Positions 1 to 64,000 of a stretch of DNA of 64,000 nucleotides are shown here, in pieces. Source of the stretch: Rubripirellula sp. (GTDB taxonomy: Bacteria; Planctomycetota; Planctomycetia; Pirellulales; Pirellulaceae); the NCBI GenBank assembly GCA_965216875.1, contig OZ244207.1, forward strand, positions 1,472,001 to 1,536,000, given 5' to 3'. A program made the position numbers and the translations under genes. The notes beneath the pieces are model-generated. The model searched no databases, was not told the origin of the DNA, and saw only the letters and a program-made list of their open reading frames with translations. Numbering within the stretch: position 1 is the first letter of the stretch; each line of letters begins with the position of its first letter.

Positions 1-789
1 CCGAAATCGATCGCGGCTTGGGATGGCGAGCATGAGAAGCTCTCGGAGGTTGATGCGGTGGTTCATTTGGCGGGCAAACCGATCGCCGGACGTTGGAACG
101 ACCAATTCAAACAAGAAGTTTTTGAAAGTCGCGTCCCCAAGACTCGGGAGCTTTGCGAAAAGCTTGCGAGTCTTTCAAGCAAACCTAAGACGCTTCTATG
201 TGCTTCGGCGACAGGCGTCTACGGAGACCGCGGCGACGAGGAATTGACCGAAGACTCTGCCCGCGGCGACAACTTTTTGGCCGATGTTGCGTCGCAGTGG
301 GAACAAGCTTGCTCCCCCGCGTCGGATGCGGGCATTCGAGTGGTCAATGCACGGTTTGGAATGATCCTTTCACCCAAAGACGGCGCGCTCAAGAAAATGT
401 TACTGCCAGCCAAGTTCTGTGGCGGCGCGCTTGGAAATGGAAAGCAGTGGTGGGGCTGGATTGCGTTGGAAGATGCGATCGGCGCGATTTACCACGTGTT
501 GCAAACGCCCTCGCTTTCCGGGCCCGTCAACTTTGTCGCCCCTGATCCATGCACCAATCGCCAGTTCGCCGCGACGCTCGGTTCGGTCGTTCGCAGGCCT
601 GCTCTGTTCCCAGCACCTAAGTTTGGGCTTCGAATCGCGTTGGGCGAAATGGCCGATTCGTTGTTGTTTGCCAGCACGCGGGTGACGCCAACCCGTTTGC
701 AACAATCGCGGTACCGGTATCGATTCACCGACCTGGGCGATGCCCTCAGCTTCTACCTTGGCCGGCCACGATTGGCCTCGGCCGAATGA
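1..789 (+). CDS. TIGR01777-family NAD-dependent epimerase/oxidoreductase (5' end outside window)
   Basis: Frame is open from base 1 (PKSIAAWDG...DAVVHLAG). Motifs ASATGVYGDRGDE, FLADVASQWE, LGNGKQWWGWI, SGPVN and a C-terminal DUF1731-like segment (LLFASTRVTP). Confidence 0.9.
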   Translation, partial: PKSIAAWDGEHEKLSEVDAVVHLAGKPIAGRWNDQFKQEVFESRVPKTRELCEKLASLSSKPKTLLCASATGVYGDRGDEELTEDSARGDNFLADVASQWEQACSPASDAGIRVVNARFGMILSPKDGALKKMLLPAKFCGGALGNGKQWWGWIALEDAIGAIYHVLQTPSLSGPVNFVAPDPCTNRQFAATLGSVVRRPALFPAPKFGLRIALGEMADSLLFASTRVTPTRLQQSRYRYRFTDLGDALSFYLGRPRLASAE

Positions 790-802
790 ATGGTTGTCAA
801 AA

Positions 803-911
803 CACTCTCCCTTGGGAGAGTCGGGCTCTAAGGCCCGGAGAGGGTTTGTTTTGTCTCGATCATTCCCTCCCCGGACTTTAGCGTCCGACCCTCCCGCAAG
901 CGGGAGGGTGA
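803..911. repeat. REP-like palindromic element (CCCTCCC/GGGAGGG family)
   Basis: Nested hairpins ctctcccttgggagag and accctcccgcaagcgggagggt. A related copy lies in the opposite orientation at about 59822-59862. Confidence 0.7.
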
Positions 912-1266
912 TATTTGGAACGCGCGTTAACTCGGGCAAGCACTTCTAAGGGGGCACGCCACTGCTGATGGGGGATCGGGAATGGGCACGTGTCGATCTG
1001 TCCAGCAGTTGGGTGGCCCCCTCGTTCTTGATTGATCAACAGAGTGCTTGGTCAATTGCATCTGGTCGTCAGCCGAGCCATCCTATACGGATCGACGCTG
1101 TTCGAACGAATCGCCTCCGTAGAGTCCTCTTTGGTTTTTATTCAACATGGCGATTTGGATTGGCGGGCACATGGTGCGCCCCAACAAGCGTCCGATCGTG
1201 CCTAGACGTCGCACGCCTTCCGCAGAGTCGTCGACAATTTGCTGAACTTATTCTTAACACTTTGAA

Positions 1267-2523
1267 ATGGATAAACCGATGCGCCGCGCCAAACGCTTCC
1301 TGTTGGTCGTACCCCTCCTTTCCGGTCTGCTCGTACCGTCGTTTGCACTAGGTGACACCTGGACTGACGTCTCGGGCAAGCACACCATTGAAGCCAAATT
1401 CCTGAGCGTCGCTGGTGGCAAGGTCTATCTCGAAAAGGCGGACGGCACTCGTATTGCTGTACCAATCAAACAGCTTTCGCCAGAGAGTTTGGCTCAGGCG
1501 AAGGCCGCCTATGAAGCTTCCAAGGGTGCAAGTTCGACAGCGGTCGTGCCACGCGATGCCTCGATGAAGGCAGCTTCGGCGCCATCCGGAAAAAGCAAGC
1601 TTGGGTCAAATCCGACGGCTCGCGAAACGGCCGAAGCTCTTACCGCTGCCGTGGCCGAATTTGACATGGTGACAATGTGGGATGCCTTCCCACCGAAGTA
1701 CCAGGACGACATCACCGGCACGATCCAACTCGCCGCAAAATCGATCGACTCGTCGATGTGGAACAGCGTCACCGGTCTGCTGAAGAAGGCAAGCCGCCTC
1801 GTGTCGGAGAAGAAAGAGTTTTTCATGGGCAACGCGATGATCGGCCAACAGATGCCGCCAGGTCCTGAGACCGATAAGGTTTGGGATGCAAGTGCCGCCC
1901 TGCTTGCCGCCTACGTGAACTCGAGCATCACCAACCAAAACACAATGAAGAGTTTTGATATGGATAACTTCATTGCCAAGGACGTGCCGAAGCTTCGCGC
2001 AGCTTACACCGAGCTACAAGCGTTGACCGAAGACCTTGATGATTCGCCTTTCGGCCAGATCTCGGAAGTCCCGACCATCGAAGTCGTTTCCGAAAGCTCC
2101 GACAAAGCAGTCTTCAAGGTCACGACCAACGGCGAGACCGAGGAGCAAACGGTCGTCAAAGTTGACAACCGCTGGCTACCCGAGGATATGGTTCGCGACT
2201 GGGACAAAGAAATCCAAAAGGCCCATGAGAGCCTGAAGCAACTTGCTACGCCTGAAGGACAGCAGGGAATGATGCAAGCACAAATGATGCTTGGCATGGT
2301 GGGTGGTCCCATTGACCAAATGCTCGCCGCAAATTCGCAACAGGAATTTGACAACGTGATCAACGGCATCATGCAGATGGCGATGGGCATGATGGGTGGC
2401 ATGGGCGGACCCGGAGGCCCAGGTGGTTTTGGACCTGGCGGTCCCGGTGGCTTCGGACCAGGCGGCCCCGGTGGCGGACCACCTCCAGGATTTGGTGGCG
2501 ACGCGTTTCCCGATGACTTTTAA
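1267..2523 (+). CDS. Secreted SHD1-domain protein with Gly/Pro/Met-rich tail
   Basis: Signal peptide, then TWTDVSGKHTIEAKF...VYLEKADGTRIAVPIKQLS (SHD1 pattern common in planctomycetes). C-terminal GGPGG repeats. Confidence 0.8.
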   Translation: MDKPMRRAKRFLLVVPLLSGLLVPSFALGDTWTDVSGKHTIEAKFLSVAGGKVYLEKADGTRIAVPIKQLSPESLAQAKAAYEASKGASSTAVVPRDASMKAASAPSGKSKLGSNPTARETAEALTAAVAEFDMVTMWDAFPPKYQDDITGTIQLAAKSIDSSMWNSVTGLLKKASRLVSEKKEFFMGNAMIGQQMPPGPETDKVWDASAALLAAYVNSSITNQNTMKSFDMDNFIAKDVPKLRAAYTELQALTEDLDDSPFGQISEVPTIEVVSESSDKAVFKVTTNGETEEQTVVKVDNRWLPEDMVRDWDKEIQKAHESLKQLATPEGQQGMMQAQMMLGMVGGPIDQMLAANSQQEFDNVINGIMQMAMGMMGGMGGPGGPGGFGPGGPGGFGPGGPGGGPPPGFGGDAFPDDF

Positions 2524-2548
2524 ATAACGCTGATTCTCGAGCGATACC

Positions 2549-2591
2549 AACGTCGCGTGGCGATCAATCGATTGATTCGCTACGCGACGTT
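2549..2591. terminator. Long hairpin between convergent genes (putative bidirectional terminator)
   Basis: aacgtcgcgtggcgatcaatcgattgattcgctacgcgacgtt is an almost fully paired inverted repeat. No clear U-tract. Confidence 0.5.
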
Positions 2592-3375
2592 AACCGGTTT
2601 CCGCTACCTCCAACGCCCGTTCGACCTGTCTTTTAAGGCGTTGAAGCAAGTCCCGAGGCGCAAGGATTCGTACTGTTGCTCCCGGCCCCTCATCTATCGG
2701 GTACACGCCAAGTTGAGCAGCCGGATACTCTGAAGCGGTTGCCTTGAGAATTGGCCCAATCTTGCCTTCGCCCATATCAGTGCGTATCTCCAGTTTCTCG
2801 AATTGGGAGGGGCCCAGGCCGTGGGACTTGGAAAGCGAGAGCAAGAACTTTTCGATCATCGGATTCAGCTCGCGAGGAATTCCTGGAAAGGCGCTGACAT
2901 TGCCAATCGTAAAGCCTGGCGCCGCGCCCATGATGTTTTCGATAACGACAGCACCTTCCGGGAGCAAAGCCATTTTTAGACGATGCTCGTTCAGTTCTAG
3001 TTTGGTTGGATCTTTCCCCTCCTTTCTTGCTGTGGCTTGGCGGCGTTCATAGAACGATTGCAACTGCCGAACTGCTTCAGGATGTTCGAGCCGTTTTACG
3101 CAGAACGCGTCCGCAATGCACTCGGCAGTGATGTCATCGTGAGTTGGTCCAAGTCCTCCGCTCACGATGACATGTTCATAACGCTCCCGAAGGTGATCGA
3201 CAGCCGAAACGATTTCATTGTGGACATCCTCGACGACCCTAGCCTCGATGATCCTCGCATCGTAGGGACTTAGATGCCGTGCAACGTTCTGTAAGTTGGC
3301 ATCCCGAGTGTTGCCGTTAAGTACCTCATTAGCGACAACCAGCATCGCCCATCTTCTTACCGGAGAAGCCGTCAT
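2590..3375 (-). CDS. CinA N-terminal / COG1058 molybdopterin-binding-fold protein (putative ADP-ribose/NAD(H)/FAD pyrophosphatase)
   Basis: ANEVLNGNTRDAN, SGGLGPTHDDITAE, MALLPEGA and FPGIPRE motifs. No C-terminal NMN deamidase domain. Confidence 0.88.
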   Translation of the reverse strand: MTASPVRRWAMLVVANEVLNGNTRDANLQNVARHLSPYDARIIEARVVEDVHNEIVSAVDHLRERYEHVIVSGGLGPTHDDITAECIADAFCVKRLEHPEAVRQLQSFYERRQATARKEGKDPTKLELNEHRLKMALLPEGAVVIENIMGAAPGFTIGNVSAFPGIPRELNPMIEKFLLSLSKSHGLGPSQFEKLEIRTDMGEGKIGPILKATASEYPAAQLGVYPIDEGPGATVRILAPRDLLQRLKRQVERALEVAETG

Positions 3376-6300
3376 CGGTTTGTATCCTTGACCTGTTCAA
3401 ACAACTTGATGAACTCGCGTCTCGTTACGTCCGCGAGTTTGCTTGGTTTGATGTCTTTCGACTTAAGCAACAATCGGAGCAATGTGTCGGCAAGCTGGGG
3501 TGAGTACTTTATGTAGTTCTTGATCTTCGACCGTTCGATCACCTTCGCTTCTCTGGTATCCAGTTCATCGATGGTGAGGTTCGACAGCGGAACGTCAAAC
3601 TCGAGTTTGCCTTCACTTGACGGCAAGCGGCAAACTGGGATGCCAATACCTCGACGGAAACGCGAGATTTCAGCGTTGGGCGAGGTGAGGTAGTTCAGGA
3701 TTTTGCATCCAACTTCAGCAGTGCCTTGAGCCACATTAGGGGGAATGGCTAGATACCATTGGCCTGCCGTAGTGATGCGACCTGGCAGATTACGCGCCTT
3801 TAAGTTCACGTTTTCAAGATCCTGGGACAGGTCGTTGGCAAGCTTGTCCGAAAGATCTTGAGCCGTGGAAAACCACTGCCTCCATACGGTGGCGGTGCGG
3901 TCGACTTGAAACGCCTCTGGGTCAGGTGAACCGGCGGCAAGCAGCTTCGAGTAACGCCGACTCTCAAAGGACTTGCGCAGTAGTCTGCAAAAAACGGTTC
4001 CCGACGCGATGGCCACTTCGTGATGATTCCCTTTCTTGTTCATGTCCGGAATTGACCATGCGTAGTGGTCCCCTCGAGCATCGTGTTTGAAAAAATCGTC
4101 GCCCATCTGATAAGCGAAGATCTCAAGGAACAGTGAATTAATGTTCTCCACAACGCCAAAAGGGCAGTCAAATCTGATCGAGGGGTTTACCTTGTCGGCC
4201 TCGCGTGCCATCGCTTCCCAAGGGTTGGGATCTGAATAGATTTTTTTGAGTGTTCCGCTACCATCATCGCGATAGCACAAGAACGAAATGTTGTCATAGA
4301 AGGGAACAGCAGTGAACTCCTTTGAGGAGTTTAACCAGACTTGGCGGCTGATTCGTTTTGGCAGGCTTTGGATTGCGCCACCGAATGCCGATTGTGGAAG
4401 TCGTTTGCTAAGCGTGCTCTCGGGGGTTCGCTTCCAATCTTGCTCGAGAGTCGCAGGTTGTTTTATTCTCGTTCGACCGGCCTTACGAATCTCTGAGACC
4501 TGAAAGGAGTCCAAGGCGACGATGGGAAGTCCGGGAAGCGCCGAATCGTGACTCGCTTCAAAGGCGAAGAATGCGGCATCGCGGTCAAGCGACCGGACGG
4601 TAACTTCAGGAGCTAGCGTCGACGTGAGCACTTCCTTTTGATTGTTCAGATAGTCATCCATGCGATAGCTTTCAAGTGGAACGACGAGTCGAACAGGCTC
4701 TTCTTGCACCCTACCGGACAGGTCCGTCGCAAGCATTCGCTCAAGGGGTTGAGTTGCCAGGCCTGACTCCGACTCTGGTATCAATTCAACTGATTCCCAT
4801 CGGTGACTCATCCTCGGCGTTTTGGTTACCCGAAGTAACATACGACGACGCCCGAGAAGTTCTTTCGGCTCAATTTCCAGCAACATGTCGGCGGCTTCAT
4901 GGATCGCTCTGCAAATGCTGGACGACTGCAAGTCTTCGACTTTGCGATCCGTTGCAAGGATTGCAACCTGTCGGCGGCGAAACCAACGAATCAGTGATGG
5001 CCCGAAGTCTGGTTCAAGATCCAGTAGTGGGCTGAGGTGGCTCCATTCCGTCGGCGCATCGAGCAACACTCGATCGATGATCGTTCCGTCATCTCTTGCC
5101 TGTTCCCAGACATCTTCCAGGTGTTTAAATAGCTCCCCCGCACTTCCAAAGCCCGGTTTCAGCTTGAGCGTGTCGATCTGTTTCTGCAGATAAATGTTAC
5201 CGCGTGATAGAAACGTATTCTCATCAGGCGCTAGCTCCTGCGCTCGATACAAGAGGTTGTTTCGAATCGCGCGTTTGACCGACTTGGACGCTAATCGATG
5301 ATCGATCTCTGATTGCTCAAATCGCATGCTCACAACGAGTCCTTTGCGATTGAGATTGTCGGATCGCGATCCAGAGGGCAGCAGCTTTTTTGATTGCTGA
5401 GTTGTTCGCCGCACCGCTGGGTCACAAAAATCTTGCTGGTTGAGCCAACTGGCGAAGGCTAGGCCCAAGTGCGTTTTGAACGTCCCAATCGGACCTGAAA
5501 CCAAGATCAGATCACCCTGCCGCACGGACTTTTCGCCCAAGTGACGATCCAAGCTTGGCAGTCCAAAGTAGCCATCAGAGCTTCCGTCGCTCGGCAAGGA
5601 TCTTACGACTCGTACGCTATCGATCGAATCGATCGCAGCAGCAGTGAGCGAGATACGGATGCCCTCACCGGATCGGATCGCAAAAAACTGCTGCCCACGA
5701 ATCTCACGCTGGAATCGGGATTTCGTGACAGCCAAACTGCGTTTGGTGTAGTCACCTGCTTTTTGGTAACCCAGTCGAATCACAGTATCGGCGATGTCTT
5801 CGCCGAAACCGAGCCAACGCTCGTCGTCCTCTTCTGCAACGAGCACAACGTTCGCGCCTGTGTCGCAAGCCTTGCGGAGTGCAGCGTACATCAGCCGCCG
5901 CGGCTTGGATCGCTCTGGATCGCTCTCGGCCTGGTCGTCCAGAAGTAACGCATTGACCGGATCAATAAAGATCGCTCGCGGGCCATCGGGAACCATGTTT
6001 TCCGAAACAGCCTTAAGAGCGTCCAGTACGGTTTCAAGCGGCATCGGAGCATTGGCGGTGTCCTTCTTCGCGCCGTTGCCTGAAGCCTTTTCTTCCGTGT
6101 CCGTGTCATCGCTGTCCTGAACTTGGTGAGTCAGCGCACACAAAACGCCGAGTGACTTAGGCGATGAGACCACTTCGTTGGGATCGTTTTCACGCGTCTG
6201 GTAAGCTGCAACGCGTGAGGCTTCGAGTCGGAATCGTCGATCGATTGAATCGGGAGACATCGATTCCAACATGTATCGAACGTCTCGCGCGGTCAGTTCT

Positions 6301-7496
6301 AATCCGAAATACCAAGCGGTTCCGCCCTTGGCCGCAACCTCTGCAGCGAGTTGCAATGAGAGAAGAGACTTCCCCGTGCCGTAGCCACCGCGTACCAAAA
6401 CGACGCGGCCCCGTGGGATATTGGTCTCATGGGTGGTGTAGAACGCAGGTGTGTCGCAAAAATTGATGCCGCCACCACCAAACAGATCGTCGAAACCCGG
6501 GATCATGGTGGGGAGGCCAAACAGGTTTGAGATCATGTACTCAAGATCGATCTCAACCGGCACGAATCGAAACCTGCCCTGACGAGAATGTGTCGTGATG
6601 TATTTGCACAACAGGCAAGTTGCAATGAAACCATGACTTTCGGGGGTCAAGCCGTCACTGCGTCTGACCCTACCAGCTTTCCGCAACCGAGTCGAAAGAT
6701 CTTCATAGAGCACGGTCCGCGATCGATGGTTTTTGTGAGGAATGATGTCCTCTAGCGAATGTGCAAACGTTCGGAACGTTTCCAACGCATCGACTTCGCT
6801 ATTGATGCCGTACATGCGGCGAATCGTCCGGCGAAGCCAGTAGTTGCGAACTGCGGGTTCGACGGAATCGCCGAAGACCAGTTCGCCCACTTCGTGAAGA
6901 CTGAAAAAAAGGAAGTGCGAATCTCGTTTCTGCCGATCAAGCTTGCGAGACACAAGCTCTGCGCCAAGGCAGCTGACAAGCTCTTCGGTCTGCTTGGAGT
7001 CCAGCCCGAGTCGCTTGCTCGTCAGGAACGCGGCGAGTACGGATGTGTTTCTATCGGTCCTCCATTTCGCTGCTTTGATTGTTGCGTCGATTTCAGCGCT
7101 GTGCCGTTCGAGCCACTGTTCAAGTTCGCCGTATTTCTTTTTGTCGGTCGAGTAGCGTTTCAGCAAGGCCGCGAGGTGCGGAAAGTCGTCATTGCCAATT
7201 CGTGACCGCAACTTTGGCAAACACTCGACAAGCTCCAGATAGCCCACGACCTCCTTGGAGACGTCTTCCACAATGCTCTTGGAACTTTGGTGTTGCGCGC
7301 GATCTTTTGCTTTATGTATCGACTCGAGTGCTCGGTTGAGATGCTTGTGCGAATTGAAAAGGCGGTTGAGTGTGACGCCCTGTTCGGCGTCGCAATCCCA
7401 CTGAGCGAGCACAAACACGGTCGTGAATCGAGCCATCGACTCAAAGTCGTCGCCAACGTGTTTTCGAACAAACGCTTGGAGCGGAGAAGCTGTCAT
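3372..7496 (-). CDS. Double-domain KaiC/RecA-like ATPase fused to a C-terminal solute-binding-protein-like domain
   Basis: Domain 1: GLPTMIPGFDDLF, VVLVRGGYGTGKS, AIFID, RSLAVTKSR. Domain 2: FGLPSLDRHLG, LILVSGPIGTFKT, VLLD, RVTK. C-terminus: AVPFYDNISFLCYRDD and GQWYLAI...KILNYLTSP, resembling family-1 SBPs. Confidence 0.8.
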   Translation of the reverse strand: MTASPLQAFVRKHVGDDFESMARFTTVFVLAQWDCDAEQGVTLNRLFNSHKHLNRALESIHKAKDRAQHQSSKSIVEDVSKEVVGYLELVECLPKLRSRIGNDDFPHLAALLKRYSTDKKKYGELEQWLERHSAEIDATIKAAKWRTDRNTSVLAAFLTSKRLGLDSKQTEELVSCLGAELVSRKLDRQKRDSHFLFFSLHEVGELVFGDSVEPAVRNYWLRRTIRRMYGINSEVDALETFRTFAHSLEDIIPHKNHRSRTVLYEDLSTRLRKAGRVRRSDGLTPESHGFIATCLLCKYITTHSRQGRFRFVPVEIDLEYMISNLFGLPTMIPGFDDLFGGGGINFCDTPAFYTTHETNIPRGRVVLVRGGYGTGKSLLSLQLAAEVAAKGGTAWYFGLELTARDVRYMLESMSPDSIDRRFRLEASRVAAYQTRENDPNEVVSSPKSLGVLCALTHQVQDSDDTDTEEKASGNGAKKDTANAPMPLETVLDALKAVSENMVPDGPRAIFIDPVNALLLDDQAESDPERSKPRRLMYAALRKACDTGANVVLVAEEDDERWLGFGEDIADTVIRLGYQKAGDYTKRSLAVTKSRFQREIRGQQFFAIRSGEGIRISLTAAAIDSIDSVRVVRSLPSDGSSDGYFGLPSLDRHLGEKSVRQGDLILVSGPIGTFKTHLGLAFASWLNQQDFCDPAVRRTTQQSKKLLPSGSRSDNLNRKGLVVSMRFEQSEIDHRLASKSVKRAIRNNLLYRAQELAPDENTFLSRGNIYLQKQIDTLKLKPGFGSAGELFKHLEDVWEQARDDGTIIDRVLLDAPTEWSHLSPLLDLEPDFGPSLIRWFRRRQVAILATDRKVEDLQSSSICRAIHEAADMLLEIEPKELLGRRRMLLRVTKTPRMSHRWESVELIPESESGLATQPLERMLATDLSGRVQEEPVRLVVPLESYRMDDYLNNQKEVLTSTLAPEVTVRSLDRDAAFFAFEASHDSALPGLPIVALDSFQVSEIRKAGRTRIKQPATLEQDWKRTPESTLSKRLPQSAFGGAIQSLPKRISRQVWLNSSKEFTAVPFYDNISFLCYRDDGSGTLKKIYSDPNPWEAMAREADKVNPSIRFDCPFGVVENINSLFLEIFAYQMGDDFFKHDARGDHYAWSIPDMNKKGNHHEVAIASGTVFCRLLRKSFESRRYSKLLAAGSPDPEAFQVDRTATVWRQWFSTAQDLSDKLANDLSQDLENVNLKARNLPGRITTAGQWYLAIPPNVAQGTAEVGCKILNYLTSPNAEISRFRRGIGIPVCRLPSSEGKLEFDVPLSNLTIDELDTREAKVIERSKIKNYIKYSPQLADTLLRLLLKSKDIKPSKLADVTRREFIKLFEQVKDTNR

Positions 7497-8242
7497 CGAG
7501 CCGAATTCCTACGGAGGCCAATACGTTCTTGAAAGCCAGTTTTTTTCGCAGGAAGCGCCTTGAGAGAAAGCCGCAAGTCGTATTGTTTGTTCATGATTGC
7601 GTTGGCAGGCGCTGCGGTTAGGACTTCAGGGCGGTGTGCAGGCGAATGTTCCACCGCAATAGCAAACGCAGCTGGCTCAACCACTTCAGTATTGAAAACG
7701 GTTTCGTCTTGCGATTCTTCGATGGGGGCTTCGTCCGCTAGCTCAACCGGTTGTGGCAGTGCATTGACTTCCTCGTCGCATCTCCCCTGGTCATCGCAAC
7801 CGAATACCTTGCCGCCATGTTTGAGTGTGAGTGCGAGTGAATTGAAATAGATAACAGCTGTCCGCAAAACATCGCTTGGTGAGGGCACGTGGTCATGTTT
7901 GTCCTTCATGTGTGCCTTGATGACTGCAATCAGGTTCGCGTGCCTTGGTTGTTTCGCGATTAGCAAGTTCTTTGTGAATCCGCCCGTCTGATCGTTCGAG
8001 CTCATTGCGAGCGATTTGATCGGCGATGCCACGTAGTAGGTTTCGCTTTGGTCAGAGTTTGAAACCAACAGTTGCTTTTCGCGATCGATTTCAAGAAGGC
8101 GGCGCAATAGATCAAGCGCTATACACAGCGATTCCGGGCGACCTTTGTTTCCATGCAGCTCGCGTGATATCAGGCAAAAGCTGTCTCGATCACTCTCGTG
8201 CAGTCGAAAGGAAAAGCGTTCCTTGGATTTTTTTTCAGACAT
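7493..8242 (-). CDS. Hypothetical protein with two ribbon-helix-helix-like repeats
   Basis: ERFSFRL...ESLCIALDLLRRL and SPSDVLRTAVIYFNSL...GGKVFGCDDQG resemble CopG-type RHH modules. ATGA overlap with the KaiC gene. Confidence 0.55.
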   Translation of the reverse strand: MSEKKSKERFSFRLHESDRDSFCLISRELHGNKGRPESLCIALDLLRRLLEIDREKQLLVSNSDQSETYYVASPIKSLAMSSNDQTGGFTKNLLIAKQPRHANLIAVIKAHMKDKHDHVPSPSDVLRTAVIYFNSLALTLKHGGKVFGCDDQGRCDEEVNALPQPVELADEAPIEESQDETVFNTEVVEPAAFAIAVEHSPAHRPEVLTAAPANAIMNKQYDLRLSLKALPAKKTGFQERIGLRRNSAR

Positions 8243-8262
8243 TGTCTTGCCTATCGTTGACC

Positions 8263-9714
8263 CTACTCTTCAAACGTAAGATTCGTTCCGATCACTTTTG
8301 TGAGCTCTTTTCTTGCTTCATCCGTGAGGATTGATCCAGGGGGACGCTTCAGCGTGCGTTCGATATCTCGGAGACAACGTCCGACCACTTCGCAAAAGAT
8401 TGGATTCAAGTCGTCCCACGTGTTCCCGCCGATGTGACGTGTCACGAGGACATCGGGCAGGACTTCATTTAGTAGGACTTGGACGGCAGCACCCTCCTCT
8501 TTCTCGGTGCCAGCCTCTTTGTCTTCTTCGTCTTCGTCACGGACTAAATGGTCGACGCTCCGATGCGTCAACCCACCGCTCATCTCGGGACAAAGTCGGA
8601 GCAGCGGATGCCTTTCCGCGAGCACCGTTGGGTTGTTTTCGCATCGCGCGTCGAGCAAGTCAGATGCCGCGCGAATGACCTTTTTCGAGACGGCCTCAGC
8701 GACATCGTGTTCGTTCCATATCGCGTGTCTTGCGACGTTGATCAACAGCGGCAACGGGCCCTGATCACTACCCATTGCGGAAATCAACTCCTCGTTGACG
8801 ACTCCCAAAGTGTTTTGGGCTTCCTTGAGGTGAATGGACACGATGTCGCGATTGTTGACGGCGGCCGAGAGTGTTTTGCAGGCCGTGATCCAGATGGCCT
8901 TGCCATTGGAAGACCTGAATTTGCATTCCAACGTGGTGTCGTCGTCGTTGTGTTCAACGTACTCCAAACTCCAGTTTCCCCAGCCGGTCGATTTCCGAAC
9001 AAAGACGACCAGGTGTTCAAGGATCTGGGTCTCGTTCATGTTTTCGTATTTGTAGTGGAATCCAGAAAAACGATTCACTCCACAGATCACAAGACGCTGG
9101 AACAGAACGTTCACCTGGTTGCCCATCCCAAGAAATGACCAACTTTTTGAAGCGAGGCGACGACTCTGTTCCAGTCCGAAGACAAGAAAGTGGGGAAACT
9201 CCGTTTCGTCTCGGTGAGCGGTATACGCCATTCCCCGCGCGTTGGTCGTCAGCGGTCGAAACGCTTCCATGGCAAACCAGAGGGTCAAATCGACGACCGC
9301 CTCACTATTGGTCGTGACCGTGGCTGCATGAGCGTGGGAATTGTCCGGCCTTGCCTGGGCTTTGAGGCTTGGCTTGAGTCCAACCGAGAGCGAACCCAGG
9401 ACAAGGGGCACGGCTGGATCTCGCTGAAGACCAGCTATGTAATCGCCAAGGTTGTTCCCACCGGTTGTAGGCCTTGAAATAATACACGTAGCATTTGCGA
9501 TCGCCTCTTGATCGTCAGAGCTGTAGTTGGCGCTGGAACTCTCTTGGATTTGATAGAGCCTGATGTTGTCGTTCGCGTTTAGTTTCCGCAAAACGCGCAG
9601 CCCAGCGAGCAGTCCAGAGATACCGTTATTCAACGGAGCCGAATCAAGCGAGCCGGTCACATTAAAGGGGACCGACAACGGCAGTACGACGACTAATGGA
9701 GGTTTCTCTTGCAT
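8263..9714 (-). CDS. Divergent D-2-hydroxyacid dehydrogenase (SerA/CtBP-like) NAD-binding protein
   Basis: Ordered family motifs: NSEAVVDLTL, RLASKSWSFLGMGNQ, DIVSIHL...TLGVVNEELISAM, LLINVARHAIWNE, AASDL, DVLVTRHIGGNT. Start ATG 9714 inferred; the ORF is open to 9876. Confidence 0.7.
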   Translation of the reverse strand: MQEKPPLVVVLPLSVPFNVTGSLDSAPLNNGISGLLAGLRVLRKLNANDNIRLYQIQESSSANYSSDDQEAIANATCIISRPTTGGNNLGDYIAGLQRDPAVPLVLGSLSVGLKPSLKAQARPDNSHAHAATVTTNSEAVVDLTLWFAMEAFRPLTTNARGMAYTAHRDETEFPHFLVFGLEQSRRLASKSWSFLGMGNQVNVLFQRLVICGVNRFSGFHYKYENMNETQILEHLVVFVRKSTGWGNWSLEYVEHNDDDTTLECKFRSSNGKAIWITACKTLSAAVNNRDIVSIHLKEAQNTLGVVNEELISAMGSDQGPLPLLINVARHAIWNEHDVAEAVSKKVIRAASDLLDARCENNPTVLAERHPLLRLCPEMSGGLTHRSVDHLVRDEDEEDKEAGTEKEEGAAVQVLLNEVLPDVLVTRHIGGNTWDDLNPIFCEVVGRCLRDIERTLKRPPGSILTDEARKELTKVIGTNLTFEE

Positions 9715-10069
9715 GTGCCCCGTGGACCCGCGTGCCTCGTGTCTCAACTCCGGTTGCAGGGTGAGAATAGGAACGCCCGCATGCAACCTTTCGCCTCCAG
9801 CCAGGAAAGCTAGAACGAATATAGTAGCTACGCGAATTCGGTCATCAATTGGACAAAAGACCATCTTGTATGCCAATTTCGGGAGGTGCTCGATGTGTAT
9901 GCACTCCTAATGACACACAGTAGCAAGTCTGGTTCATAACGCCAATATAATTCGCGGATAATGCGACAGAGCGTCGTGCCTCCGTGATAGAATAGTGGTA
10001 GGTCAACCGCGAGCTTGGCGTTAAAGACACACGGGATTGCCTGGATTGACATACAAAGAAGCGAGGGCC

Positions 10070-10741
10070 TTACTTGACGTCAAGAGCCTGTTTCAAGGGG
10101 CAGGTCTTATCCAAGTCCCGCTCGCTTCGATAACCGTCGAGTAGATGTTTCGATCGCTGCGCCAGCATTCGGCGCACTTCTCGGCGTTTCCCCTTCACGC
10201 GGGGGATCTTCATGTTGTCGTACGCGGTCGTCTGATGACGCATCCAAGCGATCACGGCCGCTTCCGCACGCTTTTCGACCGGGATGCGTTTGGTGCGAGC
10301 AACCGTGCCGCTGCCAACGGGCGTCGCATGCTTGGTCACTGCACGAGCAAGCTTTTCCGCGATGTCGTGGTGGGCCGGATGAAAGTCGAGGTAGCCGAGC
10401 ACCTCGCCATAGAACTCGTCGACATATTCCGTTTGGACCTTTTGGCGACGTTTGGCGTCGGAGGCTTTTCGTTTTGCGTAGGCATCAGTCGATCGCTCGG
10501 CATCCAAGTCTGCGCGAATCTGGTTGATCGTTTCGGCGGGCGCCCAAACGCCTTTGGAAAAGGTGCGACGCCCTTTCTTTTCCTGGACCACCCAATGCTC
10601 GCCAGCCGCCTTCACTCGCCGCGTCATTCCTGCATCTCCCGGTGGCAATAAAGCCCAGCCCTTCGGGACGGAGATGACCTTCCCCTTCGAATCACGAACG
10701 GTTGAATCGGTGGGGCCCGGTGAGAAAGCATCTTTTGTCAT
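10070..10741 (-). CDS. DUF2293 domain protein
   Basis: HATPVGSGTVART and AVIAWMRHQTTAYD signature. Confidence 0.8.
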   Translation of the reverse strand: MTKDAFSPGPTDSTVRDSKGKVISVPKGWALLPPGDAGMTRRVKAAGEHWVVQEKKGRRTFSKGVWAPAETINQIRADLDAERSTDAYAKRKASDAKRRQKVQTEYVDEFYGEVLGYLDFHPAHHDIAEKLARAVTKHATPVGSGTVARTKRIPVEKRAEAAVIAWMRHQTTAYDNMKIPRVKGKRREVRRMLAQRSKHLLDGYRSERDLDKTCPLKQALDVK

Positions 10742-10894
10742 GAATGTTCGCAACTCCTTGCATTTCAATTGCGACAAACCCTACACGGCGGCGCGTGCAC
10801 AAAGCAACCTGATCACAAAACTTGATTGCCCGCTGGCCAAACACTACCATTAGACGTTGTGTCTAATAATGCGTTTTCCGCGAGGAAGTCTTTG

Positions 10895-11779
10895 ATGTTC
10901 ACGGCCCGCCTGTCACTTGTCTTGTCGATGGTTTTCGGCAGCACGTTGGTCGCAAACGCACAACAATCGGACGAAACGCCGACAGAAGAGGTGCGCAAGT
11001 TATGGATGCAGCGGTATGCGCACGATGCAGCGGCCTATGAGATGTTTCGCCTTGGTGAAAACAAAGAATTGCTCGACTTGGTCAAGACGCCGCTACTGAC
11101 GTTCACCAATCCGATTCGTATTCGCGACACTCATGGTGCTGCGTACGTTTGGACGAGCGATGGTCGACCCGAAATTGTAGGCGCAATCTGGTCGGTGATT
11201 AGTCCACAAGATGCCGAGCGACGGCACGTCTCGCACGAGTTTCATTCGTTGTCGCTGGCGCCGATTGTTTCTGCGCATGAGCCGCGAACCAGCCAGCGCG
11301 GGGTGGTCCCCGATTGGAATGCCGGTGAAGCGGGCATTGAGCGCAAAGACATCCCCCAAGCGGATCGTCCCGTTCCGTCGCCTCTGCGGAGGCTAACGCA
11401 GATGCGCCGGCTTGCCCGGCGATTTGTCGCCCATATCCCGGAGGGCACGCCCGATGGTGCGGGCTCGCTTCGGTTATTGGCTCAGCCTCTCTATCGATAC
11501 GACAGTGACAAGCACGGCGTCATTGACGGCGCCCTGTTCGCCTACGTGATGGGAACCGACCCCGAATTGATCTTGTTGATTGAAGCGGTCGGGGATGACC
11601 AGGATGCGAAGTGGACCTTTTCGGCGGCGCCGTTGAGTAACTTGCCGATGTTCCTAACGGTCGACGAGAACCGGGTTTGGGAATGCCCACGCGCACAGCC
11701 GTTTGTAGGTCATCTACCCCATTTCATGTACTGGGGCGTCTCGTTGCACGGCAAGAAGCCAACAATCCCGACCGAGTAG
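10895..11779 (+). CDS. Secreted planctomycete-type hypothetical protein
   Basis: Signal peptide. LRLLAQPLYRY...DGALFAYVMGTDPELILLIEA motif, seen in planctomycete hypothetical proteins. Confidence 0.7.
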   Translation: MFTARLSLVLSMVFGSTLVANAQQSDETPTEEVRKLWMQRYAHDAAAYEMFRLGENKELLDLVKTPLLTFTNPIRIRDTHGAAYVWTSDGRPEIVGAIWSVISPQDAERRHVSHEFHSLSLAPIVSAHEPRTSQRGVVPDWNAGEAGIERKDIPQADRPVPSPLRRLTQMRRLARRFVAHIPEGTPDGAGSLRLLAQPLYRYDSDKHGVIDGALFAYVMGTDPELILLIEAVGDDQDAKWTFSAAPLSNLPMFLTVDENRVWECPRAQPFVGHLPHFMYWGVSLHGKKPTIPTE

Positions 11780-11830
11780 GTCATGCTCCGCATGACAGAA
11801 GGAGATCCGCAAGGCTGAAGCTAAAGACTT

Positions 11831-12033
11831 CGTAGCTACCTTCGCCAGAAGGTGGGCGCGTTGGTTTTGCGGTGTCCACCACACCACGCTCTGGCGAGCG
11901 TAGCTACGGTGCGTTTGGAAGCCACAGAGTTCACGGAGAGCGAATTCCGATTCTTTCGTAGCTACCTTCGCCAGAAGGTGGTTGCGTTGGTATTGCGGTC
12001 TCCGCTACCCCACGCTCTGGCGAGCGTCGCTAC
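11831..12033. repeat. Two tandem REP units (GTAGCTAC family)
   Basis: gtagctaccttcgccagaaggtgg...ccacgctctggcgagcgt(a/c)gctac at 11831-11908 and 11957-12033. Third copy, inverted, at 22110-22187. Confidence 0.85.
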
Positions 12034-14951
12034 TACTCTTTCTCGATTGGCTTTCGCTGAGCCATCAAATAGGCCAGCAAGTCGGCTGCGCTTTGCGGCG
12101 TCATTCCGGACAAGAGTTGTTCTGGCATCGCCGATTTGTCGGCCAGTCGCATCATCTCGATATCGTCTTTGTCGATGGTGTGTTTCTTGCCTTTTGCGTC
12201 GGCAACAATCACCTGCTCGTCGTCTTCTGACACGATGATGCCACTAAGGACTTCACCGTCAAAGGTGAGCACTTGTTTCGACTGAAACTTCTGGTCGATC
12301 TTTTCGGAGGGACGGACAATGCTTGCCAACAACTCAGCTGGCTTTTGTTGCAATCCTATCGAACTCAAATCAGGGCCAATCGCTTGACCGACTTTGCCGA
12401 TTTGATGACACGAGCGACAGCTGACATCTTTGGCCGTTTCGAACAACGCTCGACCACGTTCGACGTCTCCTGCGATGGCCAACAGTTCCTTTTCGTTGAT
12501 GCTCGCGCCAAGGCGTTTGATACGTTGTTCCTCGGGCAGATAGTGCTCGAACAGATCTCGCACCATCGCTTCGGGGTGACTGACCGCAACTTTGATGATT
12601 GCGTCTTTGGTCGGCGAATCGATTTCACCGTGAGCACAGGCCAAAGAGAGTGCCATGGCACCCGGCAATGAACCAAGCAACGAGTCGACGCTGTCAACGT
12701 TCCCCTGTTTGATTTCGGCGATGGCGGCATTGAAGTGCGATTCGTCGGTCGTGCTTGAGCCAAGTGATTCAACCCAATCGGACATCAATTCGACACCTTG
12801 GTAGTCAATCGTGCTCGATCCAAACTGCGGCATATGCCCTCGCCCAGCTTTGAGCATGCGATACAGAAGGACGCTTCGATACTTGTCTCCCTTGGCGACG
12901 ACGCAGGCGTCTTTGAGGCCGAACGTTCCTTGTCCGGGCGGTGCATCGAGGAATCCGTTCACCTCGAGGGATTCGGTAATGTCGAAGCTGAAGTTCGCTG
13001 TGCCGCCGCCGAGTTTTCGGTGGCAACTGGAGCAGTTCAAAGACAGATAAGAGCGTGCACGATCTTCGAGTGATCGCGTTGGGTCGTGGGGCGACGCGAT
13101 GGTTTGGGGGCGTGGCAATTCTTCGCCGAACAGACCGACTGCCGTGATCCGATCAAGTTGGTTCGTACCGTCAATGTTGATGTTGAGTTGTTCGGGCCAA
13201 AAGCCGTGGACCGTGCCGGCCGACCAAATATGGCATAGCAAACATTCACTGCGACTGGCGTGACGCCAAGTTTGTGTTCGCGTACCACCGGGGAAGGTCG
13301 CATCTTGGATGGTGAGTTTCGATTCGACCGCGTCATCCGGCTGCAAAATCGCGTCGGTTTGCTCTTCATTCCAGATGTAATTGTAGGCCCGCCATTCTTC
13401 ATTGAACTTGTGAAGCAATTGCGTTTCGATGTGCCGTTGTGAAGAGGGGTCACCGGCGCGGGTAAAGTAGCTGACCGTTTTCGCCACCACCGTATCGATC
13501 GGAAAGACAAAGCGTCCTTTCGATTGCCCGGTCTTCCAATCGGCCGTTTTGAACAACGTCAGCTGCTCGGAGCCAGGGACACCGATCCATTGCCGCGAGT
13601 GTGTGCCGTCGCCCCAGTGATGCGCACTGATGTCGTACTCGACGACACCCTCGGCCGGTTGTTGGGCGGCAACATTGGCAAACAAACCGGTCTCGCTCAG
13701 CTTGCTTGGGAAAGGCAGGTCGGATTTCGTTTGGACGTTCGGGTCCAATCGCAAGATGGTTCCGTCGTAGGCCACGATGTAGACCTCGCCGTCTGGACCT
13801 TCCATGAAGCTAATGACGCGATGCGGCGTATCGACCAGCTCCTGTTGCCAAACGACTTCGTCCCCTTCGTATCTCAGTCCCCACACCTTTCCGGTCATCC
13901 AGTCGCCGTACAGGTAAGCTCCCTTCAATTCGGGGATGCGATCGCTTTGCCAGAAGTAGCCGCCAGAGATCGATCGCGAGTCGAGGTGGTTGTGTTCGAA
14001 CAGTGGTGGTGTGATCGGTACCGGTGGCACTTCGTCAGGTTTCACCTGTTGACTGCCCTCCATGATGCTCCAACCGTGATTGCGTCCTTTGAGCACACGG
14101 TGGATCAGCTCGCGTTGTTCCCAGCCCACGTCGGCGGCGAGCAAATCGCCTGTGTTTGGATCAAAGGCAATCTTCCATGGATTGCGAAAACCGAATGCCC
14201 AGATCTCGGGGCGCACCCCTTCTTGGCCGACAAACGGGTTGTCATCAGGGACACGGTACGGCTGGTCCTCGGTGGGATCGTCAACGTCGATACGCAAGAT
14301 GGACGAACGCAGGTCACTGCGATCCTGGCCCGTGTTGTCACCATCGGGTGGGTAGGGAGGTTGACCGTCACCAATCGAGACATAGAGCATCCCATCAGGA
14401 CCAAACTGCATGCTCGAGCCCACGTGTCCGGGGCTCTTCCAGCGAGCGAGGATCGTCATGCTTTCGCGATCGAATGTTGGAACGGTTGGGTCCAACACGC
14501 GCAGCCGTCCAAGGTGATGGCCTTTACCCGCTTGCTGCTGGTTGGTGAAGACGAAGAAACACCAGGGTTGGTTTTTTTGGTCGTAATGAAACTTGGTCGT
14601 GTACGCCGTTCCGACTCGTTCGGAGTGAACGTCGCTAAGGTGCATCAGGTGGGTCGCGACCGCGTTTTCAGGATCGTTGTCAAACGAAACGATGTGCCCG
14701 CCCGCGTGGTTGGCAATCCACTTTTTCGCATCAGGCAACCAAGTGATGTCGGTTGGATGATTGAGTTCGACTTTCGAAAAAACGCGAGTCGTTTTGTAGG
14801 GCAGCGGTGGCTCGGGGCTTCCGGTCACTCGCGACGCCGTCCAAGGTGTGACGCGCGACGAAGGCGCTTGGCCGCACGCGGTCGCCGTGACAACAACCAG
14901 AAGCGCTAATAGAGATAGACGCAGTCTGCCTGCCAAACGAGATTGGTTCAT
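12033..14951 (-). CDS. PQQ-dependent glucose/sorbosone dehydrogenase-like propeller fused to multiheme cytochrome c domains
   Basis: FGPDGMLYVSIGDG, EIWAFGFRNPWK and GRNHGW motifs. Three CxxCH sites (CLLCH, CSSCH, CRSCH). C-terminal planctomycete heme-binding domain (IGPDLS...SAMPE). Confidence 0.88.
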   Translation of the reverse strand: MNQSRLAGRLRLSLLALLVVVTATACGQAPSSRVTPWTASRVTGSPEPPLPYKTTRVFSKVELNHPTDITWLPDAKKWIANHAGGHIVSFDNDPENAVATHLMHLSDVHSERVGTAYTTKFHYDQKNQPWCFFVFTNQQQAGKGHHLGRLRVLDPTVPTFDRESMTILARWKSPGHVGSSMQFGPDGMLYVSIGDGQPPYPPDGDNTGQDRSDLRSSILRIDVDDPTEDQPYRVPDDNPFVGQEGVRPEIWAFGFRNPWKIAFDPNTGDLLAADVGWEQRELIHRVLKGRNHGWSIMEGSQQVKPDEVPPVPITPPLFEHNHLDSRSISGGYFWQSDRIPELKGAYLYGDWMTGKVWGLRYEGDEVVWQQELVDTPHRVISFMEGPDGEVYIVAYDGTILRLDPNVQTKSDLPFPSKLSETGLFANVAAQQPAEGVVEYDISAHHWGDGTHSRQWIGVPGSEQLTLFKTADWKTGQSKGRFVFPIDTVVAKTVSYFTRAGDPSSQRHIETQLLHKFNEEWRAYNYIWNEEQTDAILQPDDAVESKLTIQDATFPGGTRTQTWRHASRSECLLCHIWSAGTVHGFWPEQLNINIDGTNQLDRITAVGLFGEELPRPQTIASPHDPTRSLEDRARSYLSLNCSSCHRKLGGGTANFSFDITESLEVNGFLDAPPGQGTFGLKDACVVAKGDKYRSVLLYRMLKAGRGHMPQFGSSTIDYQGVELMSDWVESLGSSTTDESHFNAAIAEIKQGNVDSVDSLLGSLPGAMALSLACAHGEIDSPTKDAIIKVAVSHPEAMVRDLFEHYLPEEQRIKRLGASINEKELLAIAGDVERGRALFETAKDVSCRSCHQIGKVGQAIGPDLSSIGLQQKPAELLASIVRPSEKIDQKFQSKQVLTFDGEVLSGIIVSEDDEQVIVADAKGKKHTIDKDDIEMMRLADKSAMPEQLLSGMTPQSAADLLAYLMAQRKPIEKE

Positions 14952-15149
14952 GTTGTGATCGATTTCGAAAAGGGTGAGCTGCCAAGGCTCAAGAGTATGG
15001 CAATGAGAAGCTGATATTCTAATCAGCAGCCACCCGGTTTCGGAACGTCACGGTGGTCAAGAGCCGGCTCAAGTGATGCGTGATTTGCGGTCACCATTCT
15101 AGCACTCGCGTCAAATTCTTAACTTGCCAGCAGCGTGGGCGAAACCATG

Positions 15150-15222
15150 AGCCGAACGCGTTAGCGTCGGGCCTTACGCGATTCAAAGCAAGGTGTAGGG
15201 CCCGACGCTAGCGCGTTCGGCT
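15150..15222. repeat. REP-like inverted repeat
   Basis: Arms agccgaacgcgttagcgtcgggcc and ggcccgacgctagcgcgttcggct. The 15-nt core recurs at 59796-59810. Confidence 0.7.
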
Positions 15223-15244
15223 GACGGCGGTTCGCGTTTTCTTG

Positions 15245-16579
15245 CTACGCGAAGCGACTGCTTTGAACGGGGGAGGTTTCCCATGCGATTTCACGCATCC
15301 CTCCCGAGAGAGGGAAGCGGCCAAGCGCATCGATCAGTTCGTCAGAAAGCTCTGCTGGCGATGACTCCTCGCCCTCAAGTTCGCCTGGATCAAACGGCTC
15401 ACTTGCCAACAGCTCATCGGCAATCACCTCGATGGGGCGATCATCTGGATCGGAATACGTGGGTTCCTCCGACTCGGAATCAGCACGCATCTGTGAGTCC
15501 CAAGGAGACGTGTTGTACTGGTGCAAGAAGGTGACGACGTCGGGCGCGATCGGACACGACCGGACCCAGCAGTGTGCATGTGAATAGAGCAACTGCCCAG
15601 GCCGTCGCAGTCGCAAGGATTCGTAGGGTTCTAAATCGGCTGCCGAAAGATCGTAGGCAACGATCAACGAGTCTTCGGCGTCTGATTTGCCGTCCCAACT
15701 TTGCGAAGGTAGCCCGAGTGTTTTGGCAATGGCGGCCGCCAAGATCTCTGACGACCGATCCTCGATGGCGAGCACTTGCTTGAATTCAAGTCCCTTGCGT
15801 CCGACGATTCGTACCAACTGGTTGATACCATCGTGGACGACGGACGCGTTGTCTTGGACGAAGGCGTAGCGACCGTTCATCGGTTCGGGATAACCGTAGG
15901 GCGACAGGTGTGTGAGCAGTCCGCCCGTGATGACGTAATGCCAACCGCGAAGGTCCTGCAGATCAAGCTGGCAAGCATTGCGGACTTGATCGAATCGCTT
16001 CACGAACCGGCCGATACGCTCGACCATGGATCGCGCGTCCTCGCTTTCATCGGCGAGCTCGGGCAGTTTGACGAATTGCTGGCGGCTAAGCTCCATGTCT
16101 CCCGACATCACACCGTTAAACGCCAAGTGATAGGCCAGCAGGAAATCCTCGTCAGCCATGTCGGCGTAAGTTTGCAGCAGTGCGACGGCGTCCCCACAGC
16201 GGTTCATGTTTTCTAGGCACATGACCAATTCGGAAATGATCGCTGGTTGACCGGGGGCCAAGTGGTCGGCGCGTGACAGAACCGTTGCGGCGATGCCGAA
16301 CAGTCCTTCTTCGTAAAGCATGTAACCCAAGTCGTAACTCGCCTGGATGTCACCAGGACGCTCGGCGACGGCGCGTATCTTTTCTACGAACTCGTCGGGT
16401 GCGAAATGGGTGGCGATAGTCGAAAAGATCTCGATCGCCTCGACAAATTGACGCTCTGAGCCGTCGAGGTAGTCCGAGCCGTACTCGAGGACCCAGCGAA
16501 ATTGTTGGTACGCGTCATCATGCTTGCCCTGTTCCAACGCCTTGAGCGTCTCGGCGTGGATTTCCTCGTAGCTTTCCAT
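15245..16579 (-). CDS. TPR-containing hypothetical protein
   Basis: TPR-like helices (SYDLGYMLYEEGLFGIAATVLSRADHLAPG). C-terminal alpha/beta region of unknown function. Confidence 0.65.
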   Translation of the reverse strand: MESYEEIHAETLKALEQGKHDDAYQQFRWVLEYGSDYLDGSERQFVEAIEIFSTIATHFAPDEFVEKIRAVAERPGDIQASYDLGYMLYEEGLFGIAATVLSRADHLAPGQPAIISELVMCLENMNRCGDAVALLQTYADMADEDFLLAYHLAFNGVMSGDMELSRQQFVKLPELADESEDARSMVERIGRFVKRFDQVRNACQLDLQDLRGWHYVITGGLLTHLSPYGYPEPMNGRYAFVQDNASVVHDGINQLVRIVGRKGLEFKQVLAIEDRSSEILAAAIAKTLGLPSQSWDGKSDAEDSLIVAYDLSAADLEPYESLRLRRPGQLLYSHAHCWVRSCPIAPDVVTFLHQYNTSPWDSQMRADSESEEPTYSDPDDRPIEVIADELLASEPFDPGELEGEESSPAELSDELIDALGRFPLSGGMREIAWETSPVQSSRFA

Positions 16580-16660
16580 CTTCTTCCCAACTTGTCGCAA
16601 CCGGATCGATTTTCGAATGTCCTTGTGACACGTTGAGAGTGTAACGAGTTCGGCGGCGCG

Positions 16661-18094
16661 TCAGTTGCGAACGTTCAAACCGGTTACATGGAACGTTTGT
16701 GTTGCCTTTGCCTTGACTTCGATGGGGGTCACGCGATGGGTGATGTCGCCAGGCGATGGGAAACCGTCTCCGTCCATGTCGGCAACGACCGTCAGGAAGT
16801 ACCGTCCTGGATGCAGGTAGGTGAAGGTGAACTGATCCGTTTTGCTACTGATTTCGGGAAAGGACAGCAGCCCATCAAGGAGATCCATTCGCACGTAGCC
16901 ACCTTGCGTGATGAATCTTCCTTTCGCGTCGGTGAGGGCTTCTCGCGACAAATACATGTGCAACTTTTTGCCGCGAGTCGCGGCGGTCCGGTCCACCGAA
17001 ACGGTCAACTGGGATAGGTGAGGCATCTGATCGATTCGATAGGGATCCTTGGCAATCTTGCCAAGCTCGACCAGCGATTTTCCCTTTACTTCCGACACGT
17101 AGCTCGCGGACGTCAACGGAACATCGTCCGGCCAGTTCGGTTTGGGGAGTCCCTCCGCAAAACTGCGATCGACCACATTCTTGGGAAAGCCCACGATCCG
17201 GGCAGCTTCGCGAGCAAGTTCTTTGTGGCGACGTTTCGCCTTGAACGCCATGTGTGGTTTCGGCTCGGTCAATCCGAAGCGACTCGTGTAGGCGTTGAAC
17301 TCAAGTGTCTCGCCGTAGAAGGTCAGATCCATCCACATGATGTCGCTTCCGCCGTGGGCATCGACCAATCGATAGTAGGCCCAGTTGTTGCCGTATTGGA
17401 CATCGTCCAAGACGAAATAGCTTGTGCGGTAGATTCCGTTTAGCAACCCGCCGTTGCGCGCCATGATGGTGCGAGTTCCCTTGAAATCGGTCACAAAAAA
17501 CGAGGTGAACAGATTGCCGATTGTCCCACCTTCGAAGATTCCGTGAACATGTGAGGGGGCGATTGCTCGATAGTCAAAGGCCATCCAGTCCATTTCTTGG
17601 CCCATCAGATTCATCGATCCGATCCAGTGGCCCTGCATCGATTCAAGGAGTTCAAAGCCCTGCTTGTTGATGTCGATCGGAACGATTTCTGGCGGCGTAA
17701 AGTCTGCGTACTTTTTCGCTGGTTTTCCCTGCATCGCTTTCCCCTTGTTGACGTATCCACCCTCGGCCCAAGAACGAAACATGTGCCGCATGTAGTTTGG
17801 CATCAGTCCACTCGGTGGCATCGGTTCGTCAGCATCGACGATGCGGGCGAGCAGTTTGCCTTTCTCGGTATGCTTCCGCACGTCCTCGTAGCGAGTCAAA
17901 ACAAACTCGCCTTCGGGATCGTCCCCCGCATGGCACGTGGTGCAAAAGTTTCGCACGATCGGTTCGATATCGTTCGTGTAGGAAACTTCGTTTTGGATCG
18001 ACCGCGAGCCTGATTGTGCGGCGGCTGGTGTAACGCCCGCCAGCAACGCGAATACTGCGGACCAGACTGCCGAACGCATGGAAAAGTTGGGCAT
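16661..18094 (-). CDS. Secreted protein with N-terminal planctomycete cytochrome c domain
   Basis: Signal peptide, FCTTCHAG heme motif and MPP axial Met. The rest is unassigned. Confidence 0.7.
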   Translation of the reverse strand: MPNFSMRSAVWSAVFALLAGVTPAAAQSGSRSIQNEVSYTNDIEPIVRNFCTTCHAGDDPEGEFVLTRYEDVRKHTEKGKLLARIVDADEPMPPSGLMPNYMRHMFRSWAEGGYVNKGKAMQGKPAKKYADFTPPEIVPIDINKQGFELLESMQGHWIGSMNLMGQEMDWMAFDYRAIAPSHVHGIFEGGTIGNLFTSFFVTDFKGTRTIMARNGGLLNGIYRTSYFVLDDVQYGNNWAYYRLVDAHGGSDIMWMDLTFYGETLEFNAYTSRFGLTEPKPHMAFKAKRRHKELAREAARIVGFPKNVVDRSFAEGLPKPNWPDDVPLTSASYVSEVKGKSLVELGKIAKDPYRIDQMPHLSQLTVSVDRTAATRGKKLHMYLSREALTDAKGRFITQGGYVRMDLLDGLLSFPEISSKTDQFTFTYLHPGRYFLTVVADMDGDGFPSPGDITHRVTPIEVKAKATQTFHVTGLNVRN

Positions 18095-18148
18095 GGTTGC
18101 CTCCTGAGTAGATTGTCACCCTTGCAAATCTACGGCGGGTGTTGTAAA

Positions 18149-18164
18149 TTGTCAACTGTGACAA
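18149..18164. promoter_or_regulatory. Putative TetR operator TTGTCA-N4-TGACAA
   Basis: Perfect 6-bp-arm palindrome in the 89-bp gap between the TetR gene and its divergent neighbour. Weaker copy at 18113-18128. Confidence 0.6.
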
Positions 18165-18183
18165 ACAACTTTTCCGGGGATTC

Positions 18184-18774
18184 ATGATGGGACGCCCTGA
18201 TCTTACTCAGATTCGCAAGGCTGAAATCCTTGATGCGTTCGAGGTTTGCGTTGCACGTTTCGGACTCGACGGCAGCTCGGCCGAACGCATTGCCGAGCAA
18301 GCGGGGATGAAACGAAGCATCCTCAGGCATTACATCGGTAATCGCGATGACCTCGTCATCGCGCTGGCCGAACGCGTTGTTGGCAAGTATCAACAGGAGC
18401 TCGACAAGCTGATTGAAGGACTTTGCCCGGAGCATCGCGTCGGCGGTTTGATCGAGTTTTTCTTTCCCGCAAAGTCTTCCGGTAGCACCGCAGACGTGCT
18501 GGTGCTCGAAGCGTTGATCGCGGCGAGCGAAACCTACCCCGAGGTGCGCGAGCTGGTGTATGGGTATATCGATGGACTGGTGCAGGCGGTGGCGAAGCAA
18601 CTTTCGCTTGCCTTCCCGAAAGCAAAGAAGACGGAATGTTGGAGCGTTGCGTACGGGGTGATCTCGATTTGCTTCAATCAGGAGTCACTCACACCGATGG
18701 GGCTGCCACCGAAATACCTCAAAGCAGCCAGGTCAACGGCACAGGTTCTCGTCGACTCGCTGGACCGTGAATGA
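18184..18774 (+). CDS. TetR/AcrR family transcriptional regulator
   Basis: N-terminal HTH: RKAEILDAF...FGLDGSSAERIAEQAGMKRSILRHYIGNRDDL. Confidence 0.9.
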   Translation: MMGRPDLTQIRKAEILDAFEVCVARFGLDGSSAERIAEQAGMKRSILRHYIGNRDDLVIALAERVVGKYQQELDKLIEGLCPEHRVGGLIEFFFPAKSSGSTADVLVLEALIAASETYPEVRELVYGYIDGLVQAVAKQLSLAFPKAKKTECWSVAYGVISICFNQESLTPMGLPPKYLKAARSTAQVLVDSLDRE

Positions 18775-18796
18775 TCGGCCAAAGCACGATCGGCTG

Positions 18797-19690
18797 TTAA
18801 AGGATCGTCGCCATGCCGTCGCCAACTCGAGCGTAGAGTTCGACTTGCTTGGCCGAGTTTTCGACTAGGTCATTGTCGAATCGAACGCGGCCCGGTTCAA
18901 AAAGAGTGATCGTTGATGATCCACCAAATCGGAAATAGCCTTTCTCGGATCCTTTGTCGACGGTGGTACCAGCTTCATAGGTTTGGCAGATGCCACCAAC
19001 ACAAGTCGCACCAATCTCGAGCAGCAGCACACGTCCCACATTCTCAGTTTCAAGGATCGAAACGGTGCGTTTGTTCTTGGCGAGAATGTGAATGTCTTGG
19101 CAGAGCGCGATTGGATTGACCGAGTAGAGCGGGCCATTGATCAGCCGTGTGGGGCCCGCTTGTCCCTTGGCTGGGAAGTGAAAGCGGTGATAGTCGACGG
19201 GGCAGAGACGCGAGAGCAGGAGCGATCCGTTGGCATAGCGCCGCGAGAGCTCGGTGTCGCCAAGCAGCGTTTCGAGATCGAACATTTCGCCTTTGACGAA
19301 CAGCCCCTCGGTCTGTGAAAGATCGGGGATACAAAGGTGGCGACCGTCAGCAGGAAAGACAACGCGGTCCGAAGCTTGTTCAACTGGACGAGCTTCTGGC
19401 TTGAGTTTGCGGAAAAAGAACTCGTTGAACGTTTGAAACTCCGACGCGTCGTTGGCGAATTCACCGGAGTCGAGTTGGTATTGATCGATGAATGGCAAGA
19501 TCTTTTCACGCGACGCCGGCTGATCCATTCTCCATCCGTACCAGCGCGAAAACCATAGTCGCTTGACGAGAGTTTCGAGCGTTAGCTTGCCTGTCGTTGT
19601 GGTGTAGATCCAGCGGAGGTAGGCGTCGCCATAAACTTGCTCGACACAAGTTTTTTGTTGGTAACGGTCAAAGTACTCGATGGGTTGCAC
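18797..19690 (-). CDS. psd: Phosphatidylserine decarboxylase
   Basis: FNEFFFRKLKP, FPADG, RLCPVDYHRFHFP, GATCVG and the self-cleavage motif YFRFGGSST. Confidence 0.9.
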   Translation of the reverse strand: MQPIEYFDRYQQKTCVEQVYGDAYLRWIYTTTTGKLTLETLVKRLWFSRWYGWRMDQPASREKILPFIDQYQLDSGEFANDASEFQTFNEFFFRKLKPEARPVEQASDRVVFPADGRHLCIPDLSQTEGLFVKGEMFDLETLLGDTELSRRYANGSLLLSRLCPVDYHRFHFPAKGQAGPTRLINGPLYSVNPIALCQDIHILAKNKRTVSILETENVGRVLLLEIGATCVGGICQTYEAGTTVDKGSEKGYFRFGGSSTITLFEPGRVRFDNDLVENSAKQVELYARVGDGMATIL

Positions 19691-19803
19691 GTCGCGGCAA
19701 TGCTACTCGGGTGGGAAGGCGTGTCGGCAAAGCCTAGCAAGGTCGAGGGCCTTCGCGAAGCGGGCTGAAGGTGTCGGTGCTTGTCGTGCTGCAAGAGATG
19801 CAA

Positions 19804-21477
19804 TTAGGAACCCAGCAGAGGGCCAAGGACGTTGGCCAAGAGTTTGATTTGCGTCTCGCTTAGCGCGGTGTCAAACAATGCCAGTTCGTCGATTCGGCCA
19901 TGCCAGTAACCGGGGTTTGTCAGATTGGGCGCTGTGCCTTCGGCGTTCAATTTCGCGCCGATTCCCATGGTGGATGGGCCATCGATCGCCAAGCCATTGC
20001 AAACCGCAGCATCGACGAGCATGCCGTTTCGATACATGCGAACTTTGGATCCGTCCACGACGAACGCAACATGATGCCAGCGGCCAATCGGCAGCGGAAC
20101 GTTCTCTCGCAGCTTCACGATCCGTCCTTCGGTGTCGCGAACTTGCAACTCAAGATCGCCGCTATCTTCGTGAAGGCCAAAGTGAAATTGCCCACCGGCG
20201 CCTGAGTAGGAGGTGCGATCCTCGGTGAATTCAAGCGACCAGTGTTTGGCGATCGCTGCCCAGCGTGGGCGGCTATCGGCACGCACCCAGACGCAAAGGG
20301 TCATCGCGCCGCCTTCAAAAGGCCTGTAGTTAGAGACGTGTGCATAGGATCCCGAACTTGGGCCTCCCAGGTGCAGGCTGCTGCCAACACGACCCGCCTT
20401 GAACGAAGAATGGTCTTTCTTGCCAGCGAACAGTGTGGCGTCGTTGCGGTTGGAGCCTCGGTCGGCAAGCGTGATCCCGTCGACAGCCGGTGGCATTCGG
20501 AACCACATCCGCGGCTGCAGTGATGCGAGGAGTTTGGCGTAACCAGCTTGCTCTCCAATCGGCTCGCTCAATTGTCGCACAAACCGCGCGTGGTCGATGT
20601 CGATTCCTTCGGGGATGCCGCTTTCGCCGCGAATTCGAGTCGCCTGGTTAGCCGTGAGTCTCAGGTCGTCTGATTCAGCACGAGCGAACTTGGGACGCAC
20701 CGTCACTTCGCCATCGAACACGTGAACTTCGCTTCCCACTTCTTGCGAGACATCGATGCAGAATTCGGTGCCGTGATCCACCAAACGCGCCGAAGGAGTT
20801 TCAACTGCGAACCCTCTGCCTTCGGGAGCAACCCGCGCGGACAACTTGCCCTGATGGACAACGACCAGCATGGGCGAATCGATTTCGAATTCCGCCGGAG
20901 ACTCAACGACCATTCGGACGCCGCTTTGCAGATTCAGTTCAGCAAATCCGGATTTGAGACGGTAGTACCCTGTTCGCAATTGGTCCGTTTCGCCCAAAGG
21001 TGGTTTGAGTCCCTCGGCACCGAGAGACGCCCCGCGAAGATGCGAGACCGTTCCGACGACGTCGCGGTCCTGCCATGCGACGTTGCTGCTTTTGGTTGAG
21101 GGGGAGCTGCCTTTTTGCAACGCGAACTCTCGCTGTGTCTGACGATCGTTCATTGCTGCAAGCGTCATCCAGCAGACGGTCACCACCAACAGCAGGGAGG
21201 CTGCCAGTGCGACAAGCCGCCAGCGGCGAATGATGAGCAGCAAGTCACGAGGGTCACGTTGTGTTTCGGCGGGGAACTCTTCGAATGACATCGCATCAAT
21301 TGCACCATGCTCCCACGCCAACATGGCGTGCATCTGGCACATCTCGATGAAGAACGCTTGTGCTTCGTCATCATTGCGGATCAACTCAGCGACCCGTTGC
21401 TTTTGATCAAGGGGCGACTGTGCATCGATTCCGGCATCAAAAAGTTCGATTATCTCCCTGCGTGTTGCCTCGGTCAT
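19804..21477 (-). CDS. FecR-type anti-sigma factor with C-terminal LamG-like jellyroll
   Basis: TM helix, FecR motif GFAVETPSARLVDHGTEF...VHVFDGEV, LamG motifs WHHVAFV and GRIDELALFDTALS. Confidence 0.85.
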   Translation of the reverse strand: MTEATRREIIELFDAGIDAQSPLDQKQRVAELIRNDDEAQAFFIEMCQMHAMLAWEHGAIDAMSFEEFPAETQRDPRDLLLIIRRWRLVALAASLLLVVTVCWMTLAAMNDRQTQREFALQKGSSPSTKSSNVAWQDRDVVGTVSHLRGASLGAEGLKPPLGETDQLRTGYYRLKSGFAELNLQSGVRMVVESPAEFEIDSPMLVVVHQGKLSARVAPEGRGFAVETPSARLVDHGTEFCIDVSQEVGSEVHVFDGEVTVRPKFARAESDDLRLTANQATRIRGESGIPEGIDIDHARFVRQLSEPIGEQAGYAKLLASLQPRMWFRMPPAVDGITLADRGSNRNDATLFAGKKDHSSFKAGRVGSSLHLGGPSSGSYAHVSNYRPFEGGAMTLCVWVRADSRPRWAAIAKHWSLEFTEDRTSYSGAGGQFHFGLHEDSGDLELQVRDTEGRIVKLRENVPLPIGRWHHVAFVVDGSKVRMYRNGMLVDAAVCNGLAIDGPSTMGIGAKLNAEGTAPNLTNPGYWHGRIDELALFDTALSETQIKLLANVLGPLLGS

Positions 21478-21989
21478 GTCGCTGCCTCCTTGGGCATGTC
21501 CGAATGCACGCAGCGATGTAACGCATTGCGCGCACGATACAGAAGCTGTTTGACGGCGTTCGATTTTAGGTTCATGTCCGCTGCGATCGCGTCGAGATTG
21601 GCTCCAGCGTCATAACGTCGTTGGACGCATTCGCGTTGTCGCTGACTGAGCTTGTCGAGGCACTTGCGAAGCTGGCGCTGTTTGGATTCGAACGCCGCGT
21701 CGCTTTCAGATGCCGCCGATGCGATGCTTCCAAGCAAGGTGTCATCAAAAACCAACCGATCGCGCTGTTGCTTTTTGCGATGAGCGAGAACTTGGAAATA
21801 GGCAATACGAAAAGACCAGGCAACAAAATTGGTGCCGATTTCGAACTCGGAAGATTTTTCCCAGAGGACTGCGTTGGTCTGCTGCAAAATATCGTCAGCC
21901 TGGTCCGCATCAAAGACGAGCGAATAGATGTAGGCGTAGATCCGGCTCTGGCTTCCGGTCAGCAATTGAATGAACTCTGGGGTCGACAT
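21474..21989 (-). CDS. ECF sigma-70 factor (Rhodopirellula/Verrucomicrobia type)
   Basis: ADDILQQTNAVLWEK...GTNFVAWSFRIAYFQV and region 4 NAVKQLLYRARNALHRCV. Overlaps the anti-sigma start. Confidence 0.9.
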   Translation of the reverse strand: MSTPEFIQLLTGSQSRIYAYIYSLVFDADQADDILQQTNAVLWEKSSEFEIGTNFVAWSFRIAYFQVLAHRKKQQRDRLVFDDTLLGSIASAASESDAAFESKQRQLRKCLDKLSQRQRECVQRRYDAGANLDAIAADMNLKSNAVKQLLYRARNALHRCVHSDMPKEAAT

Positions 21990-22109
21990 TCCCGAAACTC
22001 TGTGTGATTTGGTTTCGTCCGTAATTCCGCCGTCCACACTAGCAGCAGAAAGCAAATAGCCCACCCCTCACGTTGGTTACGCTTGTTGTTGGGCCGGTAT
22101 TCCGCTCGC

Positions 22110-22254
22110 CGTAGCTACGCTCGCCAGAGCGTGGGGTAGTGGCGGGTGGTCTGCGGGCGCGTCCACCTTCTGGCGAAGGTAGCTACGGCTCGTTCGTCGT
22201 ACCGAGCTTTGGTCGGAATCCTCGGCTCTTCCGCCTGAAGGCGGGACTACAAAC
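22110..22254. repeat. Two adjacent REP elements (GTAGCTAC and GTAGTCCCGCC families)
   Basis: 22110-22187 matches the 11831 unit inverted. 22192-22254 matches 31753-31815 inverted. Confidence 0.8.
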
Positions 22255-22364
22255 GGTGATCACCCGATTGGCTTTTCCAAAAAAACGATCTTCCCCCGTA
22301 ACCGCGGCGATTCACCTGCTATTTGCAAACACTCCCGCTCACCAACGCCCAGCTCTTCTCCTCC

Positions 22365-23882
22365 ATGCAAGCGTTCCTCACCCGCTTTGTGCCGCTGTTT
22401 TCCGTCGCACGTTACAGTTGCCTGATCGCGATTCTGATTTCGCTGACCGCGATTGCGGATTCAGCCCAGCGTCCGAACGTTCTGCTGATTGTGTGCGATG
22501 ACCTGAACACGCACGTGTCGACCTCGGGCTACGACCAAATTCAGACGCCTGCCTTTGATCGATTGGCTGCCGAAGGGGTTACGTTTGAGCGCGCGTATTG
22601 TCAGTATCCGGTTTGCGGTCCGTCGCGGGCGTCCTTCCTGCACGGGCTCTATCCCGAGTCGACCGGTGTGTTGGACAACAAGGCGGACATTCGCCAGACG
22701 CGGCCCGGTACCGTTTCGATGCCACAGTATTTCAAGCAGCACGGCTATTGGACGGCGAGTGTCGGCAAGGTCTTTCATTCACCGCGTCACGAGCATGGTG
22801 AAGTTGCCTGGCATGAGCACGAGCGTTTCGAGAACGATGAGCTTCCGATCGTCGCAGTGGCCAAGCGAGCGTTCGAAGCGCAACGGGGTTCGATCGACTT
22901 GCCGAAGAATCGTCGCCTTTGGCGTGACGCGCGAAAAGCGGCGATCGCACCCTTGAATGCGCAGACTCCGCCGGGACATGGTCCCAGTGGACTCAGTGAT
23001 CACCAACATCGTGATGGCAAGAACGTTCGCCAAGTGGTCGATTGGCTGAAGCAGGGAAGACCAGGTGACAAGCCGTTCTTTATCGCGCTCGGAATCCAAA
23101 AGCCGCACGTCCCATTTCTGGCTCCCCAAAAGTATTTCGATCTCTATCCTGCTGAGAAGATCGAGTTCTTTCGCGATCGTCCCAACCTGTGGGATTCGAT
23201 CCCGCGCGATGCAATCAACGGTCGCTACCGTGAGTTCGGATTTGAGCTTGGTGTGGAAAACGAATCGCGTCGGCGCGAGTTCATGCAGGCTTACCATGCT
23301 TGCGTCTCGTTCATCGATGCACAGATCTCAATCGTGCTCGAACATTTGAAGGTTGCGGGGCTGGATGACAACACGATCGTCGTCCTCACTTCCGACCACG
23401 GCTATCACTTGGGCGACCATTTCCTTTGGGGCAAGGTGACGCTCTTCGACATCGGAGCCAAAGTGCCGCTGGTGATCCGCGTTCCGGATAGCAGCGCTCG
23501 TGGACAACGCTGCGAAGCGATGGCCGAATTGGTTGACCTCTTTCCAACCCTCACGGATCTGGCTGGATTACCTGCGCCCGAACACTTGCAGGGTGTTTCG
23601 CTGGCACCCTTGCTGGACGATCCTGCGGCAGAACACGAGAAATCGGACGCCTACAGTGTCGTGACTTGGCGTGGGCAACTTGGTTACGCGATTCGAAATC
23701 AGAATTGGCGTTATGCCAAATGGCCCGGGGGCGAAGAGCTTTATGACCTCCGCCGCGACCCAAGTGAGCGTCATAACCTCGCCGCCAACCCAAAACATGT
23801 TGATCACCTCGAGCGTTTTCGCGCTACGCTAGAACTTCGGCAATCACAAGCGCGCGCCCATTCCCCGACCCCTCATGATTGA
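22365..23882 (+). CDS. Sulfatase (iduronate-2-sulfatase-like)
   Basis: PNVLLIVCDD, CGPSR formylglycine motif, GKVFH, KPHVP, TSDHG. Confidence 0.92.
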   Translation: MQAFLTRFVPLFSVARYSCLIAILISLTAIADSAQRPNVLLIVCDDLNTHVSTSGYDQIQTPAFDRLAAEGVTFERAYCQYPVCGPSRASFLHGLYPESTGVLDNKADIRQTRPGTVSMPQYFKQHGYWTASVGKVFHSPRHEHGEVAWHEHERFENDELPIVAVAKRAFEAQRGSIDLPKNRRLWRDARKAAIAPLNAQTPPGHGPSGLSDHQHRDGKNVRQVVDWLKQGRPGDKPFFIALGIQKPHVPFLAPQKYFDLYPAEKIEFFRDRPNLWDSIPRDAINGRYREFGFELGVENESRRREFMQAYHACVSFIDAQISIVLEHLKVAGLDDNTIVVLTSDHGYHLGDHFLWGKVTLFDIGAKVPLVIRVPDSSARGQRCEAMAELVDLFPTLTDLAGLPAPEHLQGVSLAPLLDDPAAEHEKSDAYSVVTWRGQLGYAIRNQNWRYAKWPGGEELYDLRRDPSERHNLAANPKHVDHLERFRATLELRQSQARAHSPTPHD

Positions 23883-25197
23883 ACGGATGAGAATGCCAAA
23901 CTCGTGCCAAGCATCCACCACAGCACTGTTTTTGGCATTCTTATCACTTTGGTGCCACCATGATGCCAGCAGCCAATCGCTCGATAAGGTCGATTGCACG
24001 ACGCTGCGGGGCAAAGTCATGTGTGGCTACCAAGGCTGGTTCAATTGTGAGGGGGACGGGATGGCTCGAGGCTGGACGCATTGGGCTCGACGTCGAAGCC
24101 AGCCCTTTGGCCCAGGCAATGTAACGGTCGACCTTTGGCCCGATCTTTCCGAGTTCGATGATGATGAAAAGTTTCCGACGCTATTCCGTCACGCCGATGG
24201 CAGCGTCGCAAACGTCTTCAGTAGCGCCAAACGCAAAACGGTGATGCGTCACTTTCAGTGGATGCAGCAGTACGGTATCGACGGTGCGATGGTGCAACGC
24301 TTTACCAATCGCATTCACCATGCCGATGACCAGGCGCAAAAGAACCGCGTGCTGCGCCACTGCCAGGCCGCAGCGGAAAAGTATGGACGCGCTTTTGCCG
24401 TGATGTATGACCTGTCGGGCATGAAACGTGGTTCAATCGATCGCGTGATTAACGACTGGGACGAATTGCATCGCAAGTGGCGCATCACGCGAAGCCGCTC
24501 GTACCTCCACCACGAAAGGCGACCTTTGGTCGCGGTTTGGGGAATCGGTTTCAAGGAGCGGCATGACCAACAGGGCAGCTACAGCCTTGCGGAATGCGAG
24601 AAGCTTGTCGACGCTTTGAAGGCTTCCAATTGCAGCGTGATGGTTGGCATTCCCACTTTCTGGCGTGAACAAACACGTGACAGCGTCGACGATCAAACCT
24701 TCCATCGCATCCTCGAAAAGTGTGACGTCATCAGCCCCTGGACGGTGGGACGCTACCGCAACGAGCAGCAAGTCAGGCGTCATGCCACCGAAGTGATGGA
24801 GCCTGATTTGGCGTGGGCGCGACAACATCGAATTGACTATCTGCCCGTGGTGTTTCCCGGTTTCAGTTGGCATAACCTTTCTGAAGGTCGCGATCCACTC
24901 GGGCAAATTCCGCGTGACGGGGGTCAGTTCTTGTGGTCGCAATTTGTTGCAGCCAAACGATCAGGGGCGGGGATGGTTTACGTCGCGATGTTTGACGAAG
25001 TTGACGAGGCGACGGCGATTTTCAAATGCACCAATTCGCCCCCGGTCGGCGAGAACGTCCAATTCCTGACCTACGACGGTCTGCCCAGCGATCACTACCT
25101 TCGAATCACCGGAAAAGCCGGCCAGCTCTTTCGCGATGAAATTCCGCCGACCGACACGTTGCCGCTAAAAACAGCCGGTTCAAATTCAGCTGAGTGA
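23875..25197 (+). CDS. Glycoside hydrolase, GH71/GH99-like
   Basis: MCGYQGWF, YGIDG, VMYDLSG, PGFSW and YVAMFDEVDE motifs. Signal peptide. Confidence 0.75.
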   Translation: MIERMRMPNSCQASTTALFLAFLSLWCHHDASSQSLDKVDCTTLRGKVMCGYQGWFNCEGDGMARGWTHWARRRSQPFGPGNVTVDLWPDLSEFDDDEKFPTLFRHADGSVANVFSSAKRKTVMRHFQWMQQYGIDGAMVQRFTNRIHHADDQAQKNRVLRHCQAAAEKYGRAFAVMYDLSGMKRGSIDRVINDWDELHRKWRITRSRSYLHHERRPLVAVWGIGFKERHDQQGSYSLAECEKLVDALKASNCSVMVGIPTFWREQTRDSVDDQTFHRILEKCDVISPWTVGRYRNEQQVRRHATEVMEPDLAWARQHRIDYLPVVFPGFSWHNLSEGRDPLGQIPRDGGQFLWSQFVAAKRSGAGMVYVAMFDEVDEATAIFKCTNSPPVGENVQFLTYDGLPSDHYLRITGKAGQLFRDEIPPTDTLPLKTAGSNSAE

Positions 25198-25305
25198 TCG
25201 CAATGATTGGTATGACGCTGCGATTTCCCCTACAAAGGAGTCGCGTGTGGGGAGAGCGTCCATCCTCCTCAATGATTCCGTTCTTGTTTGCTCTTGGAAA
25301 TCGTT

Positions 25306-25944
25306 ATGCTCTCATTCTTGTCCCGCCCGCTGTTGCTGATCGCGCCGCTATGGTTGGTTACTTCAACGGCAATTTGTGAAGAGCTCGCGCTCAACGATGA
25401 ACTTCGTAAAGAGATTTCGCCGTTGGTTTCAGATTTTCACGCGATCTATGCTGGCGAAAAGCACCGTGATATCGACGAACTGATTGCCGAAGACGCACTT
25501 TTTGAAGAAGCCGATTCTCCGCTCCGCGAGTACTTGCAGCGTGTTGAAAATGGGAGAAAGAAGCACCCCTTCGACGATGTGCTCAATGGCGACAAGGCAA
25601 AGGAATTGACGCCCGAGGTCCGAGCCTTGCTTGAAAAGGCGCGGCGTGAGCAGATGGCGAAAAAGAAGCAACCGGCGGCTTCGGAAGGGAAACTGTACTG
25701 GGGTCGGGTTGCGGAGTCGCAACTGCTCCGGCCGCTTCGCGTGTACCCGCGATTGAAACCTGAAGACGCAATCATCGTGACGCGAGAACTCGACCGAAAG
25801 CCGGGAAAGATGAAGGCCCTCGGCTGTGTCCTGCAGCGATTCGACGGCGTTTGGAAGATCGTTTTTGTGCTTGAAGGTTGGGGGCCTGAGGAACAGATCA
25901 TCGACAAGTCGGTTCCGTTCGAGCTGCACAGCGGCAAAGGGTGA
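25306..25944 (+). CDS. Secreted hypothetical protein
   Basis: Signal-peptide-like N-terminus and plausible composition. No family recognised. Confidence 0.55.
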   Translation: MLSFLSRPLLLIAPLWLVTSTAICEELALNDELRKEISPLVSDFHAIYAGEKHRDIDELIAEDALFEEADSPLREYLQRVENGRKKHPFDDVLNGDKAKELTPEVRALLEKARREQMAKKKQPAASEGKLYWGRVAESQLLRPLRVYPRLKPEDAIIVTRELDRKPGKMKALGCVLQRFDGVWKIVFVLEGWGPEEQIIDKSVPFELHSGKG

Positions 25945-26141
25945 TCTTCGCTCGGCAGGTTGAAGATTTGTAGCCCACGGTGTGGCATCTGCGCCGACCA
26001 GCTCAAACGCCATCACCCGAACAATCCGATCCGGGATTCCCTGATTCCCCCTCGGATAACTTCGTCTGGCCCCTAATGCGAACCCCCAGGTGACGCATGT
26101 TTGTTCGTGGCATTGTCCATTGAATTAACGTGAGGGGCACT

Positions 26142-27077
26142 ATGGAAGACGAAGATCAACTCGACGTCGAAGCCACTGGCGAAGCGATCGAAACGGCCGT
26201 CGATCCGCTCGATCAGTGTGCCGAAGCGATGAACGTCATCGCGGGCGACATTACCGAGATGCAGCAGTCGACAGAAGAGGCTGCGCTCAAGATCGGCGGG
26301 TTGCTGAATGAAATCGTTCGCCTTGCTACCGAAGGCAATCGCGAGGCTCAAGAGGCGCTGGCCTCGGCAACGGGCATCAGCGATGATTCGTCGAGTTCCG
26401 TGGCAATCAATGATTTGGTTCATCGCCAGTTGGAAACAATGTCGTCCTTTATGGAACAGACAAGCGAGTTCTTTGCCAAGCATCGCAAGTTGGCAGATCG
26501 CGCGACCGAAGCCTGTCAGACCATTGAGTCGTGCGCCAACAACGTCGCCGAGTTGACCAAGACGAGTCAGGTGCTGGCCATCAACCTGCGACTCGAAGCG
26601 ATGAAGCTTGGCGAAGAGGGGCGTGGGTTCAACGTCCTTGGCGAGAACGTTCAAGAGTTTGCTGATTGCGTTGGCACCGCCGCCGAGCAGATCGAACAGA
26701 TTGTTGCTCCGTTCTCAGTTGCATTGCCTTCGATGAACAGGGAAGCAACGGAAATCGGCGAACACATGAGCTCGCTAACGAACCGCTTTTCGTCGGAGAT
26801 GGATCGGATCGAACGAAAGAGCAACCACCTCGCCCACTCGATGGAAGTTGTGCGGGAACACATCGAATCAGCAAATAGCGAAATCCTGGACTACTCCAAT
26901 CGAACGCTTTCGCATTTGAGCTTTCAGGATCCGATGAGTCAGGGACTGAAAAAGGTTGAGCACGAGATCGAGCAATTGCACAACCTACTCAAAGGTGAAC
27001 CAGCCGTTTTTTGGTCCGAACAGCATAGTGACGAAGAAGAGACCGACGTCGCGGCGGGTGAAGTCGATCTCTTTTAG
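26142..27077 (+). CDS. Soluble methyl-accepting chemotaxis-like protein
   Basis: MCP hairpin tip SQVLAINLRLEAMKLGEEGRGFNVLG. No TM segments. Ends LSFQDPMSQ...GEVDLF. Confidence 0.75.
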   Translation: MEDEDQLDVEATGEAIETAVDPLDQCAEAMNVIAGDITEMQQSTEEAALKIGGLLNEIVRLATEGNREAQEALASATGISDDSSSSVAINDLVHRQLETMSSFMEQTSEFFAKHRKLADRATEACQTIESCANNVAELTKTSQVLAINLRLEAMKLGEEGRGFNVLGENVQEFADCVGTAAEQIEQIVAPFSVALPSMNREATEIGEHMSSLTNRFSSEMDRIERKSNHLAHSMEVVREHIESANSEILDYSNRTLSHLSFQDPMSQGLKKVEHEIEQLHNLLKGEPAVFWSEQHSDEEETDVAAGEVDLF

Positions 27078-27082
27078 CGGAA

Positions 27083-28549
27083 TCAATCGGATTCGTTTTG
27101 GGAACGCGAGTTTGATGCCGATCGCTGGCCACCAACAACCATCTCAATGATCGGCCCAACCGATTCAGGATGCACGTAGCCGGCGAAGAGGTGTGTGTCG
27201 CCCGGGCCTGTCTCAAGCTGCTGGGTCTCGCGGTAGAGAACGAGCGTCACCCGCTTGCCTTGGTTCTCATTCAAGAACCTGAGTAACCTCGGACCAGAGA
27301 TCCCGAAGATACCGCGTTGCTTGCTGCGCGGGATTTCAAACCGTCCCAGCAGTACTCCGTCGTCAATGCTCGGCGCCTCGTCCCAGACGACGCCCGACTT
27401 CCATTGCTGAAGCTTTTCGTCGGCGATTCCGTAGATTCGAAAGTGGCAAGTTTCGGGCAGTCGCAGCGAGAATCCCGCTGTTCCAGGCACCAGGTTCACG
27501 CGGAAGCTTGCCGATTCGATCGGTGCGTCCTCGAAATCGGGAAGGTCAAAGGCGAGTAGCGAGTAGTGATCGAATCGTCCGCCCGGAGCCTTTCTGGCCG
27601 AGAGCATGTTCGACTTCAAAATATTTGAGTGCCATTTTCGGTGGCGGTTTTGATTCTTGAGAACCGACGAAAGGATGTCTGCTTGCAGCCGCACGCGTTG
27701 CTCACGATCGGACGCGCTTGGCACTCGGGTTGGAGATTCGTTTCGCTTGGCCGACCCTGCAAACAACGTGTCGTCTACGATCGTCGCGGCATCACGCTTT
27801 TTTGACAGTCGCAGTTCTTCGCCCGACCCTGGGTGATGAACCGAGATCTCGCCTTCGATCAACTCGAAATCTGATTTCTCTTTTTCAGCATCAACAAGGA
27901 CGGCAAACTTGGTGCCGTAGTCAACGGCATAGCCGTCCGGGGTTTCGATCACAAAGCCGATCGCAGAGTCGGGGACGTCGATCACTGCGGCACCGTGGTT
28001 GATTCGTCCGCGCATCGGATCAATCAGCTCGAGCTGCGCGGGCGCTTCAAGAGAAACCTTCACGCCAGACCGGAACAGGATTGTGGCGACGCCCGCTTTC
28101 AAGGTGAGCGTGCCGGCGGATAGTTCGGACCCGACCGCGGTTGGTAGAGCGCTTTCCCAGGCGGCATCTTCGCGTGAGAGGATCTTGGCGATGACCGGTT
28201 CGGATTCGCCATGCGGCGCCGCATTTCTGGAGACGATCCAAGTCATGCCAATCGCCACCAGGATTCCAGCGGCAAGTGCTGAAAACGCAGCCGCTAGCGC
28301 GGCACTCTTGCGTGTCAGCAGCGTGTTGGTCGCTGCAAGCGTTCGCGCTGCCGATAAATCAGAAACACTTTCGGCCACATCATCGGCGACGGCGACGGAA
28401 AGGAGGCCGTGCAAGGTCGCCTCGCGCGAGAAGAGCTTCCTTGCCTCTTTCGATTGACGCAGCAATTCGTTGAGTTCGTCCGATTCACTGTCGGAGATTT
28501 CGCCATCGCGCCAACGGCTAATCAAGTGTTCAAGGCGTTCGGTGTTCAA
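27083..28549 (-). CDS. FecR-type anti-sigma factor
   Basis: TTG start at 28549 overlaps the sigma stop, with GGAGG upstream. TM helix and GFVIETPDGYAVDYGTKF FecR motif. Confidence 0.82.
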   Translation of the reverse strand: MNTERLEHLISRWRDGEISDSESDELNELLRQSKEARKLFSREATLHGLLSVAVADDVAESVSDLSAARTLAATNTLLTRKSAALAAAFSALAAGILVAIGMTWIVSRNAAPHGESEPVIAKILSREDAAWESALPTAVGSELSAGTLTLKAGVATILFRSGVKVSLEAPAQLELIDPMRGRINHGAAVIDVPDSAIGFVIETPDGYAVDYGTKFAVLVDAEKEKSDFELIEGEISVHHPGSGEELRLSKKRDAATIVDDTLFAGSAKRNESPTRVPSASDREQRVRLQADILSSVLKNQNRHRKWHSNILKSNMLSARKAPGGRFDHYSLLAFDLPDFEDAPIESASFRVNLVPGTAGFSLRLPETCHFRIYGIADEKLQQWKSGVVWDEAPSIDDGVLLGRFEIPRSKQRGIFGISGPRLLRFLNENQGKRVTLVLYRETQQLETGPGDTHLFAGYVHPESVGPIIEMVVGGQRSASNSRSQNESD

Positions 28550-29082
28550 GATGTCCTCCCCAACGATGTTTCCAAGCAATTGCGCAGTGCTTGCCGTGCG
28601 CGCGTGAGGGCAACACGCACGGCATTGACGCTCCATCCTACTTCACTTGCAATTTCCTCAGGCATCTTGGCCGTGTGGTAACGCAGTGAGATCATTTGTT
28701 TCGCTTTGGGTGCGAGCCGGTTGAGGCATCCGCGAAGGGCCGACACCTGCTCTTGAAATCCAGCAAAATCTTCTTCGATGTCGTCGGCCAACAGCTCCGC
28801 AACATCATCGGCCAATTGGAATCGTCGCCTACCGCGATCACGTTGGTAACTCAACGTTGTGTAACGCGCAACGGCAAAGGTCCAGGCCAGAAAGTTGGTG
28901 CCTTGCGTCCAAGTGCAAGCCTTCTGGCTCACCTTCAAGAAGGTTTCTTGAACGATTTCCTCGGCTTCGTTGATTCCCGGTTCAAGTGACAAGACATAGG
29001 CGAGCACCGCCTGGCGGTGTTCGACAAAGAGACGCTGGACTTGCAGCTTGTGATCGTCGAGTGTTTCTTGATCATCGACCAT
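28546..29082 (-). CDS. ECF sigma-70 factor
   Basis: AEEIVQETFL...GTNFLAWTFAVARY and region 4 NAVRVALTRARQALRNCLE. Confidence 0.9.
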   Translation of the reverse strand: MVDDQETLDDHKLQVQRLFVEHRQAVLAYVLSLEPGINEAEEIVQETFLKVSQKACTWTQGTNFLAWTFAVARYTTLSYQRDRGRRRFQLADDVAELLADDIEEDFAGFQEQVSALRGCLNRLAPKAKQMISLRYHTAKMPEEIASEVGWSVNAVRVALTRARQALRNCLETSLGRTS

Positions 29083-29085
29083 GAG

Positions 29086-29256
29086 TCAACCATCGTCTTC
29101 CGAACCAGCATCTTGTATCGATGCTTCGACCGCGGCTTTGAAGTCAGCGATTTCCTTTTCCGTTGCATCATCGAAGGCATGTTTAGGCTTGGGTTTGCCG
29201 CATCCCGCGCAAGCCATCAGCAGAGCGCAACATCCTATCGCAATCCAGTTTTTCAT
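29086..29256 (-). CDS. Small lipoprotein, 56 aa (not in the ORF track)
   Basis: Hand translation: MKNWIAIGCCALLMACAGCGKPKPKHAFDDATEKEIADFKAAVEASIQDAGSEDDG. Lipobox-like CAGC; sits directly downstream of a DUF1559 gene. Confidence 0.7.
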   Translation of the reverse strand: MKNWIAIGCCALLMACAGCGKPKPKHAFDDATEKEIADFKAAVEASIQDAGSEDDG

Positions 29257-29292
29257 TCTTGAATCTCAGTTTTGGGGTGATTCGTACCGGCA

Positions 29293-29318
29293 CACGCGGG
29301 TGCAACGACACCCGCGTG
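29293..29318. terminator. GC-rich hairpin downstream of DUF1559 gene
   Basis: cacgcgggtg-caacga-cacccgcgtg, a perfect 10-bp stem. Confidence 0.45.
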
Positions 29319-29337
29319 CCCTTGAGTGCCGGCCGGT

Positions 29338-30513
29338 CTAGAGGGATTCTTGGATCGTTTCTTTGTTCGCCTTGGTGCCAAGGGAACCCCAAAGTCCATA
29401 CGGGCTTTGCCGACCAGGTGCCTGTAGCCCAGTGCCGCCCAGCCAAACCATGCCGGCCGTTGAATCGCCCGCCTCGATCGAATCGGTGATGAAGACCACT
29501 GCGCCGTCGCTCATCAAAATGTGGCAACCTCCCATATGGCGGCTCGAAGGCGGAACGACTTGGACCAGCCTCGTGTTGTTGTGACTGCACACGGTTTGGT
29601 TGGGGGGTAGGATCGTGTTCATGCCGGTGTACATCGCCGAATGGAATGCCCAGCGGTAGCCGCGTCCATCGGCAACGCCCTGCGTCGCTTGGCCAGGCAT
29701 CCAAAAAAGTGGACGTTCTGGATCAACCAGTGGCATGCAAAGTGATGGGTTATCCCGCAACTCCTCACGGCTGAATCCCGGACGCCGGGCGACGATGGTT
29801 CGTTTGTCGCGGTCGCCCAAGTCGGTCGCGATCTCGCCCATCATGATCGTGTTGGAAAGACCGTCGAGAATGTCCCGGAACTTGGTCTCGGTGTAAGTCA
29901 CAAACGCGCCGCGGCTTGCTGCGCGCGACTCGGGTTGGCGAGGAAACGGATGCGCGTTCACACGTCCGCCATTGGTCGGGCCATCGGCAAGGCGATCGCC
30001 CGAGTCAACGGTGCAAGCGGCGTAGTTGGTCCGCGCGAACGCCGGTAACCCCTGGCCTGGATCACTGGGGCAACGCAGCGTCGGAATCTCAGTGAGCCAA
30101 GGGCGATAGTCGGTGTTTTGAAGTGACGGGCCCATGGCGGGAAAGTCAATCGTGCCGTCGGAGTCAAAATCGTTCGGGTTGGAGACCTGTTCCCAAACCG
30201 CTTGTTGCTCATAGAAGGGCGATAGCGGAACCAGCATCGACAGCTGCAACATGTTGCCGTTGGGCGTGACGTTGAACGAGCGACGAAACGCCGTGTCGCT
30301 GGTGCCGCCGCCGTGCTGGGGAAGCTGTTTGTATGCCGAATGATAGTTGTGAATCGCCAACCCAAGTTGCTTGAAGTTGTTGCTGCAGCTCATCCGTCGC
30401 GCGGCTTCGCGTGCTGCCTGGACTGCTGGCAAGAGCAAGCCGACCAAAACTCCAATGATTGCGATCACCACGAGCAATTCGACCAGGGTGAATCCCTTTT
30501 GCGATTTCCTCAT
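29338..30513 (-). CDS. DUF1559 prepilin-type (PulG-like) protein
   Basis: GFTLVELLVVIAIIGVLVGLLLPAVQAAREAARRMSCSNN, DGLSNT and the H-X9-DG motif SRHMGGCHILMSDG. Confidence 0.95.
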   Translation of the reverse strand: MRKSQKGFTLVELLVVIAIIGVLVGLLLPAVQAAREAARRMSCSNNFKQLGLAIHNYHSAYKQLPQHGGGTSDTAFRRSFNVTPNGNMLQLSMLVPLSPFYEQQAVWEQVSNPNDFDSDGTIDFPAMGPSLQNTDYRPWLTEIPTLRCPSDPGQGLPAFARTNYAACTVDSGDRLADGPTNGGRVNAHPFPRQPESRAASRGAFVTYTETKFRDILDGLSNTIMMGEIATDLGDRDKRTIVARRPGFSREELRDNPSLCMPLVDPERPLFWMPGQATQGVADGRGYRWAFHSAMYTGMNTILPPNQTVCSHNNTRLVQVVPPSSRHMGGCHILMSDGAVVFITDSIEAGDSTAGMVWLGGTGLQAPGRQSPYGLWGSLGTKANKETIQESL

Positions 30514-30788
30514 CAATGTGCCTTTTAGAATGCAGGAAAAGAAAAAACTCGGCCTACAAATCCAAAAAGGGGAGGGTGGCTTCGGTCCGCCATGGAACGT
30601 TTGCACACTCACCACGAGAATCACGAATCTGGTGGCCGCTGAGTGTTATTCCGCAGACACTTCGAGAATTAGCAACGACCTCGCGATTTTTTTGCCGCCG
30701 GCCCTGCGCTCGATTCACGATTTCGCGATTCACCGTTTCGCGACGTCGCTGCGTTTCGGCAGCGGCGTTCAGACGTCAAATGTGTGAC

Positions 30789-30995
30789 TCACTCCTCTTC
30801 AAAGACGATGATGTCACCCGGTTGGCACTCCAGGATTCGGCACAGTGCATCGAGCGTCGAAAAGCGAACCGCTTTCGCCTTGCCGGTCTTGAGAATGGAA
30901 AGGTTGGCCAGCGTGATGCCAACTTCGTCAGCCAATTCGGTCAACGAGATCTCGTTCTCTTTCATCACCTCGGCGAGGTTGATTTTGATGGTCAT
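30789..30995 (-). CDS. Cro/C1-type (YozG-like) HTH regulator
   Basis: LTELADEVGITLANLSILKTGKAKAVRFSTLDALCRILECQPGDI. Confidence 0.9.
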   Translation of the reverse strand: MTIKINLAEVMKENEISLTELADEVGITLANLSILKTGKAKAVRFSTLDALCRILECQPGDIIVFEEE

Positions 30996-31003
30996 CTGTG
31001 CCC

Positions 31004-31645
31004 CTATACCGTCAATGCCTGTTCTTCACGCAGGATCGCGCCGTGCCGAAAAACTTCCGACAGGACGATCACCGTGCAACCGACAATCAACAATCCCCAG
31101 CTGACTTCGATGCGACCGTTGAGATCGAATCCGGCTGGCTTGACCATCGTGTCGGCATACCCTGACATCGCCAGACGCCCGATCGATTCGAGAATCACGT
31201 AGGCCACAATCAAGCCGCCGATGATTCTTGCTCGCCGCGCGTTTTCGGCATCAAACGGATTCCCTTGATCGACGGTGCGGACAATGTCACGCAGCTGTTT
31301 GACGAAATAGAGGTTGGCCAGAAAGAAGGGAATCACGAGCAAGACTGAAATGACTTTGTGTCCCGCCTTCAATTGCCGGTCTCCCTCCTCGTTGGGCAGC
31401 AAGAGCTTGAGACGAACCGGATCCTCAAACTCAACCTTCAGCTCCGTTCCATGTCGGTCGACTGCCGACAGCGACTCGGTGCTCACGCCGCTCGCATAGC
31501 CGGTCATGGCAAAATCAACATCGGTCGGCTCGGCAGCCGCCAAAAAGACCAGGGTGGCAATCCCGCCAACGATCAGACCCCACCACCAAATCGCCAGAAA
31601 CCCCTTCAGCGCCAACAGCGATACAGGTTTTTCGGTCGTTTCCAT
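31004..31645 (-). CDS. DUF2975 membrane protein
   Basis: Several TM helices, GNPFDAENARR, and C-terminal LSEVFRHGAILREEQALTV. Usual partner of YozG-like HTH genes. Confidence 0.88.
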   Translation of the reverse strand: METTEKPVSLLALKGFLAIWWWGLIVGGIATLVFLAAAEPTDVDFAMTGYASGVSTESLSAVDRHGTELKVEFEDPVRLKLLLPNEEGDRQLKAGHKVISVLLVIPFFLANLYFVKQLRDIVRTVDQGNPFDAENARRARIIGGLIVAYVILESIGRLAMSGYADTMVKPAGFDLNGRIEVSWGLLIVGCTVIVLSEVFRHGAILREEQALTV

Positions 31646-31676
31646 TAGTTGCTCCCGCGAATCACAAAAGTACGAT

Positions 31677-31741
31677 TTATCGTTTTTCAATAAACACCCT
31701 GTCGCCCAGGTGGTCAAGCTGAATTTATCGTTTTTCGATAA
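31677..31741. promoter_or_regulatory. Two operator-like palindromes TTATCG-N5-C(G/A)ATAA
   Basis: 31677-31693 TTATCGTTTTTCAATAA and 31725-31741 TTATCGTTTTTCGATAA, upstream of the DUF2975-HTH operon. Confidence 0.7.
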
Positions 31742-31752
31742 TTTGTCTCTTG

Positions 31753-31815
31753 GTTCGTAGTCCCGCCTTTAGGCGGAAGAGCCAACAGAATCCGGCTAAA
31801 GCCGGTACTACGAAC
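31753..31815. repeat. REP element (GTAGTCCCGCC family)
   Basis: gttcgtagtcccgcctttaggcgga...tccggctaaagccggtactacgaac. Related copy at 22192-22254. Confidence 0.8.
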
Positions 31816-31899
31816 GATCCACATTGGCACGTTCGGCTCACGGGCGTGGATGCAGAGCCAGTGGCGACAATAAAAAGATCACAACCTAGAATCTTGCGC

Positions 31900-32703
31900 A
31901 TGCCACGTCGTTCTCCTCCAACAACCGATCCACGCTCTGGTCGTAGCGAGCAACAGGAAGCGTTTTTTGCGCGGATGGTGCCGGGCTCGTTCACGGCGCT
32001 GTTCGCCGGCCTCGAAGGTGTCACCTTTTTTATTAAGGACGACGAAGGTCGGTTCATGGGCTTCAGTCCCAGTCTCCGGCAGGGGCTCGACTTCGGATTG
32101 GAGCAAGACATTCTTGGCCTAACCGATCGTGACCTCTATCCGGTGAGCGTGGCGAAACGCGTGATCGCCGATGACAAGCAGGTGATGGAGTCACGCCAGC
32201 CGTTGCTCAATATCGTTGAGTTATTGGTCAACCCAACGCACAATGCGATCGGCTGGTACGTTACCAACAAGTTTCCAGTCGTTGATCAGGACGACAAGGT
32301 GATCGGGATCATGGGCACTGTTCAGCACTACGAGGGAAGGCGACGTCGGTTACTGGCTGGCACTCGACTTGATGAAGTGGTCGAGCGTATTCGGCGCAAC
32401 CCCGAAGCGCGGCACAAAGTGGATGACCTTGCTCGGCTTGCTGCGATGTCGCCACGCCAACTTGGGCGGCATTTTCAATCGGTCCTCGGAATGTCACCGC
32501 GTGATTTCATGATGCTTTGTCGCATGCAAACCGCTTGCGAATTGCTCATTCAGCCGGAGAGTTCGATTTGTGACATCGCGTTGGCAACAGGCTTCTGTGA
32601 CCAAAGTGCTTTCGCCCACCAATTTCGCCGCAGCATTGGGATGGCTCCGCTCGAATACCGAAGGCGCTACCAAAACGCCGCCAACGCGCAAATCGGTCGT
32701 TAG
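31900..32703 (+). CDS. AraC family regulator with N-terminal PAS domain
   Basis: PAS-like FFIKDDEGRF...DDKQVMESRQP and AraC HTH IALATGFCDQSAFAHQFRRSIGMAPLEYR. Confidence 0.9.
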   Translation: MPRRSPPTTDPRSGRSEQQEAFFARMVPGSFTALFAGLEGVTFFIKDDEGRFMGFSPSLRQGLDFGLEQDILGLTDRDLYPVSVAKRVIADDKQVMESRQPLLNIVELLVNPTHNAIGWYVTNKFPVVDQDDKVIGIMGTVQHYEGRRRRLLAGTRLDEVVERIRRNPEARHKVDDLARLAAMSPRQLGRHFQSVLGMSPRDFMMLCRMQTACELLIQPESSICDIALATGFCDQSAFAHQFRRSIGMAPLEYRRRYQNAANAQIGR

Positions 32704-32937
32704 TGCCACAACCACTCATCAGTCTTCGTGAGCCTCACGGCCGGCGGCTCACGGCCATTGCCTGAGTTGCACAAGAAAACGCGAGGAGTAAAGAGGTGTG
32801 TCCGAAAGTTGCCCAAAACTGTCGGATACCTTCAAGATTTTGCGTCTTTTCTCGAGTAGCCTTGTCCCAATCGCACAAAACGCGATTCCCACCACGGCTC
32901 TGCTGTCACTGCTACTCCCTCTCTCCGAAAGCGAAGA

Positions 32938-34191
32938 ATGAAGACCGACGTCCGGCAACTTGAAACCGTCACCACAAACGTCAAAGGGATCGCCGAATCA
33001 GCACTCGAGGCTGGCGGCGGACTTTTGCGTCTCGCGCCGAACTGGGTTCCACGGTCTTTTCTTCAGCCCGGCCTGCGTCTGAAACTCCACCCCGACGATA
33101 CCTATGCGTTTGGTCTCGATCGAGGTGGGATCGATGAGCGCTGGTTTGGCTCGACAACCGAGGCGGCCAACGAAGGTCGCGTTCATGACGAGGGCCTTTC
33201 CTACTGCGTTCATGATGGTCAGCAATTCCTTCTTCGCGATGTCGTGTCCGAACTGCAGGGAACCATCATTGGTGATTCGATTTGGGACACCTACGGCAAG
33301 TGGCCCGTCTACTCGAAGTTCTTTGACAACATGGGGCCGATTCCTCATCACATGCACCAGAACGCCGAACAGGCCGCGTTGGTTGGTCAAGAAGGAAAGC
33401 CCGAGTCGTATTACTTTCCACCGCAGCACAACAACGTTGGCAACAATTTTCCGTACACGTTCATGGGACTCGAGCCGGGTACCACACGCGCCCAGTTGCG
33501 ACGTTGCATCGAGGACTGGAACAAGGGTGACAACGGGATTCGCTATTTGACGCGCGCCTACATGCTCAAGCCGGGAACCGGTTGGTTGATCCCACCCTGT
33601 GTGTTGCACGCACCGGGTTCACTTTGCACCTATGAACCGCAATGGGGCAGCGATGTCTTTGGGATGTATCAAAACCTTGTCGAGGGCCGCGAAGTTCCTT
33701 GGTCGTTGCTCGTTAAAGACATGCCTGAGGAGAAACACCAGGATATCGATTTCATCATCGACCAACTTGATTGGGAGCGGAACCTCGACCCGAACTTTAA
33801 AGACAATCACTACCTTGAACCGATCGTCGACACCGAAGACGACGCTCATGCGGATCGCTGGATTGTCTACGGTCGCATTGAATCACGCCAATACTTCTCG
33901 GCCAAAGAGTTGACCGTTCGCCCCGGCGGCTCCGTGACGATTCACGACAAGGGTGCAAGCTCGATCATCGTGACCCAAGGCAAAGGGCGAATCAACGACA
34001 TGGTGTTGACTTGCCCGCGCCTGATTCGATTCAACGATTTGACGCAAGACGAAGTCTTCGTGACCGCGGCTGCAGCCACGGCTGGTGTGACTTATGAAAA
34101 CACATCAGACACCGAAGACCTGGTTTTGCTTCGCTATTTCGGACCCGAGGTTAACCCGAACGCACCCGAAGTGGGAAGCTACGCAAGGTAA
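32938..34191 (+). CDS. Cupin-fold, mannose-6-phosphate-isomerase-like protein
   Basis: Metal-ligand pattern PHHMHQ...KPESYYF...VLHAPG parallels type I PMI QxH/KPE/H. Confidence 0.6.
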   Translation: MKTDVRQLETVTTNVKGIAESALEAGGGLLRLAPNWVPRSFLQPGLRLKLHPDDTYAFGLDRGGIDERWFGSTTEAANEGRVHDEGLSYCVHDGQQFLLRDVVSELQGTIIGDSIWDTYGKWPVYSKFFDNMGPIPHHMHQNAEQAALVGQEGKPESYYFPPQHNNVGNNFPYTFMGLEPGTTRAQLRRCIEDWNKGDNGIRYLTRAYMLKPGTGWLIPPCVLHAPGSLCTYEPQWGSDVFGMYQNLVEGREVPWSLLVKDMPEEKHQDIDFIIDQLDWERNLDPNFKDNHYLEPIVDTEDDAHADRWIVYGRIESRQYFSAKELTVRPGGSVTIHDKGASSIIVTQGKGRINDMVLTCPRLIRFNDLTQDEVFVTAAAATAGVTYENTSDTEDLVLLRYFGPEVNPNAPEVGSYAR

Positions 34192-34287
34192 CGACCCTCG
34201 TCGCCCGGCGCTCCGTTGAAAGTCGCGTTTCCGGCAACACTGTCGCTCGTGCGATCGTAGCGGACACTCACGAGAAGGCATGCTGAC

Positions 34288-34313
34288 GCTACTTTCGCGG
34301 AGCGAAAGGCGAC
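34288..34313. repeat. REP-like hairpin gctactttcgcggagcgaaaggcgac
   Basis: Identical 26-mer at 59863-59888. Confidence 0.75.
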
Positions 34314-34366
34314 GTTCACAACCTCGGAACGAAGGGCGACATCATTGCTACGAAGGAGATAGGAAG

Positions 34367-36256
34367 ATGATCCGTTTGGGCTTTCTCGCAATCGTTGCCT
34401 TTGTGTCTGTTCTCGGAGCGACCGAGAGCTTTGCGGAACCCGATACGCTGCCGCCGATCGAGAAAGCTCCCTCGAGCTATACCGAGCTATGGGCTGGCTT
34501 TGATCCGCGCGCTGAGCCACTTGAAACCGAAGTGCTTGGGCAGTGGGAAGAAGACGGCGTCGTCTTGAGAGTGGTGCGGTTTCGCATCGGCGTGTTCAAA
34601 GGGCAAAAGGCGACGCTTGCGGGCGTCTATGGCCATCCGAAAGATGGCACGCGACTTCCCGGGTTGTTGCAAATCCATGGGGGTGGCCAATACGCCGACG
34701 CGAAGGCTTGCCTTCTGAATGCCAAACGTGGCTACGCAACTTTGTCGATCGCCTGGGCTGGCCGCATCAGTTCCTCGAAGTATCGGCTTGGTCCCAACGA
34801 AGTGAAGTTGTTTTGGGAAGGTGATCGCGACAATCCCAACTATCGGGCGACGACGGATTGGGGCGCCGTCGATGGTTATCACGCTCCGTCACGCAACCCA
34901 GGAAACGTCTTCCCAAGTGCGAAGGCGGCGCCGTGGACGATCGACGAAATTGAATCAGCGCGAAATAGCGGCTGGTTTCTTTGCGCATTGGCCGCGCGCC
35001 GTGCGTTGACTTTCTTGGAACAGCAGCCCGAAGTCGATCGAGATCGACTCGGCGTCTACGGCCATTCGATGGGCGGTAAGTTAACGGTGATGACGGCGCC
35101 CGATCCTCGGGTCAAAGTCGCAGCACCCTCATGCGGTGGGATTAGCGATCGGTACAACGAGAGTGAGATCTTTCGCGCAGGGCTCGGTGATGACGTGAGC
35201 TTGAAGGAGATCACCTGCCCAATCATTTTCTTGAGCCCAGCGAACGATTTTCACGGACGACTGGGCGACCTCCCGAAAGCGATCGCGGAAATTCAAAGCA
35301 GCCAATGGCGCGTCACCTGCTCGCCCCACCACAATCACCAAGACACCGCCGAATACGAGGCGGCAACGATGGTTTGGTTTGATCACTACCTCAAAGGTTC
35401 CGGCGCCATCCCCCAGGCACCCGAACTGACCATCCGTTTCGAGCAGCAGGCCGGCCTCGAGCCGGCTGTCGCGACACCCGTCGCGACGATCAAAATCGAC
35501 GATCGTTTGCCCATCGAATCGGTCGACCTCTTCTACAGCCAAGACGGCAAGGACAACGAGCAGCCGTCCGATCGTGACGACGTGGTTCACCGGTTTTGGC
35601 ATCACGCTTCGGCTACATTGCAAGATGGACGTTGGCAAGGTTCGTTGCCGGACGTGGCGAGTGATCGCCCGCTTTGGGTTTACGCGAATGTCGTTTACGA
35701 ACTTTCCGAACCGGTCTCGGGCGCCGGCTACTATTACCGGCCCTACGTCACCGACACGTTCAACCTTTCGTCACTCCTTGTTTCGATTTCGCCTGACGCA
35801 CTCGAAAAGGCGAAGGTGCAACCGTCAATTGCCGCGACACGATTGATCGATGACTTCGAAGGGGATTGGCGCAAAGAATGGTTCAGCTACCGGCCCGACG
35901 ATTGGGCGCTCACAACAAATAAACCGAACACAATTCCCTTTCGCGCGGGCGACGCGGACGCGTTGGTGTTGGAAACACGATCCGAGCAAGCCAATGCCTT
36001 CGTCGTGGTGTCGGGAGATTTTGCCGCCGAGGTGCAATTGGTAGGTGGCAACGAGTGGCAGCGTGTGAAGCTGTCGGCGGATGACTTTCGGAACATCGAT
36101 GACGAGCCGCTTGGAGATTTAGAATCTGTCAGGCAGGTTAAGTTTTGCGCGAGCCATCGTTTGAGGTCGAAGGGTGGGGGACGCAATGAAACCAAACTTG
36201 TCGGAGGCCAGTGGAATGGGCCTCCACCCGAGTACCGTCAATTGCGATGGGAGTGA
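34367..36256 (+). CDS. Secreted alpha/beta hydrolase (dienelactone hydrolase/acetylxylan esterase-like) with C-terminal beta-rich domain
   Basis: Signal peptide, PGLLQIHGGG, nucleophile elbow GVYGHSMGG, ANDFH and PHHNH. Confidence 0.8.
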   Translation: MIRLGFLAIVAFVSVLGATESFAEPDTLPPIEKAPSSYTELWAGFDPRAEPLETEVLGQWEEDGVVLRVVRFRIGVFKGQKATLAGVYGHPKDGTRLPGLLQIHGGGQYADAKACLLNAKRGYATLSIAWAGRISSSKYRLGPNEVKLFWEGDRDNPNYRATTDWGAVDGYHAPSRNPGNVFPSAKAAPWTIDEIESARNSGWFLCALAARRALTFLEQQPEVDRDRLGVYGHSMGGKLTVMTAPDPRVKVAAPSCGGISDRYNESEIFRAGLGDDVSLKEITCPIIFLSPANDFHGRLGDLPKAIAEIQSSQWRVTCSPHHNHQDTAEYEAATMVWFDHYLKGSGAIPQAPELTIRFEQQAGLEPAVATPVATIKIDDRLPIESVDLFYSQDGKDNEQPSDRDDVVHRFWHHASATLQDGRWQGSLPDVASDRPLWVYANVVYELSEPVSGAGYYYRPYVTDTFNLSSLLVSISPDALEKAKVQPSIAATRLIDDFEGDWRKEWFSYRPDDWALTTNKPNTIPFRAGDADALVLETRSEQANAFVVVSGDFAAEVQLVGGNEWQRVKLSADDFRNIDDEPLGDLESVRQVKFCASHRLRSKGGGRNETKLVGGQWNGPPPEYRQLRWE

Positions 36257-36370
36257 GTGGGACTTGACGGTTGCACAACCTCCACCACTCCTATCGCCTT
36301 CGAAGGGAATGCACGACAATCTGAGTCTCTTCAAAGTTCAACGACCTGACTCGGATGGCGCTTCTTGACG

Positions 36371-37858
36371 ATGTGTTCCTTCAATCGGCTTCCAACGTTC
36401 TTGTTGTGTTTGATTTGGGTTGGCGCGGCCTGCAATGTTACATCGGCCGAGAAAATCGCTCCGCTCGCAGCGAGTCGTCCGAACATCATTTTGGTGATGA
36501 CCGACGACACGAGCCCCGCCGAGTATTCGTGTTATGCGACCGATGCTTACCCGGCGGCAAATAAGACACCGTTCATCGACCAAATGGCGTCGGAAGGGAT
36601 TCGCTTCGACTCGTGTTGGGCGACGCCGGTTTGCACTTCAACACGTGCGATGCTGCTGACGGGGAAATTCGGAAGTCGCACGGGGGTTTATGGCCTTGGC
36701 ATTCGTCATGTGAGCCGTGGTTTTGCGGCCAAACACACGCCCATTTCGAAGCATCTCGCAGACGCCGGGTATGCGACCGCGTTTTCAGGCAAGTGGCACC
36801 TTCCCGGTTCTCCTGCCCAACCAACGTACGGCTTCGACACCTATTCAGCACTCGGCGGCTACTTGAATACGTCGGGACCGAACGTCCAATGGGACGGTGA
36901 CTGGTTTTCGTGGGACAAGCCTGCCGAGCAGATTCAAGGATCGGGCGTGATCGGTAAGCGGCATGGGTGGTACCCGTCGCTGTATTGGAATGGATGCGTT
37001 GTCGAAGATGGCCAAGTGGTGCCGAGTGATGCGGACACATACGGGCCCGATTTGAATCAAGCGTTCGTTCTTGACTTCATTGACGATCAAACTTCCGACC
37101 AACCCTTTTTCGTGTACTACGCGTCCGTGTTGACTCACATGCCTTGGGTTGAGACGCCAAGCGTTGACGATCCAAGTGTACGAGTTGGACCGGGAATCAA
37201 GCCCCAGGTTGCCCTTGTCGATAAGCACATGCGACAGCTCGTCGAGCGACTCAAACGCAAGGGGCTGTATGAAAACACGATCATCTTCTTTTGCAGCGAC
37301 AACCCAACGCAAGGTTACGGCAAGGAGGCGTTTTCGGAGTTCGGCGCACGCGTTCCGTTGATCGTCTGCGGTGGTCCCATTGCGGCGCGTCGGCCGTCGA
37401 CAGCGCTGGTGAGTTTGGCCGACTTCTTTCCCACCTTCGTTGAGTTGGCAACGGGTTCAAAACAGCAGGACGAGACGATCGACGGTGTCAGCATGTTGGG
37501 CGTGCTCGAAGGAGACACCGACTCGGCCCGGGAGTGGTGTTTTAGTTTTTGTGACTATGCACGGATGATTCGGACTCAGAGTCACAGCCTCGATGGCCGC
37601 GGCGGCGTTTGGAAAACGCATCCGTCGGGAGACATGCGCGACTATGAACCACTTTCCGAAAACGCCCAAACGGCAGCCATTCGGCAACGGCTGACCGCCT
37701 TGATGGCTCATTTGCCAGAGCCCACCATTCCAGTCGAGAAAGCTCGTCGCGCTCGTTGGTCCAAATGGGACGGACCACCGACGATCGATCAAAACACGTT
37801 GCGTTTGATCCGATGGGGGAACGATTGGATGAACGATCCCCGTCGCCTTGAGCCCTGA
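36371..37858 (+). CDS. Sulfatase-like hydrolase with atypical CTSTR motif
   Basis: PNIILVMTDD, VCTSTRAMLLTG, GKWHL, THMPW, SDN. Confidence 0.85.
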   Translation: MCSFNRLPTFLLCLIWVGAACNVTSAEKIAPLAASRPNIILVMTDDTSPAEYSCYATDAYPAANKTPFIDQMASEGIRFDSCWATPVCTSTRAMLLTGKFGSRTGVYGLGIRHVSRGFAAKHTPISKHLADAGYATAFSGKWHLPGSPAQPTYGFDTYSALGGYLNTSGPNVQWDGDWFSWDKPAEQIQGSGVIGKRHGWYPSLYWNGCVVEDGQVVPSDADTYGPDLNQAFVLDFIDDQTSDQPFFVYYASVLTHMPWVETPSVDDPSVRVGPGIKPQVALVDKHMRQLVERLKRKGLYENTIIFFCSDNPTQGYGKEAFSEFGARVPLIVCGGPIAARRPSTALVSLADFFPTFVELATGSKQQDETIDGVSMLGVLEGDTDSAREWCFSFCDYARMIRTQSHSLDGRGGVWKTHPSGDMRDYEPLSENAQTAAIRQRLTALMAHLPEPTIPVEKARRARWSKWDGPPTIDQNTLRLIRWGNDWMNDPRRLEP

Positions 37859-38026
37859 TGCCCAGTGCCGGAAGCTTTGGCGTCCGCTATCTCGAAACTG
37901 GTAACAGATCTCAGAGGGCTCGCCGCGTCTTCTCATAGCCCTGTTGATGATTGACGTTAGGATGGGCCTGCGAAGGTCTTGGTAGAGACGATCGCAAAGC
38001 ACGTCACACGAGTCGGAGGTCTTGGA

Positions 38027-39595
38027 ATGGATCGGTGTTTACTTCTTTTGGCAATCGTTGCACTTGCGCCGAGTCTGCCAAAGGCCACCGCGGCGGAGCG
38101 TCCCAATGTGGTCATCATCATGGCCGACGATATGGGTTACTCCGATATTGGATGCTACGGTGGTGAGATTCAGACGCCGAACCTGGATCGTCTTGCCGCG
38201 AACGGATTGAGGTTCACTCAGTTCTACAATACGGCTCGTTGTTGCCCGACGCGAGCGGCGTTGTTGACCGGATTGCATCAGCATCAAACCGGCATCGGCG
38301 CGATGACCGAAACGCCCAAGGGGCCACGCGACGATGCTCGGCCAGCGTACCAGGGCTATTTGAATCGCAACTGTGTGACGATGGCCGAAGTGCTCGGCGC
38401 ATCGGGGTATCACACTTACATGGCGGGCAAGTGGCACCTTGGATACCACGGCAAAGAAAAGTGGCCGCGGCAACGTGGGTTTGATCGCTTCTACGGCGCG
38501 ATCGCTGGCGCGACCAGTTACTTCATACCTCAAGGTGGCCGAGGCGTCACGCTTGACAACCAGAATCTCGAACCGCCGACCGATCCCGACTACTACACGA
38601 CCGACGCCTTCACCGATTATGCGATCGAATTCTTGGGCGAGCAAAGTGATGATCGCCCCTTCTTCCTTTACCTCGCTTACACCGCTCCTCATTGGCCGCT
38701 TCACGCTCGCGAGGCAGAGATCGCCAAGTACGTTGGCAGCTACCGCGATATCGGATGGGACAAGCTGCGCGAGCAACGGCTGAGACGGCAAAAGCAACTG
38801 GGCATCGTCGATGATTCCGTTGAATTGCCCACCCGCGACGAGGGTGCGCGGCCATGGGTTGAATTGAACGACAAGCAAAAGGACCAGCTCGACTATCGCA
38901 TGGCCGTCTACGCCGCGATGGTGGACCGGATGGACCAGAACATTGGCCGCGTCGTCCAATGGCTACAAGAACACGATCAGCTCGATAACACACTTCTGCT
39001 GTTCCTCAGTGACAACGGCGGTTGCGCCGAGCCCTACAAGGACCTTGGTGGCGGCAAGTTTTCCGACATCAACAATCCAAACCAATCAGGCGCCATCAGT
39101 TACGGACAGGGCTGGGCCAACGCCAGCAACACGCCCTTTCGCAAGTTCAAAGTCTTTAGTCACGAAGGTGGTATTTCGACGCCGTTGATTGCTCACTGGC
39201 CAGCTGGGCTCAAATCCAATCCGGGTGCAATCACCAGCGCGCCTGCTCAATTGATTGACTTGATGCCAACGGTCCTTGATGCGTGTGGCGCGAGTTATCC
39301 GAAAACGTTTGCTGGGCACAAGATTCACCCTTTGGAAGGTGTGAGCCTTGGGACAACCCTTGCGGGCAAAAAACGGAAGCAAGCTGAATGGATGTATTGG
39401 GAACACGCGGGGCATGCCGCAGTCCGCCATGGCGATTTCAAAGCACTCCTGCCGAGACGAACCAAGGCATGGCAACTCTACGATCTAGCCATCGATCGCC
39501 AGGAACAAAACGACCTTGCTTCCGAAAAGCCGGAGTTGACGAAAACGATGGCCGCGCAATGGGAACGTTGGGCAAAAACGCACGGCGTCAAGTAA
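38027..39595 (+). CDS. Arylsulfatase
   Basis: PNVVIIMADDMG, CCPTRAALLTG, GKWHLG, APHWPLHA, SDNGG. Confidence 0.93.
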   Translation: MDRCLLLLAIVALAPSLPKATAAERPNVVIIMADDMGYSDIGCYGGEIQTPNLDRLAANGLRFTQFYNTARCCPTRAALLTGLHQHQTGIGAMTETPKGPRDDARPAYQGYLNRNCVTMAEVLGASGYHTYMAGKWHLGYHGKEKWPRQRGFDRFYGAIAGATSYFIPQGGRGVTLDNQNLEPPTDPDYYTTDAFTDYAIEFLGEQSDDRPFFLYLAYTAPHWPLHAREAEIAKYVGSYRDIGWDKLREQRLRRQKQLGIVDDSVELPTRDEGARPWVELNDKQKDQLDYRMAVYAAMVDRMDQNIGRVVQWLQEHDQLDNTLLLFLSDNGGCAEPYKDLGGGKFSDINNPNQSGAISYGQGWANASNTPFRKFKVFSHEGGISTPLIAHWPAGLKSNPGAITSAPAQLIDLMPTVLDACGASYPKTFAGHKIHPLEGVSLGTTLAGKKRKQAEWMYWEHAGHAAVRHGDFKALLPRRTKAWQLYDLAIDRQEQNDLASEKPELTKTMAAQWERWAKTHGVK

Positions 39596-39821
39596 CGTGT
39601 GTGCTTGCACGCACTGAGCCAGAGCCAGTTGCCGATCTCGAAACGGAGCCGATCTCAGCAGGGGGCTTGCGAGTTGAGTGTCGCCGGTTCGACTGAAAAG
39701 TAGTTGATCAGGTACACCCGGTCATTGCCGGCAAACGCCTCTACCTACGCGAGCAGGACCAATTGCATTGCTACGACATCTCGGCAGCGCCATAGAATCG
39801 GTCGCGAGCGAGGCATGCGTC

Positions 39822-40967
39822 TTAGCAGAGGGCGGCTTCGCGTTCGGTTGCCACTGGATCACTGAACTCGTTTTCAATTTCCAGGATGGTGTCCAGCGCG
39901 GCGACAAATGCATCGACGACGTGAGGGTCGAAATGACTTCCCGCGTCGTTTTGGATGATGCCGATCGATTTTTCGATCGAGAATGGCTGTTTGTACGGGC
40001 GCTCGCTGCGCAGGGCATCGTAAACGTCGGCAACGGCAACGATGCGGCCAACCAAGGGGATTGCTTGTCCAGCCAAACCGTTCGGGTATCCCTGGCCGTT
40101 CCATTTTTCGTGATGAGAGGCCGCAATGGTTGCGGCAAGCTCAACGACTGGATTCGCGATTTGACCGCGTGCACTTACGCCCAAGCCTGGCGCGCAGCCT
40201 GCGGCGACACTCGAGAACCGACATGGATCCGTGAGAATCGCGACACCAATGTCACAGTGGGAGCGCATCACCGACCACTGCTCGTCGGAGAGTTTTCCCG
40301 GTTTGAGTAGGACGGAGTCAGGAATACCGATCTTTCCGATGTCATGTAGCGGCGCGGCCAAGAAAAGGTCATCAGCCAGCGATTGCTCGAGGCCCATCTC
40401 TTCGGCGATCACTTTCGCGTAGCTTCCCACGCGAACGACGTGGTTCCCGGTTTCTTCGTCCCGATATTCGGCCGCTTTCCCAAGCCGCCAAATGATGTCG
40501 ATCTGTGAGAACGCGAGCTCGGCGGTTCGTTCTTTCACCCGGCGCTCGAGAATCTGGTTGTGGTCTTTGAGTTGGTCCAAGCAGTCCTTGAGCCTCAGCG
40601 AAGAGCGGATGCGGGCGACAAGTTCGTCAATGTCGACTGGCTTGTTCAGCAAATCGTCGGCGCTTCGATCAAGGGCTCGGCGTTTGAGTTCGCGGTCCGC
40701 TTCGCCAGTCACGATCACAAAAGGAATGTCAGCCGTCTTTGGATTGTTCTTAACTGCTTCAAGAAGCTCCAATCCCGTCATGCCCGGCATTCGGACATCA
40801 GAGATGATTGTGTCATAGGCGGTTTGGCGAATCTGCTCGAGTGCATCGATGGGGCAGCTGCAAAAATCGAGCTGCCATTTTTGTCGAAACTCACGAAGTG
40901 ATCGCTCATAGGCTTTCAGCACATTGGGTTCGTCATCAACAAAAAGAATGCGTTTGCGGTTGATCAT
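39822..40967 (-). CDS. Response regulator with intact HD-GYP c-di-GMP phosphodiesterase
   Basis: Receiver (VDDE, SDVRMPG, KP), then ETGNHVVR, LHDIGKIGIPD, HHEKWNGQGYP, ADVYDALRSERPYK. Confidence 0.93.
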   Translation of the reverse strand: MINRKRILFVDDEPNVLKAYERSLREFRQKWQLDFCSCPIDALEQIRQTAYDTIISDVRMPGMTGLELLEAVKNNPKTADIPFVIVTGEADRELKRRALDRSADDLLNKPVDIDELVARIRSSLRLKDCLDQLKDHNQILERRVKERTAELAFSQIDIIWRLGKAAEYRDEETGNHVVRVGSYAKVIAEEMGLEQSLADDLFLAAPLHDIGKIGIPDSVLLKPGKLSDEQWSVMRSHCDIGVAILTDPCRFSSVAAGCAPGLGVSARGQIANPVVELAATIAASHHEKWNGQGYPNGLAGQAIPLVGRIVAVADVYDALRSERPYKQPFSIEKSIGIIQNDAGSHFDPHVVDAFVAALDTILEIENEFSDPVATEREAALC

Positions 40968-42091
40968 GCGTTGACTGGCTCAAGGTTACTCGGATTTCGA
41001 ATCGTTCGAACCAAGATTGGTTCACGCACGCCGCTGGCGGATTGCCTGACAACCTGCAATTTCTGTAGCATCGCTTCATGGACTTCGTTGCCCGCAGCGA
41101 CAAGGACACGTCCTTCCTGGTCTTCCACATGCGATTCCAAGACCATGCCAACTTTCAGGTCGGCAACGGCGACCTCGACAACGTCTTCGGGTTCCGAAGT
41201 TACCTCTTTCAGAGCGGCCAATACCTGTGGATCGTATGCCGGGTCATTGCTCAGGTGCTCGATCGCCATTTCGTTGGTCCATTTCACAACCAAACGCTGG
41301 TAGTCGCCGACTGCCTTCAGGATGCGTGACGCAATGGGCGTCTCTTCTGTGGGGGCTGCGTTTTGCTTTGCAATGATCTCTGCGACGGGCTTAAGACGGG
41401 GAATGGCTGCGATCAGCTCGCTGCCCGAACTGGGCGTACTGCCGACAAGGTCAGCCTCTTCGTCACTAAGGGGTTCGTTGCGCAAATAACGAACGAGCAA
41501 GTCTTGGGGGACAGAAACACAGCCGAGCCGCATCAGCATCGATGCCATTTCGATCTGCCACGCCGGTCCAACGCCGATGCGCGTTGCGATATCGGTCGTC
41601 AAGCGACGTGTTTCTTGGCACATGCCAAAGGCTTCGGGGATTGCCAAAGATAGAACCTGTGTCAGCACCTGGACGCTACCGGCAAGAGTGCTGTTGAGCA
41701 GCTCGGCCTCGGCGGTGATCAGTCGGTACTGTTCCAATCCGGCATCAATCGCTTGGGCGAGTGCTTCGGGTGGGCAGGGTTTGTTCAGGAATCGAAAGAT
41801 GTTTCCTTCGTTAACGGCATCGACTGCAGTTTTTTGATCCGCGTTGCCGGTGAGCATCATGCGCACGGTTTGCGGGGATCGTTCTCGAACCTTTAAAAGC
41901 AATTCGACGCCAGACATTTCGGGCATTTGCATGTCCGATACGACCACGGCGAAAGGCCCGCCTGTGTTGAGAGCTTCCAGCGCTTCGTGGCCACCCACGG
42001 CGAGCGTCAGGTCAAACCGTTTGCGCAGATGACGCTTGAAACCTTTGAGGACATTGGGTTCGTCATCGACGAGCAAGATCTTTGGCGTCAT
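40964..42091 (-). CDS. Response regulator with degenerate HD-GYP-like domain
   Basis: Intact receiver. HD dyad replaced (MLMRLGCVSVP) and the HHExxDGxGYP segment absent; IPIASRILK-like motif retained. Confidence 0.8.
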   Translation of the reverse strand: MTPKILLVDDEPNVLKGFKRHLRKRFDLTLAVGGHEALEALNTGGPFAVVVSDMQMPEMSGVELLLKVRERSPQTVRMMLTGNADQKTAVDAVNEGNIFRFLNKPCPPEALAQAIDAGLEQYRLITAEAELLNSTLAGSVQVLTQVLSLAIPEAFGMCQETRRLTTDIATRIGVGPAWQIEMASMLMRLGCVSVPQDLLVRYLRNEPLSDEEADLVGSTPSSGSELIAAIPRLKPVAEIIAKQNAAPTEETPIASRILKAVGDYQRLVVKWTNEMAIEHLSNDPAYDPQVLAALKEVTSEPEDVVEVAVADLKVGMVLESHVEDQEGRVLVAAGNEVHEAMLQKLQVVRQSASGVREPILVRTIRNPSNLEPVNA

Positions 42092-43293
42092 CCCGCAGCC
42101 TCCGCAACGAGTTCGTCCCATGTTTCAAAATCGGTCTTCAACGAAAGCGATTGAAGGTATTCGCGATCGGGGCTCGGACGGTCGACACGTGCTTCGTCTG
42201 GCAGTCGGTGAGAGTGAATGACATTGGCGACGTGCACGGCCGTCAATGGACTGAAGTCGGTGCCCTTTGCGGCTGATGGTTGATGGTGAAAAGCAACGGC
42301 TTCAACGATCGGATTGGGAAATCCCCAAAGTCCAAGCAGGTGTGCGCCCACCTCTGCGTGCGTTGTCCCGAACTCATCGCGTTCGGCGTCGGAGACGGAA
42401 ATGGATTCGGCTTGGGCACGGGTTACCGCTTGGCAATACCGCTCGGGCAGATTCGCGGCAAGCACCAACTTGCCGAGGTCATGGATCATGCCTGCGATGA
42501 AGGCGTCGTCGACGAGCTGTGAGTCGCTTGCTTCCGCTTCAGCAATCGCCTTTGCTGTTGTGGCAACTGCGAGACCATGATCGAGTGATGCTCGCAGCGA
42601 ATAGCATTCGAGTTCCGGTTCTTTGAACGCGGCGAACGCGTTGGCTGTGAGGACCAAGGGTTGGATCACGTTGATGCCAAGTAGCGTCACTGCATGCTGA
42701 GGACAGGTTACATGTTGCGGCAACCCAAAGAATGACGAATTCACCAATTGCAGCACCTTTGCGGTCATCGCAAGGTCCGCGCTGATGATCTCGCCGACCG
42801 TCTCGATCGACGGTTCATGCGAGTTCAACTCAGCCAAAAGCTCTTTGTAAACGCACGGTAAACTTGGCAATGAATTGATTTGTGACGTCAGCCCCTTGAC
42901 GGCCGGATCGTCGAGTTGGGCACGCAACTCACAAGCTCTTTCGATCGTGCTGACCAAGACATCGGGTTCACATGGCTTGGACAGGAATTGATGCGCTGGG
43001 CCCACGGCGCGCATGATCTTCTCATGCTCGGATTGGCCGCTCAGAACAAGGCGAACCGTGTGAGGGTAGAGATCGGACACTCTACCGAGCAACTCAGCGC
43101 CGTCGATTCCGGGCATCCGCATGTCGCTGACGACGACGTCAAACGACTCAGTTTCCATCAAATCAAGTGCAGCGGCGCCGCCATTGGCGAACTGCATCTC
43201 CCAAACCTTTCTCTGGCCACGCAGCATGCGCCGCAATCCAGAGAGCACGTTTGCTTCGTCATCAACAAATAGGACTTTTGTCTTCGCTGTCAT
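42088..43293 (-). CDS. Response regulator with HDOD domain
   Basis: Receiver, then LPSLP, AKVLQLVNSSFFG, IHDLGKLVL, HAEVGAHLLGLWGFP...FHHQP. Confidence 0.92.
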   Translation of the reverse strand: MTAKTKVLFVDDEANVLSGLRRMLRGQRKVWEMQFANGGAAALDLMETESFDVVVSDMRMPGIDGAELLGRVSDLYPHTVRLVLSGQSEHEKIMRAVGPAHQFLSKPCEPDVLVSTIERACELRAQLDDPAVKGLTSQINSLPSLPCVYKELLAELNSHEPSIETVGEIISADLAMTAKVLQLVNSSFFGLPQHVTCPQHAVTLLGINVIQPLVLTANAFAAFKEPELECYSLRASLDHGLAVATTAKAIAEAEASDSQLVDDAFIAGMIHDLGKLVLAANLPERYCQAVTRAQAESISVSDAERDEFGTTHAEVGAHLLGLWGFPNPIVEAVAFHHQPSAAKGTDFSPLTAVHVANVIHSHRLPDEARVDRPSPDREYLQSLSLKTDFETWDELVAEAAG

Positions 43294-43311
43294 CGCTTTC
43301 ACCTCGCCTTC

Positions 43312-44589
43312 TTAGCCCTCATTTCTGACCAACGCCGTGTCACTCACCCCGGCATTACTCACCCCGGCATTACTCACCGCTGCGTCTCGCTCTTGCGATT
43401 CGGTCTCTTGCACGAGCGGAATGCAGATCACGAAGGTCGTTCCGACGCCGAGTTCGGTTTCGACATTGATTGTGCCGCCATGCTTTTCGACGATCACGCT
43501 ATGTGCGATCGCAAGTCCTTGACCCGTTCCACGGCCCGCCGCTTTGGTTGTAAAGAATGGCCTGAAGATTCGGTCAAGGTGTTCTTCAGGGATGCCAGTT
43601 CCGCTGTCGCTTATCCGCAATTCGGCGTGTGAGCCAACTGTGCGAGCGGAGACCTTGATCCTCCCTTTCGATTCAGGGGATTCGCCCAACCGCGTCCCGA
43701 TGGCGTGTGCCGCATTGACCACCATGTTCAAGATGACCTGATTCAGTTCACCTGGCAGGCACGGGACGAGCGGAAGTGACTCGTCGAAATCGGTTTCGAG
43801 GTCGGCGACATACTTCCATTCATTTCGGGCGACCATGAGAGTGTTTTCAATCGCACGCGGAAGATCGATTGGCGTCATCTCGGCGGCGCCGGGATGTGCG
43901 AACTCTTTCATTGCTCGGACGATGTTCGTCACTCGCGTGATCCCCTCGAGGCTCTGTTCGATCGCGTTGGGTATTTCCTCGGACAGGTACTCAAGATCAG
44001 CGTTTTCCACTGCGTCACGAAGTGTTTTAGTCTGCTCGCCCAGCGGATGCGTTCCCTCGGTGGCCGTAAGTAAGTCTTGGCAACATGTCAGCACTTCCGA
44101 AAGGTCTTCGCACGCTTCCTGGATGAAACGAGTGTTGTCACCGACGTATTGAATGGGCGTGTTGATCTCGTGCGCAATTCCCGCCGCAAGCTCGCCAATC
44201 GATTCGAGCTTTTGTGCTTGAGCAAGTTGCGACTGCAGGTCACCGACGCGTCGAGCGACCTCCAGCTTTGAACGCAGTTGCGAGCGCGTCACCTTGCCGG
44301 TGATCGCATCATCAAATCCTTGTTCCGTCCAATCAACGTCACAGTCGCCACACCCACAGGCTGCAATGATCCAGGTTGCTCTTGGTCGCAGTTCCTTTGC
44401 GGACGTGCTGGCCTTTTCGATATCGGTGCAATCACTTTGAATCAGTGCGAAACCGGCAGTGCGTTGGTCTCCATGAACGTTCAGTTCGTCCAGGCTGGCC
44501 GCGGCAACCGGTTCGACGTTTAGTTCAGAAAGGGATTGGGCAATCTCCTTTCGGCGTTGGGCGTCACTGTCAATCAGAATGCTTAGCAT
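43312..44589 (-). CDS. Cytoplasmic histidine kinase with N-terminal pseudo-receiver
   Basis: H box [13 protein letters not shown] box NAAHA, DSGTGI, PFFTTK, GTGQGL. N-terminus is receiver-like without a canonical phosphoacceptor motif. Confidence 0.88.
43342..43378. repeat. 15-nt tandem repeat, about 2.5 copies, in the kinase 3' end
   Basis: actcaccccggcatt twice plus actcacc, encoding [12 protein letters not shown]. Confidence 0.85.
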
Positions 44590-45965
44590 GATGCCGCCCC
44601 TTCTTTTTGAGGTTGATGGGTCAGCGGAAGTCGAACAATGATGGTTGTTCCGGTGTCTGACGACTGCACTTGGATCGATCCGTCATGTTTGTCAACGACG
44701 ACGTCGTAGACGAACGCCAGGCCCTGGCCCGTTCCCTTACCGACTTCTTTGGTCGTAAAGAACGGGTCGAAAACGCGCTCCTGAATGTCAGGCGGAATAC
44801 CTGGTCCGTTGTCACTGACTCGGATTTCGATCGCGTCGCCATCGGTCGCTGTTTCAATGCTGACGACGCCAGCCCTCGTGTTGCCGTGCTTTTCTTGTAT
44901 GGCTTCTGCGGCGTTGGTCAACACATTCAACAGCGCTTGGTTCATTTGCCCGGGCAAACAAAGGACTTGCGGTAATGCCGAGTCGAATTTAGGAACGACT
45001 TCCGCGACGTCTCGAAACAGGTTTGCGGAAACGGTGATGACATTGTCGAGTGTTCGATTGAGGTCGACCGATGCTTTTGATTCGGCGGCCGGTTGCGAGA
45101 ATTCTTTCATCGCTCGGACAATCGAGGACACGCGCTCGATCCCTTCGACCGACTGCTTGATCGCATCGGGAAGCTCTTCGCGGAGAAACGGCAAATCTGC
45201 CAATTCGCTCTGCTCGTCGATTTGATCCAGGATCTTGTCGTCGGCCGTTCCGCTTTGAACGGAATGACGCAACGACTCATAAAGCTCCAGCAAATTGGTC
45301 AAGTCGTCAAAAGCTCCTTCCAGGAAGGAAACGTTATCTCCGACGAACTGAATTGGCGTGTTGATTTCGTGTGCGATGCCCGCCGCGAGCTGGCCGATCG
45401 ATTCCATTTTTTGCGCTTGCGATAACCTCGCTTCGAGCTTCTTGCGTCGTGAGAGGTCGCGCACCAACATCGTGAATGAAGTTGCACCTTGACGGTCGAC
45501 TCGGCTGATCGCGACTTCCGCGACGAAGGTCTTGCCCGTTGATCGGAAGGCGTTGATTTCGACGGGATCGCGGCCTTCGGGTTCCGTGTCGGCCTCTTCG
45601 TCGAGTTCGATGTCAAGGTCGGGAACCCTGTCGGGAAACAGCAGCGGCTCGTGACTCTGTTTTTTCGAAAAGAGATCCCTCACATTTGCCACCGAATCGA
45701 TGCCGAACCGGAAGATTCGGGCAGCCGATGGATTCATCGAGTCGATCTCGCCGGACTCGCCATAGGTGATGATGCCTTCAGCGGCGCCATCAAAAATGGC
45801 TTTGTACGACTCTGCCTGTTCGCCCAGCCGATCCGCCATTTCTTTGAGGTTGAGGTTGGCGTGATAGACTTCGCGAGTTTTCTCTTCGAGCAATTGTTCC
45901 GCCTGCTTGCGAGCTGCTCGTTCCCTTGCGCAGCGGCGCTTGAGCAGTTCTACGTCGTCGGACAT
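44583..45965 (-). CDS. H-NOX-associated PAS histidine kinase
   Basis: N-terminal RERAARKQAEQLLEEK coiled coil typical of H-NOX partners, PAS region, HEINTP, DNGPGI, FDPFFTTKEVGKGTGQGL. Confidence 0.9.
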   Translation of the reverse strand: MSDDVELLKRRCARERAARKQAEQLLEEKTREVYHANLNLKEMADRLGEQAESYKAIFDGAAEGIITYGESGEIDSMNPSAARIFRFGIDSVANVRDLFSKKQSHEPLLFPDRVPDLDIELDEEADTEPEGRDPVEINAFRSTGKTFVAEVAISRVDRQGATSFTMLVRDLSRRKKLEARLSQAQKMESIGQLAAGIAHEINTPIQFVGDNVSFLEGAFDDLTNLLELYESLRHSVQSGTADDKILDQIDEQSELADLPFLREELPDAIKQSVEGIERVSSIVRAMKEFSQPAAESKASVDLNRTLDNVITVSANLFRDVAEVVPKFDSALPQVLCLPGQMNQALLNVLTNAAEAIQEKHGNTRAGVVSIETATDGDAIEIRVSDNGPGIPPDIQERVFDPFFTTKEVGKGTGQGLAFVYDVVVDKHDGSIQVQSSDTGTTIIVRLPLTHQPQKEGAASC

Positions 45966-46534
45966 GCTGCTGTCTCTTCAGGTGCGTTGGCAGCCGACCG
46001 AGGACACAATGCAAAACGCGCTTCGGTGCCGTTTTGCTCACCAAGGTCTTCGCGTGCAACGTCAAGGTCATCATCGAAATAGTCGACGGCTGCACGAACC
46101 AAGCCTTCGGCCAAGTCGGCGAATGGGCGTTTGGACCGATAGGTCATTTCGAGTGTGCCATCGCCCTCGACGCAATCGAAGCTTGGTAGTTCGGCGTCGG
46201 GGTAGAGCTTACGAACCTCGACGTGGATGTAACTTTCCACGAGCGGCAAGAACTTGAGTGCGGAGTCAATGCCTTGGAAAAACTGTGGATAGAGTTTTGA
46301 GAACTGGGTGAAGAGGTGCCGCCCAAAGGTTTGCACGAGCTCGGCAACCGGAATTCCTGTCTCCTTGCTCAGCGACACGACCAGCTTGATCAGTTCACCG
46401 TGGTCGTAGGTTCCCACGGCCGTGTAGGCGCCATCTTCTTTGGTCTGCGCTCCGGCGATCATGCGGTCAGCGATCTCCAAACCGAGATCCTCTTCGACCA
46501 TTTCGATCAGCTCTGTAAAAACGATCCCTTTCAT
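45950..46534 (-). CDS. H-NOX (heme NO/O2-binding) protein
   Basis: MKGIVF start, GAYTAVGTY, proximal His in IHVEVRKLYP, P-S-F, and YxSxR (YRSKR). Confidence 0.93.
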   Translation of the reverse strand: MKGIVFTELIEMVEEDLGLEIADRMIAGAQTKEDGAYTAVGTYDHGELIKLVVSLSKETGIPVAELVQTFGRHLFTQFSKLYPQFFQGIDSALKFLPLVESYIHVEVRKLYPDAELPSFDCVEGDGTLEMTYRSKRPFADLAEGLVRAAVDYFDDDLDVAREDLGEQNGTEARFALCPRSAANAPEETAACPTT

Positions 46535-46578
46535 CAGTCTGCCCCTTTCATTTGTGACGGGTTGTTTTTGCGGAGGAC

Positions 46579-47022
46579 TTAGCCCCGCGTTTGTTGTTGT
46601 TTCAGTTCACTGAGTCTGTCATCCCGGCGCTGCAGCGGAATGAACCGTTGCACTTCGCTGGCCAGTTCTTCTGGCGACACTGGTTTCTCAAGGAAACCAC
46701 TTGCCCCAGCATCGATTGCCTCTGCATGTGTGTGAGGGCCGCCGTTACCGGTCAGAATGATCAGCGGGATGTCACGCACCGATTGGTTGTTGCGCATCCA
46801 GCTGAGCATTTCGATGCCTTGAACGCCTGGCATCTTGACGTCGCAGATCACCAGGTCAGGCTTTCGATTCGTGATTCTGCGAAAAGCTTGAATCGCGTTG
46901 TAGCAACTGGCGAAGCGAACAACGTACTTGCGAAAATAGCGGTGAAGCCCGCTGATAAAGTTTGGGTCGTCGTCGACGCACAGCACCCAGGGCGCATCAG
47001 CAAACGCAATTTCAGTATTCAT
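46579..47022 (-). CDS. Single-domain response regulator
   Basis: VLCVDDD, ICDVKMPG, ILTG, EKP. GGGGAGG upstream of ATG 47022. Confidence 0.88.
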   Translation of the reverse strand: MNTEIAFADAPWVLCVDDDPNFISGLHRYFRKYVVRFASCYNAIQAFRRITNRKPDLVICDVKMPGVQGIEMLSWMRNNQSVRDIPLIILTGNGGPHTHAEAIDAGASGFLEKPVSPEELASEVQRFIPLQRRDDRLSELKQQQTRG

Positions 47023-47042
47023 CGGATTCTGCCTCCCCGCGA

Positions 47043-47522
47043 CTAGCAGTTCGCCTCTTGCGACTGACAACTTCGACGCCAACGACCACGGCGAAAACCA
47101 TCGAGAATGCGACGCATTCGGCGCGAGTCGCCTTCCAGGTCAACGAACGTGCGTCCGTCAAAGAAGTCAACAAAGCCCGGCAACGTTTCGACAGTCGATG
47201 CATCGCTTACAAAGCCCATGCTCCATTGTCCGAAGTTGCGTTGCTCAATCTCTTCTTCAACCAACATCAGCACGGATGTGTGACGCTGGTCCTGAGAGAT
47301 CTTTTCGAAAAGCGATTCAACGACGCTTCGCTCACCTTCAAGGACTTGAAAGAACGTTGCGTCTTTGAAAAGCAAGACTCCGGTTACGCCCAGTCGCGTG
47401 TTGTTTTCTCGAGCTGCGTCAAGAAGGTTTGCAAGTTCCGCATCACTCATCGATACGGTTGCCGCGCTGGCGTAGACCAACTGAATCAGATCCCCGCCTG
47501 TGCCCAACTGGTTCGACATCAT
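47043..47522 (-). CDS. Short BLUF blue-light photoreceptor
   Basis: QLVYASAA (Tyr), ARENN, GVTGVLL, FFQVLEG (Gln), DQRH and FGQWSMGF (Trp/Met). Confidence 0.93.
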   Translation of the reverse strand: MMSNQLGTGGDLIQLVYASAATVSMSDAELANLLDAARENNTRLGVTGVLLFKDATFFQVLEGERSVVESLFEKISQDQRHTSVLMLVEEEIEQRNFGQWSMGFVSDASTVETLPGFVDFFDGRTFVDLEGDSRRMRRILDGFRRGRWRRSCQSQEANC

Positions 47523-47909
47523 CGAACTCCGGTCGAGGTAGAAACTGCCCTCAACGACCAAGAAAGAGTCGTTGCCCCTGGCTCAAAAAAGAGCCTTATC
47601 CACTGGAAGCGTTGGTCGCGGCAGACAGGCTGGCAACGCGATGTGCGACGAAGTCTCACGGTTTGCCGCAAGCGAATCCGTGACCTTCTCGGTTGCACCG
47701 GTCGCACCGTTTGTGCCGCGGCAAGCAAGGCCAATTCGGAGAGCAAGGGCCAAAAAGCAAGGGAAAGAAAAGATCGGTTTCTTGGTTTCGGTTCGTGGCG
47801 CGCACGGCGGCGTTCGGTCCTTGCTTTGTAACCCCGCTGCACGGGTTGTCGATAAACGGATGCGGCAGGCAGCGAGCCAAGCACACACCAATCTTTCTAA
47901 GGTTGCGCC

Positions 47910-49268
47910 ATGAGTCGTCGTAAGAAACGTCGAGCGGTTTTCGTTGAATGTCTCGAAGCACGTCGCTGCCTCACAGCGAGTTTCGGATGGGACGGGCCAG
48001 GGCAGGGATCTGCCGAGTTGTCCTATCACATCGGCCAGGCGCCCTCGGGATTGTCACAGGGCCAATACGAACAAGCGATCGAATCCGCGCTTGAGGCCTG
48101 GAGCGACGTCGTCGACGTGACCTTCACCCGAACGGAAGTGCCGAACCAACGCGACGCCATCGACTTTCGGGTACGACCGATCGATGGCGCTGGCGGAACG
48201 CTCGCGCAAGCCTACCTGCCCGACGATGTGAATCCGGCCCGAATCGCCGGCGATGTCGAATTTGACGCTGCCGAAACTTGGGAGATTGGGAATGATCTCG
48301 GCAATCGAGCGTTCGATTTACTTCATGTGGCCGTTCACGAAATTGGTCACGCGCTAGGCATCGAACATCTTGATCATCACGACAGTGTCTTGGCACCGTT
48401 CGTCAACGCGGCACAAAGTTTTACGGCCTTGTCTGCGCATGACATCGATGCCGCGCTCGCACTCTATGCACCCGCTGATCCTGCCATTGAGCAACCGAAT
48501 GAGGGGCTTGATCACGATAGTCATTCGCACGAAGACCATGAGCATGGCGAAGACGTCGTCGATGAGACAACACCGGCCGAAGAGGATGCATCCGACGAAC
48601 CGCAAGACACGGACTCCACGTCGAACCAACCAAGACGGTATTGGCGTCCGTGGTTCGGTTTCTTTGCGCGATGGCGGGGCGGATGGCCTTGGTTCCGCGC
48701 AGGAGCAAATGCGACACCAGCCCATAACGCGGACAATCCGGCAGACGTTGATGGGGACGGAGAGATTTCGTCACGTGACGCCCTCTCGGTGCTTGTCCAT
48801 CTTGTTGATCCGAACGCAACCGAAGGCATGATGACGGATGCGAACGGCGACGGCATCACCTCCCTTGCGGACGCACTCGTGGTCATCAATGCAATGCGTC
48901 AAGAAGCAGCCTCGGATGAGATGGAAGGTGCTGACATCGAAGACGATGAGAATGAGACGGCCGACCAACCTGAGGACTTCGATGAGACCGAGGGGCCTCT
49001 CGATGATCACGCTGATGAATCAGACGACGAGCCTGAGCCCAAGATAGATGATGATCCAGTGATCGACGAGGAGGACGACGATGATGACGAGTCAGAGGAC
49101 GACCTCGATGGAAGCGGTGAACCAGACGTCGCTGGCGGCGGAACCGACGAGGAAGAGGATGATTCAGAAGATGAGGAGGACGACCTCGAAGAGGATCTAG
49201 ACGAGGACAACGAGGACAACGAGGACAACGAGGTTGAACTCGACGAATACGGATGCCCGTTAGCCTAG
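47910..49268 (+). CDS. Matrixin (M10) metalloprotease with planctomycete export signal, dockerin-like domain and acidic tail
   Basis: RRKKRR...ECLEARRCL signal, DGAGGTLAQAY, HEIGHALGIEH, and DVDGDGEI / DANGDGIT repeats. Confidence 0.85.
   Translation: MSRRKKRRAVFVECLEARRCLTASFGWDGPGQGSAELSYHIGQAPSGLSQGQYEQAIESALEAWSDVVDVTFTRTEVPNQRDAIDFRVRPIDGAGGTLAQAYLPDDVNPARIAGDVEFDAAETWEIGNDLGNRAFDLLHVAVHEIGHALGIEHLDHHDSVLAPFVNAAQSFTALSAHDIDAALALYAPADPAIEQPNEGLDHDSHSHEDHEHGEDVVDETTPAEEDASDEPQDTDSTSNQPRRYWRPWFGFFARWRGGWPWFRAGANATPAHNADNPADVDGDGEISSRDALSVLVHLVDPNATEGMMTDANGDGITSLADALVVINAMRQEAASDEMEGADIEDDENETADQPEDFDETEGPLDDHADESDDEPEPKIDDDPVIDEEDDDDDESEDDLDGSGEPDVAGGGTDEEEDDSEDEEDDLEEDLDEDNEDNEDNEVELDEYGCPLA
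49201..49233. repeat. 9-nt tandem repeat (acgaggaca) in the acidic tail
   Basis: acgaggacaacgaggacaacgaggacaacgagg encodes EDN repeats. Confidence 0.8.
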
Positions 49269-49284
49269 TGCTGCGTCTAGCCTT

Positions 49285-49323
49285 GTAGGCCGGATCAAGG
49301 AGCGACAGCGACGCAGATCCGGC
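49285..49323. repeat. GTAG-type REP element
   Basis: gtaggccggatc...gatccggc between convergent genes, similar in form to enterobacterial REPs. Confidence 0.65.
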
Positions 49324-49365
49324 GTATGTGAGCTGAACGCGCTACCCCGATTACGTTTTCCGCTG

Positions 49366-51870
49366 CTACTCCTTCCAGCGGATGTCGCCTTTGCGTTGAC
49401 GGATCTTCCATTTTTCGATCCCTGGTTCGCGGCGGACCGGGTTGTCTTGATCGGCTCGGAAATAGAGCGTCGTCCCGGTGATGCGTTGCAGGTTTTCCAA
49501 GGCAAACGCACGAACGGCCATCGAAGAGGAGTCGAGATACGCGACAAGTTCTTTATCGCCGCCCGCTTTGAGTTGTTGTTGTGAGTAACCAACAAGCATG
49601 CGTTGCAAATCGCGCGCATGGGCTGAATCGAGGTTCACGATCGCTCGGTTGATCGATTCGGCGCTGACCGAATTGAGGTCGATTGCGTCAAGAAGCGATT
49701 GGAAATGGCTTCCCCAATAGAGTCTTTGTTTGGGTTGGTTCATGATCCCATCACCGCCGAAATAGATATCCGCCCGACCCATCAGCAGGAGAGTTCGTGC
49801 GGCGAGGGCAGCGACTTCGGATCGACGAAACGATGTTGCTTCGGTGAGTGCGAGCTCAAGCGACGGCGCGCCCTGCAAGACAGCGAGCAATCCATCGCGC
49901 GCACTCGACTCAATCGACACCACACCGCTGGCCGGCGGATCGATCCATGGCAAGATCGAATCAACAGGGCTTGTCTCTTCGGACGAGTCGCCTTTTCGGA
50001 TCCATTGCACTCCTGTCGCGAGTTCATGTTCTTTGCTTTCGCTTGTGATGGTGAGCGGACCCTGTACGGCCAACGCTGCCATGAAGCGAGTGCGATTCTT
50101 CACGACGAGAGGATCCAGGCCTGGTGGTCGACTGAATTTCACACTCGCTGCGGCAGTTGCTCCCGCATCTTTAAATTGAAATTTAACGGGATGCCCTCCG
50201 AGGATGACCGTCATGTTGACACCCGGTTCATTGGCCTTGATGAGCACGCGACCGAATTGAACGTCGACGGTGAGTTGGCCACCATCGTCCTTGAGCACTA
50301 AACGACTGGCGCCGACCGAAGTGATTTCGGTGTTGTTGCTTGCTTGGAACGTCGCGCGGAAGGTCGGTGCAACAACAAGCGGCGTCCCGTCGCCGATCGC
50401 GGCGCCCGGTTTCAACCGCGTCCAATTGCCGCCGGATTGGCCTGTGACAATCAATGTTGGCCCATCGCCAAGCTTGGCAATTTCGACGGCTGGCGGTTTG
50501 GCCAAGTCATCGGGGTCGACGGGGGCCTCTTGCCCATTGGGATCATCAACGGGGGGTGGAGGCACAGGGGCGCCGGCTTCGCCAACCGTTGGTGGCACCG
50601 GCGGCGCGTCATTGGAAGCTGAATCCAACTTGTCGAGCGGAATCAATTCCATCTCGCCGATCGGCTTGACCTCTTCGCTAACCTCAACCGAAGCGGGAGC
50701 CCCGTTGGGATTGGGATCGACCGCAACGGGAATGGATTCGCCCGTGTCTTTGTCTGGGGCAGGCATCGGCAATGCATCGCCACCCGGAACTGGCGGCGCG
50801 AGATCATCAACATCGATCATGGCTTCTTCGATGTCCACGGATGCTTCGCCGCTGTTTTCGTCGTTTTCGTTGTCGACGGCGGCCGGCAGTACATCCGCTT
50901 GTTCGACCGGTTCCTGACCTTCGTCAACCGCGGGCGCCGGAATCACTTCCGCCCCCTCAGACGTTCCGATCTCTTCTGGGTTTGCATTCGTTTGATCGGT
51001 CGCGCCATTCGTTTGGTCGGATTCTGGCTCACCATCGGCTTGTTGGTTGTTTTCAACGATGGGGGAAAGATCGCCGTCCGCCTCGGCCAGCTTGCCATTG
51101 TCCAACAACGGGTAGAAGATTCGCGCGAGCGCAAAGAGGGTCACCGCGGTAAGGGCGAGGGTGACCAGCCAAGGTGTGATTCGTGAGGTTCGAACCGTTC
51201 CCCCGTAGAGAGAAGTTTCATCGGTCGCTCGCGGTTTAGTCCCGGCGATGGCGGGACCGGTTCCCGCGTTTGAAAGCGCATCATCGACCACGCCTGCTTC
51301 GCGCAGACGCGTTGGTGCGTCGGACACACCGGAATCTGCGATGCCAACCGGTTTGACGTCGCTTGGAGGTTCAGCCGCATTGGCATCGGCGGTCAGGATG
51401 TCGTCCTGCGAAGGGCCTAGATCGGGGCTTTCGGGAATGGAGACTGCCGAAAAGCTGCCAGAGGGCGTTGCGATCGATTCGATATTCTTTTCCGGGAGTT
51501 CGTAAATTCGTTGTCGCAGTTCGGGCGAAACCTCTGCCGACTTTCCCAGAATCAGAGTCAAAATTTGGTGACACGCGGCAGCCTCGGCCAGATGCGTGTC
51601 GGATTCCAAGCAGGCACGCTCGATTTCCGCAACCTGCTCGGGGGTCAACGTGCTGTCTAAGTACTCGCTGATCACATTGGCGTCTTCAACCGGGCCAACT
51701 GAATCGGGAGTCGGCGCGGAAAGTTCTCCATTGACCAAGCTTTGGCGAATGCGTTGAACGAGCGTTGTCGCAAATCCACTCTCGGACAGCTTGTCACGCA
51801 ATGCGCTGGCATCATCGGGGTCAAGCGTGTTGTCGAGATAAGCCAGCAGCGTACGCAGAGTCAATCGCAT
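49366..51870 (-). CDS. Conserved planctomycete membrane protein (anti-sigma-like N-terminus, Pro/acidic linker)
   Basis: MRLTLRTLLAYLD start, EYLDSTL...LAEAAACHQIL, one TM helix, and a large beta/helical C-terminus. Confidence 0.7.
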   Translation of the reverse strand: MRLTLRTLLAYLDNTLDPDDASALRDKLSESGFATTLVQRIRQSLVNGELSAPTPDSVGPVEDANVISEYLDSTLTPEQVAEIERACLESDTHLAEAAACHQILTLILGKSAEVSPELRQRIYELPEKNIESIATPSGSFSAVSIPESPDLGPSQDDILTADANAAEPPSDVKPVGIADSGVSDAPTRLREAGVVDDALSNAGTGPAIAGTKPRATDETSLYGGTVRTSRITPWLVTLALTAVTLFALARIFYPLLDNGKLAEADGDLSPIVENNQQADGEPESDQTNGATDQTNANPEEIGTSEGAEVIPAPAVDEGQEPVEQADVLPAAVDNENDENSGEASVDIEEAMIDVDDLAPPVPGGDALPMPAPDKDTGESIPVAVDPNPNGAPASVEVSEEVKPIGEMELIPLDKLDSASNDAPPVPPTVGEAGAPVPPPPVDDPNGQEAPVDPDDLAKPPAVEIAKLGDGPTLIVTGQSGGNWTRLKPGAAIGDGTPLVVAPTFRATFQASNNTEITSVGASRLVLKDDGGQLTVDVQFGRVLIKANEPGVNMTVILGGHPVKFQFKDAGATAAASVKFSRPPGLDPLVVKNRTRFMAALAVQGPLTITSESKEHELATGVQWIRKGDSSEETSPVDSILPWIDPPASGVVSIESSARDGLLAVLQGAPSLELALTEATSFRRSEVAALAARTLLLMGRADIYFGGDGIMNQPKQRLYWGSHFQSLLDAIDLNSVSAESINRAIVNLDSAHARDLQRMLVGYSQQQLKAGGDKELVAYLDSSSMAVRAFALENLQRITGTTLYFRADQDNPVRREPGIEKWKIRQRKGDIRWKE

Positions 51871-52084
51871 TGGTTCAGTCTCATCGGAGCGGAAAAACGT
51901 GCCGTTTCTCTATTTGTGTCCAATGCCCGACCAACCCGTGCGAGATTTTGCAGTTTTTGCAAAAAGAGTTTGAAATTGCAGGCGATCGTCGATGCGAAGC
52001 GATCTCTCTGAATCGTCACAAAAACACCTGTGGGCAACGGGGTAGGGTGCACCGACCATCACCCAACTCGGTTACACTCTATGC

Positions 52085-52978
52085 ATGTCAGCATCCACTG
52101 AATCCATTCCATTGTTGTCACCCGATTTGCTCGCTCGGCTCGAACGTCTTGAGTTGGTGTCGCGCAAAGTGTTCCGCGGTCGCATGAAAGGTGAACGACG
52201 CAGTCGACGGAAAGGTCAAAGCGTCGAGTTTGCCGACTTTCGAAACTATGTTGCCGGTGATGACCTGCGGTTGATCGACTGGAATCTGTACGCGCGACTT
52301 GATCAGCTCTTCCTAAAGCTCTTTTTGGAAGAGGAAGACCTGCACTTTTATGGCATCTTCGATTGCAGCGAATCGATGAACTTTGGTGATCCCACCAAGT
52401 TGCATGTTGCCAAGCAGCTTGCCGCGGCACTGGGATACGTCGGCCTTTGTCGCGCGGACCGAGTGAGTGTGTCGGCGCTTGGGCCTCAGGGGCGGACCGC
52501 ACCGGTGCTTCGCGGCCGAGCGAGCCTTTGGAAGATGCTCAACTACCTCGAGTCGGTCGAAGCTGGCGGGAACGTTTCCCTTTACGACGGCGTACGCGAT
52601 TTTTCGATTCGCAACTCGGGAACGGGGATCGCCGTTTTGCTGACTGACTTGATGGACAAAACGGGGTACGAATCAGCGCTGCGGATGCTCGTCGGGCGTC
52701 GCATGGATGTTTTTGTCATGCATATCCTTTCGCCCGAGGAAATCGATCCGCCGCTGCGTGGCGATCGCAAGCTGATCGATGTCGAAGACGCCGACGAAGC
52801 TGAGATCACGATCAACGCCTACGTGTTGGAAAAGTACAAGGAAACGCTGCAGTCTTTCATCGGATCGGTCAAGACTTTCTGCAGTCGACGTTCGATTGTC
52901 TACATTCCGGTGAGAACGGACACGTCGGTCGAGACCATTGTGACTCACTATCTTCGTGAACGTGGGGTGGTGCGATGA
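52085..52978 (+). CDS. DUF58 domain protein
   Basis: GQSVEFADFRNYVAGDDLRLIDWNLYAR and DCSESM. Confidence 0.93.
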   Translation: MSASTESIPLLSPDLLARLERLELVSRKVFRGRMKGERRSRRKGQSVEFADFRNYVAGDDLRLIDWNLYARLDQLFLKLFLEEEDLHFYGIFDCSESMNFGDPTKLHVAKQLAAALGYVGLCRADRVSVSALGPQGRTAPVLRGRASLWKMLNYLESVEAGGNVSLYDGVRDFSIRNSGTGIAVLLTDLMDKTGYESALRMLVGRRMDVFVMHILSPEEIDPPLRGDRKLIDVEDADEAEITINAYVLEKYKETLQSFIGSVKTFCSRRSIVYIPVRTDTSVETIVTHYLRERGVVR

Positions 52979-55077
52979 GTTGGATTTCGGCACTCCAACC
53001 CTGGCAGTGGGCTCTGCTTTCTGCGATTCCGGTTGGAATCATCCTGCTTTACTTTCTGAAACTTCGACGCGAGCCGGTTCAGGTCCCGAGTACCTACCTC
53101 TGGTCTCGAACGATCGAGGATCTGCACGTCAACAGTTTGTTGCAACGTTTGCGCCGCAACATTCTGCTGCTGTTGCAACTGTTGGCTGTGGCCTTTGCCG
53201 CAATCGCACTGATGCGTCCGGGGATTCGTGGCGAAGACAAAGACCAACGTCGGATCGTGTTCTTGCTTGACACGTCGGCCAGCATGCAGGCGACCGATGT
53301 CGAAGACGATAAGAGTCGGTTCGAGCAGGCCAAGCGAATGATTCGCGAACGCATCGACTCGATCAGTGCAAACGAAAGTTTGATGTTGGTGACTTTCAGC
53401 GATCGCGCCGAAGTGTTGCAGTCGTTCACGACCGACCGATCTCGCCTCCGTGACGCGCTCAATCGCGCGAGCGTGACCAACCATCCCACCGATATACTTG
53501 GCGCACTCAAGGCCGCCGACGGGTTAGCGAACCCACGCCGCTCTTCGGAAGTTGGCGATGTGAATGACGTGCAGGTTGCTGATGCGCTGCCGGCAGACTT
53601 GCTCATCTACAGTGATGGCGGCTTTCAGAGTGTTACTGAATTTGACCTTGGTAACCTGATCCCGCAGTACATCGCGGTCGGTGAGAAGACCGTCACCAAC
53701 TTGGCGATCACTGCATTTTCAGCCGAGCGGAATGTCGAGAATCCCTCTGAGGTGCAGGCGTTTGCGACGATTGTGAATCTCGGGACCGTCGATGCCACTG
53801 CCGTGGCGACGCTCACACGCGAAAGCAGTGAAGAGGATCTTGAGGGCGCCGAACGCGTTTCGCTTGAACCGGGTGAACAGGTGGGGATCGAATTCAGTTT
53901 GGACAGCGAAGACGCGGTGTCCCTGAAATTGAAGCTGACCAACGAAGGCTCGGACGATTTGTACGACGACGACCTTGCCATCGATAACGTTGCCTTTGCA
54001 GGTTTGACGCCGATGCGAACGGTTTCGGTGTTGGTGATCACCGACGGCAACACGCCGCTTCGGCTTGGAACCAGTACGGACAAGGCGGCCAAGATTTGCG
54101 ATGCCGAATTCAAATTGACGTCCTACCTCGATACGGATGAATACGCCCAACGTGCCAGGACCGGCAACGATGATTTGATCATCTACGATCGATGCTCACC
54201 GTCGCAGATGCCGCTCACCAACACGTTCTTCATCGGTGCGCTTCCGCCCGATCCCGATAGCGTTGATGACGAATCGGAAAGTGAGTCACCGCCCGAGGCA
54301 GAGGAATCGGAGACGGCGTCCACCGACGAAGGGGCAACCAACACCGGTGTTCCCGGCAAATGGGAATGGGCAACCGAACGGTCCGGCGTGGTTCTGATTG
54401 ATATGGATCGCACGCATCCGATCATGCGCTTCATCGAAGTCTTTTCGCTGCTGATTTTTGACGGACGCGCGATCACGGGGCCTCCCGGATCGAGCGAGTT
54501 GGTGGGGGCTGACATTGGACCAATGATGGTCATCGCACCTCGCGATGGTTTTCAAGACATGGTGCTTGGCTTCGATATCGTGGCCGAAATGGACGGCAGC
54601 CTGCAGGCCAACACGAACTGGTATGCCGAGCGGTCGTGGCCCGTGTTTGTTCTTAATGTGCTTCGTTACCTGGCCGGTGCGGCCGAATCGAGCGGTGCCC
54701 CTTCGTTCCAGCCTGGCCAGGTCGTGCAACTGCGTCTGGAAAGTGCCATCACCGATGCGGAGTATTCACGGATCGGAGGTAAGAAGGAGAAGGTGCAGCC
54801 TGGTGCCAGCGGCATTGTTGAGGTTGTCGAGACCGAAGAGGTGGGCAACTACCGCGTGGAGGCGGGCGGCCAGCTTGCCGACTTGTTTACGGTGAATCTA
54901 TTCGATGGCGTCGAGAGCCAACTCGCGGTCGCCGAAAGCGTCGACTTGGGCTACGAAAAGGTTACTGCCGTGACAGCCGGGATCGAACAACGTGTCGAGT
55001 ATTGGCGGTTAGTCCTGCTGGTGATGCTTCTTCTTCTGGCTGGCGAATGGTGGCTCTACACTCGTCGCGTTGCCTAG
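52975..55077 (+). CDS. BatA-domain / vWA membrane protein
   Basis: N-terminal BatA motif (LLYFLKLRR...VPSTYLW), MIDAS LDTSASM, YSDG, and C-terminal TM with EWW. Confidence 0.88.
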   Translation: MSWISALQPWQWALLSAIPVGIILLYFLKLRREPVQVPSTYLWSRTIEDLHVNSLLQRLRRNILLLLQLLAVAFAAIALMRPGIRGEDKDQRRIVFLLDTSASMQATDVEDDKSRFEQAKRMIRERIDSISANESLMLVTFSDRAEVLQSFTTDRSRLRDALNRASVTNHPTDILGALKAADGLANPRRSSEVGDVNDVQVADALPADLLIYSDGGFQSVTEFDLGNLIPQYIAVGEKTVTNLAITAFSAERNVENPSEVQAFATIVNLGTVDATAVATLTRESSEEDLEGAERVSLEPGEQVGIEFSLDSEDAVSLKLKLTNEGSDDLYDDDLAIDNVAFAGLTPMRTVSVLVITDGNTPLRLGTSTDKAAKICDAEFKLTSYLDTDEYAQRARTGNDDLIIYDRCSPSQMPLTNTFFIGALPPDPDSVDDESESESPPEAEESETASTDEGATNTGVPGKWEWATERSGVVLIDMDRTHPIMRFIEVFSLLIFDGRAITGPPGSSELVGADIGPMMVIAPRDGFQDMVLGFDIVAEMDGSLQANTNWYAERSWPVFVLNVLRYLAGAAESSGAPSFQPGQVVQLRLESAITDAEYSRIGGKKEKVQPGASGIVEVVETEEVGNYRVEAGGQLADLFTVNLFDGVESQLAVAESVDLGYEKVTAVTAGIEQRVEYWRLVLLVMLLLLAGEWWLYTRRVA

Positions 55078-55214
55078 CTCGCGTTGGGTGCGAACCAGCC
55101 GCTGTGTGAGGTTTCGGAATCGGGGCCGACGCGCGGCCGAGATTTGGCTTACAATGGGCATCCCTCCAAGATCCCACCTATTTCCGCCGTTGGCTCGCAG
55201 CCAACTCAAGCGAT

Positions 55215-58200
55215 ATGAAAAGCCAACCTACGAGTGCGCGGGCACGAAACGCATCGATCGGATGTGTTTCACTTGTACTCTCAATGCTTTTCGCCGTGCC
55301 CTCGCGCGGCGATCAGAACGAAGACTTATTCGAAATCCATGTTCGTCCTGTTTTTGTCTCCAAATGCATTCGATGCCATGGACCAGAGAAAGCGGAGAGT
55401 GGACTCGACCTGACAACCCTCGACGGACTGCTTGAAGGGGGCGATTCGGGGGCCGCGATCGAACGCGGCCAGCCCGAAGCGAGCTTGCTGATCGAAGCAC
55501 TTCGGTACGAGTCCTTCGAAATGCCTCCCGATGGGGAGCTCGAGAAGAAGACGATTGCTGGGATCGCAAAATGGATCGAGGGTGGCGCGACCTGGCCACA
55601 GGGAACCGTCCTAAAGGCTGGGCCGAAGATCAGCGAAGAAGATCGCCAGTGGTGGTGTTACCAGCCGATTCAAGATCCGATTCTTCCCGCTGTTTCGACA
55701 ACCGATTGGCCACGCGGCGGCATCGATCACTTCATCTTCGCGAAACTCGCGGAGAATGAAATCGCTCCGGCGGACCAGGCCGACATGTTGGCATTGGTGC
55801 GACGCGTTCATTTTGCGGTCACCGGTCTGCCGCCGTCGAATGAGGTTTGTGACGAGGCGCGGAAGCCAGGCTTCGACTACGAGGCCTTTGTGGATCGCTT
55901 GCTTGGTAGTGAGAGCTACGGAGAAAACCAAGCTCGCTATTGGCTTGATCTGGTGCGCTACGCCGAATCCGATGGGTATCGGGCCGACCATGCTCGCCCC
56001 GAGGCGTATCGCTACCGCGACTATGTGATCAAGGCGTTCAACGACGACAAGCCTTACGATCAATTCATTCGCGAACAGATTGCCGGGGATGAAATTGCGC
56101 CCGGCAACCGCGAGGCGCTCACTGCAACGATGTACTTGCGTCACTGGATCTACGAACACAATCAGCGTGACGTCGAAACTCAGTGGCACGAAATCTTGAG
56201 CGACATCACGGAAACCACCGGTGATGTCTTCTTGGCCCAGGGACTCAAGTGTGCACGCTGCCACGACCACAAGTTCGATCCGATCTTGCAAAAGGACTAT
56301 TTTCGCATCAAGGCGTTTTTTGCTGCGTTTCAACCGGACGAGGCGCATCCTGTTGCGGACGTCGAAACGTTAGCCAAATACCACGCCGAATACAAAGTTT
56401 GGGAAGAGGCGACCGAGTCGACTCGGAAAGAGCTTCGTGAACTCGAACAGCCAGTCCTGCTTGAACATGCGACCCGCGAAGGTTTTGCCAAGTTCATTCC
56501 GAAGATCAAAGAGATGATTCGGGCCAGGCCGGTCGATCGCTCTCCCTATGAACATCAAATCGCTTCCCTTGCGTCGCGGCAGTTCGATCTGCCGCATGAC
56601 AAGATCGAAGAATGGCTAAGCGACGAGCAGAAAGAAAAACGGAAACGGTTGCGCGAGAAGCTGGCAGAGCTTGATTCGCTCAAGCCCGAGCCGCTGCCAA
56701 CGATGAAGTTTGTCGCCAGCGACATTGGGCCAATTGCGCCCGCGACCTTTATCCCAGACGACGAAACCAAAACGGAGATTTCACCGGGCTACCTCACGCT
56801 GCTGGACCCTCGCGATGCGGAGATCGTTGACGTTCCCGCCGCGCTTCGGTCGACCGGACGACGCACGACACTTGCGAATTGGATTGCCAGTGACGCGAAT
56901 CCCCTGACCGCTCGAGTGATCGTCAACCGAATCTGGCAACAACACTTTGGCGTGGGACTCGTCGACACCTCGAGTGACTTTGGCCATCTTGGCACTCCCC
57001 CAAGCCACCCGCAGTTGTTGGACTGGCTTGCGACGCGTTTCATGAAGGATGGCTGGAGTTTGAAAAAGCTCCATCGGCGCATTCTGTTGTCAGCAACGTA
57101 TCGGCAAACGTCGCATCGTCTCGCTGACGAGAACCTTGCAAAGCTTGATCCGGCCAATCGCTTGCTGTGGAAGATGAACCCGCGACGGCTTTCAGGTGAA
57201 GAAATCCATGACGCTATCGTGTCGGCAAGTGGGGAAACCAAGAAACTCAAACGCGCGATCTACAAGCCTGTTAGGCGAAACAGTCGTGATCCGTTGCTCG
57301 CTGCCTTTGACGGTTCGGATCGCATTCGCAGCACGGGTAAGCGGCATCGGACGACGACTTCGACCCAAGCATTGCTGCTAGCCAACGGTTCTTGGGCGCA
57401 CGAAAGGGCCGAAGCGATTCGCAAACGTTTCGGACCGTCGGCCACCGACAACGGCGTGTTTGTTCGAAATGCGTACCGCGCAATGTTCGGGCGTCAGCCG
57501 TCCACAGAGGAAGTCGCTTTGGCCAACGAGTTTGTATCGCAATATGAACAAGCGACTCCACAACCCAAGCCAGCGAAAGATTCCTTACTTGTGCAAATGC
57601 CGGGGACAAAGGGGAACTCCATCGATTTGGATCCGAAGCGTCCGACGTCAGTAAAGATTCCCGCGGCCGACACGTTGCCTGATGGAGACTTTACGGTTGA
57701 GGCTGTTGTGTTGCTTCGATCGCTGTACCCTGACGCTACGGTGCGCACCATCGTTTCGCATTGGGATGGCGACCGAAAGCACACGGGTTGGGCCTTCGGT
57801 GTGACGTCGACCAAGAGTGCATTCAAGCCACGCAATCTGATTTTTCAGTTTGTGGGGCGAAAGAAGAAGGGTGATGCGCTTCAATACGAAGTGGTGCCGT
57901 CAAATCTACGTCCCGAACTCAATAAGCCGTACTACCTGGCCGCACGCGTCAAACTTGATGATCCTTCCACTGCGGGTGTCACCTTCTACATGAAGGACCT
58001 ATCGGACAAAAAGGCAAAACTGCAAACAGCGTCTGCGAAGCATAGCGTCGTGCGAGACATCCGTCCGTCAAATGAACTGATGGTTGGCGGACGCAAAGGC
58101 AAACATCTCTGGGATGGGCTGATTGACTCGGTCCGCATCGAGGCGGCGGCGCGCGACTTGGAAGTACCTGTCACTCAATCGCCTGAGCCGGCGGAATACG

Positions 58201-58373
58201 TAGTCGATCTGCAATTTGATTCGAAAGAGCAACTTGGCCAGGACGCTTCGACCTACGGCAACCATGCGGAAATCTCGTTCAAGACCAATCCGGTGATCAC
58301 GCCACGCGAACGGGCGCAAACGGCATTGGTCCATGCACTGCTAAATTCAAACGAATTGATCTATGTCGACTAG
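55215..58373 (+). CDS. Planctomycete cytochrome c / DUF1549 / DUF1553 (PSD1) protein with LamG insertion
   Basis: KCIRCHG, WLDLVRYAES, CARCHDHKFDP, ARVIVNRIWQQHFG, PSHPQLLDWLA, a LamG-like segment, and terminal LLNSNELIYVD. Confidence 0.92.
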   Translation: MKSQPTSARARNASIGCVSLVLSMLFAVPSRGDQNEDLFEIHVRPVFVSKCIRCHGPEKAESGLDLTTLDGLLEGGDSGAAIERGQPEASLLIEALRYESFEMPPDGELEKKTIAGIAKWIEGGATWPQGTVLKAGPKISEEDRQWWCYQPIQDPILPAVSTTDWPRGGIDHFIFAKLAENEIAPADQADMLALVRRVHFAVTGLPPSNEVCDEARKPGFDYEAFVDRLLGSESYGENQARYWLDLVRYAESDGYRADHARPEAYRYRDYVIKAFNDDKPYDQFIREQIAGDEIAPGNREALTATMYLRHWIYEHNQRDVETQWHEILSDITETTGDVFLAQGLKCARCHDHKFDPILQKDYFRIKAFFAAFQPDEAHPVADVETLAKYHAEYKVWEEATESTRKELRELEQPVLLEHATREGFAKFIPKIKEMIRARPVDRSPYEHQIASLASRQFDLPHDKIEEWLSDEQKEKRKRLREKLAELDSLKPEPLPTMKFVASDIGPIAPATFIPDDETKTEISPGYLTLLDPRDAEIVDVPAALRSTGRRTTLANWIASDANPLTARVIVNRIWQQHFGVGLVDTSSDFGHLGTPPSHPQLLDWLATRFMKDGWSLKKLHRRILLSATYRQTSHRLADENLAKLDPANRLLWKMNPRRLSGEEIHDAIVSASGETKKLKRAIYKPVRRNSRDPLLAAFDGSDRIRSTGKRHRTTTSTQALLLANGSWAHERAEAIRKRFGPSATDNGVFVRNAYRAMFGRQPSTEEVALANEFVSQYEQATPQPKPAKDSLLVQMPGTKGNSIDLDPKRPTSVKIPAADTLPDGDFTVEAVVLLRSLYPDATVRTIVSHWDGDRKHTGWAFGVTSTKSAFKPRNLIFQFVGRKKKGDALQYEVVPSNLRPELNKPYYLAARVKLDDPSTAGVTFYMKDLSDKKAKLQTASAKHSVVRDIRPSNELMVGGRKGKHLWDGLIDSVRIEAAARDLEVPVTQSPEPAEYVVDLQFDSKEQLGQDASTYGNHAEISFKTNPVITPRERAQTALVHALLNSNELIYVD

Positions 58374-59796
58374 CCGCAAGCGAAATACCAATCGATCGCT
58401 TCTTTCGCGCCGTGCCATGCTCGCCCAAACCGGCACCGGTTTCGGCGCGCTCGCACTGGCTGGAATGGCTGGTCGTAAGAGTGTGGCTTCCACCCCCGCT
58501 CCGTCTCCCTTGGCATCCAAACTGACGCATCACCCGGCGTCGGCAAAAAGCGTGATCTTCCTGTTTATGGAAGGCGGGCCAAGCCATGTGGATACGTTCG
58601 ACCCCAAGCCCGAGCTGCAAAAACTCGCTGGTAAACCGCTCCCGGACAGTTTCGGACGGGTGATCACCGCGATGGGCGAATTCGATTCGCCCGTGCTCGA
58701 ATCGAAACGGAAATGGAAACAGCATGGCGAAAGCGGGCTTTGGATTTCTGATTGGTTGCCACACATGGCAACGAGGGCAGACGATCTTGCTGTCGTCCGT
58801 TCCTGTTGGACCAACGGGATCAATCATTCCGGCGGTGTCTGCCAAATGAACACCGGCAGCCAGTTTGCTGGGCGACCATCGCTTGGAAGCTGGGTCACGT
58901 ACGGTCTAGGAACCGAAAACGAGAATCTGCCCGCATTCGTTGTGATGCAAGACAAGGGAACGGTCGTCAACGGTCCGCGCAATTGGAGCACCGGGTTCAT
59001 GCCCGCGGTCTACCAAGGGACGGCGATGGCAGCCGAGGGGATGCCGTTTGCAAATTTGCAAGGTCCCAAGTTCGTGCGTGACGAACAACAAAGGATGTCG
59101 CTCGATTACCTTGCGCAAATCAACCAGCGGCACTTTGAAACGCGAAGCGACAACAACGAGCTTGAAGCGCGGATCCGCAGTTACGAACTTGCCTACCAGA
59201 TGCAGAGTCACGCTCCCGACGCGGTCGACCTATCGCAAGAATCTGCTGAGACTAAGTCGCTTTACGGGCTCGATGAAAAAGAAACGGCCGTGATGGGACG
59301 CAACTGTTTGCTTGCCCGCCGAATGGTCGAACGCGGGGTTCGCTTCGTTCAGGTCTATCATGGGGCAGGAAGCAAATGGGACGCACACAGCAAGATCGAG
59401 TCGAACCACACGAAGATGTGCCGCGAAATGGACAAGCCCGTCGCCGGTCTGTTAACTGACTTGGCACGACGAGGTCTGCTCGATGAGACGTTGGTGGTGT
59501 GGGGCGGCGAATTCGGCCGCACGCCAATGAGCGAAAAAGGGGATGGCCGAGATCACAATCCAACGGGGTTCACGATGGTGATGGCTGGCGGAGGCGTCCG
59601 AGCTGGCCAAGCTTACGGTTCAACCGACGAAGTGGGGCTGCACGCGGTCGAGGATCGAATCCACGTCCACGACTTTCATTCGACCATTCTGCACTTGATG
59701 GGACTCGACCATCGTGAACTGATCTACCTACACAAAGGTCGCCCCGAGAGAATCGATATGAATGAAGGGCACGTCTACAAGGACGTCATCAGCTAG
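58363..59796 (+). CDS. DUF1501 domain protein (Tat signal)
   Basis: SRRAML, AKSVIFLFMEGGPSHVDTFDPKP, WGGEFGRTP, GRDHNP. Confidence 0.95.
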   Translation: MSTSRKRNTNRSLLSRRAMLAQTGTGFGALALAGMAGRKSVASTPAPSPLASKLTHHPASAKSVIFLFMEGGPSHVDTFDPKPELQKLAGKPLPDSFGRVITAMGEFDSPVLESKRKWKQHGESGLWISDWLPHMATRADDLAVVRSCWTNGINHSGGVCQMNTGSQFAGRPSLGSWVTYGLGTENENLPAFVVMQDKGTVVNGPRNWSTGFMPAVYQGTAMAAEGMPFANLQGPKFVRDEQQRMSLDYLAQINQRHFETRSDNNELEARIRSYELAYQMQSHAPDAVDLSQESAETKSLYGLDEKETAVMGRNCLLARRMVERGVRFVQVYHGAGSKWDAHSKIESNHTKMCREMDKPVAGLLTDLARRGLLDETLVVWGGEFGRTPMSEKGDGRDHNPTGFTMVMAGGGVRAGQAYGSTDEVGLHAVEDRIHVHDFHSTILHLMGLDHRELIYLHKGRPERIDMNEGHVYKDVIS

Positions 59797-59888
59797 AACG
59801 CGTTAGCGTCATCCCAGCAAGCACCCTCCCGGGTGCGGGGAGGGGTGGCGCTAAGTCCGGAGGCTACTTTCGCGGAGCGAAAGGCGAC
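59796..59888. repeat. Composite of three REP fragments
   Basis: Segments match 15154-15168, about 864-910 (inverted) and 34288-34313. Confidence 0.65.
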
Positions 59889-59913
59889 ATTCAACCGCGA
59901 AGATTGCTCCGCT

Positions 59914-61725
59914 TCACTGGGTGACTGGGAGCTTGTAGCAGACGGCTTCTTGCGAGTTCCTCAGGTAGAGGCGATCTCCAACGACCACTGGGTGGCTCCA
60001 CGATTTGCCGTCGATCGCCTTGAACTTACCGAGCTCGACGTGTTCGTTGCGATCTGCTTTTAGCAACACCAAGTCTCCCTTTTCCGCTGCAACGAGAAGC
60101 AACTTGCTTGCTTCGAGCAAAAGGACTTGCCCTTTGCCATAACGGCCTCGCTTCCATTTGGCGTCGCCCGATTCAAGTTCAATGCACGTGAAGATCGTGC
60201 CGTCGAAACCGAACAGGTGCTGATCGTAGACAACATAATCGTTGAAGTCGGATTTGAGGCGTCGTGATGTCCAAACTTCGTCCGCTTGCCAAACACCTTC
60301 GTCGTCAATCGAAACTTCGATCAAGCGTGTCCCCATTCCCATGCCGGTGGGAATGACGATTTGCTTGTTGTTGACAATCTGTGGTTGAAGCGAGCGGTAG
60401 CCGCTGAAGGGCCACTCATAGCTCAGCAGCATTGTGCCTTCGCTTGGGTCGATGATGTCGATGCCTTGATTGGTCAACATCATCGCGACAACCACACCAT
60501 TGAGCACACCGGGTTGAACGGAACTATACGAGTCTTTTCCAGCAGGGAGCGACCACTGCAGTTCGCCAGACCTTGCGTCGAAGGCGAGCGTTCCCTTGTC
60601 GCCTTTTCCGCCTGCCCAAACCAACACCTTGCCATCGACCACCAAAGGCGATGATGAAAAGCCCCAAACTGGGACATCGCGATCGGCGACTTCTCGAAGA
60701 TCTTGCGACCAAATCTCCTGACCGGTTTGAAGGTCGAGCCGCGCAAGTTGCCCCTTGGCACCGAGCACAAACAATCCGTTGTCGGCGATTGTTGGCGTTG
60801 CACGTGGACCTGGGCCGCCAAGTGGGTCGTCAAAGCGAGTTTCGTTCACCCGCGTCCAAAGCTCTTCGCCAGAGTCAGCGAGATAACAAACAACCGTTTC
60901 AAGTTCACCACGTTGCTCGAGTGTGAACAGCAAGTTGCCTGAGACGGCAAAGGAGGACCAGCCGGGGCCAACGGGGATTTTCCATACGAGTTCGGGAGGT
61001 GTTGGATCCCAGGTGGACGCAATGACTGAGTCGCCGTTGCGCCCTTTCATGGCGGGGCCTCGGAACTGCGGCCATTCTGGGGACGCGAGCCATTCGTTTA
61101 GTTGCTCACTTGTTGCCGAGGCTTGTGTTGCTGTGCCGTCCGCCTTTGCTGCGAGCATCACGTCCTCGGGCGATGGCGCGAAACGCCAATGAAGGCCGAG
61201 TGCAAAGTTGCCCCAGAATCCATCCGACCGAAAGAGGATTGAGACGGAGAATCCAAGCAGGGCGGCAAGTGACAAGAGCCAGGTTCGTCGCGCCGAAAGC
61301 GTGCGCGAGAAGACAGCTGCCATCACCGCCATCGCTGCGAATCCCATCGGAATGGTCATCACCATCGTGCCGGGCCCCCGCATGGTTGGATGCAGACAAG
61401 CGACGACCGCGATCAATCCCGCAAACACGACCACCGCGCCCAGCAGTCGCTCACGCCATGTTGCACGACTAAAGGCAAGCCACCAGATCAAGATCAAGAC
61501 CGAGCAGAGGAGCGGGCCGAATGCGGAGGACATCCAAAGGTAGGCCGGTCCATCTTCAATCAGCGATGGCAACGCTCGAAGAATCATCATGCCGACGACG
61601 AGCAGCAGGGCGGGCCATACTCGCAGGGGGCGGAATGAACTGGGGGCCGCTTCGTCGGCGGGATTCTTCGCCTCCTGGTCCGAATCGAGCTCGGTTTGCT
61701 CGCCGCCGTGTTCTTGATCGCTCAT
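59914..61725 (-). CDS. Membrane-anchored PQQ-like (BamB-like) beta-propeller protein
   Basis: N-terminal TM helices, WPQFRG, GPGWSSFAV, GPRATPTI, SHPVVVGDRLYLRN. Confidence 0.9.
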   Translation of the reverse strand: MSDQEHGGEQTELDSDQEAKNPADEAAPSSFRPLRVWPALLLVVGMMILRALPSLIEDGPAYLWMSSAFGPLLCSVLILIWWLAFSRATWRERLLGAVVVFAGLIAVVACLHPTMRGPGTMVMTIPMGFAAMAVMAAVFSRTLSARRTWLLSLAALLGFSVSILFRSDGFWGNFALGLHWRFAPSPEDVMLAAKADGTATQASATSEQLNEWLASPEWPQFRGPAMKGRNGDSVIASTWDPTPPELVWKIPVGPGWSSFAVSGNLLFTLEQRGELETVVCYLADSGEELWTRVNETRFDDPLGGPGPRATPTIADNGLFVLGAKGQLARLDLQTGQEIWSQDLREVADRDVPVWGFSSSPLVVDGKVLVWAGGKGDKGTLAFDARSGELQWSLPAGKDSYSSVQPGVLNGVVVAMMLTNQGIDIIDPSEGTMLLSYEWPFSGYRSLQPQIVNNKQIVIPTGMGMGTRLIEVSIDDEGVWQADEVWTSRRLKSDFNDYVVYDQHLFGFDGTIFTCIELESGDAKWKRGRYGKGQVLLLEASKLLLVAAEKGDLVLLKADRNEHVELGKFKAIDGKSWSHPVVVGDRLYLRNSQEAVCYKLPVTQ

Positions 61726-62092
61726 CGCTTTCGCTACCTCCTGATCCGCCAGAAATACCGCGTGAAGTTTCTTTGAACGACAGGTGTTGTCGCTTTTTGT
61801 GCGTGCGGGGGTCGCACATAGGTCCGCGGCGCGGCACTGTGATCAGGGCCGATCGCAGGTTTTCTTCGCTCCGCACGACCGTCATGATCGCTTCTTAGGG
61901 GGGCGAATTGACGACCTAAAGGTTGCATCCTAGGCAACTGGAAGCACGTTTTTCAAGTAGCACGACCGAGCACTTGCAGCCGAATTGCAACCGCGTACGA
62001 TTTGTGGTTGCAGCTTCACCGAAATTTCATTCTTTCCCGCGGGCGACCTTTCCCGCGGCGGTCCCAACCCATAGCGTTGGGCCTCGCACTTC

Positions 62093-63007
62093 ATGTACCT
62101 CACTCTGCTTGTTGTCTACTGCGTTCTGATCGTTGCCGGCTCGGTAGCCGGTGGTTGGTTGCCTGCGCTGGTCCGAATGACCCACCTACGCACGCAGTTG
62201 TTGATGAGCTTCGTGGCGGGGTTGATGCTCGGGATCGCGCTGCTGCACATGTTGCCCCACGCGTCTCACACGATGACGTCACAAGCTGCGACCGGCGGGG
62301 CCGTCTTGTTCGGCATCATTGCGATGTTCCTTTTGATGCGTGCCTTCCACACCCACGCTCACGGTGACATCGACGATCACCATCACCATCATGGCGACGA
62401 TCATCACGATCACGACGATCAGCACGGTCACGAACAGGGTGAACATGATCATGAACATCATCACGATCATGACCATTCCAAGGGGCTCGGTTGGGTTGGC
62501 ATGCTTTTGGGGTTGGGTTTGCACACATTGATGGACGGCGTAGCGCTCGCTGCAAGTGTTGCCGCCGATGCCAATCATTCGCCCTGGCTTGGGCTCGCTG
62601 GGTTCGGAACCTTCCTGGCGGTCGTGCTGCACAAACCGCTCGACGCTTTTGCGATCACTTCGGTGATGAAAAAGGACGGTTGGACGCCGGCTCAGCAAAC
62701 CTTGGTGAACCTGACCTTTTCGTTCGCCTGTCCGGTGGGTGCACTCCTTTTTTACTTCGGCGCGACTCACTTTGCCGACGACGGCCAAGTGCTGGGCCTC
62801 GGGCTCGCGGTGTCGGCCGGTTTCTTCATCTGCATTGCGCTCGCCGACCTGCTTCCCGAAGTCGCGTTCCATGATCACGATCGAATGAAATTAACCACGG
62901 CGCTGCTTGTTGGCGTCGGCCTTGCCGTGGTGATCGAGAACCTGCCGGGGCACCAGCACGCCACCCCAGTGGCGCCTCCGACCGAACAGGTTGAACCACC
63001 GGTTTGA
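62093..63007 (+). CDS. ZIP family divalent metal transporter
   Basis: About 8 TM helices, His/Asp-rich loop, LHTLMDG, LHKPLD, ADLLPE. Confidence 0.92.
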   Translation: MYLTLLVVYCVLIVAGSVAGGWLPALVRMTHLRTQLLMSFVAGLMLGIALLHMLPHASHTMTSQAATGGAVLFGIIAMFLLMRAFHTHAHGDIDDHHHHHGDDHHDHDDQHGHEQGEHDHEHHHDHDHSKGLGWVGMLLGLGLHTLMDGVALAASVAADANHSPWLGLAGFGTFLAVVLHKPLDAFAITSVMKKDGWTPAQQTLVNLTFSFACPVGALLFYFGATHFADDGQVLGLGLAVSAGFFICIALADLLPEVAFHDHDRMKLTTALLVGVGLAVVIENLPGHQHATPVAPPTEQVEPPV

Positions 63008-63197
63008 TCGATTGGCCCAGCGTGAACGGGCAGGTCGCGTTGGGTGAAAACAGGCGGACCGGAGAGGCGAAATCGGTTTGTTGACCGAGAGCGTTGCGTC
63101 AACGAAAATGTGCCTCCCCCGTTGCCTCCCTATGATCGAGGCATCCCCCAGCCACCTCTTGGTCATGATTCTGGCCAACTCTTTGAAAGGAAAGACC

Positions 63198-64000
63198 TTG
63201 ATCTTCTTTCGACGCCACCACACCACCACAAAACCTCTTGCGCTCATCGCAGTAGCATTCCTCGCTGCGATTTGCCTGGCTCAGCGCCCGGTCCAAGCAA
63301 ACACGGACCGCCCCAACATCCTGTGGATCACGAGCGAGGACAACAGCGTCAACTGGGTCAGCTGTTACGGAGGCACGAATGCCCAGACACCTGCGATCGA
63401 CCAATTGGCCAAGGAAGGTTTTCGCTATACCCACTGTTTCGACAACGCGGCTGTTTGCGCACCGACGCGATCGTGCTGGATCACCGGGATGTTCGCGATC
63501 TCGAACGGTACCCAACCGATGCGGAGCCGAAACCTGATCCCACATGACCGGATCAAGTACTATCCCGACCTGTTACGTGCGGCCGGTTATCACACATCGA
63601 ATCCGAGCAAGACCGACTACAACATCGGAGGGCGCGAGGACAAAGCTTGTTGGGACTACGCGGGTAAGAAACCGAAAACCCAATACGGTTGGCGTTTGCG
63701 AAAAGAAGGACAGCCGTTTTTTGCGATCGTCAATATCACGGAAAGTCACGAAAGTCGCGCTCATGGCGACGTCGAAAATCCCGGCAAAGACCCGGCCAAG
63801 ATGACGCTCGCATCGTATCACCCCGATCTGCCCGCGATTCGGAAGAACTACGCCAAGTACGCGACCGCCGTCGAGCGAATGGATCGAAGGGTCCAAGATG
63901 CGATCGATGCGCTCAAGGCCGACGGACTGTATGACGACACGATCATCATCTACAACTCGGACCATGGTGGGGTCATGGCGCGAAGCAAACGATTTGTTTA
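63198..64000 (+). CDS. Sulfatase (3' end outside window)
   Basis: Hand translation: signal peptide, RPNILWITSEDN, VCAPTRSCWITG, KTDYN, SDHGG. TTG start after GAAAGGA is inferred; in-frame ATGs exist at 63132 and 63165. Confidence 0.88.
   Translation, partial: MIFFRRHHTTTKPLALIAVAFLAAICLAQRPVQANTDRPNILWITSEDNSVNWVSCYGGTNAQTPAIDQLAKEGFRYTHCFDNAAVCAPTRSCWITGMFAISNGTQPMRSRNLIPHDRIKYYPDLLRAAGYHTSNPSKTDYNIGGREDKACWDYAGKKPKTQYGWRLRKEGQPFFAIVNITESHESRAHGDVENPGKDPAKMTLASYHPDLPAIRKNYAKYATAVERMDRRVQDAIDALKADGLYDDTIIIYNSDHGGVMARSKRFV

Follow-up and report, generated by a model that had tools for sequence, protein, structure and literature searches.

NTP-dependent ternary conflict systems (MoxR-vWA, GAP1 GTPase) combine a constant NTPase core with highly variable neighbouring effectors, and the available text on them (Kaur et al. 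2020, PMC7159879) also describes a small helical domain of a coupling type, enzyme copies that are degenerate (with inactive versions among the effectors), and hosts with complex life styles. All of these traits recur in the protein family described here. The cores differ, however: that of our family is a RecA-class KaiC double domain joined to a MalE-type fold, whereas the cores presented in the available text are MoxR/vWA or GTPase proteins, and the words 'KaiC' and 'RecA' have 0 occurrences in the main text as available. The helical domain of our family is single-copy, whereas the effector-associated domain of the ternary systems, as that text presents it, is homotypic on core and effector and often expanded in the genome.

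KaiC ATPases have been proposed to act as signalling hubs (cited in the accessible portion of PMC5847659). The KaiC clock protein and archaeal KaiC-like hubs (ArlH/FlaH) share a tandem KaiC fold with g3, the core protein of our locus, which was recovered by Foldseek (E 1e-24), one of the checks that an earlier note on this DNA had proposed. The first KaiC domain of g3 shares the Walker A motif, the catalytic Glu and the KxR finger with the clock protein. Unlike the clock protein, g3 has a degenerate second domain (GPIGTFKT), carries an added N-domain and binding fold, and scores far below the NCBIfam cut-offs. The g3 stretch equivalent to the Ser/Thr autophosphorylation region of KaiC CII, picked by eye, is not conserved, and KaiB (PF07689) had 0 matches in the 99% complete genome, the Synechococcus control being positive.

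Three further kinds of protein resemble parts of the system. MalE-type ABC solute-binding proteins have the two-lobed fold that is also found in g3; in g3, unlike in those proteins, this fold is a C-terminal fusion without an export signal, a membrane anchor or adjacent permease genes. The DS-9/DS-8 anti-phage metallophosphatases were described with DefensePredictor (PMC13092281), the accessible sections of which state that DS-9A requires its catalytic residues for defence. The commonest partner in our family resembles DS9_1; whereas DS-9 is paired with a HAD phosphatase in those sections, the family phosphoesterases are paired with KaiC-SBP proteins, and the window contains no such phosphoesterase gene. 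Finally, a stand-alone COG1058 enzyme of Agrobacterium prefers ADP-ribose, and three acidic residues are essential for it, according to the available part of PMC3680494. The fourth gene of our locus, g4, shares this triad and the GGLGPxxxD motif, but differs from the Agrobacterium type in a Gly15 to Ala change, its foreign origin and its coupling to a KaiC-SBP gene.

The window analysed is a stretch of 64,000 nucleotides from Rubripirellula sp. (contig OZ244207.1). The features of the locus are listed in Table 1. The earlier note had described four co-oriented genes lying among ordinary genes, and the coordinates confirm this layout: g1 and g2 are separated by a 20-bp gap, ATGA overlaps join g2 to g3 (7493-7496) and g3 to g4 (3372-3375), and the genes on either side are ordinary ones that have relatives within the same family (Pirellulaceae). 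The AT-rich leader that was also claimed is weakly apparent (50% GC vs 56% for the genome); its promoter-like sites number about what chance predicts (4 against 3.8 expected), and a terminator scan likewise gave a chance-level result. Comparison of the four cassette proteins with PADLOC profiles (library dated 2023), another of the proposed checks, matched no system model and returned one weak P-loop match (mad8, E 0.002). Follow-up searches gave one weak match among viral contigs and none among plasmids.

Table 1. Features of the four-gene cassette (positions in the window; all on the minus strand).
Feature	Position	Strand	Remark
g4, stand-alone COG1058 pyrophosphatase	2590..3375	-	CinA N-terminal (COG1058) models match
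17-bp direct repeat, copy 2	3361..3377	-	spans g3/g4 ATGA junction; one synonymous mismatch; g4 starts MTASP
g3, core protein, 1374 aa	3372..7496	-	N-domain, KaiC-1, degenerate KaiC-2 and MalE-type solute-binding fold
g3 C-terminal MalE-type solute-binding fold, aa 921-1374	3375..4736	-	
g3 KaiC-2, aa 626-920	4737..5621	-	Walker A GPIGTFKT, non-canonical
g3 KaiC-1, aa 326-625	5622..6521	-	Walker A GGYGTGKS, E400, Walker B D512 and K592-x-R594 finger all kept
g3 N-domain, aa 1-325	6522..7496	-	family-specific, helical; about 100 aa longer than in typical members
17-bp direct repeat, copy 1	7482..7498	-	spans g2/g3 ATGA junction; g3 starts MTASP
g2, orphan, 249 aa	7493..8242	-	slot directly upstream of core gene g3; RHH-like by eye only
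g1, divergent D-2-hydroxyacid dehydrogenase homologue	8263..9714	-	483 aa from ATG 9714; start may be 9864
Intergenic leader	9877..10069	-	50% GC; putative promoter region

The domain calls made earlier for g3, two KaiC domains and a MalE-type fold, were reproduced. Judged by its motifs, KaiC-1 is predicted to be an active ATPase, and a canonical Walker A motif is present in this domain in 99 of 100 family members. That of KaiC-2 is canonical in 1 of 100 members, the lysine being kept in 91, and this domain is likely to be nucleotide-binding or structural. The last part of the N-domain was modelled as three helices and a hairpin, a winged-helix-like topology as far as secondary structure indicates; the N-domain has no PDB or Pfam match, and a profile search against the PDB found nothing significant. 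The MalE-type fold is closest to sugar binders, and g3 deviates at conserved positions of the binding domain (QLDEFQ to ALDSFQ). No transmembrane segment was detected in g3 (maximal 19-residue hydropathy, 1.25), and 5 of 150 members exceed 1.9. The solute-binding-type domain is thus likely to be kept inside the cell, and the idea of a cytoplasmic KaiC-SBP sensor, put forward at the outset, is supported as far as the predicted topology goes.

A phmmer search with g3 against 1.84 billion representatives gave 593 matches at E<=0.001, and 191 clusters reached E<=1e-30. The 150 top-scoring relatives are mostly full length (1100-1350 aa) and about 30% identical to g3, and the Atlas contains a related KaiC+SBP cluster (0.92). 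A word-index search had returned only g3 itself; the suggestion that g3 is without relatives was overturned by the HMMER search of representatives. Scans of contigs yielded 50 family loci, 32 from metagenomes and 18 from genomes; these scans require exact motif matches and are therefore biased to typical members. The 18 genome loci are scattered over Acidobacteria, Polyangiaceae, Heliomicrobium and Bacteroidota. Closer to the host, the g3 gene was not found in the 60 relatives searched or, by its N-domain, in 400 genomes of the class, and 400 genomes of the phylum gave only partial g3 matches (best E 1e-32). The KaiC-KaiC-SBP family is widespread but rare. It is also apparently undescribed: no description of a fusion of KaiC with a solute-binding domain was found in a search of main texts, mostly from openly accessible journals.

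In a FastTree phylogeny (41 rows, 1131 columns), g3 is placed on a long branch with P0002, P0004, P0005 and L010. The last of these is the closest locus with visible context (support 0.998), and its gene order is enzyme-HTH-core. Several partner types form clades in the tree, and one is scattered.

The partners of the core gene were compared after removal of 3 duplicates and 14 loci without a visible upstream gene from the 50, which left 33 distinct loci with about 13 upstream partner sets. The core is constant and the partners are variable. A metallophosphoesterase with an ECF sigma factor and a zinc-finger/anti-sigma-like gene is found at 9 of the 33 loci (the sigma factor was not called in one), and an ECF-like pair without the phosphoesterase at one. 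A protein of about 280 aa with an H-Y-E pattern, which resembles ADP-ribosyltransferases by eye, is encoded at six loci, and two more have only its usual second gene. A second putative ADP-ribosyltransferase type and TPR sets occupy three loci each. Single loci carry a patatin, an nSTAND1 set, a nitrilase-like protein with an HTH protein, an alpha/beta hydrolase, an HTH-like protein, a KAP NTPase or a TIR-like protein, and at two further loci the partners are unassigned. The ADP-ribosyltransferase, nitrilase and CHAT labels were given by eye; profiles found nothing for them, and searches of the PDB with the two ADP-ribosyltransferase types gave nothing significant. No transporter, permease or catabolic gene recurs beside the core gene among the family loci.

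Fifteen of the 33 loci share a helical domain of about 120 aa, which without exception belongs either to the gene immediately preceding the core gene or to a fusion with the core itself. The HMM, built from the C-terminal 120 or so residues of 10 upstream genes, also matched 5 upstream genes that were not seeds and the fusion protein P0112, and matched nothing elsewhere among 566 ORFs. L051 and P0112 carry the domain as a fusion ahead of the core, an arrangement suggestive of coupling. One copy of the domain occurs in three of the five genomes examined and none in the other two, and it is also absent from the Rubripirellula genome under study.

Several of the partners resemble defence proteins. 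All nine metallophosphoesterases tested matched DS9_1 best (E 1e-32 to 3e-41), with 113-142 bits, below the cut-off of 420. Further partners of this type within the operons are the patatin (PADLOC effector, 1e-11), the KAP NTPase (PifA, 5e-21), the nSTAND1 protein (2e-36) and the TIR-like protein (1e-4); in single family loci, the neighbouring genes include S_4TM, Lamassu, CARF and SNF2. Ordinary signalling, too, makes use of phosphoesterases, ECF sigma factors and patatins. The studied locus and many of its relatives (L037, L044, L046, L049 and L054) lie among housekeeping genes, and the counts of defence neighbours are raw counts.

The earlier note had proposed that the four genes form one circuit, and had named a lack of co-occurrence between KaiC-SBP homologues and these partners as a finding that would refute it. 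In conserved form this would be an NAD/ADP-ribose circuit in which a dehydrogenase senses, an RHH protein regulates, the KaiC-SBP protein transduces and the COG1058 enzyme erases the signal. Profiles for COG1058 and for 2-hydroxyacid dehydrogenases had matches at 0 of the 50 family loci (642 kb in six frames; many loci are short, and the set lies outside the neighbourhoods of the closest relatives, P0002, P0004 and P0005), and blastp and phmmer with g1, g2 and g4 found no homologue in any of the 50. With neither a dehydrogenase or COG1058 gene nor a detectable relative of g2 at any of these loci, the refuting condition of the note speaks against a recurring system, and the four-gene circuit is not conserved across the loci covered. 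What is conserved is the KaiC-KaiC-SBP protein, whose partners are interchangeable, and the four-gene set is one local instance of this; a small sub-family with partners of the g1, g2 and g4 types around P0002, P0004 and P0005 is possible.

The individual partners bear on the circuit as well. The call of g4 as COG1058 held: its acidic triad (E17, D50 and D81) and the GGLGPxxxD motif (GGLGPTHDD) are kept, and the preference of this family for ADP-ribose, as given in the available text of PMC3680494, would suit an eraser. Its GxExxxG motif reads ANEVLNG, the first glycine (Gly15) being replaced by alanine and the remainder kept; glycine occupies this position in 47 of 47 homologues. The gene is of an alphaproteobacterial type, its closest relatives being alphaproteobacterial stand-alone COG1058 proteins (46% identity to those of Inquilinus), and it is additional to the ordinary CinA that the genome also has. 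The dehydrogenase call for g1 was likewise upheld (Pfam 2-Hacid_dh_C, 36.6 bits, above the cut-off of 25.1; Atlas 0.94), which provides the circuit with an NAD-type fold. The protein aligns along 2-hydroxyacid dehydrogenases and keeps Arg329 (INVARH) and His427 (TRHIGG) of the catalytic motifs. Its glycine-rich loop reads GMGNQV instead of GxGxxG and is followed by a long insertion, one of two large insertions in all; because of this reading, the NAD binding assumed for it is doubtful. The g1 frame is open to 9876, and the database call is a 533-aa protein starting at 9864. No close homologue was found, a word-index search having returned g1 alone, and the single-sequence fold prediction had a pLDDT of 32.5.

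The product of g2, whose C-terminal third is acidic and of low complexity, was without a match in Pfam, NCBIfam, PHROGs, PADLOC, the PDB, plasmids, phages, viral contigs and 300 genomes of the phylum. The tandem RHH assigned to it was not borne out, since no profile matches and the two putative repeats align no better than shuffles. A strand-helix-helix pattern is visible in g2 by eye only and is matched by no tool. With the set seen in one species only, the glycine motif of g1 broken and the RHH without profile support, we consider a conserved four-part circuit very improbable.

The codon adaptation of g1, g2, g3 and g4 lies at the 6.6, 4.1, 6.1 and 0.3 percentiles, respectively, of 3497 long ORFs, and that of four flanking genes at the 29-80 percentiles. 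The codon use of the cassette is foreign and the cassette was acquired horizontally, as the earlier note had suspected. A contig of a second strain, from another study, spans 890-11805 with 135 differences (about 99% identity) and holds the cassette whole; it is gap-free over 5900-9900, and all four frames are without indels where seen. Low-depth runs gave scattered pieces (X6 and X7) or next to none (X8). In the proposed synteny comparison, the second strain keeps the cassette; the same-genus genomes are rearranged at both flanks and offer no clean empty site.

Counts of codon changes were taken from 40 of the 55 differences in one comparison and the first 40 differences in the other. For g3, 25 synonymous and 5 nonsynonymous codons give a pN/pS of 0.06 over the differences listed, like that of a flanking gene (0.07), and g3 is under purifying selection. 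The part of g2 that was seen has 4 synonymous and 3 nonsynonymous changes. The C-terminal part of g4 that was seen has 1 synonymous and 5 nonsynonymous changes, and 7 residue changes fall in g4 as a whole; because of this 5:1 ratio, g4 may be weakly constrained.

A 17-bp direct repeat lies across both ATGA junctions, and g3 and g4 therefore both begin with MTASP. The pair ranks best of 30,628 pairs drawn from the 248 ATGA junctions of the genome, and it is one of only 34 consecutive pairs. At 32 related core genes no copy of the repeat was found (best 12 of 15). It may be a recombination scar, and it opens the reading that the locus is a mosaic, in which g3 is functional and was inserted between g2 and g4 via the repeat, with g1, g2 and especially g4 as passengers joined by recombination. 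Such a unique, in-register repeat at both ends of g3 would fit an insertion, as would the alphaproteobacterial type of g4 against the mostly acidobacterial relatives of g3, the excess of amino-acid changes in g4 and the lack of co-occurrence at the 50 family loci. The translational coupling is tight, however, the four frames are indel-free where seen in the second strain, both N-termini are of native length, and family members normally have partners in exactly these upstream slots. We regard a mosaic of passengers as decidedly unlikely.

Our leading interpretation, which we hold at about even chances, is that the cassette is a foreign, strain-conserved operon encoding a ligand-gated conflict (anti-phage) switch with an NTPase core. 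Since relatives of g3 carry many different, often defence-type partners, a protein of this type is likely to be the core of a small-molecule-triggered anti-virus or stress switch, and by this analogy the first guess of a defence or stress switch gains support. The ligand of the MalE-type domain would be a small molecule present in the cytoplasm, probably a sugar-phosphate or a nucleotide breakdown product, whose binding would alter ATP turnover or the assembly of the KaiC-1 ring, with KaiC-2, itself degenerate, as the coupling ring. This change would be relayed by the N-domain to whatever the adjacent upstream gene encodes, which here is g2; in relatives, that gene encodes an HTH protein, an anti-sigma-like protein or an effector bearing the helical domain that they share. 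Two locally recruited accessories would complete the cassette: g4 may remove ADP-ribose-like compounds as a reset or clean-up, and g1 is possibly an altered enzyme or a decoy in the effector slot. The link between g3 and its neighbours is drawn here from the operon layout, because g1, g2 and g4 have no homologue in the family loci and the helical domain is absent from the genome.

Much of the same evidence could also be read as describing a one-component regulator of metabolism or stress, comparable to MalT or to the KaiC hubs of archaea, which would sense a sugar or other metabolite and control transcription via g2, a sigma/anti-sigma pair or an N-domain of winged-helix type, with g1 and g4 as regulated enzymes of a small metabolite-repair pathway. 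The nearness of the MalE-type fold to sugar binders, the ECF sigma or HTH genes at about a third of the loci, the winged-helix-like topology modelled ahead of KaiC-1, the catalytic Arg and His kept in g1 with the acidic triad in g4, and the hub role proposed for KaiC ATPases would all suit such a regulator. It would be expected less readily from the lack of a recurring transporter or catabolic gene beside the core, from the turnover of partners, which often resemble toxins or defence proteins, and from the rarity of members and their identity of about 30%, neither of which is typical of ordinary regulators. We judge a metabolic regulator a possible but rather unlikely reading.

The conflict-switch interpretation can be extended, speculatively and with low confidence, to a new class of immune switches. 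In this extension, the binding domain of KaiC-KaiC-SBP proteins, a transporter-type domain relocated to the cytoplasm, would read a metabolite of infection or damage (ADP-ribose-like or another sugar-nucleotide), and the clock-type ATPase ring would set a threshold or time for the release of plug-in effectors and sigma factors via a dedicated helical adaptor; at the present locus, the COG1058 enzyme would erase the signal and the dehydrogenase homologue would be an effector or decoy. The family adds an apparently undescribed core, a KaiC double ATPase with an intracellular MalE-type sensor, hundreds of divergent members and plug-in partners, to the regulated conflict and signalling systems of bacteria. 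Its ligand, if found, could be a new second messenger or danger signal. The family would also provide bacterial KaiC folds with a role outside the clock that can be tested, with implications for the function of KaiC before timekeeping.

The same genome contains a remote paralogue of g3 (C1:37367-41224, E 3e-9), located behind a gene for a PilT-like ATPase. It has the same KaiC-KaiC-SBP order as g3, but differs from it in having no N-domain, a PilT-like ATPase as partner, native codon use and a very long branch.

At six loci (L009, L012, L013, L037, L041 and L044), the gene two upstream of the core KaiC-KaiC-SBP gene belongs to an unnamed family of about 280 aa with the pattern H...YFYAGR...EVRF. 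Judged by eye from its sequence, this family resembles ADP-ribosyltransferases; searches of Pfam, NCBIfam, PADLOC and PDB returned no matches to it. A second unnamed, enzyme-like family has hosts in the Polyangiaceae and on one metagenome contig. Upstream of the core in L008, L040 and L051 lie two paralogous unknown proteins of 390-520 aa and a TPR protein, the latter bearing the shared helical domain, and in L051 that domain is fused to the core, giving a protein of 1928 aa. Defence-type genes also adjoin family members.

Positions of features in the window, elsewhere in its genome, in a same-genus genome and at loci of family members
Feature	Position	Remark
Second unnamed family, upstream of core	L025:7154-8122; L043:6958-7827; L046:7167-7931	PTIADA...G.T...E.VH
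Lamassu system	L050:15662-21850	adjoins family member
S_4TM effector gene	L048:5915-6832	adjoins family member
CARF protein	L013:7868-9955	adjoins family member
Core gene seemingly in two ORFs	L034:5730-7548; L053:3124-7054	
Palindromic intergenic repeats	window 797-912; 11829-12033	very high contig depth (run X5)
3.7 kb past SHD1-domain gene	L106:5526-9238	G002, same genus
Remote KaiC-KaiC-SBP paralogue with its PilT-like ATPase	C1:37367-42640 (L003 7368-12641)	G000, the window's genome

In the family alignment (A1), a CxxC motif was found within the final 60 residues of half of the members (50/100), and the C-terminus of g3, the window's core protein, is without it. The seemingly split core genes possibly reflect a frameshift or an assembly error.

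The palindromic repeats of the window are likely REP-type elements of the genome. Since the 3.7 kb in G002 have no match to the G000 genome, the site after the SHD1-domain gene may accept variable inserts. The remote G000 paralogue, which lacks the N-domain, is immediately preceded by a PilT-like ATPase, and a PilT-like gene also lies shortly downstream of the core gene in L024.
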